Part shown: one piece after another, positions 1 to 64,000 of the stretch
Layout: each line of letters starts with the position of its first letter
How positions within the stretch are numbered: the stretch's first letter is position 1
Origin: an uncultured Clostridia bacterium
Lineage (GTDB): Bacteria > Bacillota > Clostridia > Christensenellales > UBA1242
Direction: 5' to 3'
Assembly: GCA_944362545.1 (NCBI GenBank)
Contig: CALVTJ010000003.1
Location: 54,006 to 118,005, forward strand
DNA: 64,000 bases
Translations under genes and position numbers: made by a program
Notes under the pieces: generated by a model
The model's input: the letters and a program-made list of their open reading frames with translations, nothing else
What the model was told of the DNA's origin: nothing
Databases searched by the model: none

Positions 1-265
1 AAAAAATTTAGTGTCTTTTTGTCAAGGTATTCAGGAAGGAACTGCGGTTGACAGTTTTGTTAAACCAATTCCATATTCCACTCCGGGCTATCCACACGAA
101 GAAGTGATGGCAAGTGGAAGCTTTACTTCTGGCTCAACCATAGAACTTTCTTGTGATGGACCTTTGATGGAACCATTCTCTGTTTATATGCAGGGTGGAG
201 TGACTTATGAATATGGGAAACTTGGTATTTTGATTGGATTAAATAAAATTTTGAAAAATATTTGA
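1..265 (+). CDS. Methionine gamma-lyase family / aluminium-resistance (YnbB-like) protein, 3' part only
   Basis: C-terminal motifs FCQGIQ..VDSF..P..PGY..MASGSF.SGSTIELSCDGP..YMQGG match the YnbB/Alum_res family; frame is open to the window edge. Confidence 0.8.
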   Translation, partial: KNLVSFCQGIQEGTAVDSFVKPIPYSTPGYPHEEVMASGSFTSGSTIELSCDGPLMEPFSVYMQGGVTYEYGKLGILIGLNKILKNI

Positions 266-401
266 TGACTAATTATTGCCAAAAGTTGTATTTTTCATAT
301 TTTGAGTTTCTCTGTGCAAAAATGTTTGCCAAATGCACATCTTTTACTATATAATAAGGTTAGTTTAGGTGTTTTAACCTTATTAAACAAAAGGAGATTT
401 T

Positions 402-968
402 ATGAACGAAATGGTTGATGAAATTTTTTCAAACTGCAAGGCAGATTTGGAAAAAGCATATTTGCACCAACAAAACGAATATCTTGTTATTAGGGCGGGC
501 AGAGCCAATCCACACATTTTGGACAGAGTGATGGTGGAATATTATGGTGTTCCAACACCAATTGTTCAAATGGCAACTATCACAGTGTCTGAAGCAAGAA
601 TTTTGAACATCAGTGTTTGGGATGTGTCACAAATTAAGAATGTTGAAAAGGCAATTTCACAATCTGACATTGGTATCACTCCAACTGATGATGGCAGGAC
701 AATCAGGCTTGTTTTCCCACAACTCACTGAAGAGAGAAGAAAAGAAATTGTCAAAGAAGTCAGAAAAATCTGTGAAGAGACAAAAATTGCCATGAGAAAC
801 GTTCGTCGTGAGTCAATGGATATGCTCAAAGACATGAAAAAAGATGGAGAACTTTCAGAAGATGAATTTGCCACAAGTGAGAAGGAAGTTCAAAAACTCA
901 TTGACAAATATACCGGCATGGCAGATGACCTTGCTGACAAGAAAGAAACTGAAATCATGACAGTTTAA
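402..968 (+). CDS. frr: Ribosome recycling factor
   Basis: IRAGRANP..LD, YYG.PTP, P.LTEERRKE motifs; AAGGAG SD. Confidence 0.97.
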   Translation: MNEMVDEIFSNCKADLEKAYLHQQNEYLVIRAGRANPHILDRVMVEYYGVPTPIVQMATITVSEARILNISVWDVSQIKNVEKAISQSDIGITPTDDGRTIRLVFPQLTEERRKEIVKEVRKICEETKIAMRNVRRESMDMLKDMKKDGELSEDEFATSEKEVQKLIDKYTGMADDLADKKETEIMTV

Positions 969-999
969 CAAAAGACCGACACGAAATTTTTGGGTAAAT

Positions 1000-1707
1000 A
1001 TGTTTAAGAAAAAAAAGACAATTCAAAAAGTGCCTGTGCACATTGCCTTCATCATGGATGGCAACCGACGCTGGGCGACAAGGCGTGGACTTAACAAGAT
1101 GATTGGACACAAGCAAGGTGGCATTGCGCTCAAAAACATCATCAACACTCTTTGTGAAATTGATGGAATCAAATATGCTTCTTTTTTTGCCTTTTCGACT
1201 GAAAATTGGAAGAGAGAGCAAAAAGAAATTGATTATATCTTTGATGTGGCATACAATTTGGTGGAAGAAAACAAGGACAATTTCTATCAAAAGAACATTA
1301 AGTTTGTCGCGATGGGAGATATTTCGGTTTTTCCTGGTAAACTCAAAAACATCCTGATTGAAGCAATGGAAAAGACCAAAAATAACACCGGTCTTGTGGT
1401 CAATTTGGCAGTCAATTACGGCGGAAGAGATGATATCGTTCATGCTGTCAACACATTGATTGCAAATGGCGAAAAGCAGGTGACTGTGGAGAAAATAAAA
1501 GAAAATCTCTATTCAGCACCATCGCCGGATGTGGACCTTCTTGTGCGCACGAGTGGCGAAATGAGAGTGTCGAATTTTATGTTATTTCAAATGGCTTACA
1601 GCGAACTTTATTTTACCAAAACTTGTTGGCCGGATTTTGATAAAAAAGAATTGCAAAAAGCACTTGAAGAATATTCAAAACGAAACAGAAGATTTGGAGG
1701 ACAATAA
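1000..1707 (+). CDS. uppS: Undecaprenyl diphosphate synthase
   Basis: HIAFIMDGNRRWA, FSTENWKR, RTSGEMRVSNF motifs; follows frr. Confidence 0.97.
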   Translation: MFKKKKTIQKVPVHIAFIMDGNRRWATRRGLNKMIGHKQGGIALKNIINTLCEIDGIKYASFFAFSTENWKREQKEIDYIFDVAYNLVEENKDNFYQKNIKFVAMGDISVFPGKLKNILIEAMEKTKNNTGLVVNLAVNYGGRDDIVHAVNTLIANGEKQVTVEKIKENLYSAPSPDVDLLVRTSGEMRVSNFMLFQMAYSELYFTKTCWPDFDKKELQKALEEYSKRNRRFGGQ

Positions 1708-2681
1708 TGAAAAAAAGGATTTTTACTTCGATTGCAATAGTCATTGTTTTGGCACTGTTGTTTGTGTTGAAAATTTATGTAAGTGACTACTTCTTTGATG
1801 CGTTTTTTGCAATCTTGGCTTGCATTGCTTGCTATGAAATGTCAAAACTGTTGAGCAAAATTGGAATGTTTAACTATCAATTTTTGGCTATTTTCTTTCC
1901 AGCACTTTTGTTGGCATCAAACTTGGTGGGAGTGTATTATGCCGGTGTGACCGAAAACTTTTTTTGGGTGCTTTACACACTCTTGATTGATGTTGGACTT
2001 ATGCTTGTTGTTTCACTTTTGGCTTTTCTCTTTGGACTTTGCCGAAAAAAGAAAGTGCTAAATGAAATGACTGTCAGAGGTGTTTCAAATATGTCTGTGA
2101 CAAAATTTTCCTTTAAAAAGGCGCTGAACACTCTTATCACATTTGTTTATCCAGCATTTTTGTTTTTATTCTTCATTTTCTTGAACCATTTTGCAGAAAT
2201 GCCACTTTCAAAATTGAGTGCTGTCCATGATAGTGTGCCGGTTGTGGTTTCGGTTTTTGCACTTGTGACTGCAATTATAATTCCAATGTTTACTGACACG
2301 TTTGCCATGTTGACAGGGTCGCTTATTGGTGGCAAAAAGTTATGCCCAAAAATCAGCCCTGCAAAGACAATTTCCGGCGCTGTTGGTGGCGTGCTTTGGA
2401 CAGTGTTGTTTGGTGCTTGTGTTTATCTTTTGTTTGGATGCGTGGAATCTTTTGAACCTTTCATGCAGGTCTTTCCAATTTGGGCTTATCTTCTTGTGGT
2501 GCTTCTTGGAAGTGTTGTCGCACAGTGTGGCGACCTTTTGGAATCTGTTATCAAAAGGCGGGCAGGTGTTAAGGACAGCGGAAAAATTTTGCCTGGACAA
2601 GGTGGAATAATGGACAGAATTGACTCTTACATTTTCATGGCGCCATTTATTTTGATTGCTCTTTGGATTTTTGCCATTTAA
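1707..2681 (+). CDS. cdsA: Phosphatidate cytidylyltransferase
   Basis: Multi-TM protein with KISP.KT, GDLLES..KR.AGVKDSG..LPGQGGIMDRIDS; follows uppS. Confidence 0.92.
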   Translation: MKKRIFTSIAIVIVLALLFVLKIYVSDYFFDAFFAILACIACYEMSKLLSKIGMFNYQFLAIFFPALLLASNLVGVYYAGVTENFFWVLYTLLIDVGLMLVVSLLAFLFGLCRKKKVLNEMTVRGVSNMSVTKFSFKKALNTLITFVYPAFLFLFFIFLNHFAEMPLSKLSAVHDSVPVVVSVFALVTAIIIPMFTDTFAMLTGSLIGGKKLCPKISPAKTISGAVGGVLWTVLFGACVYLLFGCVESFEPFMQVFPIWAYLLVVLLGSVVAQCGDLLESVIKRRAGVKDSGKILPGQGGIMDRIDSYIFMAPFILIALWIFAI

Positions 2682-2716
2682 CAAATGACCAACACTGAAT
2701 TTTAAGGAACATCATT

Positions 2717-3823
2717 ATGATATTTTGGTATATTTTGCTTGCCATTGCCATTCTGCTTCTTATGGTGCTCATTCATGAGTTTGGGCATTATGTTGTCGGC
2801 AAAATTTTGAAGTTTAAGATAACCGAATTTTCCATTGGTTTTGGTTTTCCTATCTTCTCTAAGACAAACAAAAAAACGGGAGAAAAATTTTCTCTTCGTA
2901 TTTTTCCATTGGGCGGTTATTGTGCTTTTGATGGCGAAGAAGATGGCGAGTCAACATCGCCGACTGCTTTCAATAATCAAAAACCTTGGAAGCGCATTTT
3001 GGTGTTTTTTGCCGGTGTGACAGCAAATTTTATCACTGCCATCATTTTTTCGTGGGTGCTTTTGTGCACGATAGGCTATGATGTTCCACAGATTGCCAGA
3101 TTTGATACCACAAACTATCTCAATCCATATGAAGTAGGCGATGTGATTGTTGCCATTGATGGACAAAAAATTGATTTTGCTTTTGGTGAAAATTTTGTTC
3201 CGCTTGTAAATGAACAGAAGGTTTTGGCGCAAGACTATTATGAAGAAAACGGGGTGGACACACAAGACAAATATACCTTTGACATGTCAGTCAAGCGTGA
3301 TGGGGAAACGGTCAATTTGACAATTGTGGTCTATCCTGTTGTGCAGAGCAACGATGATGGAACGGAATATATAAATTGCATGATTGGTTTGGAATCTGCT
3401 GAAGGGGAAGAGCCTTGCACTGTTGCCTATGTCTATGATGCGTGGTCGGGTTTTTGTCGCTCATTTGAAATGGCATTTGGTTTTGCGTGGGTGGTTTTGA
3501 AGAGTTTGTGGATGCTCATCACCTTTCAACTTCCAATTTCACAAATGGGCGGAACGATTGCCACAATTTCCGCCATTGCGACATATGCTTCAGAGAGTTT
3601 GTCAACGCTTTTGGTGTTGATTCCTGCTATTGCGGCAAACTTGGCGGTGTTCAACATTCTGCCATTTCCGGCACTTGATGGCTCTCATGTGTTGTTTACA
3701 TTGATTGAATGGATAAGGGGCAAGCCAATCAACAGAAAGGTGGAAAACATGATTCACACTGTCGGCATTTGCGTTTTGTTTGCATTTGTCATCATTGTTG
3801 ACATTTTGCATTTTGTTTTGTAA
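2717..3823 (+). CDS. rseP: RIP metalloprotease RseP (M50 family)
   Basis: HEFGH zinc motif, PLGGY, NILPFPALDG, PDZ-like middle region. Confidence 0.95.
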   Translation: MIFWYILLAIAILLLMVLIHEFGHYVVGKILKFKITEFSIGFGFPIFSKTNKKTGEKFSLRIFPLGGYCAFDGEEDGESTSPTAFNNQKPWKRILVFFAGVTANFITAIIFSWVLLCTIGYDVPQIARFDTTNYLNPYEVGDVIVAIDGQKIDFAFGENFVPLVNEQKVLAQDYYEENGVDTQDKYTFDMSVKRDGETVNLTIVVYPVVQSNDDGTEYINCMIGLESAEGEEPCTVAYVYDAWSGFCRSFEMAFGFAWVVLKSLWMLITFQLPISQMGGTIATISAIATYASESLSTLLVLIPAIAANLAVFNILPFPALDGSHVLFTLIEWIRGKPINRKVENMIHTVGICVLFAFVIIVDILHFVL

Positions 3824-3846
3824 AGTCTGCATTTGCGGACTTTTTT
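3822..3846 (+). terminator. Intrinsic terminator after rseP
   Basis: AAAGTCTGCA-TT-TGCGGACTTT stem followed by a T-run. Confidence 0.7.
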
Positions 3847-3847
3847 C

Positions 3848-3876
3848 TTGACAAAACTTTAGGGATATTTTAGAAT
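3848..3876 (+). promoter_or_regulatory. sigmaA promoter of the PolC-like gene (probably leaderless)
   Basis: TTGACA(3848)-17 bp-TAGAAT(3871); ATG 6 nt downstream, no SD. Confidence 0.7.
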
Positions 3877-3882
3877 TATAGC

Positions 3883-5418
3883 ATGAATTTCGGAGAAGAA
3901 TTTTCTGCCAGGTTTGGCGACAAATATCAGTTTTTGGAACTCAAAGAAGTGGAAGCAAACAAAAAAAACGGAGTTTGCATTGTGACTTTTTTGTATCCTT
4001 CAACGCTGAAAGAACTTTCGACCGAAGAGAAAAATGAAATTATTTTATGGTTGAAAGAAAATTTGAAACTTGAAAAATTGACACTGAAAGTCAAGTTTAT
4101 GCGTGCTTTTGTTGAAGAAAAATTGATAAGAAAAACAATTCATGAATTTTTTGAGAACAGATATAAACTTGTAAATACCTATCTTGCTGACCGTGACATT
4201 TCGGTCAAAATCACAGAGATAGATGTTGTGGTAGAAATTGAAGTTAGCACAAGACTGAACAAATATTTTGAAGAACACAAAATTGTAAACGAACTTGCAA
4301 AACATTTGAAAGACAACTTTCTTGTCGATTTTTTGGTGACAGTAAAAGAAAATGCTGAATTTGTCGATGATGTTGACATTGAAAATGTGGAGATAAAAGC
4401 AAGATATAATGTTCCAAAAAGATATAAGGTAGAGATTGTCAAAAATGTAGTTGGCAAGGATATTATTCCAAGTCCGGAATACATAAATTTTGTCAAATCT
4501 CCGAAAAAGTCGGTCATTATTGCTGGATTTATCAAAAAGATAGAACGCCGTGAATTTGTCATGAAAAAGGGCAAGAAAGCCGGTCAACCAAGGACTTATT
4601 TTACTATGCAAATTGCCGATGGAAAAGGTAAAATGGATTGCGTTTATTTCAGTTCAAAGTCAAATGTTGCGGTTATGGATGCACTTGAAGAATATATGTA
4701 TATTTTGCTTCAAGGGGATGTTAAACTCAACAATTTGGGGAAACTAAGCATGATTGTGCAAAAGATTGCACTTGCAAATCAGGTAGAACAGGAAGAAGAA
4801 ACCAAAACAAATATACAAACTGCCGAGCCTGTGGTTAAGGTGGAAAAACTCACTGCACTCGAACAGGACAACATGTTTGGTCAACATGTGAGATACAGCC
4901 AAAAGATTATGAGCAAACCTATTGTTGTATTTGACTTTGAAACGACAGGTCTTTCGCCGGAAACCGACCAAATCATTGAAATTGGTGCGGTCAAGGTGGT
5001 AAGTGGAAACATTGTGGAAAAGTTTTCTTCGTTTGTAAGACCGACAATCAAACTTCCGCGCGACATAACGGAACTTACCGGCATCACTCAAGACATGGTG
5101 GAAGATGCTCCGCCGGCTGACCTTGTCATTCGCGATTTTTATAACTTCACGCGCGGTTGTGTGCTTAGCGGTTATAACATCATCAGATTTGATATGCTCT
5201 TTTTGAAGCGAGAAGGTGATAACATTGGGCTCGAATTTGACAATGATGTGATTGACACTTACAATGAAGCATTGGTGTCAAGACTTCATGTGACAAATTA
5301 CAAATTGGGCTCGGTGGCAAAATATTTAGGCATTTCCTTGGAAGGAGCGCACAGAGCATGGAATGATGCCTATGCGACCGCTCAGGTGCTTTTAAAACTC
5401 AATGAAGTTAAAAAATAA
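3883..5418 (+). CDS. PolC-derived 3'-5' exonuclease (PolC NTD + OB fold + DEDDh exonuclease; no PHP or polymerase core)
   Basis: Occupies the polC position (rseP-X-rimP); OB-like region at about aa 190-300; ExoI DFETTG, ExoII GYNIIRFD, ExoIII HRAWNDA; stops at 511 aa. Confidence 0.85.
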   Translation: MNFGEEFSARFGDKYQFLELKEVEANKKNGVCIVTFLYPSTLKELSTEEKNEIILWLKENLKLEKLTLKVKFMRAFVEEKLIRKTIHEFFENRYKLVNTYLADRDISVKITEIDVVVEIEVSTRLNKYFEEHKIVNELAKHLKDNFLVDFLVTVKENAEFVDDVDIENVEIKARYNVPKRYKVEIVKNVVGKDIIPSPEYINFVKSPKKSVIIAGFIKKIERREFVMKKGKKAGQPRTYFTMQIADGKGKMDCVYFSSKSNVAVMDALEEYMYILLQGDVKLNNLGKLSMIVQKIALANQVEQEEETKTNIQTAEPVVKVEKLTALEQDNMFGQHVRYSQKIMSKPIVVFDFETTGLSPETDQIIEIGAVKVVSGNIVEKFSSFVRPTIKLPRDITELTGITQDMVEDAPPADLVIRDFYNFTRGCVLSGYNIIRFDMLFLKREGDNIGLEFDNDVIDTYNEALVSRLHVTNYKLGSVAKYLGISLEGAHRAWNDAYATAQVLLKLNEVKK

Positions 5419-5534
5419 AACCAATTTTTGAAAAATTTTCTGCTTATTGTTCAAATTTTGACATTGAAAACAAAAAAATTTTCTCAAAAATCTTAAAAAA
5501 TAGAGATTTCGGCGTAAAAAAGTGTGAAAAAGTG

Positions 5535-5563
5535 TTGATTTTTCCGGTTCTATAGGCTATAAT
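5535..5563 (+). promoter_or_regulatory. sigmaA promoter of the rimP-nusA-infB operon
   Basis: TTGATT-17 bp-TATAAT. Confidence 0.65.
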
Positions 5564-5580
5564 AATTATATCTTGACAAG

Positions 5581-5608
5581 GAGTGGGCAAATCTTTTGCT
5601 CACTCTTT
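5581..5608 (+). promoter_or_regulatory. rimP leader hairpin (GAGTGGG...CACTC-TTT attenuator-like element typical of Bacillota)
   Basis: GAGTGGGCAAA-tct-TTTGCTCACTC-TTT between the promoter and the rimP SD. Confidence 0.65.
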
Positions 5609-5638
5609 GTGTTAAGTAGGCATTTTTTGGAGGTTTAA

Positions 5639-6097
5639 ATGGCAAAAGTAAAGCAAATTTGCGAAGAAAAACTGAGACCTGTCATTGAGCAGATGGGTTA
5701 TGACCTTGTCGATGTCAACTATGTGAAAGAAAATGGCGGAATGTCACTTATCTTCACAATTGACAAAGATGGTGGAGTTGGTGTGGATGATTGCGAAGTG
5801 GTAAACAAAACACTCGACCCGCTTCTTGATGAACTCAATCCAACCGATGACAAGCCTTACACATTGGTGGTAAGTTCTCCTGGACTTGACAGACCGCTCA
5901 AAACCGACCGTGATTTAAGAAGACATTTAAAAGAAGAGGTGGATGTCACGCTCTTTGCCAAACTTGATGGCAAAAAGGTTTTCACTGGTGTGCTTGAAAA
6001 ATTTGATGAAAAAAGCATAACGCTGAAAACTGACAAAAGTGAAGTTGTTTTAGACCGAGAAAAAATTGCTTCAATCAAACTTGTGATTAAATTTTAA
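5639..6097 (+). CDS. rimP: Ribosome maturation factor RimP
   Basis: IDK.GGV..DDC, VSSPGLDRPL; precedes nusA. Confidence 0.96.
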   Translation: MAKVKQICEEKLRPVIEQMGYDLVDVNYVKENGGMSLIFTIDKDGGVGVDDCEVVNKTLDPLLDELNPTDDKPYTLVVSSPGLDRPLKTDRDLRRHLKEEVDVTLFAKLDGKKVFTGVLEKFDEKSITLKTDKSEVVLDREKIASIKLVIKF

Positions 6098-6107
6098 GGA
6101 GTAAAAA

Positions 6108-7310
6108 ATGGTAAACAAAGATTTCTTTAAGGCACTTGATGACCTTGAAACTGAAAGAAAAATCAACAAAGAGGTGTTTATTCAAACACTTGAAACTGCT
6201 TTGACTTCCGCTTACAAAAAAATGTATGGAGAGGCAAAGTCGGCAATGGTAAAACTTTATCCAGAAAGAAATACAATAAGAATTTTCTCTTACAAAACGG
6301 TTGTGGATGAGGTTGAAGACAATGACAAGCAAATCTCTTTGCAAGATGCAAAGGAAATAAAAAAATCCTACAAAATTGGCGATATTGTGGCTGTTGAAGA
6401 ATCAACAAAGGACTTTGGAAGAATTGCTGCTCAAACTGCAAAGCAGGTCGTTATGCAAAAGTTGAAGGAAATTGAAAAACAGAATGCTCTCAGTGAACTT
6501 TCTGAAAAAGAAGATGAACTTTTGACAACGGTTGTAAAGCGTATTGATGGTGGAATTATTTATGTTCAAATTCCAAACACAAACACCGAAGGGGTGATGA
6601 TGCCAAGTGACCAAATCCCTGGCGACAACTTTCATGTTGGGGATAGAGTAAAGGTTTATGTAAAAAAGATTAGAGATTCTTATCATGGACCTCAAATTCA
6701 GGTTTCAAGAAGCAACATTGGTTTTGTGAGAAAACTTTTTGAACTTGAAATTCCTGAAGTGGCAAGCGGAGAAGTAAAGATCAAAAACATTGCTCGTGAT
6801 CCTGGCAAGAGAGCAAAAGTTGCTGTCTTTTCTGACAGACCAAATGTGGATGCAATTGGTGCGTGCGTTGGAAATCGTGGCACAAGAATCAACACTATTA
6901 TAAACGAACTTAACGGCGAAAAGATTGACCTTGTGGAATACTCTGATGACCCGCTTGAATATATTGCAAGAGCATTGAGTCCAGCGAAAGTTTTGTCAGT
7001 TGAAACAAATGACAGTTTGAATATGTCACAAGTGATTGTTCCTGATGACAAATTGTCACTTGCAATCGGCAAAGGTGGACAGAATGTTAGACTCGCAGCA
7101 AAATTGACAGGCTGGAAGATTGATGTTAAACCTGAAAGTTATATCAAACCAAAGACTGAAGTTGACAACACCGATGTGGATTATGAACTTACAGAACTTC
7201 CTGATGACACATCATTTGATATCGGAGATTTGGAAGAACTTGAACCACTTGAAGATGAGACAGATGAAACAAACGGCAGTTCCGAAACAACAGAAGACGA
7301 AAAAAAATAA
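6108..7310 (+). CDS. nusA: Transcription factor NusA
   Basis: FGRIAAQTAKQV, S1 and KH domains, AIGKGGQNVRLAAKLTGWKID; acidic tail. Confidence 0.98.
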   Translation: MVNKDFFKALDDLETERKINKEVFIQTLETALTSAYKKMYGEAKSAMVKLYPERNTIRIFSYKTVVDEVEDNDKQISLQDAKEIKKSYKIGDIVAVEESTKDFGRIAAQTAKQVVMQKLKEIEKQNALSELSEKEDELLTTVVKRIDGGIIYVQIPNTNTEGVMMPSDQIPGDNFHVGDRVKVYVKKIRDSYHGPQIQVSRSNIGFVRKLFELEIPEVASGEVKIKNIARDPGKRAKVAVFSDRPNVDAIGACVGNRGTRINTIINELNGEKIDLVEYSDDPLEYIARALSPAKVLSVETNDSLNMSQVIVPDDKLSLAIGKGGQNVRLAAKLTGWKIDVKPESYIKPKTEVDNTDVDYELTELPDDTSFDIGDLEELEPLEDETDETNGSSETTEDEKK

Positions 7311-7324
7311 AGTGAGGTTTGTTT

Positions 7325-7594
7325 ATGCAAAATAAACCAAAAGAAAAGATAAGAATGTGCATTGTTTGCCGTGGGCAGAGTGATAAAAAGACTTTGCTTA
7401 GAATTGTTAAAAACAAAGATGGAGAAATCTTTGTTGACAAAACGGGCAAGGCAAACGGCAGAGGTGCATATGTTTGCAAATCAAAGGAATGTTATCAAAA
7501 ACTTTGCAAACAAAAAGCCCTCAACCGCGCCTTTAAGTGCGATGTTCCTCAAAGCGTTTATGAAATGATTGGAGAAGAAATTGAACAATGTTAA
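7325..7594 (+). CDS. ylxR: YlxR/RnpM RNA-binding protein
   Basis: RMCIVCR..K..LLRIV, GRGAYVC; follows nusA. Confidence 0.93.
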   Translation: MQNKPKEKIRMCIVCRGQSDKKTLLRIVKNKDGEIFVDKTGKANGRGAYVCKSKECYQKLCKQKALNRAFKCDVPQSVYEMIGEEIEQC

Positions 7595-7871
7595 CGGACT
7601 TTTGTCAATAGCAAGAAAGGCGGGTTATGTCATTATTGGGCAGGACAATTTGACTGATTACAAGAAAAAACTTTATCTTGTCCTGATGGACAAAAACGCT
7701 GGAAACTCGCTTTCTAGAGAAATGCACTTTCTTGCAAAAAAGAACAATATTCCACTTTTGCAGGTGGAAGATTTAGAAAAACTTGTTTCTATCAAAAATT
7801 GCAAAGCAGTTGGCATCAAAAACAAAGCCATAAGCGACAAAATTATTGAAAGTTTGAAAAAAGGAGAATAA
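7581..7871 (+). CDS. ylxQ: L7Ae-family RNA-binding protein YlxQ
   Basis: LLSIARKAG...G motif; TTG start after GGAG; between ylxR and infB. Confidence 0.8.
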   Translation: MNNVNGLLSIARKAGYVIIGQDNLTDYKKKLYLVLMDKNAGNSLSREMHFLAKKNNIPLLQVEDLEKLVSIKNCKAVGIKNKAISDKIIESLKKGE

Positions 7872-7875
7872 CAAT

Positions 7876-10428
7876 TTGGCATCACAACAATTAAATTCAC
7901 TCAAAACAATAAACAGCATACAAAGAGATGGCTCTTTGCAGAATTTATTATTGTCAATAAAGCAGGCAAAGACCGATGTTGAGGCTTTTGCAAAAATTTT
8001 GACAGAACAGAAAAACAAAGTTCAGACAGAAATGTTGGAAAAACAAAAAGAAGCGGAAAGAAAGGCACAGGAACTTGAAAAGGAAAAACTTGCAGAAGTT
8101 CAGAAAGAAGAGAAAAAGTCTGTTGTAGAAGAAGTTGTTGTGAAGAGAGAAGAGAAGAAGGACCAACCAAAGTCTGAGAACAAAATCTTTTCACAAGGAA
8201 ACAACCAAAACAACAATTTCCGCAAGTTTGACCAACAAAATGGCAGACCGCAGAGAAATAATTCAAACTTCAATAATCGAAGCGGTCAGGGCAAATTTGG
8301 GCAGAAGAATTTTGTTGGGAATCAAAATCGACCAAATGGACAATTTGGAGGACAATCCAACCGAAATGGTCAAAATTTTGGACAGAATAGAAACAAAAAC
8401 AACTCCTTTGTTTCGACCAGAGCAAACAATTTCAAATCTTTTGCACCAACAGAAAGCAGTGCGGTTTTGGCACAGCCAGAGCGTAATTTTGGGAACAAAA
8501 ACAAGCAAAGAAGAAACATTGATGAGAGCAAGAGAATAAGTGCAAGACAGAGAGCAAACTATGCAAAACAAGGGGCACTTATTTTGGATGATAGTTTTGA
8601 AGAAACGATTATGGGTTCGAGAAAACTTATCAAAAAGAAGAGAGAAACTCCAACGGTTGTTGCCCCAACCATCACTCATGCCGTTTTGACTTCAAGAGAA
8701 CTTACGGTAAAGGAATTGAGTGAAAAGATTGGAAAACCTGTTGCTGAAATTGTCAAAAAACTCATGCTTTTGGGCGTTATGGCAACTATCAACAGCACCA
8801 TAGATTTTGACACTGCCGAACTTGTTGCAAACGACCTTGGCGTGACACTTGAATTGAAACCTGACAAGACATATGAAGAAAAACTTTTGGATGCTTCAAA
8901 GGATGAAGATAATGACAAAGATTTGGTAAAGCGTCCACCTGTTGTCACAGTTATGGGACATGTTGACCACGGCAAGACTTCCCTTTTGGATGCATTTAGA
9001 AAGACACATGTGGTTGCCGGTGAAGCGGGCGGAATCACTCAAGAGATTGGTGCTTATCAAATTTCATTTAATGGTGAAAAAATCACCTTCATCGACACTC
9101 CAGGGCATGCAGCATTCACTGCAATGCGTGCAAGAGGAGCAGAAGTGACAGATATTGCCATTTTGGTTGTTGCTGCCGATGATGGTGTTATGCCACAGAC
9201 CATTGAGGCAATTGACCACATCAAAGCAGCAAAGGTGCCGATGATTGTGGCAGTAAACAAGATGGACAAATCGGGAGCAAATCTAGAAAGGATTAAACAA
9301 CAACTTGCCGAACATGGCGTTTTGCCAGAAGATTGGGGTGGAGATGCGATTTGTGTTCCAATTTCTGCAAAAACAGGAATGGGGCTTGATGAACTCAAAA
9401 AGACCATTTTGCTTGTTGCGGAAATGGAAGATTTGAAGGCAAATCCAAACAAAATGGCTCGCGGAACTGTCATTGAAGCAGAACTCGACAAGAACCGTGG
9501 ACCTGTGGCAACAGTGCTTGTTCAAAACGGAACCTTGCATGTTGGCGATTCCATCATGTCTGGAATAACATTTGGAAAGGTCAAGGCAATGTTTGATGAA
9601 AACGGGAAAACCATAAAAAAAGCAGGGCCATCAACCCCTGTCGCTGTTATGGGCTTTAATGATGTGCCAAATTCTGGCGATGCCGTTTATGCGGTGGATG
9701 AAAATCTTTCAAAACAAGTTATTCATGAGAGAATTGACAAAATCAAACAGGAGCGTGCAAAGCACACTTCTGGTGTCACTGCAGATGACTTTATGTCAAG
9801 AGTGCATGAAGGTAATTTGAAGAGTCTTAACATCATCATCAAGGCTGACACACAGGGCTCTGTTGAGGCGTTGAAAGCATCACTTGAAGCAATACGAAAC
9901 GATGAAGTGCGTGTTGTTTGCTTGCATAGTGCTGCAGGTGCAATAACAGAAAGTGATGTTGCGCTTGCTCAAACTGCAAATGCAACAATTATTGCATTCA
10001 ACCTTAAAACTCCAAGCAAAATCATGCAAATGGCAGAAAGTGCCAAGGTGCAAGTAATTGAGTCAAAGATTATTTATGAAGTTGTCGACCAAATCACCAG
10101 ACTTTCAAAGGGAATGATGGCAATTAGGTATGAAGAAAAATATATTGGCAGTGCCGAAGTGCGTATGGTGTTTAAACTCTCTTCAGCAGGGAAGGTTGCA
10201 GGCAGTTATGTGCTTGATGGCAAAATTCAACGCAATGGTATTGTCAAAGTTAAACGCAAAAACGAAGTTATTGGACAGAGCACGATTGATTCTTTGCGCA
10301 TTGTGAAGGATGAAAAGAGTGAAGTTGCCAAAGGCTTTGAGTGCGGTATCAAATTGAAAGATAACATCGACTTCCAAGAAGGTGATGTTTTGGAATGTTA
10401 TGTTAAAGAACAAGTCAAAGTAAATTAA
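7876..10428 (+). CDS. infB: Translation initiation factor IF-2
   Basis: RPPVVTVMGHVDHGKT, DTPGHAAF, NKMD; TTG start after AAGGAG. Confidence 0.98.
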   Translation: MASQQLNSLKTINSIQRDGSLQNLLLSIKQAKTDVEAFAKILTEQKNKVQTEMLEKQKEAERKAQELEKEKLAEVQKEEKKSVVEEVVVKREEKKDQPKSENKIFSQGNNQNNNFRKFDQQNGRPQRNNSNFNNRSGQGKFGQKNFVGNQNRPNGQFGGQSNRNGQNFGQNRNKNNSFVSTRANNFKSFAPTESSAVLAQPERNFGNKNKQRRNIDESKRISARQRANYAKQGALILDDSFEETIMGSRKLIKKKRETPTVVAPTITHAVLTSRELTVKELSEKIGKPVAEIVKKLMLLGVMATINSTIDFDTAELVANDLGVTLELKPDKTYEEKLLDASKDEDNDKDLVKRPPVVTVMGHVDHGKTSLLDAFRKTHVVAGEAGGITQEIGAYQISFNGEKITFIDTPGHAAFTAMRARGAEVTDIAILVVAADDGVMPQTIEAIDHIKAAKVPMIVAVNKMDKSGANLERIKQQLAEHGVLPEDWGGDAICVPISAKTGMGLDELKKTILLVAEMEDLKANPNKMARGTVIEAELDKNRGPVATVLVQNGTLHVGDSIMSGITFGKVKAMFDENGKTIKKAGPSTPVAVMGFNDVPNSGDAVYAVDENLSKQVIHERIDKIKQERAKHTSGVTADDFMSRVHEGNLKSLNIIIKADTQGSVEALKASLEAIRNDEVRVVCLHSAAGAITESDVALAQTANATIIAFNLKTPSKIMQMAESAKVQVIESKIIYEVVDQITRLSKGMMAIRYEEKYIGSAEVRMVFKLSSAGKVAGSYVLDGKIQRNGIVKVKRKNEVIGQSTIDSLRIVKDEKSEVAKGFECGIKLKDNIDFQEGDVLECYVKEQVKVN

Positions 10429-10472
10429 AAGATTAAGGGTTATTGTGCCCTTTTTCTTGTTTAAAGGAGAAA

Positions 10473-10841
10473 ATGATGAGCAACAGAATGGAAAGAGCAA
10501 ACAGCGAAATTCAGCGTTGTTTGATTCAAATCATAAAGGACAAAATGAATGACCCAAGACTTGACAAAATTGTCAGCATAACAGAGGTCAATGTCACACC
10601 TGATTTCAAGTATTGCAAGGCGAAGGTGAGTGTGGTGAAGCCGGAGGAGATGGCGGATGTGGTCAAAGTTTTGCAAAAGAGTGAGGGCTACATCAAAAGA
10701 GAACTTGCCAAAATGGTGGACATGCCACAGGTACCAAAAATCAATTTTGTGGTGGACAAAAGCACGCTCAATTCAATTCGTGTTGAAGAAATTTTGAGAA
10801 ACTTGAACATTCCGAAGGAGAGTGAGGATGACAACAAGTAG
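10473..10841 (+). CDS. rbfA: Ribosome-binding factor A
   Basis: DPRL..VSITEV.VTPD, P.I.F.VD.S; SD AAGGAG before ATG 10473. Confidence 0.93.
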   Translation: MMSNRMERANSEIQRCLIQIIKDKMNDPRLDKIVSITEVNVTPDFKYCKAKVSVVKPEEMADVVKVLQKSEGYIKRELAKMVDMPQVPKINFVVDKSTLNSIRVEEILRNLNIPKESEDDNK

Positions 10842-11802
10842 AATTTTGGCGAAAATCAAACTTGCACAAAGAGTGGCAATTTTTGGACATATAAATCCCG
10901 ATCCAGATGCTTACGGTGCGATGTTTGCTATGCGTGAGTTGTGCCGACAAGTCGGTGTGGAAGCAGAAATCTTTGCAATTAAAAACAAGGATTGCTATCT
11001 TGACTTTCTTTTTCCATTAAATGAACTGAAAACGGACTTTAAAGCAGAAAATTTTGACCTTGTTATTCTTCTTGACTTGCATCTTTTATCGCGAGTTGAC
11101 AGTTTGTTTGCGGTGGAACTCTCAAACCACAAAAACATCATTGTCATTGACCACCACAAAGTTATGGATGGCGATGTTTTGCCGACAAAAAGCACTTTGA
11201 TAAAAGATGACTATGCGGCGACCTGCGAAGTGTTGACCGGTTTTGCCGTGGAGAATAATTTGAAGATAACACCACAGATCGCAACATATCTTTACACCGG
11301 ACTTATGGGTGACACTGACAGATTTTTGCATAACAATTTAACAACACATGTGTTTGAGACAGCCCTCACTCTTTTCAAGAGTAAGGCAAATGTGCAATTT
11401 ATTTACAACTATCTTTACAGATACAAAACCCCTGAACAACTGCGCATAAACAAATTTTTGCTTGATAACATGGTCTTTACTGCAAAGGACAGGGCTCTGT
11501 ATGTTATTTTTGGTTTGGATGACTTAAAAAAACTTAATGCTGACCAAGAGAGCGTAAAAGTTTTTACAAACGATTTGGTAAATGTCAAGGGCGTGGAAGT
11601 GTCCTTTATGTGCATTGAATATCAAAAAGACTTCTTCAAATTTAGTTTGCGTGCAAAAAATGGCATAAACACCGTAAACTTTGCCAAGAAAATGGGTGGC
11701 GGTGGTCATGTCTGCGCCTCTGCATTTGAGATGAAGATTTCTAGGAATAAACTTCAAAAGATATTGCCAAAGTGGGCAAAGGAGATTTTGAATGGCAAAT
11801 AG
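10828..11802 (+). CDS. nrnA: DHH-family bifunctional oligoribonuclease/PAP phosphatase
   Basis: H.NPDPDA.G, IDHH, DT..F, SLR, GGGGH motifs. Confidence 0.92.
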   Translation: MTTSRILAKIKLAQRVAIFGHINPDPDAYGAMFAMRELCRQVGVEAEIFAIKNKDCYLDFLFPLNELKTDFKAENFDLVILLDLHLLSRVDSLFAVELSNHKNIIVIDHHKVMDGDVLPTKSTLIKDDYAATCEVLTGFAVENNLKITPQIATYLYTGLMGDTDRFLHNNLTTHVFETALTLFKSKANVQFIYNYLYRYKTPEQLRINKFLLDNMVFTAKDRALYVIFGLDDLKKLNADQESVKVFTNDLVNVKGVEVSFMCIEYQKDFFKFSLRAKNGINTVNFAKKMGGGGHVCASAFEMKISRNKLQKILPKWAKEILNGK

Positions 11803-12661
11803 ACCACTTTTTGAAAAGAGCGGAATTGTGCTGGTTGACAAGCCGGCAGGTGTTTCATCAAACAAAGTGGTAAACATTGTCAAATTCAAACTTGGAGCGA
11901 AAAAGGCAGGGCATCTTGGCACACTCGACCTTGAGGGTGAAGGTCTTTTGCCGGTGACTGTCAACAATGCCACCAAACTTTTTGATTTTTTCTTAAATAA
12001 AACAAAGACATATGAAACAGTGTTTGTCTTTGGTGTTGAAACGGACACACTTGACATGTCGGGACAGATTTTGAGAGAAAAAGAATGTCATTTGTCGCTA
12101 AAACAGGTGGAAGATGTGGCAAAGGGGATGATTGGCAAATACAATCAAATGCCACCGCAATATTCTGCAAAAAAAGTGGGCGGGAAAGTTGCATACAAAG
12201 AAGCACGAAAAGGTAAGGCTTTGGAACTTAAACCAAAGGAAGTTGAGATTTTTGACTTCAAACTTATATCGCAGGAGGGCGAAAACAAATTTCGCTTTCA
12301 AATCACTTGTTCAAGCGGAACATATATCCGCTCAATCTGTCGTGATATGGCAGAAAAATTGTCCACCTATGGTAGTATGCAGTGCATACTACGCACAAAA
12401 TGCGGAGATTTTGACTTAAAAGATGCCTATACCTTTGAAGAAATCAAAGATGGCAATTTTGAAGTTCTGTCATGTGAAAATTTGTTTGATTTTGCCAAAG
12501 TTTTGCTTTTGCATGAAGATGTTGAAAAACTTTTTCATGGTCAAAGGTTGTCACTTTTCAAAGAGAATGGTCTTGTGAGAATTTTCGATAAAACTCAAAA
12601 AACTTTTGTTGGCATCGGCGAAGTGGTTGACAATATTTTGAAACTTGTTTTAAGATTGTGA
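11792..12661 (+). CDS. truB: tRNA pseudouridine(55) synthase
   Basis: DKPAGVSS, GHLGTLD, PP.YSA.K..G, CSSGTYIRS. Confidence 0.96.
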   Translation: MANRPLFEKSGIVLVDKPAGVSSNKVVNIVKFKLGAKKAGHLGTLDLEGEGLLPVTVNNATKLFDFFLNKTKTYETVFVFGVETDTLDMSGQILREKECHLSLKQVEDVAKGMIGKYNQMPPQYSAKKVGGKVAYKEARKGKALELKPKEVEIFDFKLISQEGENKFRFQITCSSGTYIRSICRDMAEKLSTYGSMQCILRTKCGDFDLKDAYTFEEIKDGNFEVLSCENLFDFAKVLLLHEDVEKLFHGQRLSLFKENGLVRIFDKTQKTFVGIGEVVDNILKLVLRL

Positions 12662-12673
12662 TAAGGAGAAAAA

Positions 12674-13558
12674 ATGGGAAGAGTTCTTTTTGGACCAGCG
12701 GGAAACAGCCTGTCATTTTATGAACAGGGGCACAAGTCCACAATGGAAACAGCACAGTGGCTCACAGCACAGGGTAATGAATTTTTCAGTGGTGGACTTG
12801 ACCTTTTTGAATACAGTTTTGGACAAGGATATCGCATGAAAAGTGAACTTGCCGAGCAGATTGGCAAGGAGTTTGCAAAGTATGGCATTGAGTTGTCTCT
12901 TCATGCACCATATTTTATCAATTTTGCCAATCCTGATGATGTGATGTATCAAAAATCACTTGGCTACATAAAGACCGGCATAAAATTTATGCACGCCTTT
13001 GGAGCAAAGCGCATGGTGTTCCATTCGGGCTCTTGCGGAAAGGAAACTCGTGAAAATGCTTTGAAGTTGATGACAGCGCGTTTTCACGAATTTATGCCCG
13101 AAATTGAGGCAGAACTTGATGATGACATGTTTATATGTCCGGAAACTATGGGCAAGACCATGCAGATTGGCACTTGGAAAGAAATTATTGACCTTTGCAC
13201 CATATCAAAGAAACTTTTGCCAACCTTTGACTTTGGACATATCAATGCACTGACTCAGGGCAGTTTGAAAAAGGAAGAAGACTATCAAAGGGTGTTTGAT
13301 TATGCTTTTGAAAAATTGGGCGATGAGCGAGCAAGAAATGCTCATGTTCACTTTTCGAAGATTGAATATGGACCAAAGGGAGAGATAAGGCATTTGACAT
13401 TTGCCGACACAGTTTATGGCCCAGAATTTGAACCATTTTGTGAGTGCCTTGTCAAAAACAATCTCTCTTGTCATGTTATAAGCGAGTCAAACGGCACAAT
13501 GGCAGAGGACAGTGTGGCAATGAAAAAAGATTATCTTCAAGCAAAAGGAAACATTTGA
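12674..13558 (+). CDS. Endonuclease IV-like TIM-barrel protein (archaeal-type Nfo)
   Basis: FGPAG start, S.HAPYFIN, VFH.G, PETMGK..Q.G, DFGH, H.HFS.IEY..KGE.RH, ISES. Confidence 0.85.
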   Translation: MGRVLFGPAGNSLSFYEQGHKSTMETAQWLTAQGNEFFSGGLDLFEYSFGQGYRMKSELAEQIGKEFAKYGIELSLHAPYFINFANPDDVMYQKSLGYIKTGIKFMHAFGAKRMVFHSGSCGKETRENALKLMTARFHEFMPEIEAELDDDMFICPETMGKTMQIGTWKEIIDLCTISKKLLPTFDFGHINALTQGSLKKEEDYQRVFDYAFEKLGDERARNAHVHFSKIEYGPKGEIRHLTFADTVYGPEFEPFCECLVKNNLSCHVISESNGTMAEDSVAMKKDYLQAKGNI

Positions 13559-13569
13559 TTTTAAAAATT

Positions 13570-14616
13570 ATGAGAGAGAAAAACGAAGGTATTGAATTTG
13601 GCAAATTGGATTTGTCCTTTACTGACAATTGGGACCCGGTGGATGTTGAAACATTCAAAATTGACAGACCGGTTGTCTTTACTTTTGGCGGGCATGGGAC
13701 AGAAGACAGGAGAAAGGCACTTGGATATTGCAAACTTGCAAAGAGTCTGCTTGGAGTGTTTTGCGAAGATGCTGATGTGATTGCGGTGAATTACAATAAT
13801 GCCTTAAAGAATATTGCAGATGATTCAAAGAGATTGGAAATTTTAAATCAAACAATGGGAAAATGGTTTGTTCCACTCATTGAAAAGGATGGAAAAAGAC
13901 TTCCACTTGTTGATGCTTGCAAGAATATGCGCAGAGTTAACATTTTGTGTCATTGTTTTGGTGCAAAGGTGGCGGAAAGCTTGGAAAAACTTCTCTCTGA
14001 TAAAATGCAAAATTTGGGATATTCAACAAAAGAAACAAATCAGATTTTGGAACAGATTTTTGTGGTTTCTTATGCCAGCATGGTTGATGACAACAAAATG
14101 CGTTTCAAATTTTTGGATGTCACTTCGCCGGAAGATGATATGTTGTTTGTCAGTGGTTATTGGACATGGAACAAATTGCTTGAGAAGATGGGTGAAGTTG
14201 ATTTCTCACCCGTGGACCTTGAAAAATTGAAAAAAATTAAACCGAAGGGAAACGAACATTTTGATGTTTACGACATTTATGAGAACAAAGAAAGATGTTT
14301 TGTTTTCAAAGAGAAAAATGGACTCTATCTTGCCACAACTCATCTTCACAAAAGTGACACATATGACCACTCCATTTGCGAGATGAAAAGAAACATGGAT
14401 TGGTCGGCTCACAAAAATGCTTCAAAGGCGGGCGATTTTGTTTCGCGCTGTCTTGCGTGTGCGCTGTGTCACGCTGTGGCGGACTCTGTCCTGACAATGA
14501 GAGAAGACAAACTTGTTCCTGTCAATCTTGAAGAATTGAAAAAAGAGATTGAAAGTGTTGTCACACCATTAAACAAGGAGACAAAAGATTATTTGAGCGA
14601 AGGTCTTGGAAAATAA
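13570..14616 (+). CDS. Hypothetical protein, possible alpha/beta-hydrolase fold
   Basis: Long ORF on the coding strand; PVVFTFGGHG and NILCHCFGA elbow-like motifs; start codon uncertain. Confidence 0.65.
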   Translation: MREKNEGIEFGKLDLSFTDNWDPVDVETFKIDRPVVFTFGGHGTEDRRKALGYCKLAKSLLGVFCEDADVIAVNYNNALKNIADDSKRLEILNQTMGKWFVPLIEKDGKRLPLVDACKNMRRVNILCHCFGAKVAESLEKLLSDKMQNLGYSTKETNQILEQIFVVSYASMVDDNKMRFKFLDVTSPEDDMLFVSGYWTWNKLLEKMGEVDFSPVDLEKLKKIKPKGNEHFDVYDIYENKERCFVFKEKNGLYLATTHLHKSDTYDHSICEMKRNMDWSAHKNASKAGDFVSRCLACALCHAVADSVLTMREDKLVPVNLEELKKEIESVVTPLNKETKDYLSEGLGK

Positions 14617-14668
14617 AGGTTTGACAGAATGTATGGGCAAGAAATTATCTAAAAATTGTTGAAAACAG

Positions 14669-14697
14669 TTGTCAAAAGCACAATGATGTGTTAAAAT
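14669..14697 (+). promoter_or_regulatory. sigmaA promoter of efp
   Basis: TTGTCA-17 bp-TAAAAT with TG extension. Confidence 0.55.
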
Positions 14698-14736
14698 AAA
14701 ACTGTTAAGAAAATTATTTATTAGGAGATTTAAAAT

Positions 14737-15297
14737 ATGGTCACAGCAGGAGATTTTAGAAAAGGCACAACTTTTGAAATGGATGGAAATGTTTACAGTG
14801 TTGTTGAATTTATGCACGTAAAACCAGGAAAGGGCTCTCCATTTGTTAGAGCAAAAATCAAAAATGTCATGACAGGTCAGGTTCAGGAGACAACATTCAA
14901 CCCTTCCGACAAATTTCAAGATGCAGTGATTGAAAAGAAAGAAATGCTCTATCTTTATCATGATGGCGATCTTTATTACTTTATGGACAATGAAACCTAC
15001 GAACAGATGCCATTAAACAAGGATGTTGTTGCCGATGCACTCAACTTTGTCACAGAGAACATGCCAACCACAATGTATATGTATAAAGGTGTTCCGTTTG
15101 CAGTTTATCCACCAACTTTTGTTGAACTTGAAGTTGTGGACACCGAACCGGGCATTCAAGGCGACACTTCAAAACAGTCACTCAAACCAGCCACACTTTC
15201 CACAGGTTATGTCATTCGTGTTCCACTTTTTGTAAACACTGGCGACATCATCAGAGTTGACACAAGAGATGGCTCATACATGGAAAAAATTAGATAA
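14737..15297 (+). CDS. efp: Elongation factor P
   Basis: [31 protein letters not shown]. Confidence 0.98.
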
Positions 15298-15308
15298 AAT
15301 TTGAATTG

Positions 15309-15343
15309 AAAAAAGGATAATGCTTGATACATTATCCTTTTTT
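15309..15343. terminator. Bidirectional intrinsic terminator between efp and the MerR gene
   Basis: AAAAAAGGATAATG-cttgata-CATTATCCTTTTTT perfect inverted repeat between convergent genes. Confidence 0.85.
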
Positions 15344-15370
15344 GCAATATTTTTTGTCTCATTTGGCAGA

Positions 15371-16384
15371 TTATTTTTGCTTTTTGAAGACATAAAATTT
15401 TGGCTTCAAATTGCCATAGATGTAATCGCCAGATTTATGTTCCATGAAAAGATAGGTTTCGCTGTTGATATCCTTGATTTTGTAGTGTTGAGTCACTTGC
15501 CAATCTTTGTTGATGATATAGTCCTTTGTCCATGTGACAAAGTTCTGTTTGCTTGTTCCATCAGAAAAGGTCATGATACTCTGTCCATTGTCCAAAATAA
15601 CCAAAGTTTTATACATATATGAGGCTTTGTTTTCTTCGCTATTAAAATCTTTTATATCCTTGACAAATCCGCAAACATTCCAAATGCCCTTAAGTTTTTT
15701 GTCATCAACAAAAGGCAAATCGGTGTTGTCTTTTTTGATTAACTCTTCTTGTGTGTAGGGTCTGTGGTCAACATTTTCATAGACAGTGTAAAATTCTGGT
15801 TTGTTTTCTTTGTCCCAATCTATTGCAATGACAAGGTCATCGCCAACAAATTCATATTTCATTGGAACATCATTCAAAAAGATATAGCCCTTTGTCCAAA
15901 AATAAACAACCCAAAAGTCCTTTCCGTTAGGCAGAAAAACAAGTTCTTTCAACAAATAGTTTTTGTCCTGTTCCAAATTGCCATTCATGACATCATCTTT
16001 TTTATAGGCGATGCCTTTAAGTTTCCATTTTCCAATCAATTTTTGGTCATTGATAAAATTTTTCATAATAAACTCTCCTTTTTCGTTTTTGTAAAGGTTG
16101 GAGATATTAGAAATGGATTTTTTCAAATTTTTCGCTTTCTTTTTAAGTTCCTGAATCTTTTTCATCAAAGTTTTGTCATTCAAATTTTTGATTTCCGCTA
16201 GCCTGAAACCATTTTCTTTGAGATAGACAATCTTCAAAAGTTGTTCGATATTATTTTCATCAAAGCGTCTGTATCCTGTGACAGAATCAACTTCTGCGGG
16301 AGTAAACAAGCCGATGTCTTCATAATATCTTATTGTCTTGATAGGAACATTTGTGATTTTTGAAAATTCTCCGATTTTTAACAT
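15371..16384 (-). CDS. MerR-family regulator with a tandem duplicated C-terminal beta-barrel-like domain
   Basis: MLKIGEFSK..TIRYYE.IGL..P..VD..TGYR MerR HTH plus coiled coil; two repeats F..D.KL.G.W...WTK.YI; AAGGAG SD before ATG 16384. Confidence 0.9.
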   Translation of the reverse strand: MLKIGEFSKITNVPIKTIRYYEDIGLFTPAEVDSVTGYRRFDENNIEQLLKIVYLKENGFRLAEIKNLNDKTLMKKIQELKKKAKNLKKSISNISNLYKNEKGEFIMKNFINDQKLIGKWKLKGIAYKKDDVMNGNLEQDKNYLLKELVFLPNGKDFWVVYFWTKGYIFLNDVPMKYEFVGDDLVIAIDWDKENKPEFYTVYENVDHRPYTQEELIKKDNTDLPFVDDKKLKGIWNVCGFVKDIKDFNSEENKASYMYKTLVILDNGQSIMTFSDGTSKQNFVTWTKDYIINKDWQVTQHYKIKDINSETYLFMEHKSGDYIYGNLKPKFYVFKKQK

Positions 16385-16405
16385 CTTTTTCTCCTTTACA
16401 GCCAC

Positions 16406-16436
16406 ACTTTATCACTACAGTTGACTGGAGAGTCAA
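16406..16436 (-). promoter_or_regulatory. MerR-type promoter/operator (19-bp spacer with dyad)
   Basis: Minus strand TTGACT-[CTCCAGT-CA-ACTGTAG-TGA, 19 bp]-TAAAGT directly upstream of the MerR gene. Confidence 0.85.
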
Positions 16437-16483
16437 TAGTTTTTTTTAAAAATTTTATATTTTTTGTAAATTCATTCTGTTTT

Positions 16484-17443
16484 TTAAGAAAAATCTTCGT
16501 GGTCGACCGACCTTTTGATTTGTCTAAGCCATTTTGTCAGGGTGTTGTCCTCAATGAGCGCTTTCAAAAGTCCCGGTTTTTCTTTTTCAAGTTTCAAGAC
16601 ATATGCAATGAGTGCCATCATATAATCAAAATCTTTGTCCTTGACAGTGATTTTGCGAAGTGCATCGATGTTGTCATCTATCAGCATAAATTTTTGCGGA
16701 GATTTGACATCTACATCTTTGAAATCTTCAACAAAATTTTTGACTTCTTCATCATAGACCACAAACGGTTTTTGAAGCACAATGTTATCCATTGGCAAGT
16801 CTGTTGACCAATCACCAGCATCTTCTTTGTTTTTGAGAATGTTGAGATGTTTGATGATTTTGTTGTAGATTTCTGCCTTGCGCTGTTCTTTCAAGAAGCA
16901 TGGGTAGCACAAGCCTTTGTATTTTTCATCCGCACCAATGTCAATTTCTGCACCTTCCGTACTCAAAATTCCGTTGACAAACTTGCCATTCATGGTGGCT
17001 TTTCTTCCACACTGACAAATGCTTTTGATTTCACTCAAACTGTCGCAAATTTCAACCAGGCGTTTGCTACCTTCAAAAAGTTCGCCTTTGAAGTTTGTCA
17101 TAAGTCCATAGCACAGCACAGGAATGCGGTCGGTCAGTGAGCGGAGTTGTTCTATCTGTTTTTTTGTGCAAAATTGACATTCATCCACAATCACCACATC
17201 AATTTTTGAAAGGGCATTTTCTTTTTCATAAAATTTTGCCAAATTTTCATCCTTGTCAAAGGCATAACATGGAGCGGACAGCCCAATTCTTGACACAACT
17301 TCACTGGTCGTGTAGCGGGTGTCAACTTTTGGCTTCATCAAAAGCACGCTCATGCCCTTTTGCATATAGTTGAAACGGCACATAAGAGCAGATGCCGATT
17401 TTGAAGAGCCCATTGCACCATATTTAAAATATAACTTTCCCAT
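16484..17443 (-). CDS. tdk: Thymidine kinase with about 130-aa C-terminal extra domain
   Basis: MGKLYFKYGAMGSSKS, VDECQF, YGL.TNF.G.LFEGS, CQCGRKA, Y.GLC..C; AAGGAG SD before ATG 17443. Confidence 0.92.
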   Translation of the reverse strand: MGKLYFKYGAMGSSKSASALMCRFNYMQKGMSVLLMKPKVDTRYTTSEVVSRIGLSAPCYAFDKDENLAKFYEKENALSKIDVVIVDECQFCTKKQIEQLRSLTDRIPVLCYGLMTNFKGELFEGSKRLVEICDSLSEIKSICQCGRKATMNGKFVNGILSTEGAEIDIGADEKYKGLCYPCFLKEQRKAEIYNKIIKHLNILKNKEDAGDWSTDLPMDNIVLQKPFVVYDEEVKNFVEDFKDVDVKSPQKFMLIDDNIDALRKITVKDKDFDYMMALIAYVLKLEKEKPGLLKALIEDNTLTKWLRQIKRSVDHEDFS

Positions 17444-17614
17444 TGTTAAAACTCCTTTGCTTATATGATAACAAATTTTGACAAAATTGCAAAATATTGT
17501 GGCAAGGTTGTCAAAAAATGTTGGCAAAATTTGAAAGAAAACACTTTTTGTTTGGAAACATTTGCAGTTTTATTGTATAATCTTTTCAGAAGAAAATTTG
17601 ACAGGAGAATTTGC

Positions 17615-19423
17615 TTGAAAGATTTAAGTTTAATAAGAAATTTTTGCATAATTGCACACATAGACCACGGCAAAAGCACTTTGGCGGACAGATTGATTGA
17701 AATGACCGGCACTGTTTCCAAACGCGATATGCAGGACCAAATTTTGGACAGCATGGACCTTGAAAGAGAAAAAGGAATAACAATCAAACTTGCTCCAACA
17801 AGGCTTGTCTATGACTTTGAAGGAAAGGAATATATCCTAAATTTGATTGACACACCGGGTCATGTTGATTTCACATATGAAGTGTCGCGCTCACTCGCTG
17901 CCTGTGAAGGTGCTTTGCTTTTGGTGGATGCTTCGCAAGGTGTGGAGGCACAGACATTGGCAAATGCCTATCTTGCCATTGACAACAATCTTGAAATTGT
18001 GCCGGTTATAAACAAAATTGACCTTCCATCTGCACGAGTTGATGAAGTCAAAATGGAAATTGAGGATGCCGTTGGTCTTGATGCCGAAGATTGTCCTTGT
18101 GTTTCAGCAAAGGATGGAACAAACATAGACCAAGTTTTGAAGGCAATCATAACAAAAATTCCTGCACCGGTTGGAGATGAGACAAAACTGCTCAAAGCAC
18201 TCATTTTTGACAGCCACTATGACAATTTCAAGGGTGCAATTTGCCTTGTGCGAGTGTTTGATGGAACAGTCAAGGCAGGGGATAAAATTTTGATGATGCA
18301 AACTGGCAAGGTTTTTGATGTCACAGAAGTGGGTGTTTTTGTTCCACAAACAAAGATTGTTGACAATCTGTCTGCGGGGGATGTTGGTTATATTGCCGCA
18401 TCAATTAAAACTATTGCCGATGTCAAGGTTGGTGACACGGTCACATCTGCTGAAAATCCAATTGAAAAGCCACTTGCGGGCTATAAAGAAGTGCAACCGG
18501 TGGTTTACTGCGGAATTTTTCCTGTGGATGGAGCAAAATATAACGAACTCAAAGACAGCCTTGAAAAATTAAAACTCAACGATGCAAGTTTGCATTTCAC
18601 ACCAGAAGTTTCAGGGGCGCTGGGCTATGGTTTTAGATGTGGTTTTTTGGGGCTTTTGCATTTGGAAATCATCACCGAAAGGTTGGAGAGAGAATTTAAT
18701 CTCGACATAATCACAACCGCTCCAAGCGTGTCTTATCATGTTTACAAAACTGATGGTTCAATGGTGGAAGTTTCAAATCCATCAAATTTGCCGACAACGG
18801 TGGAGATTGAGCGAATTGAAGAGCCGATTGTCAATGTTCATATCTTTACACCGCCAGAATATGTCGGTTCAATCATGGAACTTTGCCAGGACAAACGCGG
18901 AATTTACACTGACATGCAATATCTTGACAAAAAACGTGTAGAATTGAAATACACTCTTCCGCTCGGAGAGATTATTTATGACTTTTTCGACAGTTTGAAA
19001 TCACGCACAAAGGGCTATGCAAGTTTTGACTATGAAATGGCAGGCTTTAAACCGGCGGATTTAGTGAGAGTTGACTTGCTTTTGAACGGAGAAAAATGTG
19101 ATGCTCTGTCACTTATTGTGCATAAAGACAAGGCTTATAACCGCGGAAGAGAACTTTGTGAAAGACTGAAAAAAATCATTCCGCGCCAACTCTTTGAAGT
19201 GCCAATTCAGGCATGCATAGGAAACAAAATCATTGCGCGTGAAACAATTTCAGCAATGCGCAAAGATGTGCTTGCAAAGTGTTATGGCGGAGATATAACA
19301 AGGAAGAGAAAGTTGCTTGAAAAGCAGAAAGAAGGCAAAAAGCGAATGAGAAAAATCGGAACGGTGGAGATTCCATCCGAAGCCTTTATGAGCATTTTGA
19401 AGTTGGACGATGAAGACAAGTAA
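17615..19423 (+). CDS. lepA: Elongation factor 4
   Basis: [45 protein letters not shown]; TTG start after AGGAG. Confidence 0.98.
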
Positions 19424-20546
19424 AACGACTTTAAACAAAGAAAATAGATGTGAACAAAACATTTCAATCTATGTTCACATTCCTTTTTGTGAGCAAAAGT
19501 GCAATTATTGTGCTTTTAATTCTTTTTGCGCAAGTGAAAAGGTGAAAGATGAATATCTCGACTTGTTGTGCAAGGAAATTCAGGTGCGAAAGATTGACCG
19601 AAAGGTGCAGACAATCTACATTGGTGGTGGAACGCCTAGCACACTGTCATGTGCACAGATTGAAAAGGTGGGAAAGTGTATTTTTGAAAACTTTGAGGTC
19701 ATGGGAAATTCAGAATTTACTATTGAAGCGAATCCAAATTCCATAACTGAAGAGTTGCTCAAAACTTGGCAAGGGCTTGGTGTAAATCGTTTAAGCGTTG
19801 GGGTGCAGTCACTTGATGATGAGAGTTTGAAAAAGATTGGCAGACTTCACACAAAAATGCAGGCAGTGGAGAAATTGGAACTTGCCAGCAAGTTTTTTGA
19901 CAACATATCAGCGGACTTGATTGTCGGACTTGAGGGGGAAACAAGCGAAAAACTTTGCAATTTTGCAAATCAACTTCTCTCATGTGGTGTCAAACATATC
20001 TCATGTTATCTTTTGGAAATTTATCAAAACACAAAACTTTTTGAACTGATAAAGAAAGGGAAATATCATCCGCTTGATGATGACAAAACAATTGACAACT
20101 TCAATGCGCTTGCGGATTTTTTGCAAGAGAAAGGAATGTGGCGTTATGAGATAAGCAATTTTGTTTTTCCGGACTTTGAGAGTCAGCATAATTTAAACTA
20201 TTGGAAGCGTGGAGAATATCTCGGTTTTGGATTGTCGGCTCACTCATTTTTGGATGGAATAAGAAGTAAAAATGCCGAAACATTGGCAGAATACAAAAAG
20301 GGAAAACGCAAATATGAAAAATTGACAAAAAAGGAAACACTTGAAGAGATAATCATGCTAGGGCTTCGATGTTATGCTGGAGTGGAACTTGATAAGGTCA
20401 AAAGACTTGGTTATGACATCACAAAAAATGCATTTTTTGAAGAATATAAAAAAGATGGAATTTTGATACAAAAAGATGACAAAATCTTTTTAAATCCAAA
20501 ATTTTATCATTTGAGCAACACAATTATCTCAAATCTTTTTGCCTAA
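19410..20546 (+). CDS. hemW: Radical SAM heme chaperone HemW
   Basis: YVHIPFC..KCNYC.F, GGGTPS, YEISNF, HNLNYW; follows lepA. Confidence 0.9.
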
Positions 20547-20693
20547 AATTTGCCCTTTTTGAAAAACACAAAACGCGACAGTGACAAATTATTTTGAAAA
20601 ACATTGTCAAAATGCTTGCAATCTTCACTTGATTGTGTTATAATGCCGATGTAAAGTGATTTTGCTTGACACATTGTCAACACAGGAGTGATT

Positions 20694-21032
20694 ATGTCCA
20701 AAATTCAACTTCAAGATTTTGTCAAATATGGCAGATTGTTTGAAATTTATGGTGGTCTTTTGAGCGGTGACAGACAAAAGATTATGACAGCGTATTTTGA
20801 ATATAACATGACACTTGTTGAAATTGCTGAAGAACGCAAAGTGACAAGACAGGCAATTTTGGATGCTATCGACAAGTCTTGTGAAAAACTTGACAAGTTT
20901 GAAAAAACTTTGCATATTGCAAGTGACAGGCAAAAACTTTCAAAAGATTTGATTGACATAAACGACATGGCAATCAAAAATGGACAGAATGAAATCTCTG
21001 AAAAAGTCGAAAAAATTTTGAGGAAAATGTAA
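20694..21032 (+). CDS. ylxM: YlxM (UPF0122) SRP-associated HTH protein
   Basis: YGGLL...Q....YF...L.EIAE...VTRQA..D; directly upstream of ffh. Confidence 0.9.
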   Translation: MSKIQLQDFVKYGRLFEIYGGLLSGDRQKIMTAYFEYNMTLVEIAEERKVTRQAILDAIDKSCEKLDKFEKTLHIASDRQKLSKDLIDINDMAIKNGQNEISEKVEKILRKM

Positions 21033-22345
21033 TGGCATTGTTTTCATCATTAGCAGAAAAATTCAATCATATCTTTTCCAAATTGACCAAGCGCGGAAAA
21101 CTTACCGAACTTGAAATCAAGGAGGCAATGAGAGAAGTTCGAATTGCTCTTCTTGAGGCCGATGTAAACTACATGGTGGCAAAAAAGTTTGTTGCCGATG
21201 TGGCCGAAAAGGCTGTTGGCGAAGATGTGATGAAAAGTTTGACTCCAGGTCAAATGGTCATCAAAATTGTCAAGGATGAACTGACAAAACTCATGTCATC
21301 TGACAATCAAAAATTGCAAATTGCATCAAATCCGCCAACGGTCATCATGATGTGCGGACTTCAAGGTGCAGGAAAGACCACAATGTGCGGAAAACTTGCC
21401 TATCATCTCAAAAAGAGTGGCAAAAAGCCTTTACTTGTGGCATGTGATGTTTACAGACCTGCAGCTATAAATCAGTTGCAGGTTGTGGGTAAAACGGCAA
21501 ATGTTGAAGTGTTTGAACGAGGCACTCAAAATCCTGTCAAAACTGCAAAACAGGCAGTTGATCACGCCAAAAAACAGGGTTTTGATGTGGTGATAATCGA
21601 CACTGCGGGCAGACTTCATATAAATCAAGAATTGATGCAAGAACTCAAAGACATCAAAAAGGAAGTCAAACCAACCGAAATTTTGCTCGTTGTGGATGCT
21701 ATGACAGGTCAAGATGCCGTGACAATTGCTGAAAGTTTCAACAATGACCTTGACATCACAGGTGTAGTGCTTACAAAACTTGATGGAGACACTCGCGGTG
21801 GTGCGGCACTTTCAATCAAGGCCATCACAGGAAAGCCTATAAAATTTTCTGGCGTGGGTGAAAAGATTGGCGATTTGGAACCTTTTTATCCAGACAGAAT
21901 TGCCAGCAGAATTTTGGGCATGGGCGATGTGCTGTCACTTATTGAAAAAGCACAAAATGCGGTCAGCGAAGAGGAAGCAAAGAAACTTGAAGAGAAACTT
22001 CGAGAAAATTCCTTCACATTTGAGGACTACCTTGTGCAGATGGAAAATCTCAAAAAGATGGGCAGTTTGACTGATATCATAAACATGATACCGGGCATGG
22101 CATCAAAAATGAAGGGGGTTGTGATTGATGAAAAACAACTTGCCGTCAACAAGGCTATCATTCAAAGTATGACAAAAGAAGAAAGAATCCATCCAGAGAT
22201 TATCAAAGCCAGCCGAAGAAAGCGTATAGCAGATGGCAGTGGCACAACAATCCAACAAGTCAACACGCTTCTCAAGCAGTTTGAACAATCCAAAGAGATG
22301 ATGAAACAGTTGAAGAACAGGCGCGGACTTCGCGGAATGTTTTAG
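21032..22345 (+). CDS. ffh: Signal recognition particle protein Ffh
   Basis: GLQGAGKTT, DTAGR, TKLDGD.RGG, SRRKRIA.GSG. Confidence 0.98.
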   Translation: MALFSSLAEKFNHIFSKLTKRGKLTELEIKEAMREVRIALLEADVNYMVAKKFVADVAEKAVGEDVMKSLTPGQMVIKIVKDELTKLMSSDNQKLQIASNPPTVIMMCGLQGAGKTTMCGKLAYHLKKSGKKPLLVACDVYRPAAINQLQVVGKTANVEVFERGTQNPVKTAKQAVDHAKKQGFDVVIIDTAGRLHINQELMQELKDIKKEVKPTEILLVVDAMTGQDAVTIAESFNNDLDITGVVLTKLDGDTRGGAALSIKAITGKPIKFSGVGEKIGDLEPFYPDRIASRILGMGDVLSLIEKAQNAVSEEEAKKLEEKLRENSFTFEDYLVQMENLKKMGSLTDIINMIPGMASKMKGVVIDEKQLAVNKAIIQSMTKEERIHPEIIKASRRKRIADGSGTTIQQVNTLLKQFEQSKEMMKQLKNRRGLRGMF

Positions 22346-22431
22346 GATGATATAATTCAAAACTTTAAAAGGTTTTGGTTTATATAAAACGAAAGCGAAA
22401 ACTTTCAAAAAAAGAAAAAAGGAGAGAAAAA

Positions 22432-22689
22432 ATGGCTGTTAAAATTAGATTGACAAGATTGGGCGACAAAAAGACACCTTTTTATCGTGTTGTGGTTGCC
22501 GACAGCAGAAGTCCAAGAGATGGAAAATATATCGACCTTTTGGGAACATATAATCCATTGACAAATCCTGCTGAAATCAAGATTGACAACGAAAAGGCTC
22601 AAAAGTGGCTCAAAAACGGTGCTCTTCCAACAGAAACTGCAAAGTCAGTTTTGGTTAAGAGCGGGGCTATTGAAGCAGAAAACAAATAA
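22432..22689 (+). CDS. rpsP: 30S ribosomal protein S16
   Basis: [29 protein letters not shown]. Confidence 0.98.
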
Positions 22690-22742
22690 ATTTGCAAGTT
22701 GCAGACTGTTTTTTGCGTGAGAATTGAAGTTAAGGAGAACTT

Positions 22743-22973
22743 ATGGACGAATTATTGAAATTCCTTGTAAAAGCCATTGTTGTTGATGAAAACAGCGTGG
22801 AAATTGAAAAGGAAGAAGATGAAAGTGCCATCACATATCATGTGAAAGTGGCAAGTGGCGACCTTGGCAAAATCATAGGTAAAAATGGCAGGACTGCCAC
22901 AAGCATAAGAACAGTTATGAAATCAGTTGGCACAAAGACTCACAAAAAAGTTTTTGTGAAATTTGAGGATTAA
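22743..22973 (+). CDS. khpA: KH-domain RNA-binding protein KhpA
   Basis: DLGKIIGKNGRTA.SIR; between rpsP and rimM. Confidence 0.92.
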   Translation: MDELLKFLVKAIVVDENSVEIEKEEDESAITYHVKVASGDLGKIIGKNGRTATSIRTVMKSVGTKTHKKVFVKFED

Positions 22974-22974
22974 A

Positions 22975-23472
22975 ATGCAGTTTGTATGCGTTGGCAAAAT
23001 CATAAAACCGCAGGGTATCAAGGGGGAAGTGAAGATTCAGCCTCTGGTTGATATCCCTGCGATTTTTAATGGCAAACATCCACTGTTTATTGAGAAGAGA
23101 GAAACTCCTTTCAAACACGCAACATTTAGGCTGGGTTATGCCTATGTGCAGTTTGATGAGATTACGGACAGGAATGTAGCAGAAAAATATCGCAATCAAA
23201 AGGTTTACATCACCAAAGAAGAATTTGAAAAGGTGGCTGTTGATGCCTTTTTGGTTGAGGACTTGGTGGGGACATTACTTTATGATGAAAACGGCGAGTA
23301 TGTTGGGCAGATTATGGATGTGACAAACTATGGCTTTGATGACATTTTGATTGTCAAAGAAGATGAGCATCTCTATGAAGTGCCGTTTAAAAAAGCTATT
23401 TTCAAAAAGAAGAATAAAGAGATTTATGTCGTGAGAAACGAGTTTAACGGTGCAAAGGTAAGTCAAGAATAA
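22975..23472 (+). CDS. rimM: 16S rRNA processing protein RimM
   Basis: VGKI.KPQGIKGEVK, PRC-barrel C-terminus. Confidence 0.93.
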   Translation: MQFVCVGKIIKPQGIKGEVKIQPLVDIPAIFNGKHPLFIEKRETPFKHATFRLGYAYVQFDEITDRNVAEKYRNQKVYITKEEFEKVAVDAFLVEDLVGTLLYDENGEYVGQIMDVTNYGFDDILIVKEDEHLYEVPFKKAIFKKKNKEIYVVRNEFNGAKVSQE

Positions 23473-23490
23473 AACAAATGGAAGGAAAGG

Positions 23491-24159
23491 ATGAAGATTG
23501 ACATATTGACATTGTTTCCAGAAGCGTTTGCTCCACTTGAGACAAGCATTTTGGGCAGAGCGGAAGAAAACGGCATTTTGGAGTTTAATGTCATAAACAT
23601 TCGAGATTTTTCAAAGGATAAACACAAAAAGTGTGATGATTATCCTTTTGGTGGCGGAGCAGGCATGCTGATGACTGTTCAGCCTTTGTTTGATGCTATA
23701 AATTCTGTTTGGACAGAGAATAGCAAAATCATCTTTCCTTCGCCGGTTGGAAAAACTTTCAATGTAAAGAAGGCTCAGGAACTGTCAAAGTTTGACCATC
23801 TCATCTTTGTGTGTGGACATTACGAAGGGGTGGATGAACGCATTTTTCAACTGTTTGATATCGAACAAATTTCCATTGGAGATTATGTTTTGACAGGGGG
23901 CGAACTTCCAACAATGGTTATTGTAGATTGCGTGGCAAGGTTTGTAGATGGTGTTATTTCAAAGGAAAGTTTGGAAAGTGAAAGTTTTTCAAATGGACTT
24001 TTGGAATACCCACAATATACAAGACCGCAAGAATTTAAGGGATTAAAAGTGCCAGAAGTGCTTGTGTCAGGCAATCATCAGGAAGTTGAAAAGTGGAGGC
24101 AGGAGCAAAGTTTAAGTCGAACACAAGAGAGAAGAAGTGATTTGCTTGAAGATAGATAA
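23491..24159 (+). CDS. trmD: tRNA (guanine37-N1)-methyltransferase
   Basis: DDYPFGGGAGM, CGHYEGVDER, SIGDYVLTGGE, PQYTRP. Confidence 0.98.
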   Translation: MKIDILTLFPEAFAPLETSILGRAEENGILEFNVINIRDFSKDKHKKCDDYPFGGGAGMLMTVQPLFDAINSVWTENSKIIFPSPVGKTFNVKKAQELSKFDHLIFVCGHYEGVDERIFQLFDIEQISIGDYVLTGGELPTMVIVDCVARFVDGVISKESLESESFSNGLLEYPQYTRPQEFKGLKVPEVLVSGNHQEVEKWRQEQSLSRTQERRSDLLEDR

Positions 24160-24164
24160 TTGCT

Positions 24165-24220
24165 TGCATAATACCAAATATTGTGGTATTATGCGTTGCA
24201 TACCACACTAGATATGGAGA
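24165..24220. repeat. Intergenic palindrome family copy 1 (NrdR-box-like core)
   Basis: TGCATAATAC-CAAATATTGTG-GTATTATGC then ACACTAGATATGG; closely matches 39940-39996. Confidence 0.7.
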
Positions 24221-24224
24221 TAAA

Positions 24225-25037
24225 ATGAATATAAATTGGTTTCCTGGTCACATGAATAAAGCTCTGAAAGACATAAGCGACAAACTCAAAAATGTTGATG
24301 TTGTCACTTATATTCTTGATGCACGCATTCCAGTCTCATCACTCAATCCAACGCTGAGCACACTCACACAAAACAAACCAGTGCTCTATGTTTTAAACAA
24401 AATTGATATGGCTGATACAAAAATATTGAACAAGTTTTTACCAAAATTTAAGGGTGACAAAAGTGATTATTTGCTTTTCAACAGCACACTTTCGGGCAAA
24501 GCGGATGTTTTACTTGGAAAAATCAAATCACTTGCAAAGGCAAAGATTGAAAAATATAAAAACAAGGGTATCAAAGCGAGTATAAGAACAATGGTTGTGG
24601 GCATTCCAAATTGTGGAAAAAGCACACTTGTCAACAATCTTTGCAAGAAGGCAAAGGCAATAACTGGAAACAAAGCAGGTGTGACTAAACATGGTTTGTG
24701 GCTTCCGGTGGGTGATGGCGTGGAAGTTTATGACACTCCAGGCACACTTTATCCAAACATTGCCGACCAAGAAGTTGCCAAAAAATTGGCGTTTGTGGGC
24801 AGTGTTAATGATGATATTTTGGATTTTGTCGAACTTGCAAGCGAACTTCTCAAAATGCTAAATGAAAAGTATCCTGAAAATGTCAAAATGCGTTATAATG
24901 GCGAAACAACGCTTGAAGGCATTGCCAAAGTGCGAAAATATGTGACCGTTGGCGGAGAGACAGACTTGGAAAGAACGGCGAGAAGCGTTGTGGATGATTT
25001 TAGAAAGGGCAGGCTTGGGAAAATCACACTTGATTGA
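24225..25037 (+). CDS. rbgA: Ribosome biogenesis GTPase RbgA/YlqF
   Basis: INWFPGHM.KA, DARIP.SS.NP, NKID, GIPNCGKST, DTPG. Confidence 0.95.
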   Translation: MNINWFPGHMNKALKDISDKLKNVDVVTYILDARIPVSSLNPTLSTLTQNKPVLYVLNKIDMADTKILNKFLPKFKGDKSDYLLFNSTLSGKADVLLGKIKSLAKAKIEKYKNKGIKASIRTMVVGIPNCGKSTLVNNLCKKAKAITGNKAGVTKHGLWLPVGDGVEVYDTPGTLYPNIADQEVAKKLAFVGSVNDDILDFVELASELLKMLNEKYPENVKMRYNGETTLEGIAKVRKYVTVGGETDLERTARSVVDDFRKGRLGKITLD

Positions 25038-25137
25038 TTTTAAATAATGAAAAGATAAACGGCACAAAAATTTGTTTTTGAAATTGAATTGTTATAAAAG
25101 TATAACCATTTATTTTAGTTGTTTATTTGGAGCGAAA

Positions 25138-25512
25138 GTGACAGATTTTTACGAAAGAGATGTAAGAAAGCGAAAAAACAAAATTGTGGGAAATTCCGGC
25201 GAGATAAAGGCGGTAAATTTTCTCATGGAAAAGGGATATGAGATTTTGCAAACCAATTTCAAAACCAAGTTTGGAGAGATTGACATAATTGCGGAAAAGG
25301 GGGATGTGATTGTCTTTGTTGAAGTGAAAAACCGTTCGACATTTGCTTTCGGCAGGCCGATTGAAGCGGTGACATATCGTAAACAACAGACCATCAAGCG
25401 TGTTGCAGAAGTGTTTTTGGGGATAAATAACATTCCATTTCACGATGTGCGTTTTGATGTGATTGAAGTGTCGGAGGATGATATAATTCATACAAAAAAC
25501 GCATTTGACTGA
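25138..25512 (+). CDS. yraN: YraN family (UPF0102) endonuclease-like protein
   Basis: G..GE..A..FL..KGY.I, GEIDIIA, FVEVK.R, RFDVI; GTG start after GGAG. Confidence 0.9.
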   Translation: MTDFYERDVRKRKNKIVGNSGEIKAVNFLMEKGYEILQTNFKTKFGEIDIIAEKGDVIVFVEVKNRSTFAFGRPIEAVTYRKQQTIKRVAEVFLGINNIPFHDVRFDVIEVSEDDIIHTKNAFD

Positions 25513-25563
25513 TTGTTCGACAAAATAAAACAAAAAAAATCTTGGAAAATTTTGTCAAAACAC

Positions 25564-25593
25564 TTGTATTTCTCAATTTATCTGTGTTATAAT
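25564..25593 (+). promoter_or_regulatory. sigmaA promoter of rplS
   Basis: TTGTAT-18 bp-TATAAT with TG extension. Confidence 0.6.
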
Positions 25594-25605
25594 GTCATAG
25601 ACTTC

Positions 25606-25646
25606 GGGTGTTCCGCTGGGTTGTTTACATAAACTTTATGAGCATC
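25606..25646 (+). promoter_or_regulatory. L19 leader RNA
   Basis: GGTGTTCCGCTG...ATGAGCATC stem upstream of rplS, resembling the Bacillota L19 leader. Confidence 0.7.
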
Positions 25647-25677
25647 ATGTCGAAAATCTGAAAAAAGGAGATAAGTC

Positions 25678-26028
25678 ATGGCAAACATTATTGATCAAAT
25701 TGAAAGAGAAGGCATGAGAGAATCTGTTCCTGAATTTGCCGTTGGTGACACTGTTAGAGTGACAGTCAAAATCAAAGAAGGCGACAAGGAAAGATTGCAG
25801 GCTTTTGAAGGTGTTGTTATTGCCAGAAAGAATGGCGGAATCAGAGAAACTTTCACTGTTAGAAAAATTTCTTATGGTGTTGGTGTTGAAAAGACATTCC
25901 CTGTTCATTCACCAAAGATTGCTTCAATTGAAGTAGTTAGAAAGGGCAAGCCTAGAAGAGCAAAACTCTATTATGTTAGAGACCTCACAGGCAGAGCGGC
26001 AAAAGTTAAATCAGCCGACAACAACTAA
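25678..26028 (+). CDS. rplS: 50S ribosomal protein L19
   Basis: [39 protein letters not shown]. Confidence 0.98.
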
Positions 26029-26033
26029 TATGA

Positions 26034-26066
26034 AAAGAAAAGAGAGGTTTGTTCTCTCTTTTTTTG
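26034..26066. terminator. Terminator between rplS and the convergent alkD-like gene
   Basis: AAAAGAGAG-gtttgtt-CTCTCTTTTTTT. Confidence 0.7.
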
Positions 26067-26129
26067 TTGAATTTGAAGATTGTGAACTTTGAGTTGTTTT
26101 TGCATTTTGCAATATTTTTTTGCTCAAAT

Positions 26130-26786
26130 TTATTTGATTCTCAATTTTTCAAGTTCTTCTTTTTGCTCCTTGGTCACTCTGAAACTGTCGTGCGCTTTTG
26201 AAATGGCTTTGTTCCGCGTGAATTTGTCTTTGACATTTGAAATTTCACGCTTGGCTTTTTCAAAATCATATGCACACAGTTCGGCATAAAACCAAGCAAG
26301 TGCCATTTTAACATAAAATGCTTCGTTTTTGACCTGTCGCAAATGCATTAACACATCATCCAATCTTTCGGTTTCAAGAAAATTTCGCATGAGTGTGACA
26401 ATGCCAACTCTTGCATCAAATTCTTTGTCACTGTCAACAAGTTTGGTCAAAAATTTGTAAGATTTTGAGCCTGATAACATTTTCATCGAGGATGGCACAC
26501 TGTCGCTTGTGCACCAATTGTCGATATATGGAAGGATGTTTGAGAGATATTCAAGTTGTTCATCTTCGCTTTTGATGTTGCCAGCACTGAAAACATAGAG
26601 CAAAATCTCTTCATGTGTCAGGTGACTGTCAAGTTCAATGTATTCGGGTTCTATCTCTTTGGAAAACTTACGCAAACGTGGGATGCGCACACCAAAGATT
26701 GGATATTTTGTTGTGATAAATTTTTTGTTAAAGGCAGCATATCTTATGTCGGCATTTTCGTTTAAAAATTTTTTGATGTTTATCAT
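26130..26786 (-). CDS. DNA alkylation repair protein (AlkD-like HEAT-repeat glycosylase)
   Basis: GVRIP.LRK, IDNW...D, YVKMALAW, FTRNKAISK..DS.RV. Confidence 0.85.
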   Translation of the reverse strand: MINIKKFLNENADIRYAAFNKKFITTKYPIFGVRIPRLRKFSKEIEPEYIELDSHLTHEEILLYVFSAGNIKSEDEQLEYLSNILPYIDNWCTSDSVPSSMKMLSGSKSYKFLTKLVDSDKEFDARVGIVTLMRNFLETERLDDVLMHLRQVKNEAFYVKMALAWFYAELCAYDFEKAKREISNVKDKFTRNKAISKAHDSFRVTKEQKEELEKLRIK

Positions 26787-26847
26787 ATTTGTCCTTTTGT
26801 TTTTATTTTGCATTCTCTTCATACCATTTGCAAAATTGTTTTATTGC

Positions 26848-26877
26848 AAAAGAAGCGAGAGTTTGACCCGCTTCTTT
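26848..26877 (-). terminator. Intrinsic terminator after the ABC transporter gene
   Basis: Minus strand AAAGAAGCG...CGCTTCTTTT hairpin. Confidence 0.65.
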
Positions 26878-26880
26878 GTT

Positions 26881-29031
26881 TTATTCTCGTCGCAAACTTT
26901 CCACAGGGTCGAGTTTTGCCGCTTTGCTTGCAGGGTAAAGTCCGGCGAGCATGCTGATGACAATGGACACGGCAAGTGCCACCACAAAATACCACCAGCG
27001 ATAACTGATTGGAGCCATGCCGATTGTAAATGTCAGCACAAGCCAAACAATGAGAGTTAAAATCAAGTTGAAGATGATGCCGACAACACCACTCAAAACT
27101 CCGACCAAGAAACTTTCGGAAGTGAAAATTCGTTTGATATCCTTTCTTCTTGCACCGATAGATTTCAAAACGCCGATTTCCTTTGTGCGCTCTGTCACGC
27201 TCATGTAAAGCACAACCATTATCATCATGGCAGAAACAAAAAGGGAGATGCTGGAGATGACTACAAGTGATGTGCCAATGATGCTCATCATGCTGTCAAA
27301 CATGTTTGCAAGTTGGTCTTCAATGGAACCAGTATAAGAGTCGGTGCTTGCAAGATAACGATTTATGGCATTTGTCAGTGCTTCACTTGGCGTTTGGATG
27401 TAAAGGGTGGTTGGTGCAAAATCAACACCTTTTGCTTCGAAAAGTGATTGAACATAGGAGTAGTCAAGATATACCACCAAAAAGCCCGACATCACTGATG
27501 TGTCCATAATTCCACAAATTTTGTCGGTAAACTGAACTTTGGTGTTTTCACCACTTGTGCCAAGTGGAATGTTGAAGGATATTGTCACTTCTTTTCCAAT
27601 GACATCTTCATCTTCTTCAAAGAGACTGTATATGCCTTGTGAAAACATAAATCCGCCACCACTTGCCACTTGAACGGTGTTATTGACCGAACCAGGCTCA
27701 CCGATGATGTTAAGTTCTGCTGGCTGGCTCATTTCTCCTTCAATGACATTTTGTTCGGAGTAATATGGTGGAATGCTGTAAATATAATATACTGTCTTTG
27801 AGTCATTTTCAATGTCAAAAGAGTCTGATGGATAAACCTGTGCATCTGCCACGAGTGTGAACATGTTGAAGCCATATTCGACATTGTCGGTATCGGTGCT
27901 ATCATTTGTCACTCTGAAATCTTCATAACCACTCACGGGATGTTCTTCAAGATAGGTGTTGATGTCACTTATAAGCGAATCAATCTCTTCATCCGTAAAT
28001 GAAGATGAAGTGAATGCTGAAATGATGTCATCCGCTTCCGTTCTTTTTGAAATTGTCACAATGGTCGGGTCGGAATAGGACTTCATCAGATTTGAGATAT
28101 AATCAGTTATTCCAGAACTGAAACTCATCATCAAAATCAAACTGCCAATGCCGATTGCCACACCAAATGCCATGAGAAAGTTTTTGACTCTGCTTGCCCA
28201 CATGTTGTGAAAAGAAAGTTTTATTGCGGACCAAAGAGAAAGGTTTTGTTTGTCTTTGAAATTTTTCTTTTTGGTGTCTGAAGTTTGCACGGTGGTCTCT
28301 TCCGGTTTTGTTGTTGAAAGCGGAGACTTTTCGCGCTTGTAATTTTTATTTGTGTGGTCGCCAACAATTCTGCCATCCGAAAGTTCCACCACACGCGATG
28401 AAACGGATGCCACCTTTTCGCTGTGTGTGACCATGATAACAAGTTTTCCGCTGTCGGCAATCTCTTTCAAAATTTGCAAAATCTGCATTGTTGTGCCACT
28501 GTCAAGTGAACCTGTTGGCTCATCCGCAATGATGATTTCAGGGTCATTGATAAGGGCGCGGGCGATTGCCACTCTCTGTTTTTGTCCGCCGGAGAGTTGA
28601 GTAGGTTTTTTCTTCAATTGGTTTTCAAGTCCAACTCTTTTTAAAATCTCGGTGGCTCGTGCCACTTTTTCTTTTTCGCCAACATTTGAAAGTGTCAAAG
28701 CAAGCGTGACATTATCCAAAATGGACAAATGAGAGATAAGGTTGAAGGACTGAAAAACAAAACCGACCTTGTTTTTGCGGTATTTGTCAAGTTGTTGTTC
28801 GGACAGGCTCTTCAAATTTTCTCCGCCGGAGATGATTGTGCCGGTAAAGTCAGAGTCAAGACCGCCAATCAAGTTCATAAGGGTGGACTTTCCGCTTCCA
28901 CTTTCGCCGACAATGGACACAAGTTCGCCCTTTTCAAATTCAACATTTATATCATATAATGCCTGAAAACTTTCCTTATTTGAAAGTTTATATTTTTTGC
29001 TGACATTTATCAGTTTGAGTTCTTTTTCCAT
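26881..29031 (-). CDS. MacB/FtsX-type ABC transporter, fused ATPase and permease
   Basis: GESGSGKST, LSGGQKQRVAIARAL, DEPTG; TM, large extracellular loop, ERTKEIG.LKSIGA, A.KLDPVESLR. Confidence 0.93.
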   Translation of the reverse strand: MEKELKLINVSKKYKLSNKESFQALYDINVEFEKGELVSIVGESGSGKSTLMNLIGGLDSDFTGTIISGGENLKSLSEQQLDKYRKNKVGFVFQSFNLISHLSILDNVTLALTLSNVGEKEKVARATEILKRVGLENQLKKKPTQLSGGQKQRVAIARALINDPEIIIADEPTGSLDSGTTMQILQILKEIADSGKLVIMVTHSEKVASVSSRVVELSDGRIVGDHTNKNYKREKSPLSTTKPEETTVQTSDTKKKNFKDKQNLSLWSAIKLSFHNMWASRVKNFLMAFGVAIGIGSLILMMSFSSGITDYISNLMKSYSDPTIVTISKRTEADDIISAFTSSSFTDEEIDSLISDINTYLEEHPVSGYEDFRVTNDSTDTDNVEYGFNMFTLVADAQVYPSDSFDIENDSKTVYYIYSIPPYYSEQNVIEGEMSQPAELNIIGEPGSVNNTVQVASGGGFMFSQGIYSLFEEDEDVIGKEVTISFNIPLGTSGENTKVQFTDKICGIMDTSVMSGFLVVYLDYSYVQSLFEAKGVDFAPTTLYIQTPSEALTNAINRYLASTDSYTGSIEDQLANMFDSMMSIIGTSLVVISSISLFVSAMMIMVVLYMSVTERTKEIGVLKSIGARRKDIKRIFTSESFLVGVLSGVVGIIFNLILTLIVWLVLTFTIGMAPISYRWWYFVVALAVSIVISMLAGLYPASKAAKLDPVESLRRE

Positions 29032-29221
29032 TCGATTTCCTTTTTTGACATATCTTTAAATTTTTAACATGAGATTTTGTCATTTTTGCATAAAATCAAT
29101 GTGTAGATAAGATTTATTTGATGTTATCATATTTTGCCGTTTTAGTCAAATTTATAAAATAAAAAATGTTTGTATTTTGTGTCGTGTTGTGCTATAATAA
29201 TCACGTTTTAAGGGAGAGTGT

Positions 29222-30229
29222 ATGCAAATTTTCGCCGAAAGTCTTTATGATGCCGTTGTGGACTGCTTGAAGGTTGTGCCTATTCTCTTTCTTGCTTATC
29301 TTTTGGTAGCATATCTTTCTCATGACCACAGCCACAAATTTTCAAAATTTCTATCAAAAAACAAGAAAACCAGTGTATTGTATGCATCATTTTTGGGTTG
29401 TGTGCCACAGTGTGGTTTCTCTTCAGTGATTGCCGACCTTTACAGCACAAGAACTGTCTCTATCGGCACTCTGATTGCTGTGTTTGTGGCAACTAGCGAT
29501 GAGGCAATTCCTATCATGATTTCCGCCCCTGAAAGCATTATTGATATGTTGATTTTGATTGGTGTAAAGATTTTGTTGGCTATCTTTTGGGGTTATTTGA
29601 TTAATGTGGCAATTACACTCTTTAAAAAGACTAGAAAACAAAAATCTCCGCAGATGGTTTTGCACACGGAAATGCAGACAGAACCACAGACAGCGGATGC
29701 AAATGTTTCCACAGCAAACCAAACAGTTGTGAGTGAAAGTGAAGAACATCACCAACACCATCATCATGCATATGAGTGCGGACATATTCACACTGACAGT
29801 TGTGCCAGCGATTGTGGACACGAACACGGTTGCTGTGCAGACAACATTTTTATTGATGCGTTTATGCACACGTTTGAAATCATCATCTACATCTTTGTGG
29901 CAACGGTTATCATAAACTTGATTGTCGGCTTCTTGGGGACACAAGCACTTGAAAATGTGCTGACAACAAACATGTATTTGCAGGTGGTTATTGCAAGTTT
30001 AATTGGACTTATTCCAAACTGCGTTTCTTCCGTTTTGCTTGTGGAACTGTTTATCAGCGGAGCACTTGCCTTTCCGGCTCTCGTGGCTGGATTGACAGCG
30101 GGATGTGGAGTTGGACTTGTCATTCTGTTCACGCGAAACAGAAAACATATGCTCGAAAATGTTGGAATACTTGCTTTGCAGTATATCATTGGTGTGGCAT
30201 CAGGAATGTTTATGACAATCTTCTTTTAA
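29222..30229 (+). CDS. Putative metal (manganese/arsenic-efflux-like) permease with His/Cys-rich loop
   Basis: Duplicated motifs G.VPQCGFS and GLIPNC.SS, ATSDEAIP; multi-TM. Confidence 0.75.
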   Translation: MQIFAESLYDAVVDCLKVVPILFLAYLLVAYLSHDHSHKFSKFLSKNKKTSVLYASFLGCVPQCGFSSVIADLYSTRTVSIGTLIAVFVATSDEAIPIMISAPESIIDMLILIGVKILLAIFWGYLINVAITLFKKTRKQKSPQMVLHTEMQTEPQTADANVSTANQTVVSESEEHHQHHHHAYECGHIHTDSCASDCGHEHGCCADNIFIDAFMHTFEIIIYIFVATVIINLIVGFLGTQALENVLTTNMYLQVVIASLIGLIPNCVSSVLLVELFISGALAFPALVAGLTAGCGVGLVILFTRNRKHMLENVGILALQYIIGVASGMFMTIFF

Positions 30230-30288
30230 CACACTATGACATCAATTATCACACATAAACCAAACATCACACTTTTTATATCCAAACA

Positions 30289-30317
30289 AAAAAGACATCA
30301 CTTTTGGATGTCTTTTT
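30289..30317. terminator. Bidirectional terminator
   Basis: AAAAAGACATC-acttttg-GATGTCTTTTT between convergent genes. Confidence 0.8.
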
Positions 30318-30342
30318 ACATTTTTGGTTTTGCGCGCTTCAA

Positions 30343-30594
30343 TCAACCATGCAAACCATTTGCCTGTCTTTCCATGTTTTCAACAACAATGTCTTGAATG
30401 TCACCAAGTGAGTCGCAATATTCCAAAACCTTCCAAGGTGTGTTTGTGTGGAAATGAATTTTGATGAGTTCATCATCGCCAACAACAAGCAAACAATCTC
30501 CTTCAATGTTCTCCTGTATATAGTTTCTAATTTTTTCATCCGACAGGTTTTTTCCTTCGATAAGCAATTGTGTATCAAATTTGTATTGTATCAT
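30343..30594 (-). CDS. Small protein resembling the middle domain of fatty-acid kinase FakA (DAK2-associated)
   Basis: Y.FDTQLLI.G, GDCLLVVGD...KIH.HTN.P..VL.Y....G...DI.VENM..Q. Confidence 0.75.
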   Translation of the reverse strand: MIQYKFDTQLLIEGKNLSDEKIRNYIQENIEGDCLLVVGDDELIKIHFHTNTPWKVLEYCDSLGDIQDIVVENMERQANGLHG

Positions 30595-31256
30595 CTTCTT
30601 CCTTCCTTTGTTTCGTTTTGATTGTAGAAATCAAATGCTTTCATAATCTCTTCCAAATCTTCTGTTGGGTTTAACGCTTCTTCAAAGTCAAAGCCACTTT
30701 CACTCTTTGGATAATCTTTCAAAGTCTTTATCTCTTTTTTGTTTGAGTTATTTGTGGCGATGTGCACTTCTTTTGGAGCATCTTGAACCTTTTTGTAGTC
30801 TTGCATTTTGTTTAGAAGCAGGCGCATACTGTCATTTTCGGAATAAATCGGTTGGGTAAGGTCGGGTGCTTTTTCAAGATTTTCTTTGTAGTCACGAATA
30901 ATTGTCGAAAATTCCAACAAAATTGAAGTGAACGCTTCATCTTTTTTAAGGTCAGGAAATTTCAAGTTTAATTCTTTGATGAGCAGTTCAAGTTTGTCCA
31001 TAACAAGTTTATAATAGTTTTTTGAACCCTCTTCCTGAAACTTTTTTGCTTTTTCGAAAACATTGAGTGCTGCCATGATGTTTTTTTCTTTGTTTTCAAT
31101 GTCAAAGCGTTCATTTTTCATGTCTAGCATCTTTTTTTCTGAATCCAAGGCCTTGAGTTTTTCTTCCATGAGTTTAGACTCATAGGAGGCTTTCATTCTT
31201 TGGATATACATGTCCACTTCTGCCTTGTTATAGCCGTTTGTTTCTTGTGAAAACAT
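30591..31256 (-). CDS. DivIVA-domain coiled-coil protein
   Basis: N-terminal F....NGYNKAEVD.YI followed by coiled coil. Confidence 0.7.
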   Translation of the reverse strand: MFSQETNGYNKAEVDMYIQRMKASYESKLMEEKLKALDSEKKMLDMKNERFDIENKEKNIMAALNVFEKAKKFQEEGSKNYYKLVMDKLELLIKELNLKFPDLKKDEAFTSILLEFSTIIRDYKENLEKAPDLTQPIYSENDSMRLLLNKMQDYKKVQDAPKEVHIATNNSNKKEIKTLKDYPKSESGFDFEEALNPTEDLEEIMKAFDFYNQNETKEGRR

Positions 31257-31258
31257 AT

Positions 31259-31759
31259 CTACCTTCTCCGTTTAATCCTAAAAAATGTTTCTACAACTAA
31301 TAATACCAAAAATGACACTATAATTGCAATAAAAATAGACAAAGTTATCAATTTTTTTTGAAGTAGAAAGGCAAAAATTGTCACGAAACTTATCGAATAT
31401 GCAAGAACAAGATGAAATTTTTGTCCTGTTCCAATAAAAGTAAAAACAGAAGAGAGGATAAAAGCAAAAGAAAGATAAAATGGTGCGGATGGGAGAATGT
31501 TAGTAAAAATAAAAACATATCCAGCAATGCCAACAAAAATCAACAAAAAACCAAGATAAAGGGCACTGTCAAGTTTGAAAAATAGGCTTTTTATCAACTG
31601 AAAAATGCCGACAGCAAAACAAAAATTGAAAAACCAAAGGTCAAAAAGTTTCCAAAAGACCATTTCCAAGGTTGTGATGACAACAAAGCAGACAAAAAGA
31701 AAAAACATCATGATTTTCAAGAGTAAACTCTTTTTGATTTTCAAAAATCTTCCATTCAT
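31259..31759 (-). CDS. Hypothetical multi-pass membrane protein
   Basis: Almost entirely hydrophobic 166-aa ORF ending next to the SD of the following gene. Confidence 0.65.
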   Translation of the reverse strand: MNGRFLKIKKSLLLKIMMFFLFVCFVVITTLEMVFWKLFDLWFFNFCFAVGIFQLIKSLFFKLDSALYLGFLLIFVGIAGYVFIFTNILPSAPFYLSFAFILSSVFTFIGTGQKFHLVLAYSISFVTIFAFLLQKKLITLSIFIAIIVSFLVLLVVETFFRIKRRR

Positions 31760-31870
31760 GATGTTATTATGTTTAAGTTTTTACCGTTTTACTCTTCTGA
31801 CATATTTTCTGCCATTTTATGTGGGTGAGTGGAATGATGTAAAGTTGTTTTTGCCATTTTGTGCAATGTT

Positions 31871-32722
31871 TTACAAGTCCTTTTTCACAACATCCATTAT
31901 TATGTCAAAACTGTCCTTCTTTTTGCGGTATTTTATGGCATACCACAAAACAGCAACGATGCCGACAACAATGAAAACCAAACTTAAAAGTTGTGAGATT
32001 CGAATAGAACCAAGATATAAACTGTCGGTTCTCAAACCTTCAATAAACATTCTGCCTGTGCCGTAGATTATCAAATAAAATGCACCAATCATGCCATTTG
32101 TTTTAAATTTGATTTTATAGAGCAAAACCATCAAAACAGCAAAGCCGATGAAGTTCCACAAGCTTTCATAGAAGAATGTTGCCAAATGCCAACCACTTCC
32201 AGGGCAGGTGCAACCAACTTGCGTGCAGTTGTCAATGTAAACACCAAACGGGAACCATTGCAGGCTTGGATTTGAGATATAATAGCCATATGCTTCTTGA
32301 TTGAAAAAGTTTCCCCAGCGACCGAGTGCCTGTGCACATATAAGAGAAGGGGCGATGATGTCTATCAAAGCGAAAAAGTTTTTCTTATGAATAGCACAGT
32401 ATAGCAAAACTGCAAGAGCACCACCAATCAGTCCACCATAGAAACCAAGTCCGCCTTCCCAAATTTTGAAAACATCCCAAAAGTTTGTGTAGTAGTCTAG
32501 TCTAAACAAAACATAATAGATTCTTGCGCCAATGATGGCAAACGGAATGACATAGCAAGCAAGGGTGATGATATCTTCAAGTTTGAAACCGCGCTTTTTC
32601 GCAACTAAGCAGGTGATGATGATGCCCAGCAAATAAGAAAGGACGCTGGTGATGCCGTAAAAATTTATATGCAAGCCAAACAAATCGAACCCACTTGGAA
32701 TGGACAAAATCAAACCGTTCAC
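31871..32722 (-). CDS. lgt: Prolipoprotein diacylglyceryl transferase
   Basis: GARIYYV, IWEGGL..YGG, Q..GRWGNFFNQEAYG, H.TF.YES, R.FIE.LR.D; GTG start after GGAGG. Confidence 0.96.
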   Translation of the reverse strand: MNGLILSIPSGFDLFGLHINFYGITSVLSYLLGIIITCLVAKKRGFKLEDIITLACYVIPFAIIGARIYYVLFRLDYYTNFWDVFKIWEGGLGFYGGLIGGALAVLLYCAIHKKNFFALIDIIAPSLICAQALGRWGNFFNQEAYGYYISNPSLQWFPFGVYIDNCTQVGCTCPGSGWHLATFFYESLWNFIGFAVLMVLLYKIKFKTNGMIGAFYLIIYGTGRMFIEGLRTDSLYLGSIRISQLLSLVFIVVGIVAVLWYAIKYRKKKDSFDIIMDVVKKDL

Positions 32723-32869
32723 TTTTCCTCCATTTTATCTTGCCTTTGCAATTTCAATTCTTAAACTAATCAACATTCAAACTACGCACCATGCCTTGAC
32801 TTTATTTTATCTTGTGAAATTGTGCTGATTGTTTGTAAATACAAAAATGTTGACAAAAAATCACTATTT

Positions 32870-32898
32870 AGTATAAAATCAAACCCCTTCAATGTCAA
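32870..32898 (-). promoter_or_regulatory. sigmaA promoter upstream of lgt
   Basis: Minus strand TTGACA-17 bp-TATACT. Confidence 0.6.
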
Positions 32899-32967
32899 AC
32901 AAAAAAGAAGTGTTTTCTCGTTTTTGCGAAAAAACACTGTCAATTTTTGTCTTTATTTTTTCATAAA

Positions 32968-34152
32968 TCAAAGAGAAAATTTCTTTGAAACTTTGTAAAC
33001 CGCAGAAACATACATTTGGTCAAACAAGTCAGCATCATCCATTGTCACAAACACTGTGGTGTGCTTGTCTTTTCCGCCAGATTTGGCAAGGAGCATAAGA
33101 CTTTTTACAAGTTCAACGGCGTTTTCGGTATGTCCCATAAGCGACTTTGCGTTTGCTCTGTAAGCAAAATCTACGCCATTTGCCATTGTGGTAATATCTT
33201 GAACAAACAACGCTACTCTCAAACCCTGATTTTGCAATCGCTTGATGTTTTCAACAACATTTGACAAGGTTTCACAGATGATTGTTGGTTTTTCATCATA
33301 GCCAAGCGCAAACACACTGTTGAAACCAAGAGAATTGATTTCTGCCTTGTCTTCATACATTACATTTGCCAAAAGGGCGATAGTGACAATCTTGTTTTCA
33401 TTCAAAGTTTTGAGAAGTTTTTTCAATTTGATAGCATTTTCAGTTAGTTTTCCTTCTTTTAAAATATATCTGCTGCCAAGCAAAATTTCATTTCCTTCAA
33501 AATTGAGTTGTTGTGAAGGCAGGCAATCTTTGTATTCATCTGTTTTGTCTTGATAAGTCGCTTGATTTTGGAAGTTGATATATTTCACACTATCCAAAAT
33601 ATGGTCACCATTTTCGTTCATGGCAACAGCCGTGCCAACGACATAATCAAAAGGTTTCAGGCGACTGTCAATGTCCTTTTTGACAAGAATAAACTTTTCA
33701 TTTGTTTGATTGTGGAAGAAAAATTCTTTGTCATTTCTCTCGCACAAAATTCCCATTGCTTCAATTGGAAACAATTTTTGTTTGAGCACATTTTCTTCAA
33801 TTTGCTTGAATGTGACAGCCTTTTGAGCACGATTTGCCGTCAATGCTTGGCTAGATTTCAAAGAATAATCTTTTCCAGTAATTTGTGACAATTCTGCCAA
33901 AATGCCTTCAATATTGCTTAATTCCTTATATGGACGCCCTTGACGAAGAGGAAGAGGCTTTAACTCTTCACCAGAGATAATTTTGTCCATAACAATTTTG
34001 ATATGGTCGTTTCTTTTCAAGGTGGTTGGGCTGTTGTCTCCAAAAACTCTTGCCAGTGCACGAAGTTCATAGATACCAAGTGATTCAATCAGCGACAGAC
34101 AATCTTGTTGTGCCTTTGTCAAGTTTTTAAATTCGTATCCTTGTTTTGCCAT
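32968..34152 (-). CDS. Degenerate, C-terminally shortened Rho-like protein (Rho_N + RNA-binding OB + inactive RecA-fold domain)
   Basis: ELRALARVFG..SPTTLKR (Rho_N); YDEKP...KRL...G..V.LFVQDIT..A parallels Rho FDEP..AKRLVE.G.DVVILLDSITRLA; no Walker A; AAGGAG SD before ATG 34152. Confidence 0.75.
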   Translation of the reverse strand: MAKQGYEFKNLTKAQQDCLSLIESLGIYELRALARVFGDNSPTTLKRNDHIKIVMDKIISGEELKPLPLRQGRPYKELSNIEGILAELSQITGKDYSLKSSQALTANRAQKAVTFKQIEENVLKQKLFPIEAMGILCERNDKEFFFHNQTNEKFILVKKDIDSRLKPFDYVVGTAVAMNENGDHILDSVKYINFQNQATYQDKTDEYKDCLPSQQLNFEGNEILLGSRYILKEGKLTENAIKLKKLLKTLNENKIVTIALLANVMYEDKAEINSLGFNSVFALGYDEKPTIICETLSNVVENIKRLQNQGLRVALFVQDITTMANGVDFAYRANAKSLMGHTENAVELVKSLMLLAKSGGKDKHTTVFVTMDDADLFDQMYVSAVYKVSKKFSL

Positions 34153-34300
34153 AATTTGCTCCTTTTTGGTTTTCAAATGATTATTTTTTCATCTTATCGT
34201 TTTTATTATACCATAATTCGACATTAAAAACAAACAAAAGCAAAGATTTGTAAAAATTTTTTGTATTTTGTAAAAAATTAAATTTTGCTAACTTTTTTAT

Positions 34301-34332
34301 TGCATAATACACAACATATGGTGTAATATGCA
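34301..34332. repeat. Intergenic palindrome family copy 2 (NrdR-box-like core)
   Basis: TGCATAAT-ACACAACATATGGTGT-AATATGCA. Confidence 0.7.
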
Positions 34333-34333
34333 A

Positions 34334-35059
34334 TCATTCTAATACAAGACCACCATCCACACAAATTGTTTGTCCTGTGATAAAAGAAGATTTTTCACTT
34401 GCCAAGAAGCAAATTATTTCTGCAACATCCTGTGTGGTGCCAAGTCTTTTGAGTGGAGTTATGTCCGCCATTTCATCCTTTTCATCTTGAGAAAGGTTGT
34501 TGTTCATTTTGGTGTCAATAAATCCAGGTGCAACAACATTTACTCTCACGTCAAGATTTCCGAGTTCGCTTGCAAGTGACTTGCAAAGACCGGTCATTGC
34601 ACTTTTTGTGGCGGTGTAAACGCTTTCACACGAGCATCCGTTTTTCTCAACAAAGGAGCCCACCAACACGATGTTTGCAGGATGCCTGTTGACTGTCAGA
34701 CGGACAAACTCTCTTACACATCTTATGGCTGACTTGATGTTGACTTCAAAAAGATTGTCAATTTCATCATCGGAGACATCAAAGATAAGTGCACGCTTCT
34801 GAGACACACCAGCACAGAAGACAAGAGTGTCAAAATATTTGAAATCTGACATAACTTGTTCAAAAAAGTCCTTAATATCTTCTTTGTGAGTTAAATCAAG
34901 TTTATATTCATTGATTTCAGCGTTGTCTTGCTTTTCTAAATTTGGTTTGTGGGAGTTGTATGTCAGGGCGATGTTGAAACCTTCTTGCAACATTCTTTTT
35001 GCCACTTGCGTGCCGATGTCGCTTGAGCCACCGATTATGATTGCTGTTTTCTTTGTCAT
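34334..35059 (-). CDS. SDR oxidoreductase, FabG/YmfI-like
   Basis: IIGGSSDIG, CAG, SCESVYTATK (YxxxK), VNVVAPGFIDT.MN, FITGQ.I.VDGG. Confidence 0.88.
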   Translation of the reverse strand: MTKKTAIIIGGSSDIGTQVAKRMLQEGFNIALTYNSHKPNLEKQDNAEINEYKLDLTHKEDIKDFFEQVMSDFKYFDTLVFCAGVSQKRALIFDVSDDEIDNLFEVNIKSAIRCVREFVRLTVNRHPANIVLVGSFVEKNGCSCESVYTATKSAMTGLCKSLASELGNLDVRVNVVAPGFIDTKMNNNLSQDEKDEMADITPLKRLGTTQDVAEIICFLASEKSSFITGQTICVDGGLVLE

Positions 35060-35161
35060 GATTTCTCCTTTTGTGTTTTCAAAAATACTTTTACATTATA
35101 ACATACTTTTTGAAAATTGCATTAAAAAAGTCCTTATTTTTCAAAGAACTTTTCTCAAAAC

Positions 35162-36001
35162 TTATTCTGCTACCCATGCAAGTCCGATTGCAGGTCCGAC
35201 ATGAGAGGCGGTCACAGGACCAACTTCGCCTTCATAAACTTCAATTTTGTCTTTGTCAGGGCGTTTGTTTAAAAATTCATAAACAAACTTTTTGAGCATT
35301 TCATAAAACTTTGTGTCTGCAATGTGAATTATAAACAATCTTTTGAGTTTTTGTGGAATGGAAGCAATCAGGTCTTTCATTGCCTTTTGCATACCCATGC
35401 TCTTTTTGTCAGACAGAACACCTTTTTTGAAGGTGATGATTGGCTTGATTTTCAAAAATGTGCCGATTGTGGCGGTCACTTTGCCAATTCTTCCGCCTTT
35501 GGCAAGATATTCAAGTGTGTCAGGAATAAATGACACCGCACTGTTTTGAATGAGTTGATTTATGCGGTTTACAATCTCTTCGCAAGATTTTCCGTTGTCG
35601 CGCATCTCAACGGCTTCCATGACATATCCCCAAATGGTTTGTGTGATGATAAGTGTGTCGATGACATGCACTTTGTCAGGTGCTTTGCATTGGTCTTTTG
35701 CCAAGTTTGCCACGCTGTTGCAACCAGAAAGGGTGTTGCTCAAAGTGAAAACAATCACTTCATCGCCGTGGTCGATGGCTTTGTTGTATTCTTCAATAAA
35801 TCTTTCAAGTGAAGGCTGGCTGGTTTTTGGAAAAACCTTGGTCTTTGTGAAGTCATCAAAGAAGGCATCAAATGTGCCTGGATAGCCTTCATCAAATTCT
35901 TCGCCCTTATAGAGTACGCGAAGTGGAACAATTGTTATGTTATGTTTTTCAGCATATTCCTTTGTGATGTATGCTGTGCTGTCTGCGATGATTTTTATCA
36001 T
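35162..36001 (-). CDS. DegV family fatty-acid binding protein (FakB-like)
   Basis: IIADST, PKTSQPS, LS..LSG, LEYL.KGGRIG, HVGP. Confidence 0.93.
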   Translation of the reverse strand: MIKIIADSTAYITKEYAEKHNITIVPLRVLYKGEEFDEGYPGTFDAFFDDFTKTKVFPKTSQPSLERFIEEYNKAIDHGDEVIVFTLSNTLSGCNSVANLAKDQCKAPDKVHVIDTLIITQTIWGYVMEAVEMRDNGKSCEEIVNRINQLIQNSAVSFIPDTLEYLAKGGRIGKVTATIGTFLKIKPIITFKKGVLSDKKSMGMQKAMKDLIASIPQKLKRLFIIHIADTKFYEMLKKFVYEFLNKRPDKDKIEVYEGEVGPVTASHVGPAIGLAWVAE

Positions 36002-36322
36002 AATTTTTCTCCTTAAACACTTTGATTTTTTACGAACTAAGGTCAATTTTTACATCTTTTTTATTTTAGCATAAAGAATAATTTTCTCAAAACAAATTAA
36101 CAAACTTTTTTAAGGTTTCAAAAGATGGTTGCCACAAAATTTTGTAAAATTGAAAAATCTTTGAAGTTTTTGGTCATTTGTTGTCGAAAGAAAAACCAGA
36201 ATTATCGTTTGATTTATGGGTCGAACATCGTTTTGGTTGTTTGGAAATTAGTTGACTTTAATAATATTTATATGCTATATTAAATCGTAAAATTACGGAA
36301 CAATTACAAGTTGGAGGCTGTT

Positions 36323-37783
36323 ATGGAAGAAAATTTGTCAAACGAAATTGATATAAGAAGACAAAAGATCGAAGAACTTAAAAAAATGGGAGAAATTCCT
36401 TACAAAGAAAAGTTTGAACGCACTTGCACTATCAAGCAGGCGAGAGAAAAACTTGGACAACATGTCAAGATTGCCGGAAGAATCATCTTTCGCAGAATCA
36501 TGGGCAAGTTTGGATTTTGCCAAATTCGAGACATTTATGACCGAATACAAATCTCTGTTGGCAGAAATGAGTTAAGCGAAGAGGAATACAATTTCTATAA
36601 GAAAATGATTGACATTGGCGACTTCATTGGTGTGGAAGGCGAAGTTTATCAAACTCAAACGGGAGAAATCACAGTTAGAGCAGAAAAAATAACACTTCTT
36701 TCAAAGACACTCCGTCCGCTTCCGGAAAAATTTCACGGCATCACAGACACTGAAATCAAATATAGACAGCGTTATCTTGACCTTATAACAAACGAAGATT
36801 CAAGAAAGATTTTTTTGACACGAAGTAAAGTTGTGTCTTTCATCAGAAGGTATCTTGAAGACAATGGTTTTATTGAAGTGGAGACTCCAATTTTGCAGAC
36901 AAGTGTTTCGGGCGCAAGTGCGAAGCCATTTTTCACACACCATAATGCACTTGACATTGAGTGCAACCTGAGAATTGCCACTGAATGTTATTTGAAACAG
37001 TGCATTGGTGCGGGCATCGACAGAGTTTTTGAACTCGGAAAAGATTTTAGAAATGAAGGAATGGACCCATCTCATTTGCAGGAGTTTACACAAGTTGAGT
37101 GGTATGCTTCTTATTGGAATTTTGAGGACAACATCAAATTTTTCCACGACATGCTTGTAAAACTCATGAAACAGTGCCTTGGAACAACCAAAATCACCTA
37201 TCAAGGTCAGGAAATTGAATTTGATGGGGAATGGCCAAGAATTGACTATGTTGCAAAGATGAGGGAACTATTGGGATGTGACTTTTTGGACATTGATGAT
37301 GTTGACGCTCTCAAAAAAATCATTGTTGACAGGGGATTGTTTGGATATGGCGAACTTGCTGAGTGCAAGAGCGTGAGAACCTTGATTGACTATGTTTACA
37401 AAAGAAAAATACGTGCGGACATTGTCAATCCTACCATCCTTTACAACTATCCAGCATCACTTATTCCCCTTGCAAGAAGAAACGACAAGGATGGGCGAAT
37501 TATTGATGTTTTCCAGGTTGTTGCAGGCGGGGCGGAACTTGTGAAGGCTTACAGCGAACTTGTTGACCCAATCATTCAAAGAACAACTTTGGAGGAACAA
37601 CTCAAAGAAAAAATGGCAGGCGATGAAGAAACAATGGATGTTGATGAAGACTTCTTGCTTGCTATGGAACACGGGATGCCACCTATCTCTGGCTTAGGCT
37701 TTGGAATTGATAGATTTTTGCAATTTATCTTTGATTGCTCAAACATCAGAGATGTTGTGCTTTTCCCACTCATGAAAAAGTAA
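36323..37783 (+). CDS. lysS: Lysyl-tRNA synthetase (class II)
   Basis: PLPEKFHG, YRQRYLDL, EVETP.L, FRNEG, GMPP.SGLG.GIDR. Confidence 0.98.
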   Translation: MEENLSNEIDIRRQKIEELKKMGEIPYKEKFERTCTIKQAREKLGQHVKIAGRIIFRRIMGKFGFCQIRDIYDRIQISVGRNELSEEEYNFYKKMIDIGDFIGVEGEVYQTQTGEITVRAEKITLLSKTLRPLPEKFHGITDTEIKYRQRYLDLITNEDSRKIFLTRSKVVSFIRRYLEDNGFIEVETPILQTSVSGASAKPFFTHHNALDIECNLRIATECYLKQCIGAGIDRVFELGKDFRNEGMDPSHLQEFTQVEWYASYWNFEDNIKFFHDMLVKLMKQCLGTTKITYQGQEIEFDGEWPRIDYVAKMRELLGCDFLDIDDVDALKKIIVDRGLFGYGELAECKSVRTLIDYVYKRKIRADIVNPTILYNYPASLIPLARRNDKDGRIIDVFQVVAGGAELVKAYSELVDPIIQRTTLEEQLKEKMAGDEETMDVDEDFLLAMEHGMPPISGLGFGIDRFLQFIFDCSNIRDVVLFPLMKK

Positions 37784-37790
37784 AATGGAC

Positions 37791-37818
37791 AAAGAAGGGA
37801 GAGAAAACTTCCTTTTTT
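37791..37818 (+). terminator. Terminator after lysS
   Basis: AAAGAAGGGAG-agaaaa-CTTCCTTTTTT. Confidence 0.6.
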
Positions 37819-37921
37819 GTGACTATGAGACCGATTTTGTGTGAGATAAAAATAGTTGAGAAAATTGAAACAAACAAAAAACGGTGGAAAATTTTTGGAC
37901 AGGACAGACAAAGGAGAAAAA

Positions 37922-38611
37922 ATGAAACTTGACAGCAAAAGCGTTATGGAAGGATTGGATAAAATGTATCCAAACCCAAAATGTGAACTTGAATATGAAA
38001 CGCCATTTCAGTTGCTTGTGGCTGTCATTTTGTCGGCACAGTGCACTGACAAGCGTGTGAACATGGTGACAGATGAACTTTTCAAAACTTGCAAAACACC
38101 AGAAGATTTTGTCAAAATTTCGCAAGAAGAACTTGAGAACAAAATTCATTCATGCGGTTTTTATCATAACAAAGCCAAATCTATAAAGTCAGCAAGTGCG
38201 GACATCATTGAAAGGTTTGGTGGCAAGGTGCCGGAAAAGTTTGATGACCTTCTGACGCTTGCAGGTGTTGGCAGAAAGACGGCAAATGTCATGTTGTCGG
38301 AAGCGTTTTCCGGAGATGCTATTGCAGTTGACACTCATGTTTTGAAAGTTTCAAATCGATTGGGCATTGTCAAAACCGAAAGTCCCTATGAATGTGAGAT
38401 GAAATTACAAAAATTCTTTCCGAAAGATAAGTGGTCGAAACTGCACTACCAAATGGTCTTATTTGGTAGATACACTTGCAAAGCACAGAAGCCAGAATGC
38501 GAAAACTGCATTTTTTCTGCTCAATGCCCAAGTTCCAAAGTTGGAGTGCCAACAGCAGAGAAAGAGAAGAAGATGAAAGTTTGCTCAAAAATTGCAAAAA
38601 ATAGTAAATAG
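37922..38611 (+). CDS. nth: Endonuclease III
   Basis: LSAQCTDKRVN, L.GVGRKTANV, VDTHV, C-x6-C-x2-C-x5-C Fe-S motif. Confidence 0.96.
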   Translation: MKLDSKSVMEGLDKMYPNPKCELEYETPFQLLVAVILSAQCTDKRVNMVTDELFKTCKTPEDFVKISQEELENKIHSCGFYHNKAKSIKSASADIIERFGGKVPEKFDDLLTLAGVGRKTANVMLSEAFSGDAIAVDTHVLKVSNRLGIVKTESPYECEMKLQKFFPKDKWSKLHYQMVLFGRYTCKAQKPECENCIFSAQCPSSKVGVPTAEKEKKMKVCSKIAKNSK

Positions 38612-38639
38612 CAAAGCAAAGGTGAAAAAGGAGAATGAA

Positions 38640-39911
38640 ATGTTTCTTGACAGAGTCAAAATCACAATAAAAGCAGGAAATGGTGGAAAAGGTTCTACTT
38701 CTTTTTTGCGCACAAAATTGACAGCAAATGGCGGACCCGATGGCGGTGATGGTGGAAAGGGTGGCAACATCATTTTCGAAGCCACTGATGACCTTAACAC
38801 ACTTTACAACTTCAGTTTCAAAAAGAAGTTTGTTGCTGGTGATGGTGAAGATGGGCATCAAAAAAATCAAACAGGCAAAAATGGCAAGGATGAAATCATA
38901 TGCGTGCCATCTGGAACGGTGATTATTGATGCTCAGACAAACAAAATCATTGCGGATTTAAACGAAAATGGTTCGACATTTGTTGCACTCAAAGGCGGTG
39001 TTGGCGGACACGGAAACGCATATTATAAATCATCTGTCAAACAGGCCCCAAACTTTTCACAACTCGGCGAAGTGACACAGCAAAGAGAAGTGATTTTGGA
39101 ACTTAAAACCATTGCAGATGTCGGACTTGTGGGATTTCCAAATGTCGGCAAATCGACACTTTTGTCAGTTATCTCAAATGCCAATCCAAAGATTGCAAAC
39201 TATCCATTTACCACAATCTATCCAAACCTGGGAGTTTGTGAAGTTATGGGCGAAACTTTTGTTGTTGCGGACATTCCAGGATTGATTGAAGGGGCAAGCA
39301 ATGGCACAGGACTTGGACATTACTTTTTGAAGCACATCGAACGAGTGCGACTGATTGTGCATCTTGTTGACATCTCTGAAAGTGAAGGAAGAAATGCTAT
39401 AAATGATTACAGAGTGATAAACAGCGAACTTGCAAAGTATAACAGCAATCTTCTCACAACCAAACAACTTGTCGTCTTTTCAAAATGTGACCTGCTTGAC
39501 AAGGCAGAACTAGACAAACGCGTGCATGAATTTGTCAAAGCATTGAAAATCAAAGAGTGGTTTTGCATCTCATCTTATACCAGAGAAGGCGTTGACAATT
39601 TGAAGAAGAAAATCTTGGAGAATTTGAAAAAAATACCAAAAAAGCCGGCGCTTGATGTTGAAGAACATGATTTCGACAAAAAAGATTTTTCATCCATCAA
39701 TATTGAAAGACTTGATGATGGCAGTTTTGTAGTTTCAGGCGGGAGAATTGAAAATCTGGCACGCGGAGTGGTTATATCCGACCAGCGTTCATTTGCATAT
39801 TTTCAAAACAAACTCAAAGAAATGGGAGTCATCGACATGCTCAAAGAAAAAGGCATGAAACAAGGCGACACCGTGACAATAAAAGACATTTCATTTGAAT
39901 ATGTAGAATAA
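38640..39911 (+). CDS. obgE: GTPase ObgE
   Basis: GGPDGGDGG.GG, GFPNVGKST, YPFTT, DIPGLIEGA. Confidence 0.98.
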   Translation: MFLDRVKITIKAGNGGKGSTSFLRTKLTANGGPDGGDGGKGGNIIFEATDDLNTLYNFSFKKKFVAGDGEDGHQKNQTGKNGKDEIICVPSGTVIIDAQTNKIIADLNENGSTFVALKGGVGGHGNAYYKSSVKQAPNFSQLGEVTQQREVILELKTIADVGLVGFPNVGKSTLLSVISNANPKIANYPFTTIYPNLGVCEVMGETFVVADIPGLIEGASNGTGLGHYFLKHIERVRLIVHLVDISESEGRNAINDYRVINSELAKYNSNLLTTKQLVVFSKCDLLDKAELDKRVHEFVKALKIKEWFCISSYTREGVDNLKKKILENLKKIPKKPALDVEEHDFDKKDFSSINIERLDDGSFVVSGGRIENLARGVVISDQRSFAYFQNKLKEMGVIDMLKEKGMKQGDTVTIKDISFEYVE

Positions 39912-39939
39912 CAATATCATATTATAAATGTCATGATAG

Positions 39940-39996
39940 TGCATAATACCACAAGATGTGTTGTATTATGCGCGCATACTACACAAAATATAGGTT
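39940..39996. repeat. Intergenic palindrome family copy 3 (tandem NrdR-box-like cores 32 bp apart)
   Basis: TGCATAATAC-CACAAGATGTGTT-GTATTATGC then ACACAAAATATAGGTT. Confidence 0.7.
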
Positions 39997-40012
39997 TAAA
40001 AGGAAAATTTTT

Positions 40013-40309
40013 ATGATTACAACAAAACAAAGAGCCTTTTTGAGAGGACTTGGGAATGCACTTGAACCTGTCATGCAAATTGGCAAAGAGGGCATCACTG
40101 ACAATGTCTTAAACGGCGTTTATCTTCTGTTGGAAGCACGCGAGCTTGTCAAAGTGAAGGTATTGAAAAATTGCGATATGGATGCAAAGGAGATTGCAAA
40201 TCTTCTTGCACAAAAACTTGAGGCGGAAGTTGTGCAGGTGATTGGAAGCATTTTTATTCTTTATAAAAAATCGACAAAAAAGGATTTTAAACACATCCAA
40301 CTTCCATAA
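40013..40309 (+). CDS. yhbY: YhbY CRM-domain RNA-binding protein
   Basis: KQRAFLR, P..QIGK.G, ELVKVKVL, VQVIG. Confidence 0.95.
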   Translation: MITTKQRAFLRGLGNALEPVMQIGKEGITDNVLNGVYLLLEARELVKVKVLKNCDMDAKEIANLLAQKLEAEVVQVIGSIFILYKKSTKKDFKHIQLP

Positions 40310-40416
40310 TTATGGTGTTTTTAGGCAAATTTCCGCCAGTTTTTCACAAATTCCAAAACAAAAGCACATCTGAAAAACCTTGCGTATAAAACATCAAGTT
40401 TGATTTTTCCATTTGT

Positions 40417-41229
40417 TTAGAGAACTTCTTCATTTGTTTTTGGATTATAGTGCGAGTTGAACTGTGAAATAATGGCGAAAATGACCAAAAGTGATGCGAT
40501 GATGCAATAATATATGCTCATCCTGACAAACAGACTGCTTATCAGCAAAACCAGTGCGGACAAAAGATAACCTTTTGTTCGTTTTTTGTTGAAAGAGTAG
40601 GCGACAAAATCTTTGAAGGTCAGATGTTTTTCTGCTTGGTATTTGTGAGTTATTTTTGGGAAATAATCATAAAATTTGTATAGTTTTTGATAGGTTTCAT
40701 ACTCATCTAAAATCACAAATTTCTCTTCAAAGTTTTGGCAAAAAGATAAAAGTCCGCGCTCGACAATCTCCTTGCAACATATGACAATCTTTGTTGCCAT
40801 TTCCTTTTTAACTTTGCCATATATTTCCATAAATCTTGCACTGTTCAGCCCGACAAAAGACAAATCGATATAAAGGACAGTTTTGACCTTTTCTTGTGTG
40901 TGATTTATGACAAGATAGTTTTTGTGCTTTGTGATATCTGGATGCTTTTTTGAGGCAAGTTTAACAAAAAAGTCTATTGGGTTTCCCTCACATGCCAGCG
41001 ACAGAAACATGTTTTCGGCATCTTCCTTTTCTTTTAGTTTCAAACCAGTTTTGTTTTGCTTTTTTCGCTTTATCAAAAAGAGAATGGAATAAACCGCTCC
41101 GCCAGAAAGTAGCGACAGTAAAATTGCCAACCAGAAGTCGCGGACAAAATACCTTATCCAAACGTAAAACAACAGATACCAAAGAAGAAACTTTACCACT
41201 TCTTGAAAGAACAAATTTAACTTTCTCAT
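40417..41229 (-). CDS. Hypothetical membrane protein (2 TM, soluble domain, 2 TM)
   Basis: Long ORF with hydrophobic pairs at both ends; central region weakly restriction-endonuclease-like. Confidence 0.65.
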   Translation of the reverse strand: MRKLNLFFQEVVKFLLWYLLFYVWIRYFVRDFWLAILLSLLSGGAVYSILFLIKRKKQNKTGLKLKEKEDAENMFLSLACEGNPIDFFVKLASKKHPDITKHKNYLVINHTQEKVKTVLYIDLSFVGLNSARFMEIYGKVKKEMATKIVICCKEIVERGLLSFCQNFEEKFVILDEYETYQKLYKFYDYFPKITHKYQAEKHLTFKDFVAYSFNKKRTKGYLLSALVLLISSLFVRMSIYYCIIASLLVIFAIISQFNSHYNPKTNEEVL

Positions 41230-41282
41230 GCGTTGATTTTTTCCACTTTTGCATGATTTAATCATCAGCATTCAAAAATCGT

Positions 41283-41311
41283 TTGACAAACCTGTGTTTG
41301 TGCGTTAAAAT
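41283..41311 (+). promoter_or_regulatory. sigmaA promoter of rsfS (probably leaderless)
   Basis: TTGACA-17 bp-TAAAAT; ATG 7 nt downstream, no SD. Confidence 0.7.
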
Positions 41312-41318
41312 CATAAAT

Positions 41319-41630
41319 ATGATAAAAATTAAGGAACTTGTCACTCTTTTGCAGGACAACAAAATCAAAAACATTTCGGTTTACAATCTCTCCAGCCAAG
41401 AAGAAGAGAAGTTTGTCATTTTGTCCACTTCAAACAAAGTGACCGACAGCAAAAAGGTGGCTGACATCATCGCTGAAAAATATAATTACACCGGCAAAAT
41501 TGAAGGATATTTTAAAGGCGAGTGGATTGTGTTTGATTTTCCGCAGGTGACTCTTCACATCTTCTTGCAAAAGGTTAGGGAAAAATATAATCTTGACAAA
41601 CTTTACAAACCAAAAAAGATTGTTATCTAA
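41319..41630 (+). CDS. rsfS: Ribosomal silencing factor RsfS (divergent)
   Basis: EG....W...DF....HIF....RE.Y.L.KLY. Confidence 0.82.
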   Translation: MIKIKELVTLLQDNKIKNISVYNLSSQEEEKFVILSTSNKVTDSKKVADIIAEKYNYTGKIEGYFKGEWIVFDFPQVTLHIFLQKVREKYNLDKLYKPKKIVI

Positions 41631-41793
41631 ATCTAGGGCGCGATGTCTTGCCTGTGCAGGAGTGTTGAGAAAAAGTTTAAACTTGAAATTATTGAAAAAG
41701 CAAAAATGGAAAAATTTGGCGAAATTTTTGAAAACAAAGCGTTTTGCTTTGTTTTTTTTGTAAATTGGGTTATAATGCAATTAGGGTAGTTTT

Positions 41794-42222
41794 ATGATTG
41801 AAATTTGTTTCGTTTGCACAGGAAACACCTGTCGCTCAATCATGGCAGAGAGAATTGCCAAAAAACTTGCCAAAGAAAGAAAAATCAAAGATGTTAAATT
41901 TTCTTCCGCAGGCATTTATGCAAATGGCGAAAACATCTCAAAGGGTGCTATTTTCGCATTGAAAAAACTCGGCTATGATGGCAGAAAACGCAAGAGTGTC
42001 AAACTTTCAAAAATAAAACCAAACACCATCTATGTGACAGTGACAGATGCACACAAAAAGTTTGTAAATTCAAAAAAATGTCTATCGTTTGAAGATTTGG
42101 CTGGGCAAGTTGTCGACCCATTTGGACAGAGCGAACAGGTCTATTTGCAGACAGCAAAACAAATTGAGAAAAATGTCAATATGCTTCTTGACAAAATTGA
42201 AAATTTGAGAGGTGAAAAATGA
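41794..42222 (+). CDS. Low-molecular-weight protein phosphatase (YwlE-like)
   Basis: FVCTGNTCRS..AE, DPFG; precedes rpiB as in ywlE-ywlF. Confidence 0.88.
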   Translation: MIEICFVCTGNTCRSIMAERIAKKLAKERKIKDVKFSSAGIYANGENISKGAIFALKKLGYDGRKRKSVKLSKIKPNTIYVTVTDAHKKFVNSKKCLSFEDLAGQVVDPFGQSEQVYLQTAKQIEKNVNMLLDKIENLRGEK

Positions 42223-42718
42223 TAATTATGGCAAGCGACCACCGCGGTTATTTGTTAAAGGAAGAACTTAAAACCTTCTTCAATCAAGAAAACATCATCA
42301 CGATTGATGTTGGCACTTACAGCAAAGAACCGGTGGATTATCCTGACTTTGCCAAACTAGGTGTTGCAAAGGTGTTGGAGAACAAAAATAATGTCGGAAT
42401 TTTCATCTGTGGCTCGGGCATTGGAATGAGCATTGCTGCAAACCGTAATCCAAAAATCAGAGCGGCACTTTGTGTCAATCCACAAATGGCTTATCTTGCT
42501 CGAAAGGATGATGATGCAAATGTGTTGTGCTTGCCAGGAAACTTTTTGAAAAAGAAAAAAGCCATAAACATTGTCAAAATCTTTTTAACCACAGGCTTTG
42601 AAGGTGGGCGTCATGCTCGTAGGCTGAAAAAAATTTCTGGAGAATACAAAGAGTCCAAGAAAACAAAGTCAAAAGAAATTCAGATTGATGAAAACACAAA
42701 TGAAATCAAGGAGGACAA

Positions 42719-42722
<4 letters not shown>
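42219..42722 (+). CDS. rpiB: Ribose-5-phosphate isomerase B
   Basis: SDHRG..LK, VDYPD, CGSGIGMSIAAN, FEGGRH.RR. Confidence 0.95.
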
Positions 42723-44538
<1,816 letters not shown>

Positions 44539-44562
44539 AATCCAAACAAAAGGACATAACGG

Positions 44563-45504
44563 ATGAAAAGCAAACTGAACAGAGAGTTGATTGATGACCT
44601 CAATCAAAATAATGAAGAATTTTTGGATAATATCTCAAGCAAGGTGACAGCACTTGTGGACAACGCACTTGCTGACATATCTTTGAAATCGCCATTTGTT
44701 AGAACTGACAGATGTTTGCTTTTGCCGGTCAATGAAATTTGCACGGGTGCGGTAGCACAACTGACAGAATTTGACTATTTTGTCGCTGTTGACAATCCAC
44801 AAATCGAACTCAACTCAAAGAAAAAAGGTAATTTTTGGAAAAATGTTTGGCGAGAGTTTCGTGCTTCATTTAGACTTGGAAAGAAAAAGTATAAAAAAGA
44901 AAAGGTTGGAGCATCCACAGAACCTGTCACAAAATATAACATAGAGGACTTCAAACATGACTTGGTAAATTCGCTGGCAAACTATCTTTTGCCAACTTCA
45001 ATTGTCTATGAATATACCACACATCTTTCTATGGTAGGTATTGATGATTTTGGCACGAATGTCAGGATAAATCTCATTCCATGCTGTTTGAATGCAAAAC
45101 AACAAGAATTTAAACTTTACAATCCACGTAAAAACAAATATACTTCCATTAAATTTGGAGACAGATTTTCAAATCTCTCTATGAAAACAAGAGAGTGCGG
45201 AGATGTATTCATAGACATGATAAGGCTTTTCAATGTTATGTATTCCAAAAATTACAACAAAATTCCAAATCAAATTTTGGTGGAGAGTTTAGTCTTTAAT
45301 TGTCCAAACATTTTGTTTGATAAAAATGATGTTTACAAAACCTTTGTTAATGTGGCAAATTACATTCGATTGACAAGTGCATCTTCCATGCTTTCAATTT
45401 GTGATGGAAGCAAGACAATTTTTCAAGAACCGCTTGTTTTGCTGGAATATTCACAGGTTGAATATGGAAAAATCATCTCCATGCTCGACAAGTTTACATT
45501 TTAA
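44563..45504 (+). CDS. CD-NTase (CdnE)/cGAS-like nucleotidyltransferase-fold protein with degenerate active site
   Basis: TEFDYFV metal-binding strand, Y..EDFK.DL...L..Y, K....G..F.DMIRLF, IP....ESLVFNCPN..F; GS motif absent. Confidence 0.6.
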   Translation: MKSKLNRELIDDLNQNNEEFLDNISSKVTALVDNALADISLKSPFVRTDRCLLLPVNEICTGAVAQLTEFDYFVAVDNPQIELNSKKKGNFWKNVWREFRASFRLGKKKYKKEKVGASTEPVTKYNIEDFKHDLVNSLANYLLPTSIVYEYTTHLSMVGIDDFGTNVRINLIPCCLNAKQQEFKLYNPRKNKYTSIKFGDRFSNLSMKTRECGDVFIDMIRLFNVMYSKNYNKIPNQILVESLVFNCPNILFDKNDVYKTFVNVANYIRLTSASSMLSICDGSKTIFQEPLVLLEYSQVEYGKIISMLDKFTF

Positions 45505-45608
45505 TATTATAAAAATTAAAAACTTGAAAATCTTTCACATTTCTCTGTTTTTCCCGCTTCATGTATATTTTTCGACAATTTGCAAATGCTAAAAGTGGGG
45601 AGGATAAA

Positions 45609-45803
45609 ATGAAAGAAATTTGGATGATTGTTGGTTTTGGTGCTGGACTTGTGACGGGGGCGCTTTTGTATAAACATTCACAAGAGGCAAAGCAACTTGT
45701 TAACAAAGGTGAAAAAGCAGTTAAAAAAGAAGTGGAAAATCTAAAGGAAGTTGTCAAATCAAAAACTCCAAAACCACCAAAACAAGCAAAATCTCAAAAC
45801 TGA
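45609..45803 (+). CDS. Small membrane-anchored protein (YtxH-like)
   Basis: GGGGAGG SD; N-terminal G.GAGLV.GALL helix then basic coiled coil. Confidence 0.65.
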   Translation: MKEIWMIVGFGAGLVTGALLYKHSQEAKQLVNKGEKAVKKEVENLKEVVKSKTPKPPKQAKSQN

Positions 45804-45844
45804 CAAATATTGCATTGTCAAGACAATCAAGTGCATTTTATAAC

Positions 45845-45875
45845 AAAAAAGCAAGGCACATGACCTTGCTTTTTT
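45845..45875. terminator. Bidirectional terminator (small ORF / SRP RNA)
   Basis: AAAAAAGCAAGG-cacatga-CCTTGCTTTTTT. Confidence 0.85.
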
Positions 45876-45879
45876 CATG

Positions 45880-46145
45880 CCCAGACACTTGTTTTGTTGT
45901 GACTTGACTGACTGCCTCACGAATACTCGACTCCACCAAAGTTTCCTCATGGCACATCAACCGGTCTCCTTAATGATGCTTCCGTCAGGACCTGACATGA
46001 TTCGAAGGAGTTGATTGCACAAGACCTTGATTTCAACATCGAAAACTCATGCACATATTCAACCAACTCACACCGAGACAAGCGTTCGACCCTGCTGTAG
46101 CGGATTGCAGGTCACAGGGCACCGCTAACTCCCCATCTAGTCTGG
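45880..46145 (-). ncRNA. ffs: Large (Bacillus-type) SRP RNA
   Basis: Minus strand Alu domain CTAGATGGGGAG.TAGCGGTGCCCTGT.ACCTGCAATCCGCTA.AGCAGG; helix 8 CATGTCAGGTCC-TGAC-GGAAGCA; 5' CCAGAC pairs with 3' GTCTGG. Confidence 0.95.
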
Positions 46146-46152
46146 TTTTATC

Positions 46153-46181
46153 ATTATATTCATTTTTTCAAAACTTGTCAA
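46153..46181 (-). promoter_or_regulatory. Consensus sigmaA promoter of SRP RNA
   Basis: Minus strand TTGACA-17 bp-TATAAT. Confidence 0.9.
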
Positions 46182-46350
46182 GAAAAGCCAAAAAGTTTTT
46201 CGTTTGCAAGTCATTTTGATTGATGTTGCAACATTGTTTTTTATAATTTTCCCTTGCGCTTAGACAAATCGACAAAAAGAAAAATTCTTTGTCATTTTTC
46301 TTCTAAATTGCATGATTTTGAAGGCATAAAATGCTCTTGAGAGGTGGAGT

Positions 46351-47256
46351 ATGCTAGAGAAAATCTTGCCAGAGAAGTTTTACAAGATTTTGTATGAAAA
46401 GGTCAATCTCAAAGCAGTCAACGAAATTCGACTTCGTGCCGACAAGCCGGTGATTGTCAATGTAAGCGGAAGAATGTTTTTTCTGTCCGAAAATGGTGTG
46501 ACATCAAATTTGAGCGGATGCCTTTATGCCAGCAAAATCATGATTGAAGATGTCATTTTCAGGGCGAGTGAGTGCTCCATTTATTCGGTCAATGAACAAA
46601 TCAAAAAGGGCTTTATTGTCACAGATGATGCCATAAGAATTGGCATCGGTGGGAACCTTGTTGAAGAAAATGGACACATCAAAACTATGACAAATTTTTC
46701 AAGTTGCAACATCAGGATTCCGCATATCATAAAAAATTGCAGTTTGACAGCCTTTCGCTTTATTGTCGAAGACAAGGATGTCAAAAACACGCTTGTCATT
46801 TCTCCACCAGCGTGCGGAAAAACAACCTTTTTGCGCGACTTTGTCTTTCAACTCAGCGAGCGCAACATTCCTCTCAACATCTTGCTTTTGGATGAACGCG
46901 GAGAACTTGACTGTGGCATAAACTCAAAATTTTCCGACAAAATTGCCTTTTCAACAAAAAAGGTAGGATTTGAAAATGGTATACGCTCACTTTCGCCGGA
47001 TGTCATTGTGACAGACGAACTTGGACAAGAAGAGGATATTGAGGCGATAAGATATGCAAGTTCGTGCGGAGTTAAAGTTTTGGCATCAACACACGCTGAC
47101 AGCATGGAAACATTTTGCAAAAAACCGCTTTTCAGTCAGATTATCAAAGAAAAGATTTTCAAGCGCTATGTTCTTCTGTCAAAGCGCAATGGGCCGGGGA
47201 CTTTTGAAGGAATTTACGATGAAAACTTTGCACGTTTGTTTATGCCGACAAATTGA
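46351..47256 (+). CDS. spoIIIAA: Stage III sporulation ATPase AA
   Basis: EIRLRA.KP, S.NIRIP, SPPACGKTT.LRD, DERGE, RSLSPDVI..DELG. Confidence 0.93.
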   Translation: MLEKILPEKFYKILYEKVNLKAVNEIRLRADKPVIVNVSGRMFFLSENGVTSNLSGCLYASKIMIEDVIFRASECSIYSVNEQIKKGFIVTDDAIRIGIGGNLVEENGHIKTMTNFSSCNIRIPHIIKNCSLTAFRFIVEDKDVKNTLVISPPACGKTTFLRDFVFQLSERNIPLNILLLDERGELDCGINSKFSDKIAFSTKKVGFENGIRSLSPDVIVTDELGQEEDIEAIRYASSCGVKVLASTHADSMETFCKKPLFSQIIKEKIFKRYVLLSKRNGPGTFEGIYDENFARLFMPTN

Positions 47257-47304
47257 GTTTTTGCCAATCTTTGATTTGTTCAAATTTTTCAAAAGGAGTG
47301 TGTG

Positions 47305-47799
47305 ATGAAATATGTTTTGATTGTGGTGGTTTTTTGTGTTTGCGTGTTTGTCGGCTATGTCTATTCGGCAAAGTATGCCAAAAGAAAGAAATTTTTTGAC
47401 AGTCTTATCTTGTTTGCCGACAAACTTTCGCTTGATATCAATTTTTCAAGAGAGCGACTGAAAATTCTTCTTTTAAATTTTGATAGCAAAAACAGAAAAA
47501 ATCTTTTGGGTATTGATGAAAAATTTTTGGATTACCTAGACAGAAAAAGCGAACTTTCAAAGGAGGAAGTTTTCAAAAATGCCACAATCTTAAAAGATGA
47601 TGAAAAGGATACCGTTTTGCTTTTTTTGAAAACACTTGGCAGAAGTGATGTTGAAAATCAAACTAAAGAGATTCAAAATTTTGTCAGTCGCTTTGGAGAA
47701 ATCAAAGAAAAGTGTGATGTTGAGCAGAAAAAGTATGGTTCACTTGCCTTGAAACTTGGAGTTGTTGCTGGGCTGTTTGGTGCAGTCATTTTGATTTGA
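47305..47799 (+). CDS. spoIIIAB: Stage III sporulation protein AB
   Basis: N- and C-terminal TM, LG.SD.E.Q, KYG.L..KLG; operon position. Confidence 0.88.
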   Translation: MKYVLIVVVFCVCVFVGYVYSAKYAKRKKFFDSLILFADKLSLDINFSRERLKILLLNFDSKNRKNLLGIDEKFLDYLDRKSELSKEEVFKNATILKDDEKDTVLLFLKTLGRSDVENQTKEIQNFVSRFGEIKEKCDVEQKKYGSLALKLGVVAGLFGAVILI

Positions 47800-47852
47800 A
47801 TTGTTTTTATCAAATCAATCAATTTGTTTGTCAAAGACTAAAAGGAGAAATT

Positions 47853-48068
47853 ATGGATGTTGATATCATTTTTAAAATTGCAGCCATTGGTATCTTGACC
47901 GCTGTTGTAAGTCAAATTTTGAAAAACAGTGGCAAAGAGGACATCTCCACTTTGGCAACACTTGCGGGAGTGGTCATTGTTTTGTTTATGGTTTTAGGCA
48001 TGATAGGCGACCTTTTTACTTCCATCCGCACAATATTCAATTTTGCAAGCATCATGCCGAATCTGTGA
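47853..48068 (+). CDS. spoIIIAC: Stage III sporulation protein AC
   Basis: MDVDIIFKIAAIGIL.AV..QILK..GKE. Confidence 0.95.
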   Translation: MDVDIIFKIAAIGILTAVVSQILKNSGKEDISTLATLAGVVIVLFMVLGMIGDLFTSIRTIFNFASIMPNL

Positions 48069-48090
48069 AAGCGTGTTAAAGGAGAATGCT

Positions 48091-48483
48091 ATGGACACTC
48101 TTTACAAAATTTTGGGTATCGCGCTTGTCACTTGTGTGGCGTGTTTGATCGTCAAACCAGTCAGACCTGATTTTGCAGTTTTCCTGTCGATTGTCGGCGG
48201 AATTATCATTATCTTCTACCTTCTGTCCTACATTTCCAGCATTTTTGACATCTTTGACAACATCTTTCAAATCTCTGGCATAAATGGCTCGCTCTATTCT
48301 GTCATTTTCAAAATCATAGGCGTTGGCTATCTGACAGAATTTACTGCCAGCATTTGCACTGACAGCGGAAACAGTAGCCTTGGCGACAAGGTTTTACTTG
48401 GTGGGAAAATCATCATTCTTGTCATGGCTCTCCCAATTGTGACAAGCATTTTGGACATTGTCATGGAGATTCTGCCTCAATGA
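48091..48483 (+). CDS. spoIIIAD: Stage III sporulation protein AD
   Basis: KI.G..YLTEF...IC.DSG..S...KV...GKI.I..MA.PI. Confidence 0.95.
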   Translation: MDTLYKILGIALVTCVACLIVKPVRPDFAVFLSIVGGIIIIFYLLSYISSIFDIFDNIFQISGINGSLYSVIFKIIGVGYLTEFTASICTDSGNSSLGDKVLLGGKIIILVMALPIVTSILDIVMEILPQ

Positions 48484-49751
48484 CAATTTGGAAAAAACGG
48501 AAAAACTTTTTTCGAAGAAGGGAGAGAAAAAGAAAGTTTCTTCCATTTTTGGTGGTGCTTGTGATTTTTGTTTCGTGTTTTTATGGGCGCATTGATGCGA
48601 CAGGCGATTTTGTGCCAAATGTCGCATATGCCACATCGGTAAACGACAACGAAGAACTTGAACAAGAACTTACAGAAGAAGTGGAAAGTCAACTTCAAAA
48701 CCTTGACTTTTCCGCCATTGAGGATGTTGTGACACGGCTGAACAGTGAAGCAAAAAATCTGTTTGGAGGCTCTTCATTTGCCGACAAGGTCATGTATGTC
48801 ATCTCTGGAGAATATGCCGACTCATCACAAAGTTTCTTTGGCTCGGTCTTGTCAATTTTCTGGTCCGGGCTGAAGGGCTATTTACCAATCATTGCCAGTA
48901 TAATTTCCATATCAATTTTGGGCGGAATGGTGGCAAACTTAAAGCCGGTCTCAAACGGCAAGTCGGTCGGCAATATCATCCATTTTGTCACATATGGCAT
49001 TGTCATCATCTTTCTTGGCACAACGCTTGTGCAAATCATAAAACTCACCACTGACACATTGACAACGATCAAAAACCTTTTTGATGGGATCTTTCCAATT
49101 TTGATGACACTTTTGACAGCAGTGGGCGGAACGGTATCGGTCGGCATTTATCAGCCAGCAATCGCACTTTTGAGCAACGCATTTATTTCGCTTATAACCT
49201 ATCTTCTTCTTCCGCTTTTCATTTTCTCAATGGTCTTTTCCATTGTCGGAAACCTGTCAAATAATGTTCATCTTGACAAATTTGTAGCATTTTTGCAGGG
49301 AGCATTCAAGTGGACAATTGGACTATGTTTTACAATCTTTTTGGGCTTTGTCAGCATTCAGGGCATCATGGCAGGAGCGGTGGATGGTCTTTCAATAAGA
49401 ACCGCTAAATATGCCATCAAAAGTTATATTCCAATCGTGGGCGGATATGTCTCAGATGGTCTATCCATCATCATGGCATCAAGTGTTCTTATCAAAAATG
49501 CGGTTGGTGGTGTAGGTCTTTTCTTGCTTCTTTCCACTGTCATCTCGCCGGTTTTAAACCTTGCCATTTTTATTTTATCATTGAAGTTTATGGCAGGCAT
49601 AATTGAACCGATTGGCGACAGAAAAATTGCAAGTTTTGTGGGAGATATCTCAAAAAGTTTGTCACTTTTGGTGGCGCTTTTGGTGGCAGTGTCGTTTATG
49701 TATTTTGTCCTGACAGGGCTTGTCATGTGCAGTGCAAATTTGGTTGTTTAA
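48480..49751 (+). CDS. spoIIIAE: Stage III sporulation protein AE
   Basis: Multi-TM; RTAKYA...IP.VGG.VSD, IKNAVG..G. Confidence 0.93.
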   Translation: MTIWKKRKNFFRRRERKRKFLPFLVVLVIFVSCFYGRIDATGDFVPNVAYATSVNDNEELEQELTEEVESQLQNLDFSAIEDVVTRLNSEAKNLFGGSSFADKVMYVISGEYADSSQSFFGSVLSIFWSGLKGYLPIIASIISISILGGMVANLKPVSNGKSVGNIIHFVTYGIVIIFLGTTLVQIIKLTTDTLTTIKNLFDGIFPILMTLLTAVGGTVSVGIYQPAIALLSNAFISLITYLLLPLFIFSMVFSIVGNLSNNVHLDKFVAFLQGAFKWTIGLCFTIFLGFVSIQGIMAGAVDGLSIRTAKYAIKSYIPIVGGYVSDGLSIIMASSVLIKNAVGGVGLFLLLSTVISPVLNLAIFILSLKFMAGIIEPIGDRKIASFVGDISKSLSLLVALLVAVSFMYFVLTGLVMCSANLVV

Positions 49752-49769
49752 CCTTAAAAGGAGAAGAAC

Positions 49770-50267
49770 ATGGGGGCGGTTTCAAGTTGGCTTTTGTCCA
49801 TTGCCGGAGTGATTATTTTGAGTGTACTTGCCGAGTTTGTTCTGCCGGATGGGCAGATAAACAGATATATAAAAGTGATCTTTTCTTTTGTCACTTTGCT
49901 AGTGATAATTTTGCCACTTCCAAACCTTTTCGGCAAAGAATTTGACCTGTCAAAGTTTTTTGGAAGTGAAAGTGAAAATTTGCAGGAGAACTATCTCTAT
50001 CAACTCAATCTTGACAAACTCACAGCACTTCAAAAGGATATCACAGATGATATATCCAAAAGCGGACTGAAAAATGTGGAGGTATCCATCAATGCAAACA
50101 TCTTAGAGGAAGATTTGAAAATTTTGAGCATTTATGTCGATTTGTGCGAAATTGAATATGCGGATAATTTTGAAAATAAAAATATTCAAACGGCAAAAAC
50201 GGTGATAAGAGAGATATTGGATGATTATTCCATTTTGAGTGGTGTGGAGGTGCAATTTAATGAATAA
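49770..50267 (+). CDS. spoIIIAF: Stage III sporulation protein AF
   Basis: W...I.......E..LP.G...RYIK.I......I..P; operon position. Confidence 0.88.
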   Translation: MGAVSSWLLSIAGVIILSVLAEFVLPDGQINRYIKVIFSFVTLLVIILPLPNLFGKEFDLSKFFGSESENLQENYLYQLNLDKLTALQKDITDDISKSGLKNVEVSINANILEEDLKILSIYVDLCEIEYADNFENKNIQTAKTVIREILDDYSILSGVEVQFNE

Positions 50268-50778
50268 AGTTAAAGAATTGTGGAATAGGCTCAAACAAAT
50301 CAAACACTTTGAGATTTATCTTGCGGTGCTGGTGGGGATTGTGGTGTGCGTGATTTACTTTTCGTTTTTTGGAGGTGGAAGCACTGACAACAACAACAAT
50401 AATTCGACAGAAAATCCGACTACTGCTCAGGAATATGTGGACATGCTTGAGAATAAACTTGTTAATGTATTGTCCAAGATTTCTGGTGCAGGCAAGTGCG
50501 AAGTGATAATCACACTGGAGAGTGGATTTTCTTATGAATATGCCACCGACAGTGAAACTCAAACGACCACATCGGGTGGCACAGAAACGACAATCAAAAC
50601 AGAGACCATCATATTGGTGTCAGGAGAGCCTGTGATAATCAAAGAGAATTATCCAGAGATAAAGGGGGTGGTTGTTGTTGCAGAGGGTGCGAAAGACTTT
50701 TCAGTTTTGATGAACATTCAAAGTGCCATAGAAACAGCGCTTGAGGTGGAAGCAAGCGACATAACAATTCTTTCATAA
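50260..50778 (+). CDS. spoIIIAG: Stage III sporulation protein AG
   Basis: LE.KL..VLSKI.GAG..EV.ITL, P.IKGVVVVAEGA. Confidence 0.92.
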   Translation: MNKVKELWNRLKQIKHFEIYLAVLVGIVVCVIYFSFFGGGSTDNNNNNSTENPTTAQEYVDMLENKLVNVLSKISGAGKCEVIITLESGFSYEYATDSETQTTTSGGTETTIKTETIILVSGEPVIIKENYPEIKGVVVVAEGAKDFSVLMNIQSAIETALEVEASDITILS

Positions 50779-50791
50779 AAGGAGTAAAAAC

Positions 50792-51259
50792 ATGAAAAAA
50801 AGAACAAAAATCATCATTCTAACACTTATGATAGTTTTGCTTGGAGTGACAGGATATCTTAACATCATGCTCAACGACAACATCAAGCAGACCAACACAA
50901 ATGTGACAACGACAAGTTATTTCACATCTTACAGAAACGATAGAGAAAGCACTCGTGACCAAGAGATTTTGTATTATGATGCCATCATCGACAGCGACTC
51001 ATCAACAGAAACCGCTATTGCGGCAGCGGAAGCGGCAAAACTTGACCTTATTGAAACAATGGAAAAGGAACTTGCCGTTGAAGGACTTATCAAGGCGCAG
51101 GGATTTGCTGATTGTGTGATTGCCATTTCCGACACAAAAGTCAATGTGGTTGTTCAAAGCGCAACACTTACAGAAAACGAAGTTGCACAAATTTCCACCA
51201 TTGTTATGGAACAACTTGGCACAGAACTTAGAAATATTGTGATAATTCCAGCAGAATAG
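50792..51259 (+). CDS. spoIIIAH: Stage III sporulation protein AH
   Basis: TM-GYLN, YF...R..RE..R, E.LIKA.GF.D.V. Confidence 0.9.
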   Translation: MKKRTKIIILTLMIVLLGVTGYLNIMLNDNIKQTNTNVTTTSYFTSYRNDRESTRDQEILYYDAIIDSDSSTETAIAAAEAAKLDLIETMEKELAVEGLIKAQGFADCVIAISDTKVNVVVQSATLTENEVAQISTIVMEQLGTELRNIVIIPAE

Positions 51260-51319
51260 TTTGCAAAATTGTGCCACATATGATAAAATACCATTGTTAA
51301 ACAACACAAGGAGAAGGTT

Positions 51320-51691
51320 ATGGCAACAAAAAACCAAGACACCAACAATGGCAAAATCACATTGGACAGAAAAATTCTTGTCTCAATCATCAACTTGGCA
51401 GCAAAGGAAATCAACGGCGTGGAAAGTGTGACAAATTCTGCACGACCTTGGTATAAAAAACTCTTCAATCGCTATGATGATGGAGTGGAAATCAAGTTTG
51501 AAAAAAATGGCGCACTCACGGTGGATGTTTATATCAACATTTACATCGGTTTCAGCGTGCCTGACATTGCATACAGAGTGCAGGAAAACATAAGAAATTC
51601 ACTTGCAACAATGGTTGCACTCAAACCACTGAAAATAAACATCCATGTCATCAATGTTGAATGCGACAAAGAGGTGCCAGAAAATGCGTAA
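51320..51691 (+). CDS. Asp23/Gls24 family protein (YqhY-like)
   Basis: G.I.....I...AA.E..GV, VD.YI....G..VPDIA..VQE; precedes nusB. Confidence 0.88.
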   Translation: MATKNQDTNNGKITLDRKILVSIINLAAKEINGVESVTNSARPWYKKLFNRYDDGVEIKFEKNGALTVDVYINIYIGFSVPDIAYRVQENIRNSLATMVALKPLKINIHVINVECDKEVPENA

Positions 51692-52064
51692 TGATGCACG
51701 CGAAAATGCCTTTAAATTGATTTTTGAGGGTTTGTTTCACGAATGTGATGAAAATCTTTCAAAAGAAAATCTTGTGGTGCTGAAAAAAGAAGAGGATGAA
51801 AAGTTTTTTGAAGATATCATGAAGGCTTTTGATGAACATCATGAAGGACTCAAAACAGACATCAAAGAACATCTCAAAAACTTCGAATATGACCGACTTT
51901 TCAAAATTGACCTTGCCGTTATCTTTTTGATTTTGACCGAGGTCAAGTTTTGCGGAACGCCAAAAGCTGTTGCCATCAATGAAGGCTTGAACATTGCAAA
52001 AAAATATAGCACTGACAAGTCATCAAAATTTATAAACGGCATTGTGTCTGCCATAATCAATTAA
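51684..52064 (+). CDS. nusB: Transcription antitermination factor NusB
   Basis: R..ARE.AF..IF, P..VAINE...IAKKY....S.KFINGI. Confidence 0.93.
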   Translation: MRNDARENAFKLIFEGLFHECDENLSKENLVVLKKEEDEKFFEDIMKAFDEHHEGLKTDIKEHLKNFEYDRLFKIDLAVIFLILTEVKFCGTPKAVAINEGLNIAKKYSTDKSSKFINGIVSAIIN

Positions 52065-52068
52065 GAAA

Positions 52069-53262
52069 ATGCCAAATTCAAATTTCACTTTGACAGTGAC
52101 AAAATTCAATAGCATCGTTAGAGACATCTTTAACGCGGAAGAACTTCTCCACAACATCAAAATCGTTGGAGAAGTTTTTGGCGTTTCTATGTCAAAATTG
52201 GCGGTGTATTTTTCATTAAAAGATGAAGCAAGTTCGCTTCCATGTGTCTGCTTTTATGGTGACATCATGAGTGGAATAAATGAAGGTGATTCGGTTGTGG
52301 TCACAGGAAGTCCAAACTTTTACACAAAGAGTGGAAGATTCAATTTTGTCGTGTCAAAGGTCGAACCATATGGACAAGGGCTTTTGTTTCAAAAGTTTTT
52401 GGAACTGAAAGCAAAACTTGAAAAAGAAGGACTCTTTGACCAAGCACACAAAAAACCAATTCCAAAGGATGTCAAGCGCATTGGCGTGGTCACATCAAAA
52501 GATGGTGCGGTCATTCAGGATATCAAAAATGTGACTTGGCGAAGAAATCCGGGCATTGACATTGTGCTCTACGACACAAAAGTGCAAGGCTATGGTGCGG
52601 AAAATGAAATTGCCAAGGGTATTGAATTTTTCTCTAACTATGACAAAGTGGACATTGTCATTGTAGCACGCGGTGGCGGAAGTTTGGAAGATTTGTCTGC
52701 ATATAACACCGAAATAGTGGCACGGGCAACTTATGCGTGCAAAAAACCGATTGTCTCGGCGGTTGGACATGAAACAGATTTCACAATCATCGACTTTGTC
52801 TCCGACCTTCGTGCTCCAACGCCAAGTGCGGCGGCAGAACTTGTCACAAGAGACACTAAGTCGCAAAAAGAAACGTTAAAAAAAGAAGTCTCGCGCCTTT
52901 CAAGGTGGCTTGACAGTTTTGTTGCTGAAAAAAATATGCAACTTCAAACAGACAAAGAAAACCTGCTCTCACTTGTGCAAAATATGCTTGACAAAAAGAA
53001 GAGCGAATTTCAAAAACTGACCATAAACCTTTCAAACAAACTTGCAGAATTTGTCAAAGAGAAAGATTTTGACTTGAAACTCAAACTTGCAACACTAAAA
53101 AAACTTAATCCGCTTGACATATTATCGCAAGGATATGCTAAAATAGAACAAAACGGAAAGGTTGTTTCAAAAGCGGAGGATGTGCAGTTTGACAGCAGTC
53201 TTGAGATAAACTTTGCAGATGGCTCTGTCAACGCGATTCCACAGAGAAAGGAGAGAAAATGA
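52069..53262 (+). CDS. xseA: Exodeoxyribonuclease VII large subunit
   Basis: YFSLKD, IGVVTS..GAV..DI, RGGGS.EDL, SAVGHETDFTI.DFV.D.RAPTPSAAAE. Confidence 0.97.
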   Translation: MPNSNFTLTVTKFNSIVRDIFNAEELLHNIKIVGEVFGVSMSKLAVYFSLKDEASSLPCVCFYGDIMSGINEGDSVVVTGSPNFYTKSGRFNFVVSKVEPYGQGLLFQKFLELKAKLEKEGLFDQAHKKPIPKDVKRIGVVTSKDGAVIQDIKNVTWRRNPGIDIVLYDTKVQGYGAENEIAKGIEFFSNYDKVDIVIVARGGGSLEDLSAYNTEIVARATYACKKPIVSAVGHETDFTIIDFVSDLRAPTPSAAAELVTRDTKSQKETLKKEVSRLSRWLDSFVAEKNMQLQTDKENLLSLVQNMLDKKKSEFQKLTINLSNKLAEFVKEKDFDLKLKLATLKKLNPLDILSQGYAKIEQNGKVVSKAEDVQFDSSLEINFADGSVNAIPQRKERK

Positions 53263-53462
53263 ACTACGAAGATGCAGTGAAAGAAATGGAAGAAATCATT
53301 GAAAAGTTGGAAAGGGAACAACTTCCACTCAAAAAGGCGCAGGAACTTTTTGAACGAGCAAGCCAACTTGCCAAGTTTTCACAAGAGGAACTTTCAAAGA
53401 CCACTGGAAAACTCTATCAAATCAAGCAAGAACTTGACAAAATCACGGAGGAGGAAGCATGA
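53259..53462 (+). CDS. xseB: Exodeoxyribonuclease VII small subunit
   Basis: YE.A..E.EEI..KLE...LPL......FER; coupled to xseA. Confidence 0.92.
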   Translation: MNYEDAVKEMEEIIEKLEREQLPLKKAQELFERASQLAKFSQEELSKTTGKLYQIKQELDKITEEEA

Positions 53463-55210
53463 AAATTAGCAAACTTGTCGGCAAGCGTGTCAAAGAAACA
53501 CCAAACAACGCGACAATCAAAAGTCACATTTTGCTTTTGCGCGCAGGCTATATCAAACAGGTTGGTGCGGGCATTTTTTCTCTACTTCCACCAGCACAGA
53601 GAGTCAGTTTGAAAATTCAAAAAATCATTCGCGAAGAGATGAACAAAATTGGTGGACAAGAAGTGTTGTTTCCTGTCGTTATGCCACGTGAACTTTGGGA
53701 CATGAGTGGAAGATACTCTTCAATCAAAGAAGAAATGGTAAGGTTCAAAGACCGCACAGGGCATGATATGCTTCTTGGCATGACTCATGAAGAGGCTGCG
53801 GTGCACATGATGATGAACACCGCCACAAGTCACGAAGATTTGCCGGTGATGATTTATCAAATTCAAACCAAGTTTCGTGATGAAGCAAGACCAAGAGGCG
53901 GACTTATCAGAGTGAGAGAGTTCACAATGAAAGATGCCTATTCTTTTCATACTTCACAGGAAGATTTGGATGTTTATTACAAAAAGGTGTATGACACCTA
54001 CATAAGAATTTACAAACGCCTTGGCTTTAAAAACTTTGTTGTGGTTGAGGGAGACAACGGTATAATGGGCGGAAAGGTCTCTCATGAGTATATGGAAGTG
54101 ACCGATGTCGGCGAAGACAGCCTTGTTATCTGTCCAAAGTGCGGTTATAGCAGCAACATGGAAGTGGCAGTTTCGGTTAAAGATGAAAACGACCACACCA
54201 TTGCAGGTGAAAAGGAAGAAGTTTTCACTGGCAACGCGCACACCATTGAAGAAGTTTGTAAATTCTTGGAAATAGATGCCAAACACACAGCAAAAGCGGT
54301 GTGCTACAAAACTGCCACAGATGGAAAACTTGTCATTGCCTTTCTTCGTGGCGACCACGAAATCAATGAAAGCAAACTTGCAAAACAGGTCAAAAGCGAG
54401 TTGGAAGCGGTGGATGTTGAAGAAGAATTTAGCTTGCCAGCGGGAAACATCGGCATGCTGAATTTGAATGTTCCAGAAGGCTCACACATCTTCTTTGATT
54501 TGTCACTCAAAGGACTTGAAAACCTTGTGACCGGGGCAAACAAAAAGGATTTTCACATCAAAAATGTCAGCATGACAAGAGATTTGCCTGATGTAAACTA
54601 TGTCGACATCTCACTTGTAAAACAGGGCGAAAAATGTGTTCGTTGTGGTGAAACTCTCAATTTGACAAGGGGAATTGAAATTGGAAACATCTTCCAACTT
54701 GGAACAAAATACACCAAGGCAATGGGTATGAAAGTAAACATGCCGGATGGTTCGGCAAAAGAACCTATCATGGGTTGTTATGGCATTGGCATTGGCAGAT
54801 GTCTTGCCAGCATTGTGGAAGAAAAGGCGGATGACAAGGGGCTTATTTGGCCGATGACAATTGCTCCATGGCAAGTTTACTTGTGTCCACTTCGACTTGA
54901 CAACGAAAATGTCAGCGCCATTGCTGATGAACTCTACAAAAAAATGGAAGAAGCGGGTATGGAAGTTTTGTTTGATGACAGAAATGTATCAGCAGGGATA
55001 AAACTTACAGACAGCGAACTTATGGGCATGCCAATAAGAGTTGTTATCAGTCCAAAAACGCTGTCAAACGGCACGGCAGAAGTGACCATGCGTGGCAATG
55101 AGAAAGAGCCTCTGTTCATTCCTATTGGCGAACTTATTCCAGAACTCAAAGTCATGATTCAAGATGAAATTGATGACATTGAAGAATACGCAAACGGAAA
55201 AAATAACTAG
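53459..55210 (+). CDS. proS: Prolyl-tRNA synthetase (bacterial type, with editing domain)
   Basis: THEE, KFRDE.RPR.GL.R.REF.MKDAYSF, GIEIGNIFQLGTKY, MGCYGIG. Confidence 0.97.
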   Translation: MKISKLVGKRVKETPNNATIKSHILLLRAGYIKQVGAGIFSLLPPAQRVSLKIQKIIREEMNKIGGQEVLFPVVMPRELWDMSGRYSSIKEEMVRFKDRTGHDMLLGMTHEEAAVHMMMNTATSHEDLPVMIYQIQTKFRDEARPRGGLIRVREFTMKDAYSFHTSQEDLDVYYKKVYDTYIRIYKRLGFKNFVVVEGDNGIMGGKVSHEYMEVTDVGEDSLVICPKCGYSSNMEVAVSVKDENDHTIAGEKEEVFTGNAHTIEEVCKFLEIDAKHTAKAVCYKTATDGKLVIAFLRGDHEINESKLAKQVKSELEAVDVEEEFSLPAGNIGMLNLNVPEGSHIFFDLSLKGLENLVTGANKKDFHIKNVSMTRDLPDVNYVDISLVKQGEKCVRCGETLNLTRGIEIGNIFQLGTKYTKAMGMKVNMPDGSAKEPIMGCYGIGIGRCLASIVEEKADDKGLIWPMTIAPWQVYLCPLRLDNENVSAIADELYKKMEEAGMEVLFDDRNVSAGIKLTDSELMGMPIRVVISPKTLSNGTAEVTMRGNEKEPLFIPIGELIPELKVMIQDEIDDIEEYANGKNN

Positions 55211-55231
55211 ATTATTTGAAATACCAAGCAC

Positions 55232-55259
55232 AAAGACACACAACATATGTGTGTTTTTT
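55232..55259 (+). terminator. Terminator after proS
   Basis: AAAGACACACA-acata-TGTGTGTTTTTT. Confidence 0.65.
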
Positions 55260-55343
55260 GTTGACACAAAGCAAAAAATGAACATTTTGTTTGCTATATT
55301 TTTTTGAGAGATATATAATATCATATATATTATGGGGGTTATT

Positions 55344-56366
55344 ATGGATGAAAAAATCATCATAACTGGTGCAACAGGACATATCGGAAATGTTGTGGCG
55401 CGTAAACTTGTCGAACAGGGCAAGAAATTGACCGCTCTTGTTTTGCCAAACGAAGATTTGACACCTATAAAAGACTTAAATTTGGACATTGTTTATGGTG
55501 ATATAACTGACAAAGAAGCAGTGTTTAAACTGATTGAAAAAGACTCTATTGTTTTGCATTTTGCAGGCATTATTGACATAGGCACGATGGATGAAGAGAC
55601 CATTCGCAAGGTCAATATTGGTGGAACTGAAAACATTGTTGATGCTTGCGTTGGAAACAGAGCGAAAAAACTTATCTATTTGAGCACTGTGCATATCATA
55701 GATCAAGATGCAGGCGAAGTTTTGAAAGAACCGACTGAATTTGACAAAAACAAGGTGGTTGGCAATTATGCTAAAACCAAACTTGAAGCCACCAAATATA
55801 TTTTTGATGCCTGCCACGAAAGAGGGCTCAACGCCACAGTTTTGTATCCAAGCGGGGTGATTGGTCCTTATGACTTTAAAATTTCCGAACTCGGACAGGT
55901 CATTTTGGATTACATGAATCACAAACTTTTGGCTTATGTCAAAGGTGGCTACAACTTTGTCGATGTTAGAGATGTTGCCGATGCCACAATAAGAGCCATC
56001 ACCGATGGGAAAAAGGGCGAAGGCTATATTGTCAGCGGTTATAATGTTGATTTGAAGGAACTTTTGGGCATTATCAATGAAAAACTCGGAAGAAGAAAAT
56101 TCCCGCCAAAACTTGCACTTTGGTTTGTCAGAATGTTTGCCGGCCTTGCAAATGCCTATTACAAAGCCCGCAAAAAGAAACCTGTTTTTTCAAAATATTC
56201 TCTCTACACACTCAATGTAAACCATAATTTTAGCAATGAAAAAGCAAAACAAGAACTCGGTTTTAATCCAAGGTCTGTCAAAGACAGTGTGAGTGATGCT
56301 GTGGATTGGTTTATCAAAAACAAGCCGGAACTCGTGAATTTCAAAAAACTCAACATTGATGTCTAA
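55344..56366 (+). CDS. NAD-dependent epimerase/dehydratase (dihydroflavonol-reductase-like extended SDR)
   Basis: ITGATGHIG, GDI.D, H.AG, YAKTK, FVDVRDVA. Confidence 0.9.
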   Translation: MDEKIIITGATGHIGNVVARKLVEQGKKLTALVLPNEDLTPIKDLNLDIVYGDITDKEAVFKLIEKDSIVLHFAGIIDIGTMDEETIRKVNIGGTENIVDACVGNRAKKLIYLSTVHIIDQDAGEVLKEPTEFDKNKVVGNYAKTKLEATKYIFDACHERGLNATVLYPSGVIGPYDFKISELGQVILDYMNHKLLAYVKGGYNFVDVRDVADATIRAITDGKKGEGYIVSGYNVDLKELLGIINEKLGRRKFPPKLALWFVRMFAGLANAYYKARKKKPVFSKYSLYTLNVNHNFSNEKAKQELGFNPRSVKDSVSDAVDWFIKNKPELVNFKKLNIDV

Positions 56367-56501
56367 CACTTGTTTGACATCATGACAGGACGCAGACATT
56401 GTCGATTTAATACTAAAATATGGGATGATGACGCTTTGTGACAGTTAAACATATTGTCTTTAAACATCTTTGCATAAGCGGAGATGTTTTTGTCGCAATA
56501 T

Positions 56502-56531
56502 GTCCTAAACACAGGTTGTTGTCCATATAAT
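56502..56531 (+). promoter_or_regulatory. Putative sigmaE-type promoter
   Basis: GTCCTAAA-14 bp-CATATAAT; ATG 5 nt downstream. Confidence 0.45.
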
Positions 56532-56536
56532 AAAAC

Positions 56537-57163
56537 ATGAAGAAAAACAATCTGCATTGGGCTTTCAAGACTTTTGTGTTGTCCATCTTTTTGTCAATCG
56601 CATTCAGTGTGGTGTCACAAAGTCTGCTTCCAAATTTGTCCATCTTTTTGTCACTTTTTATCATTGCATTTTTCATTGTGTTCAGTGTGGCATTTGACAT
56701 GATAAGTGTGGCGGTGACATCAATAAAAATAGAACAAATTTATAAACATAAAGGCGAAAAAGGTTATCAAACAGCGGTCAAACTTTGTGAAAACACCGAA
56801 AAAGTCTCCTCCTTTTGCGGAGATGTGGTGGGCGACATTTGCGGAATCTTGAGCGGTGCAGGTGGGGTGAGTCTGGTGCTGAATATGCACATTTATGATG
56901 AGACACTCTACTTTCTTGCCACCTGTCTTGTAAGTTCAATCATTGCTGGGCTCACCATCTTTGGCAAAGCGGTTATGAAAAACTATTCAGTGGAAAAATG
57001 TGAAAAAGTCGTTATGAAAACGGCGGGCATAATGGAATTTTCTCCACTTGTTTGGTTGGAAAATGTGAAAAAACGAAAGGCATTAAAGCAGAGTAAACAG
57101 AAATCGAACGGCAAAGATGACACAAAAACAAAAAATTCTCAAAAAAATGTAAAAAATGATTGA
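56537..57163 (+). CDS. Membrane protein resembling a stand-alone CNNM/DUF21 transmembrane domain
   Basis: FDMI.VAVTS, A..L..N.EKVSSFC.DV.GDICGI.SG, T..GKA; no CBS domains. Confidence 0.7.
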   Translation: MKKNNLHWAFKTFVLSIFLSIAFSVVSQSLLPNLSIFLSLFIIAFFIVFSVAFDMISVAVTSIKIEQIYKHKGEKGYQTAVKLCENTEKVSSFCGDVVGDICGILSGAGGVSLVLNMHIYDETLYFLATCLVSSIIAGLTIFGKAVMKNYSVEKCEKVVMKTAGIMEFSPLVWLENVKKRKALKQSKQKSNGKDDTKTKNSQKNVKND

Positions 57164-57199
57164 CAAGTCCTGTTCATGTGTGTTAATATATGCCAGTAA

Positions 57200-57326
57200 G
57201 AAAGAAGAAGTTCACTTCTCACCCATCGAATTTCGTTTTGATGAGGTCAAAAATTTTAAGGTCTTTTCAAGACATAGTTTTTGATGTGTGATTTGGTGGA
57301 ACTTCTCGTTCTACCAAATTTTTTGT
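57200..57326 (+). promoter_or_regulatory. L20 leader RNA upstream of infC-rpmI-rplT
   Basis: AGAAGTTCACTTCTCACC...GTGGAACTTCT pairing and a terminal hairpin with T-run; TTGACA/TGnTAATAT promoter at 57160-57189. Confidence 0.7.
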
Positions 57327-57345
57327 TAAAAAGGAGATTACGACC

Positions 57346-57861
57346 ATTTTCAAGGAATTATTTATCAATGACCAAATCACAGCACGAGAGGTAAGACTCA
57401 TCGGAGCAAATGGAGAACAACTTGGCGTTCTTCCAAAGTCGAAAGCGCAGGAAATTGCCGACCAAGAGGGGCTTGACTTGGTGCTTATGTCACCAAGCGC
57501 AAATCCACCGGTTTGCAAACTTATGGACTATGGCAAATACAAATTTGACACAGTCAAAAAAGAAAAAGAACTTCGCAAAAACCAAAAAATCAGCGAAGTG
57601 AAAGAAATTCAACTTTCCATGAGAATTGATGATTATCACATCAGTTTCAAACTCAAAAATGCGCAAAAGATTTTGCAGGATGGCGACAAGGTCAAAGTTT
57701 CACTGCGCATGAGAGGCAGAGAACAGGCTTATTCAAAAAATGCTGTGGAAATTGTCAAAAAATTTGTTCAAGACTTGTCGGAATATGGTTCAATTGACAA
57801 AGAACCTGTGATTATGGGCAGAAATGTCTTTGTTGTAATCAACCCTAAAAAAGCGAAGTAA
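57346..57861 (+). CDS. infC: Translation initiation factor IF-3 (ATT start)
   Basis: In-frame ATT 9 nt after AAGGAG gives IFKELFINDQI.AREVRLIG.NGEQLG; PPVCK.MDYGKYKF, GDKVKV..R.RGRE. Confidence 0.95.
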   Translation: MFKELFINDQITAREVRLIGANGEQLGVLPKSKAQEIADQEGLDLVLMSPSANPPVCKLMDYGKYKFDTVKKEKELRKNQKISEVKEIQLSMRIDDYHISFKLKNAQKILQDGDKVKVSLRMRGREQAYSKNAVEIVKKFVQDLSEYGSIDKEPVIMGRNVFVVINPKKAK

Positions 57862-57876
57862 AAGGAGAGAATGAAA

Positions 57877-58071
57877 ATGCCTAAAATGAAGACACACAGT
57901 GGTGTAAAGAAAAGATTTTCACTCACTGCAACAGGAAAAGTTAAGTATGCAAGACCAAACAAAGGTCACTTCTTGACAAACAAAAACAAAAATCGTAAAA
58001 GAAAACTCAGAAAAGGATCTTATATTGCTGGAAAGAATGCCCAGAATATCAAGACAATGCTCTGCAAGTAA
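57877..58071 (+). CDS. rpmI: 50S ribosomal protein L35
   Basis: MPKMKTHSG.KKRF..TATGK. Confidence 0.97.
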   Translation: MPKMKTHSGVKKRFSLTATGKVKYARPNKGHFLTNKNKNRKRKLRKGSYIAGKNAQNIKTMLCK

Positions 58072-58084
58072 TTAGGAGGGGGAA

Positions 58085-58432
58085 ATGAGAATTAAAAGAG
58101 GAGTAAACGCAGTTAAAAAGCGTAGAAAGATTTTAAAGCAAGCAAAGGGCTATTTTGGAGCAAAGAGCAAACTTTACAGAACAGCAAGACAGGCTGTTAT
58201 GAAGAGCGGGCAATATGCATACATCGGCCGTAAACAAAAGAAGAGAGACTTCCGTGCACTCTGGATTACAAGAATCAACGCGGCTTGCAGAACAAACGAA
58301 ATTTCTTACAGCAGATTTATTTCCGGGCTTAAAAAAGCCAATGTTGCACTCAACAGAAAGGTGCTTGCAGACATGGCAGTGAGAGAACCAGAAGCATTTG
58401 CAAAACTCGTTGAAGTTGCAAAGAAGGCATAA
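58085..58432 (+). CDS. rplT: 50S ribosomal protein L20
   Basis: [35 protein letters not shown]. Confidence 0.98.
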
Positions 58433-58434
58433 CA

Positions 58435-59166
58435 ATGCTTAAAGCGACAAAAAGTTTTATAGCAAACCTAAAAAAGCAAAAACGAGAAAACAAGTCTTTG
58501 CTTTTTTTGGATAATGTCAAAATCATAAAGGATGCACTTGCAAACAAGTCAATCAGGGCAGAATGTCTTTTGACAAGCCAGGACAGTTTGCCATTTGACA
58601 GCATGGGCGTGAAAGTCTTTAAGGTTGATGACAAGACAATAGAACAATTGTCGGACACAAAAACACCACAGAAGGTATTATGCATTGCATACCTTATACC
58701 AAATGTTGTGGAACTTCCAAAAACAAATTTTTTGGTTTTGGATGGGCTTCAAGACCCAGGAAATGTCGGCACACTCATTCGTTCGGCATTTGCCAGCGGT
58801 TTTGAAACAATCTTTTTGGTAGATTCCGTTCGCAGAGAAAACAGCAAACTTGTGAGAAGTTCGGTTGGGGCAGTGTTTAATTCAAAAGTCTATCAAATGT
58901 CACGCGAAAAATTTGTTGAACTTGCAAAGGCAAACAACTTCAATCTTTTGATGTGTGACATGAATGGGGAAAACATCTTCACATTCAAAGCAGATAGACA
59001 GGTTGGTGTTGTAGTTGGAAACGAAGGACAAGGCGTGAGCGATGAAATTGCTTCACTTTGTTATAAAACCGTGATGATACCGATGCAAAAGGGTATTGAA
59101 AGTTTAAATGCTGGAGTGAGCGGTTCTATCATCATGTACGAAATCAACAAATCTAAATTTGAATAA
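58435..59166 (+). CDS. TrmH/SpoU family RNA methyltransferase
   Basis: LQDPGNVGTLIRSA, GNEGQG, IPM....ESLNA. Confidence 0.92.
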   Translation: MLKATKSFIANLKKQKRENKSLLFLDNVKIIKDALANKSIRAECLLTSQDSLPFDSMGVKVFKVDDKTIEQLSDTKTPQKVLCIAYLIPNVVELPKTNFLVLDGLQDPGNVGTLIRSAFASGFETIFLVDSVRRENSKLVRSSVGAVFNSKVYQMSREKFVELAKANNFNLLMCDMNGENIFTFKADRQVGVVVGNEGQGVSDEIASLCYKTVMIPMQKGIESLNAGVSGSIIMYEINKSKFE

Positions 59167-59274
59167 AAAATTCATCAAAAATGATAGATTGTGTGTAAAA
59201 ACCTTAATCATGATACGAAAGCACAACTCAATTCATGAAATAAAATTATAAAATTTAACAAAAGGAGAAGCAAA

Positions 59275-60009
59275 ATGTCAGGACATTCAAAATGGCATAA
59301 TATACAAGCCAAAAAGGGTAAAACAGATGCTGCAAGAGGCAAAATCTTCACAAAAATAGGAAGAGAGATTGCCGTATGCGTAAAAGCAGGCGGTCCTGAT
59401 CCTAATGTTAACAGCAAACTCAAAGACATAATCGCCAAGGCAAAGGAAAACAATATGCCAAATGACAACATTGAAAGGTCAATTAAAAAGGCATCTGGAG
59501 AACTTAGCGGTGTAAATTATGAAGCAACCACTTATGAGGGTTATGGCGTAGGTGGTGCAGCGGTTATTGTTGAATGCTTGACAGACAACAAAAACAGAAC
59601 CGCAGGAGATGTTAGACACGCATTTGACAAACATGGCGGTAGTTTAGGCTCCACAAACTGTGTCTCTTATCTTTTCAAAAGAAAAGGCATTGTAATTGTG
59701 ACAGATGTCAAAGATGTGGACACACTCATGCTTGACGCCATTGAATTTGGTGCTGTGGATGTTGTGGAAGATGAAGATGCGGTTGAAATTATCACCGAAC
59801 CAAATCAAGATGGAAAGATGCGCGAAGAACTTGAAAAGAAGGGATACAATGTCGTTTCTGCAGAGACCGCACTGGTTCCAGATATGTATGTCGATTTGGA
59901 CAAAGACCAAGAAGCAAAGTTTCAGCGCATGATTGATGCTCTTGAAGATTTGGATGATGTTCAAAATGTTTATCACAATGTCAACTTGACAGAAAGTGTT
60001 GAAGAATAA
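59275..60009 (+). CDS. yebC: YebC/PmpR family protein
   Basis: [38 protein letters not shown]. Confidence 0.96.
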
Positions 60010-60033
60010 AAATAACAAAACTTAATTCAAAAT

Positions 60034-60080
60034 AAAGATGGTGACAGTCGAATTTTGAGATGTTTATCCATCTTTTTTTG
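60034..60080 (+). terminator. Probable terminator after yebC
   Basis: AAAGATGG...CCATCTTTTTTT. Confidence 0.55.
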
Positions 60081-60198
60081 TTTTTGCCTGATGGAATTAT
60101 TTTAAGAATTTTGCATTTTCTCTTTTGTGTTTTATGCTATTTAGAATTTGCCATATTTTCATTTGACAAAAAACGCATATTTGTTTTAAAATTGCTAT

Positions 60199-60690
60199 AT
60201 GAGAATTTTAGGAATTGACCCCGGTTATGCCATTGTTGGATATGGAATTATTGATACGGACAGAAACAACGCGGTTGTTGATTATGGAGTGATTGAAACT
60301 CCAAAAGAGGATCCACTTCCTATCAGACTTCAGACAATTGAAGAGGGGCTTCGCGTAATTTTTGAGACATACAAGCCAGATGAAGTGGCAGTGGAAGAAC
60401 TTTTCTATTTCAAAAACCAAACCACTGTCATTCAAGTTGCACAGGCAAGGGGAGTGATTGTGCTGACAAGCCAAAAATATTGCGGGCGCACATTTGAATA
60501 CACTCCAATGCAAATCAAACAGGCGTTGACAGGAAATGGCAGAGCGGACAAAAAACAAATGCAATTTATGGTTAAAAATGTTTTGGGATTGCCGACAATT
60601 CCAAAGCCGGATGATGCGGCGGATGCTCTTGCAGTGGCAATCTGTCACAGTCAAATCAATCCAAGACTAAACTTCAACATGATGTCATAA
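60199..60690 (+). CDS. ruvC: Holliday junction resolvase RuvC (probably leaderless)
   Basis: ILGIDPG, VEELF, G.GRADK.Q, DDAADALAVA; TTGACA-18 bp-TAAAAT ends 6 nt before the ATG. Confidence 0.97.
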   Translation: MRILGIDPGYAIVGYGIIDTDRNNAVVDYGVIETPKEDPLPIRLQTIEEGLRVIFETYKPDEVAVEELFYFKNQTTVIQVAQARGVIVLTSQKYCGRTFEYTPMQIKQALTGNGRADKKQMQFMVKNVLGLPTIPKPDDAADALAVAICHSQINPRLNFNMMS

Positions 60691-60733
60691 CAAGCATTTC
60701 AAACAAAAAGTAAGGGGAACAAAGGGAGAAAAC

Positions 60734-61333
60734 ATGATAGCATTTTTGGTCGGAACAATTGAAGAAAAGAGAGAGAACCTTTTGACACTTGATGTAAATG
60801 GTGTTGGATATGAACTTATCATTTCAAACAACACACTTGTATCTCTTCCAATGGAAGGAGAAACAACAAAGGTTTTGACATATTTGCAAGTGAGCGAAAA
60901 CACCGGTGTATGCCTTTATGGTTTTGCCACAGCAGAAGAAAAGGCAATGTTTTTGAAACTAATCACTGTTTCAGGCATTGGTCCAAAGATGGCTATCACG
61001 ATTTTGTCTGGAATGAAACTTTCTGATTTGGTGGTGGCAATAGTGGGTGGCGATTCCACACTTATTTCCAAAATCAAGGGTCTTGGCAAAAAGAGTGCAG
61101 AGAGAATTTGCTTGGAACTAAAGGATAAAATCTCTACAACATCATTTAATCTTGACAATTCTAGTGTGCTTGACACAAACTATGATGCAAACGCTCTCAA
61201 TGATGCGGTTGAAACACTCATAAACCTTGGCGTGAATAAAAATGAAGCATATAGGCTTGCTCGAAGCAAAGCAACCGACGATGCCACAGCAGAAGAGATT
61301 ATTTTGAAAGTTCTGAAGGATTTGGGAAGATAA
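60734..61333 (+). CDS. ruvA: Holliday junction helicase subunit RuvA
   Basis: V.GVGYE, LYGF, V.GIGPK.A, I.G.GKK.AERI. Confidence 0.96.
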   Translation: MIAFLVGTIEEKRENLLTLDVNGVGYELIISNNTLVSLPMEGETTKVLTYLQVSENTGVCLYGFATAEEKAMFLKLITVSGIGPKMAITILSGMKLSDLVVAIVGGDSTLISKIKGLGKKSAERICLELKDKISTTSFNLDNSSVLDTNYDANALNDAVETLINLGVNKNEAYRLARSKATDDATAEEIILKVLKDLGR

Positions 61334-61335
61334 TA

Positions 61336-61394
61336 ACACAAGATGTTGTGTAGTGTTCAAACAAGCAAATTGCATAATACACAAAATGTTGTTT
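61336..61394. repeat. Intergenic palindrome family copy 4 (two NrdR-box-like cores 43 bp apart)
   Basis: ACACAAGATGTTGTGT (61336) and TGCATAAT-ACACAAAATGTTGTTT (61371-61394). Confidence 0.7.
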
Positions 61395-61407
61395 AAAAGG
61401 AAGTTCT

Positions 61408-62424
61408 ATGGAAGATAGATTTATAACCAGCACAAAAAATTGGACAGATGCGGAAATTGAAAATTCATTGCGTCCAACTTCGCTAGCTGAATATGTTGGG
61501 CAAGAAAAGGTCAAACAAAGTCTTGAAATCTATATCAAAGCGGCAAAATCGAGACATGATGCACTTGACCATGTGCTTTTGTATGGACCACCGGGACTTG
61601 GAAAAACTACACTTGCGCATATCATTGCAAACGAACTTGGTTCACAATTTAAGGTGACATCTGGACCTGCAATTGAGCACGCCGCTGATCTTGCTGCCAT
61701 TTTGACTAATCTTGGCAGAAATGATGTGTTGTTTATTGATGAAATTCACAGACTTAACAAGAGTGTTGAGGAAATTTTGTATCCTGCCATGGAAGACTTT
61801 GCTCTCGATTTCATTGTTGGCAAAGGACCATCAGCAAAAAATATGAGATTGAAAATTCAACCATTCACTCTCATCGGAGCGACCACAAAAGCGGGGATGT
61901 TGACAAGCCCGTTGCGTGACAGATTTGGAGTTATTTGTCGTTTGGAACTCTATGACACACAAGAACTTCAAATTATCATCAAACGTTCTGCAAAGATTTT
62001 AAACATTGAAATTGATGAACAAGCAAGTCTTGACATTGCCAAACGTTCGCGCGGAACTCCGAGAATTGCCAACAGACTTTTAAAGCGTGTGAGAGATTAT
62101 GCCGAAGTTTTGGGCACAGGAAAAATCACAAAGGATATTGCCGACAAAGCACTTTCCAAAATGGAAATTGATGATTTGGGGCTTGACTTTATCGACCATA
62201 AGATTTTGGAGAGCATAATTTATAAATTCGGTGGGGGACCGGTTGGACTTGACACTCTTTCTGCCACTATCAGTGAAGATGCCAGCACAATTGAAGATGT
62301 GTATGAGCCATACCTTCTTCAACTCGGTTTTATTGCCAGAACTCCGCGCGGAAGGGTGGCACTGGAAAGTGCTTACAAGCATTTAGGCATTGCATATCCT
62401 GAGTCAAACAATATAAAATCTTAA
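61408..62424 (+). CDS. ruvB: Holliday junction helicase RuvB
   Basis: [36 protein letters not shown]. Confidence 0.98.
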
Positions 62425-62555
62425 AACAAACACAATCAAACAAAAGAAAATCAAAAATTAAAACAGAGAAACCTAAAATCAAATCAATATCAAATTCAAA
62501 CTTATTTGAACACACATTTATGTGTCAAATTCGCTGAAAACTTAAAAGGAAAATT

Positions 62556-63614
62556 ATGCAAGAGGAAAAAACACCTAGGGAACTTTTGAAAAGTACCTAT
62601 TTTTATGATTTGCCAACGGAACTTATTGCGCAGACTCCAATTGAGCCTCGTGACCATTCCAGACTTTTGTGCTACAATCGCAAGACCAAGAAAATTCAGC
62701 ACAAGCATTTTTATGACATTCTCGACTTTCTGGGGCCGGGAGATGTTTTGGTGGTCAACAATTCCAAGGTTTTGCCAGCGAGATTATATGGCTACAAAAC
62801 AGAGACAGGCGCCAAAATTGAAATATTGCTCCAAAAGCGTATTGATTTGAAAAATTGGGAAGTTATTGCAAGACCGCAAAAACGCCTGAAAATTGGCACA
62901 GAAGTTGTTTTCAACAAAAATATCAAATGCACAGTGACCGAAATTGGCGACTTTGGTTCTTGCAAAGTCAAGTTTTACTATGATGACAGCAAAACATTTG
63001 AAGAACATCTCATGGAAATTGGAACAATGCCACTTCCACCATATATAAAAGAAAAACTCAAAGACCAAAACAGATATCAAACTGTCTATGCCAAAGTAAA
63101 CGGTTCAAGTGCAGCACCAACAGCTGGACTTCACTTTACAAAAGAATTGATTGAGAAAATCAAAGCAAAAGGTGTGGAGTTTGTTGAAGTGCTGTTGCAT
63201 GTTGGACTCGGCACATTCAGACCGGTCAACGAAGACAACATCAAAGACCACGAAATGCACAGCGAATATTTTGAAATCTCACCAGAAGTAGCCGACAAAA
63301 TCAACAGGGCAAAACGCGAAGGGCGTAGGGTGATTGCGGTTGGCACAACATCTGTGAGAACTCTTGAAAGCGGGGTGGATGAAAACGGAATTTTGCAGCC
63401 GCAAAAGCGTGAAACCAAGATTTTCATCTATCCGCCATACAAATTCAAAATTGTTGATGCACTTATCACAAATTTCCATTTGCCAGAGAGCACGCTTATC
63501 ATGCTCATCTCGGCATTTGTTGGAGACATTGATGAAACACTCAATATTTATAAACTTGCAGTCAAAGAAAAATATAGATTTTTCAGTTTTGGCGATGCAA
63601 TGTTTATTGAATAG
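62556..63614 (+). CDS. queA: S-adenosylmethionine:tRNA ribosyltransferase-isomerase
   Basis: YDLP.ELIAQ.P, PLPPYI, AAPTAGLHF, HVGLGTF, TNFHLP.S, YRFFSFGDAM. Confidence 0.98.
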   Translation: MQEEKTPRELLKSTYFYDLPTELIAQTPIEPRDHSRLLCYNRKTKKIQHKHFYDILDFLGPGDVLVVNNSKVLPARLYGYKTETGAKIEILLQKRIDLKNWEVIARPQKRLKIGTEVVFNKNIKCTVTEIGDFGSCKVKFYYDDSKTFEEHLMEIGTMPLPPYIKEKLKDQNRYQTVYAKVNGSSAAPTAGLHFTKELIEKIKAKGVEFVEVLLHVGLGTFRPVNEDNIKDHEMHSEYFEISPEVADKINRAKREGRRVIAVGTTSVRTLESGVDENGILQPQKRETKIFIYPPYKFKIVDALITNFHLPESTLIMLISAFVGDIDETLNIYKLAVKEKYRFFSFGDAMFIE

Positions 63615-63689
63615 TGTACAAATTTTACGATGTCATTATTTCGAAAATTTTTAAAATTTGAAAATGCCTTTAAACTGCAAAACATTTAA

Positions 63690-64000
<311 letters not shown>

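Follow-up and report, generated by a model that had tools for sequence, protein, structure and literature searches.

A polymerase-less PolC remnant with an intact DEDDh exonuclease in PolC-less gut Clostridia: a candidate clamp-tethered partner of DnaE1

[quoted passage not shown] What, then, is the product of a polC locus that encodes no polymerase? This question is raised by an open reading frame at positions 3883–5418 (forward strand) of a 64,000-nucleotide stretch of DNA from an uncultured Clostridia bacterium (GCA_944362545.1, contig CALVTJ010000003.1), hereafter the window. The ORF starts with ATG, has no internal stop and encodes 511 aa. The original prediction, made from the letters of the window, held it to be an intact gene at the polC locus that had cleanly lost both PHP halves and the polymerase and looked repurposed as an epsilon-like trans proofreader for DnaE.

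We first consider the locus. Pfam assignments gave the order frr-uppS-cdsA-rseP-[ORF]-rimP-nusA-ylxR-L7Ae-infB-rbfA-DHH-truB, which is the order around the full-length polC of relatives. Upstream lies rseP, an M50 peptidase gene (2717–3823, forward strand; PF02163, E = 3.3e-56), and downstream lie rimP and nusA (5639–7310, forward strand), as they do 3' of full-length polC. Among compared loci, rseP is the immediate upstream neighbor at 19 of 20 short-form and 18 of 20 full-PolC loci, and rseP upstream together with rimP downstream occurs at 18/20 short-form versus 13/20 full-form loci. Coordinates, reading frame and the place in the polC slot (rseP-X-rimP-nusA) bear out the original description. 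A terminator-like hairpin with a run of T behind it (3822–3843, forward strand; consensus scan only) follows rseP, and a promoter-like site, TTGACA-17-TAGAAT (3848–3876, forward strand), matches the consensus at 11 of 12 positions. We noted that this site ends 6 nt 5' of the ATG and that a Shine-Dalgarno core is absent; the mRNA is possibly leaderless. The arrangement was seen at 2 of 21 compared loci, namely the host and a relative of the same genus (L027). What had been called the gene's own promoter is a consensus match only, and we refer to it as promoter-like. A consensus scan placed a further promoter-like site, for rimP (TTGATT-17-TATAAT, 5535–5563), in the intergenic spacer at 5419–5638.

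Next, we examined the domain make-up of the protein. The N-terminal domain (NTD; approximately residues 1–165, positions 3883–4377, forward strand), taken alone, aligned by hhalign with the NTD profile of the full PolCs of the order over 146 colinear columns (97% probability, E = 1.2e-10), while the reversed control reached 0.2%. Pfam models DNA_pol3_a_NI and NII did not match the 511-aa protein, and matched one of 42 short forms, weakly. However, the cut-offs of these models are reached by only one of six full PolCs of the order (L030, both models), and so a missing match is little evidence against the NTD; its homology, part of the original prediction, comes from hhalign instead. The second domain is a PolC-type OB fold (approximately residues 190–298, 4450–4776, forward strand), detected by PF01336 at residues 211–296 (29 bits, cut-off 27) and by hhalign against the PolC OB (99.3% probability, E = 4.9e-20); the profile of the short family also matched the OB fold of Geobacillus kaustophilus PolC (3f2b, E = 1.2e-6). 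The NTD and the OB fold were each significant on their own, with reversed controls of at most 0.6%. The third is a DEDDh 3'-5' exonuclease domain (residues 346–506, 4918–5400, forward strand), which matched PF00929 (RNase_T) at residues 348–503 (E = 3.5e-34, 119.1 bits, cut-off 24) and passed TIGR00573 of the DnaQ/epsilon family (98.2 bits, cut-off 71.5). All three of the motifs named beforehand are present in the translation and contain the catalytic pentad D351 and E353 (VFDFETTG), D437 (RFD), and H490 and D495 (HRAWND), invariant in the short-family alignment. The closest solved relatives of this domain are the exonuclease of Thermotoga maritima PolC (2p1j, E = 3.4e-60) and Enterococcus faecium PolC (9qpc), and its identity to the PolC exonucleases of sister families is 40–49%.

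Nothing else of PolC was recovered from the protein. The PHP model PF02811 did not match, nor did PF07733, PF17657 and PF14579, which cover the Pol3 core and HhH, and the stop codon follows the exonuclease domain after five residues with no further domain. In profile alignment, the short family runs colinearly with PolC residues 7–569 with a single gap, at the PHP N-half. A variable linker (residues 299–345, 4777–4917, forward strand) takes its place; residues 296–345 did not resemble the PHP-N profile of PolC (hhalign, 0.1% probability), and linker conservation is poor except for a clamp-type motif described below. The curated full-length PolC models scored far under their cut-offs (NF001688/TIGR01405; 157.9 bits versus 873 and 144 versus 1043).

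Could the missing parts lie elsewhere, or be missing through error? Six-frame searches of the 220 bp at 5419–5638, and of the whole of 3500–6200, with PolC PHP-N and PHP-C+Pol profiles returned negative scores and E-values of at least 1, so that the spacer before rimP indeed holds no polymerase remnant. Neither a full-length polC, judged by the NCBIfam cut-off, nor a PHP-Pol half to complement the ORF was present in the host genome, and tblastn with five full PolCs matched only the exonuclease, DnaE (22–25% identity) and a small paralogue. Its sole C-family polymerase is a full-length DnaE1 (NF005298, 1454 bits, cut-off 1260). That the ORF is a decaying pseudogene fragment, an artefact of assembly or binning, or one part of a split polC would be suggested by the nature of the genome, a 9-contig metagenome-assembled genome of an estimated 95% completeness, and by the label 'PolC-type DNA polymerase III' that NCBI pipelines attach to some homologues. 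We regard this explanation as extremely improbable. The searches above found no second half, and the split-gene version was rejected. Assembly error is excluded by more than 100 independent homologous clusters, and clusters of about 510 aa with full-length coverage number more than 120; an independent contig from another study carries positions 3000–6499 of the window in one piece, spanning both junctions. Strain variants of the short gene comprise 16 synonymous and 3 nonsynonymous changes (pN/pS 0.049). Moreover, a PolC above the NCBIfam cut-off was not found in any of 61 sampled genomes of the host family, nor in 58 of 121 sampled genomes of the order (18 of 42 families), with a clean split by family. 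The PolC-less state is a lineage trait and not an artefact, and the originally predicted Bacillota replisome without PolC polymerase is supported. We also encountered one exonuclease-less PolC (G225).

We then asked how the short form arose and what constrains it. On an 8-marker tree, short and full forms are separated by a single change (SH-aLRT 100), against a mean of approximately 10 when shuffled; the exonuclease tree also requires one change (SH-aLRT 94). Relative to housekeeping markers, exonuclease identity is 0.91–1.00 in short forms versus 0.99 in full PolC, OB identity is 0.55 versus 0.62, and NTD identity is 0.42 versus 0.28. All five DEDDh residues are preserved in 41/43 short forms and 19/21 lineage representatives. 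Collectively, these results show that the short gene descends from polC, by position and by sequence. A large clade of uncultured gut Clostridia inherited it from a common ancestor in which polC had shed both PHP halves, polymerase core, HhH module and C-terminal clamp motif but retained NTD, OB fold and DEDDh exonuclease. The clean loss that had been predicted, with the exonuclease kept, is borne out.

Since the genome has no PolC polymerase, chromosome replication falls to DnaE1, and these PolC-less Firmicutes must copy their chromosome with DnaE1 alone, a departure from the textbook picture. A DnaE1 (NF005298) was identified in 119 of the 121 genomes of the order, PolC-bearing families included. 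Its PHP metal site, HHDHEHCDH, is complete in 19/19 PolC-less and 19/19 PolC-bearing lineages, in a comparison from which 3 of 40 loci (L174, L187 and L200) were left out by a frame filter; in the host, all nine positions are identical to those of Taq DnaE. We therefore rejected compensation for an inactive PHP site of DnaE1 as the role of the remnant: there is no proofreading gap to fill, and as a proofreader the remnant would be the second rather than the sole one. Remodeling of DnaE1 in the PolC-less clade, which might have pointed to a new docking site, was likewise rejected, since clade-specific change was almost absent and came to three near-fixed substitutions and one short insertion.

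Upon a closer inspection of the linker, we noted a putative beta-clamp-binding-type pentapeptide, QDNMF (Q328–F332, 4864–4878, forward strand). A Q-x-x-[LMIFV]-[FLYV] pattern begins at a single alignment column, that of Q328, in 38/43 short forms and 16/21 lineage representatives, compared with a background rate of 0.0034 per position, and Q328 is nearly invariant among short forms. By contrast, in 20 of 20 full PolCs of sister families the clamp-binding-type motif, Q-x-[ST]-L-[FL], stands at the very end of the protein (position 1424 of 1428), and this motif is missing from the ends of the short forms, having been lost with the truncation. The equivalent Q-x-x-[LMF]-[FL] in the OB-exonuclease linker is a putative clamp-binding site and a new finding. 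The motif is missing in five of 21 lineage representatives, and a search of these for a substitute elsewhere in the protein found none.

Taken as a whole, these features are best explained if the remnant is a clamp-tethered second proofreader or replisome subunit beside DnaE1, which we consider probable. The remnant would still serve the replication fork, now as a subunit in its own right; the clamp-type motif that arose in the linker would dock it on the beta clamp beside DnaE1, the OB fold and the NTD would supply contacts to the template or the replisome, and the exonuclease would remove 3' mismatches in trans, alongside the PHP proofreader of DnaE1. Of the epsilon-like trans proofreader originally proposed, polymerase loss and exonuclease retention stand; the function itself needs the qualified wording used here. 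Several observations count against proofreading: the complete PHP site of DnaE1, its near lack of clade-specific remodeling, the lack of an epsilon-type C-terminal alpha-binding tail, the lineages without the motif, and families in which the exonuclease is dead.

These last families bear on a different reading, in which the remnant is mainly a structural, non-catalytic replisome subunit and the exonuclease an optional extra; selection would then maintain the NTD and the OB fold along with docking on the clamp, perhaps to keep DnaE1 or the template attached to the clamp or its loader. Two families, f26 and f42, have lost the DEDDh residues in each of the two genomes examined per family, yet retain an ORF of 485–547 aa. 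Hence catalysis is not what retains the gene there, and some non-catalytic role is also under selection. In an exo-dead pair of the same genus, the three domains are conserved alike (0.42, 0.42 and 0.43); in an exo-intact pair, by contrast, conservation is highest in the exonuclease (0.73 versus 0.48 and 0.58). The higher relative conservation of the NTD in short forms points the same way, as does a weak profile similarity between the DnaX C-terminal region of the order and the NTD of the short forms (43% probability, E = 2.5e-4; 84.7%, E = 6.7e-6 for the NTD of full PolC; reversed controls at most 1.2%). This similarity agrees with the reported relation of the NTD to tau domain V. In the host genus, DnaX lacks the C-terminal region altogether. 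A general tie between short DnaX and PolC loss was rejected, since most PolC-less families have DnaX frames of 500–600 aa. Nevertheless, the pentad is intact in nearly all sequences, exonuclease constraint matches that of real PolC, the NTD-tau similarity is weak and the partner is hypothetical. Binding of the tau subunit by the PolC NTD, in which the original prediction called the NTD implicated, is proposed in the literature (PMC3919608, in the part relevant here) rather than a demonstrated fact. We judge a mainly structural role to be unlikely, though a real possibility. With about the same low probability, one may go further and imagine the remnant as an obligatory non-polymerase subunit of an unrecognized DnaE1-only Firmicute replisome, in which the tau-V-related NTD, the OB fold and the new clamp motif would organize DnaE1, template and clamp, and the exonuclease would be an add-on inactivated in some lineages. 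In the host genus, with its shortened DnaX, the NTD of the remnant would then be the sole tau-V-like module and may have assumed polymerase tethering.

DEDDh exonucleases with OB folds process single-stranded DNA ends in many pathways, and clamp motifs are common among repair proteins. The remnant might accordingly be a clamp-associated 3'-5' DNA exonuclease that serves repair or end processing off the fork, such as mismatch-repair excision or gap or flap processing, and not DnaE1 proofreading. The host genome also encodes MutS and Pol I, and the short gene has its separate promoter-like site and forms no operon with dnaE. Even so, the gene derives from a replicase and still occupies the replicase slot, the nearest relatives of every domain are parts of PolC, and a precedent for trans proofreading exists for exactly the PolC exonuclease. 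A repair function off the fork is quite unlikely in our estimation, and a fork-associated partner of DnaE1 remains the preferred reading.

Our literature search, which covered article text, found no earlier description of such a PolC remnant. Replicase surveys, in the parts relevant here, recognize only three systems: DnaE1-only, PolC+DnaE1 (to which Clostridia are assigned) and PolC+DnaE3 (PMC3919608, PMC12926913). Both discarded polymerase-less fragments, and PMC12926913 used complete genomes only, so that an uncultured gut clade would have escaped them. A clade of 18 sampled families in which PolC+DnaE1 gave way to DnaE1 and an exonuclease subunit derived from PolC amounts to a natural experiment on the need for the PolC polymerase. 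The conversion of a fused proofreader into a separate subunit that re-acquired a clamp motif would make the origin of epsilon-like subunits testable. Gene-strand bias has been linked to PolC (PMC11040001), and the clade allows the two to be uncoupled; gene co-orientation in the host genome is ~76%, an upper-bound estimate. PolC-less gut commensals are also predicted to lack the target of PolC-directed antibiotics such as ibezapolstat. This bears on the microbiome-sparing claims in PMC11963600, where such taxa go unmentioned in the sections concerned.

Lastly, we compared the remnant with known systems. It shares with PolC (NF001688/TIGR01405; 9qpc, 3f2b, 2p1j) the chromosomal slot and the NTD-OB-DEDDh order, but it lacks the PHP halves, palm, thumb and fingers, HhH and C-terminal clamp motif, cannot polymerize, and has its clamp-type motif at a new place, the linker. 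Epsilon (DnaQ) of Escherichia coli is likewise a free-standing exonuclease of the DEDDh type (1j53/5fku_D, matched by the profile at E ~1e-26) and, like the remnant, has a clamp-type motif next to its exonuclease domain. Unlike epsilon, the remnant carries an NTD and an OB fold in addition, ends without a tail for binding alpha(PHP), and derives from PolC and not from a dnaQ gene; TIGR01406 (dnaQ_proteo) scored 60.4 bits, below its cut-off of 222.7. Exonuclease-less PolC variants are described in Clostridia and Negativicutes in the relevant part of Timinskas et al. 2014 (PMC3919608). There too the exonuclease insertion is separable, but the architecture is the reciprocal one, with the polymerase kept. 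Desulfotomaculum acetoxidans and Thermaerobacter marianensis had no PolC by BLASTP (PMC4070872); these are single species, and the part of that paper dealing with them describes no NTD-OB-exonuclease remnant, whereas here 18 of 42 sampled families of one order are PolC-less, with a conserved remnant.

The closest parallels are two. The non-canonical mycobacterial DnaQ, as characterized in the relevant part of PMC11348249, is a DEDDh exonuclease that acts as a second proofreader alongside a PHP-proofreading DnaE1 and binds the clamp through Q[Y/L]ALF, a motif of the Q-x-x-L-F type, with no stable alpha binding needed. Its motif is C-terminal and its BRCT domain essential; in the remnant, the motif is N-terminal of the exonuclease, an NTD and an OB fold stand instead, and Pfam scans of 42 short-form members detected no BRCT domain. 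The two are of independent origin. The mycobacterial clamp motif is dispensable for the antimutator effect (PMC11348249, same part), hence a motif alone is no proof of mechanism. The second parallel is the Bacillus subtilis PolC exonuclease, which corrects DnaE in trans within a complex of template, DnaE and PolC (PMC5627055, in the part drawn on here). This is the same exonuclease lineage, with a DnaE-type partner and a shared primer-template, although there the exonuclease sits inside full PolC and serves DnaE3, a polymerase that lacks its own proofreader, whereas the remnant is a separate protein. By this analogy, trans proofreading plausibly predates the loss of the polymerase and could have outlived it.

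We found that the 511-amino-acid ORF in the polC slot (P0001, positions 3883–5418, plus strand) is intact from its ATG start. A Pfam scan identified an OB fold (residues 211–296) and an RNase_T/DEDDh exonuclease (residues 348–503), with no further domains above threshold, and the top NCBIfam model was PolC (NF001688, 157.9 bits, cut-off 873). The exonuclease motifs quoted in the original prediction (VFDFETTG, RFD, and HRAWND) are all in the translation. The silence of the Pfam PolC NTD models on P0001 means little, since the same models reached their cut-offs in one of six full PolCs of the order Christensenellales. We compared 20 short forms (P0001 and its like) with 20 full-length PolCs, all taken with their flanks from this order. 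The short-family profile was colinear with PolC over residues 7–569 of 1428 (E = 7.6e-74), with one large gap at the position of the PHP N-terminal half. Since this score is dominated by the exonuclease, domains were also aligned one by one with hhalign. The NTD alone matched the PolC NTD with 97% probability (E = 1.2e-10, 146 columns; reversed-sequence control 0.2%), bearing out the PolC-like N-terminal region originally proposed, and the OB alone matched the PolC OB with 99.3% probability (E = 4.9e-20; control 0.6%); the linker (residues 296–345) showed no hhalign similarity to the PolC PHP-N profile. Among solved structures, the family profile matched the PolC exonuclease of T. maritima (2p1j, E = 3.4e-60), PolC of E. 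faecium (9qpc), and the PolC OB of G. kaustophilus (3f2b, E = 1.2e-6); the match to E. coli epsilon (about 1e-26) was much weaker than that to the PolC exonuclease.

P0001 is preceded by frr, uppS, cdsA, and rseP, and followed by rimP, nusA, ylxR, an L7Ae-like gene, infB, rbfA, a gene for a DHH protein, and truB. Both rseP upstream and rimP downstream were found at 18 of 20 short-form loci (one of the others has the downstream neighbor only, one lies at a contig end); both flank 13 of 20 full-form loci, with rseP upstream in 18. Gene order is thus common to the two forms. Collectively, these results show that P0001 descends from PolC and has lost the polymerase. The gene had also been credited with its own promoter: a promoter-like site (TTGACA-17-TAGAAT, 3848–3876) does precede the ATG, as does a terminator-like hairpin (3822–3843), both at the level of consensus matches. 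Within positions 3848–3885, 6 nt separate the end of the -10-like hexamer from the ATG and a Shine-Dalgarno core is absent, so the mRNA may be leaderless; this arrangement recurs at 2 of 21 loci, the sole other being that of a same-genus relative (L027). Between ylxR and infB, the ORF at 7569–7871 matched the L7Ae family weakly (16.7 bits, cut-off 22.1) and is probably the YlxQ-type protein usual for this operon.

The genome (927 kb, nine contigs, 95% complete by marker genes) contains a single frame for a C-family polymerase, located on contig C4. It encodes DnaE1 (1197 aa), which exceeds the cut-offs of NF005298 (1454 vs 1260 bits) and NF004226 and has a contiguous PHP, a Pol3 core, an HhH, and a C-terminal OB. 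With five full PolCs of relatives as queries, tblastn recovered the exonuclease region of P0001, DnaE (22–25% identity), a 205-aa exonuclease on contig C2, and no others; PolC PHP-N and PHP-C+Pol profiles had no match in six-frame translations of window positions 3500–6200. As predicted, a full polC or a separate PHP-Pol half was absent from this genome search, and DnaE1 is the only replicase candidate. All nine PHP metal ligands of DnaE1 are identical to those of Taq DnaE, which has the full active set (PMC5636811). This site (HHDHEHCDH) was present in 19 of 19 PolC-less and 19 of 19 PolC-bearing lineages of the order, three of 40 loci being left out of the survey. The two groups of DnaE1 are set apart by three near-fixed substitutions, one short insertion around residue 496, and a difference of ~30 residues in their median lengths; hence DnaE1 retains its own proofreader-type site with no visible remodeling. 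The C2 protein (P0003; G000:C2:43529–44026, L003:1468–2085, minus strand) is a stand-alone DEDDh exonuclease that scores best with the PRK06807 and PolC exonuclease models; in the exonuclease tree it forms a long separate branch, and similar ~200-aa frames occur in just a few genomes of the family. We also noted that, with no more than one strand switch allowed in each contig, ~76% of 678 long ORFs on the nine contigs are co-oriented, an upper bound; a gene-strand bias of the Firmicute type seems to be maintained in the absence of the PolC polymerase.

Could the ORF be an assembly artefact, a pseudogene, or part of a split gene? Logan contigs from four runs were mapped to positions 3000–6500. 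One contig from an independent study spans 3000–6499 unbroken, differing by 20 substitutions and one intergenic indel of 1 nt, and contigs of two further runs bridge both gene junctions. Among 384 relatives in a large protein collection, the best 120 clusters were mostly ~510 aa, with 40–64% identity and full-length coverage, many of them lying on contigs >100 kb. An assembly error is thereby excluded. Within the ORF, 16 of 19 variant sites are synonymous and three nonsynonymous (A102V, I291V, and S339N), giving a pN/pS of 0.049, a rough value because contig differences were pooled at low depth. The DEDDh pentad is complete in 41 of the 43 short forms and, among the 21 lineage representatives, in 19. 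Domain conservation was expressed as mean pairwise identity divided by housekeeping-marker identity for the same genome pairs; ratios for short forms and full PolCs were, respectively, 0.91 (1.00 when the two exo-dead rows are left out) and 0.99 for the exonuclease, 0.55 and 0.62 for the OB, and 0.42 and 0.28 for the NTD. P0001 is under purifying selection and is not decaying; given the pN/pS, the independent contig, and the lack of any PolC module in the genome, an artefactual, pseudogenic, or split origin is highly improbable.

None of 61 sampled genomes of the family (58 genera, 0.7–1.6 Mb) reached the PolC cut-off. Across the order, full PolC was found in 63 of 121 sampled genomes and not found in the 58 others searched, counts in which related genomes are not independent. 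Presence splits by family, each being all or none, and 18 of 42 sampled families have no PolC. In PolC-less families P0001 aligned over its whole length, within frames of ~400–570 aa; in PolC-bearing families only residues ~336–511 aligned, within frames of 1113–1512 aa. Every full-length match comes, by database title, from the MAG of an uncultured gut bacterium ('Clostridia bacterium', 'uncultured Christensenella sp.', 'Christensenellaceae bacterium', Candidatus Scatosoma, Ca. Coproplasma, Ca. Neoclostridium, and Ca. Caccovivens). PolC-bearing and PolC-less genomes alike encode DnaE1 (119 of 121 in total), which makes PolC plus DnaE1 the ancestral state. In a tree of eight concatenated syntenic housekeeping proteins (2617 columns, 32 rows; nine of 41 rows with <40% filled columns left out), one branch divides short from full forms (SH-aLRT 100; one change vs a shuffled mean of ~10). 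The exonuclease-domain tree, excluding two exo-dead rows, likewise required one change (SH-aLRT 94); both were quick IQ-TREE runs with no outgroup, and the root was not inferred. Since PolC is nearly universal elsewhere in the class (found in 190 of 201 genomes; seven of the 11 misses belong to this order), the most parsimonious reading is that it was lost once, in the common ancestor of the short forms. Two genomes of one genus in another order (G243 and G270, genus g198, family f76; both 2.3 Mb, 96% complete) had DnaE-type frames only, with neither the exonuclease nor the NTD of PolC matched at E up to 1e-10; they may represent a second, independent PolC-less Clostridia lineage, without a remnant. 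In G225, a PolC ending at a contig end (C22:4–1596; model match 27–408, then 607–708) is exonuclease-less, like the kind reported in 2014.

In sister families, all 20 full PolCs carry Q-x-[ST]-L-[FL] at their very end (position 1424 of 1428), which truncation removed from the short forms. Here, Q-x-x-[LMIFV]-[FLYV], a pattern that matches the beta-clamp-binding consensus, begins at a single aligned column of the linker, ~15 residues ahead of the exonuclease; in P0001 it reads QDNMF (Q328–F332, nt 4864–4878, plus strand). Of 43 short forms, 38 have the pattern, as do 16 of the 21 lineage representatives, in a linker otherwise variable and against a background rate of 0.0034 per position; the other five representatives had no obvious substitute. 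Judged by sequence pattern, short forms thus carry a conserved motif of the clamp type in a new position. In PolC the exonuclease is inserted into a loop of the PHP domain (PMC5636811), so its two ends must be close, and we infer that a motif just before the domain is roughly equivalent in position to the post-exonuclease motif of epsilon-type proteins. Mycobacterial DnaQ has a documented motif of a related kind, Q[Y/L]ALF (PMC11348249).

Families f42 (L023 and L164) and f26 (L024 and L165) have all or most DEDDh residues replaced, yet their ORFs are intact (485–547 aa), lie in the polC slot, and align end to end. Within an exo-dead pair from one genus, conservation is even across the three domains (0.42, 0.42, and 0.43), whereas in an exo-intact pair, likewise from one genus, it is highest in the exonuclease (0.73 vs 0.48 and 0.58). 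The f42 pair retains a Q-x-x-F-type linker motif. In f26 and f42 the gene is kept for a reason other than catalysis; there, NTD and OB contacts may be the main selected function. Such retention favors a mainly structural subunit, which for the short forms as a whole we consider unlikely. G085, a genome of f26, also encodes a 449-aa protein (L166:2085–3434) with an intact N-terminal DEDDh exonuclease and a C-terminal extension of ~270 aa.

The PolC NTD has been proposed in the literature to be a domain pair related to tau domain V; contact with the clamp loader is likewise a proposal (PMC3919608). In hhalign comparisons with the C-terminal extensions (145–229 residues) of 19 DnaX proteins from this order, the NTD of full PolC reached 84.7% probability (E = 6.7e-6) and that of the short forms 43% (E = 2.5e-4), with reversed controls at ≤1.2%; a relationship to the DnaX C-terminal region is suggested, not conclusively. 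DnaX of the own genus (about 379–410 aa; frame at G000:C1:30564–31625, L051:1468–2607, minus strand) comprises AAA+, lid, and domain III and then ends, with recR downstream; the 19 other aligned DnaX run 145–229 residues longer. Short DnaX frames (381–410 aa) occur in three PolC-less lineages only (this genus, family f17, and G139), which seem to have lost the tau-type C-terminal region.

No PolC remnant, nor a PolC-less clade of this kind, is described in the main texts searched. Two systematic surveys, PMC3919608 and PMC12926913, filtered out fragments lacking a polymerase active site or dropped truncated sequences; the second, from 2026, covered complete genomes only. A Firmicute without PolC has isolated precedent in the two species noted by BLASTP in a 2014 paper (PMC4070872).

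Of the proposed trans proofreader for DnaE, PolC descent and polymerase loss hold; the proofreading role is the part we favor with some reserve. As a second proofreader, the remnant would dock on the clamp next to DnaE1 and excise 3′ mismatches in trans, its NTD and OB giving replisome or template contacts. A repair exonuclease acting away from the fork appears less probable even than a structural subunit. [quoted passage not shown]
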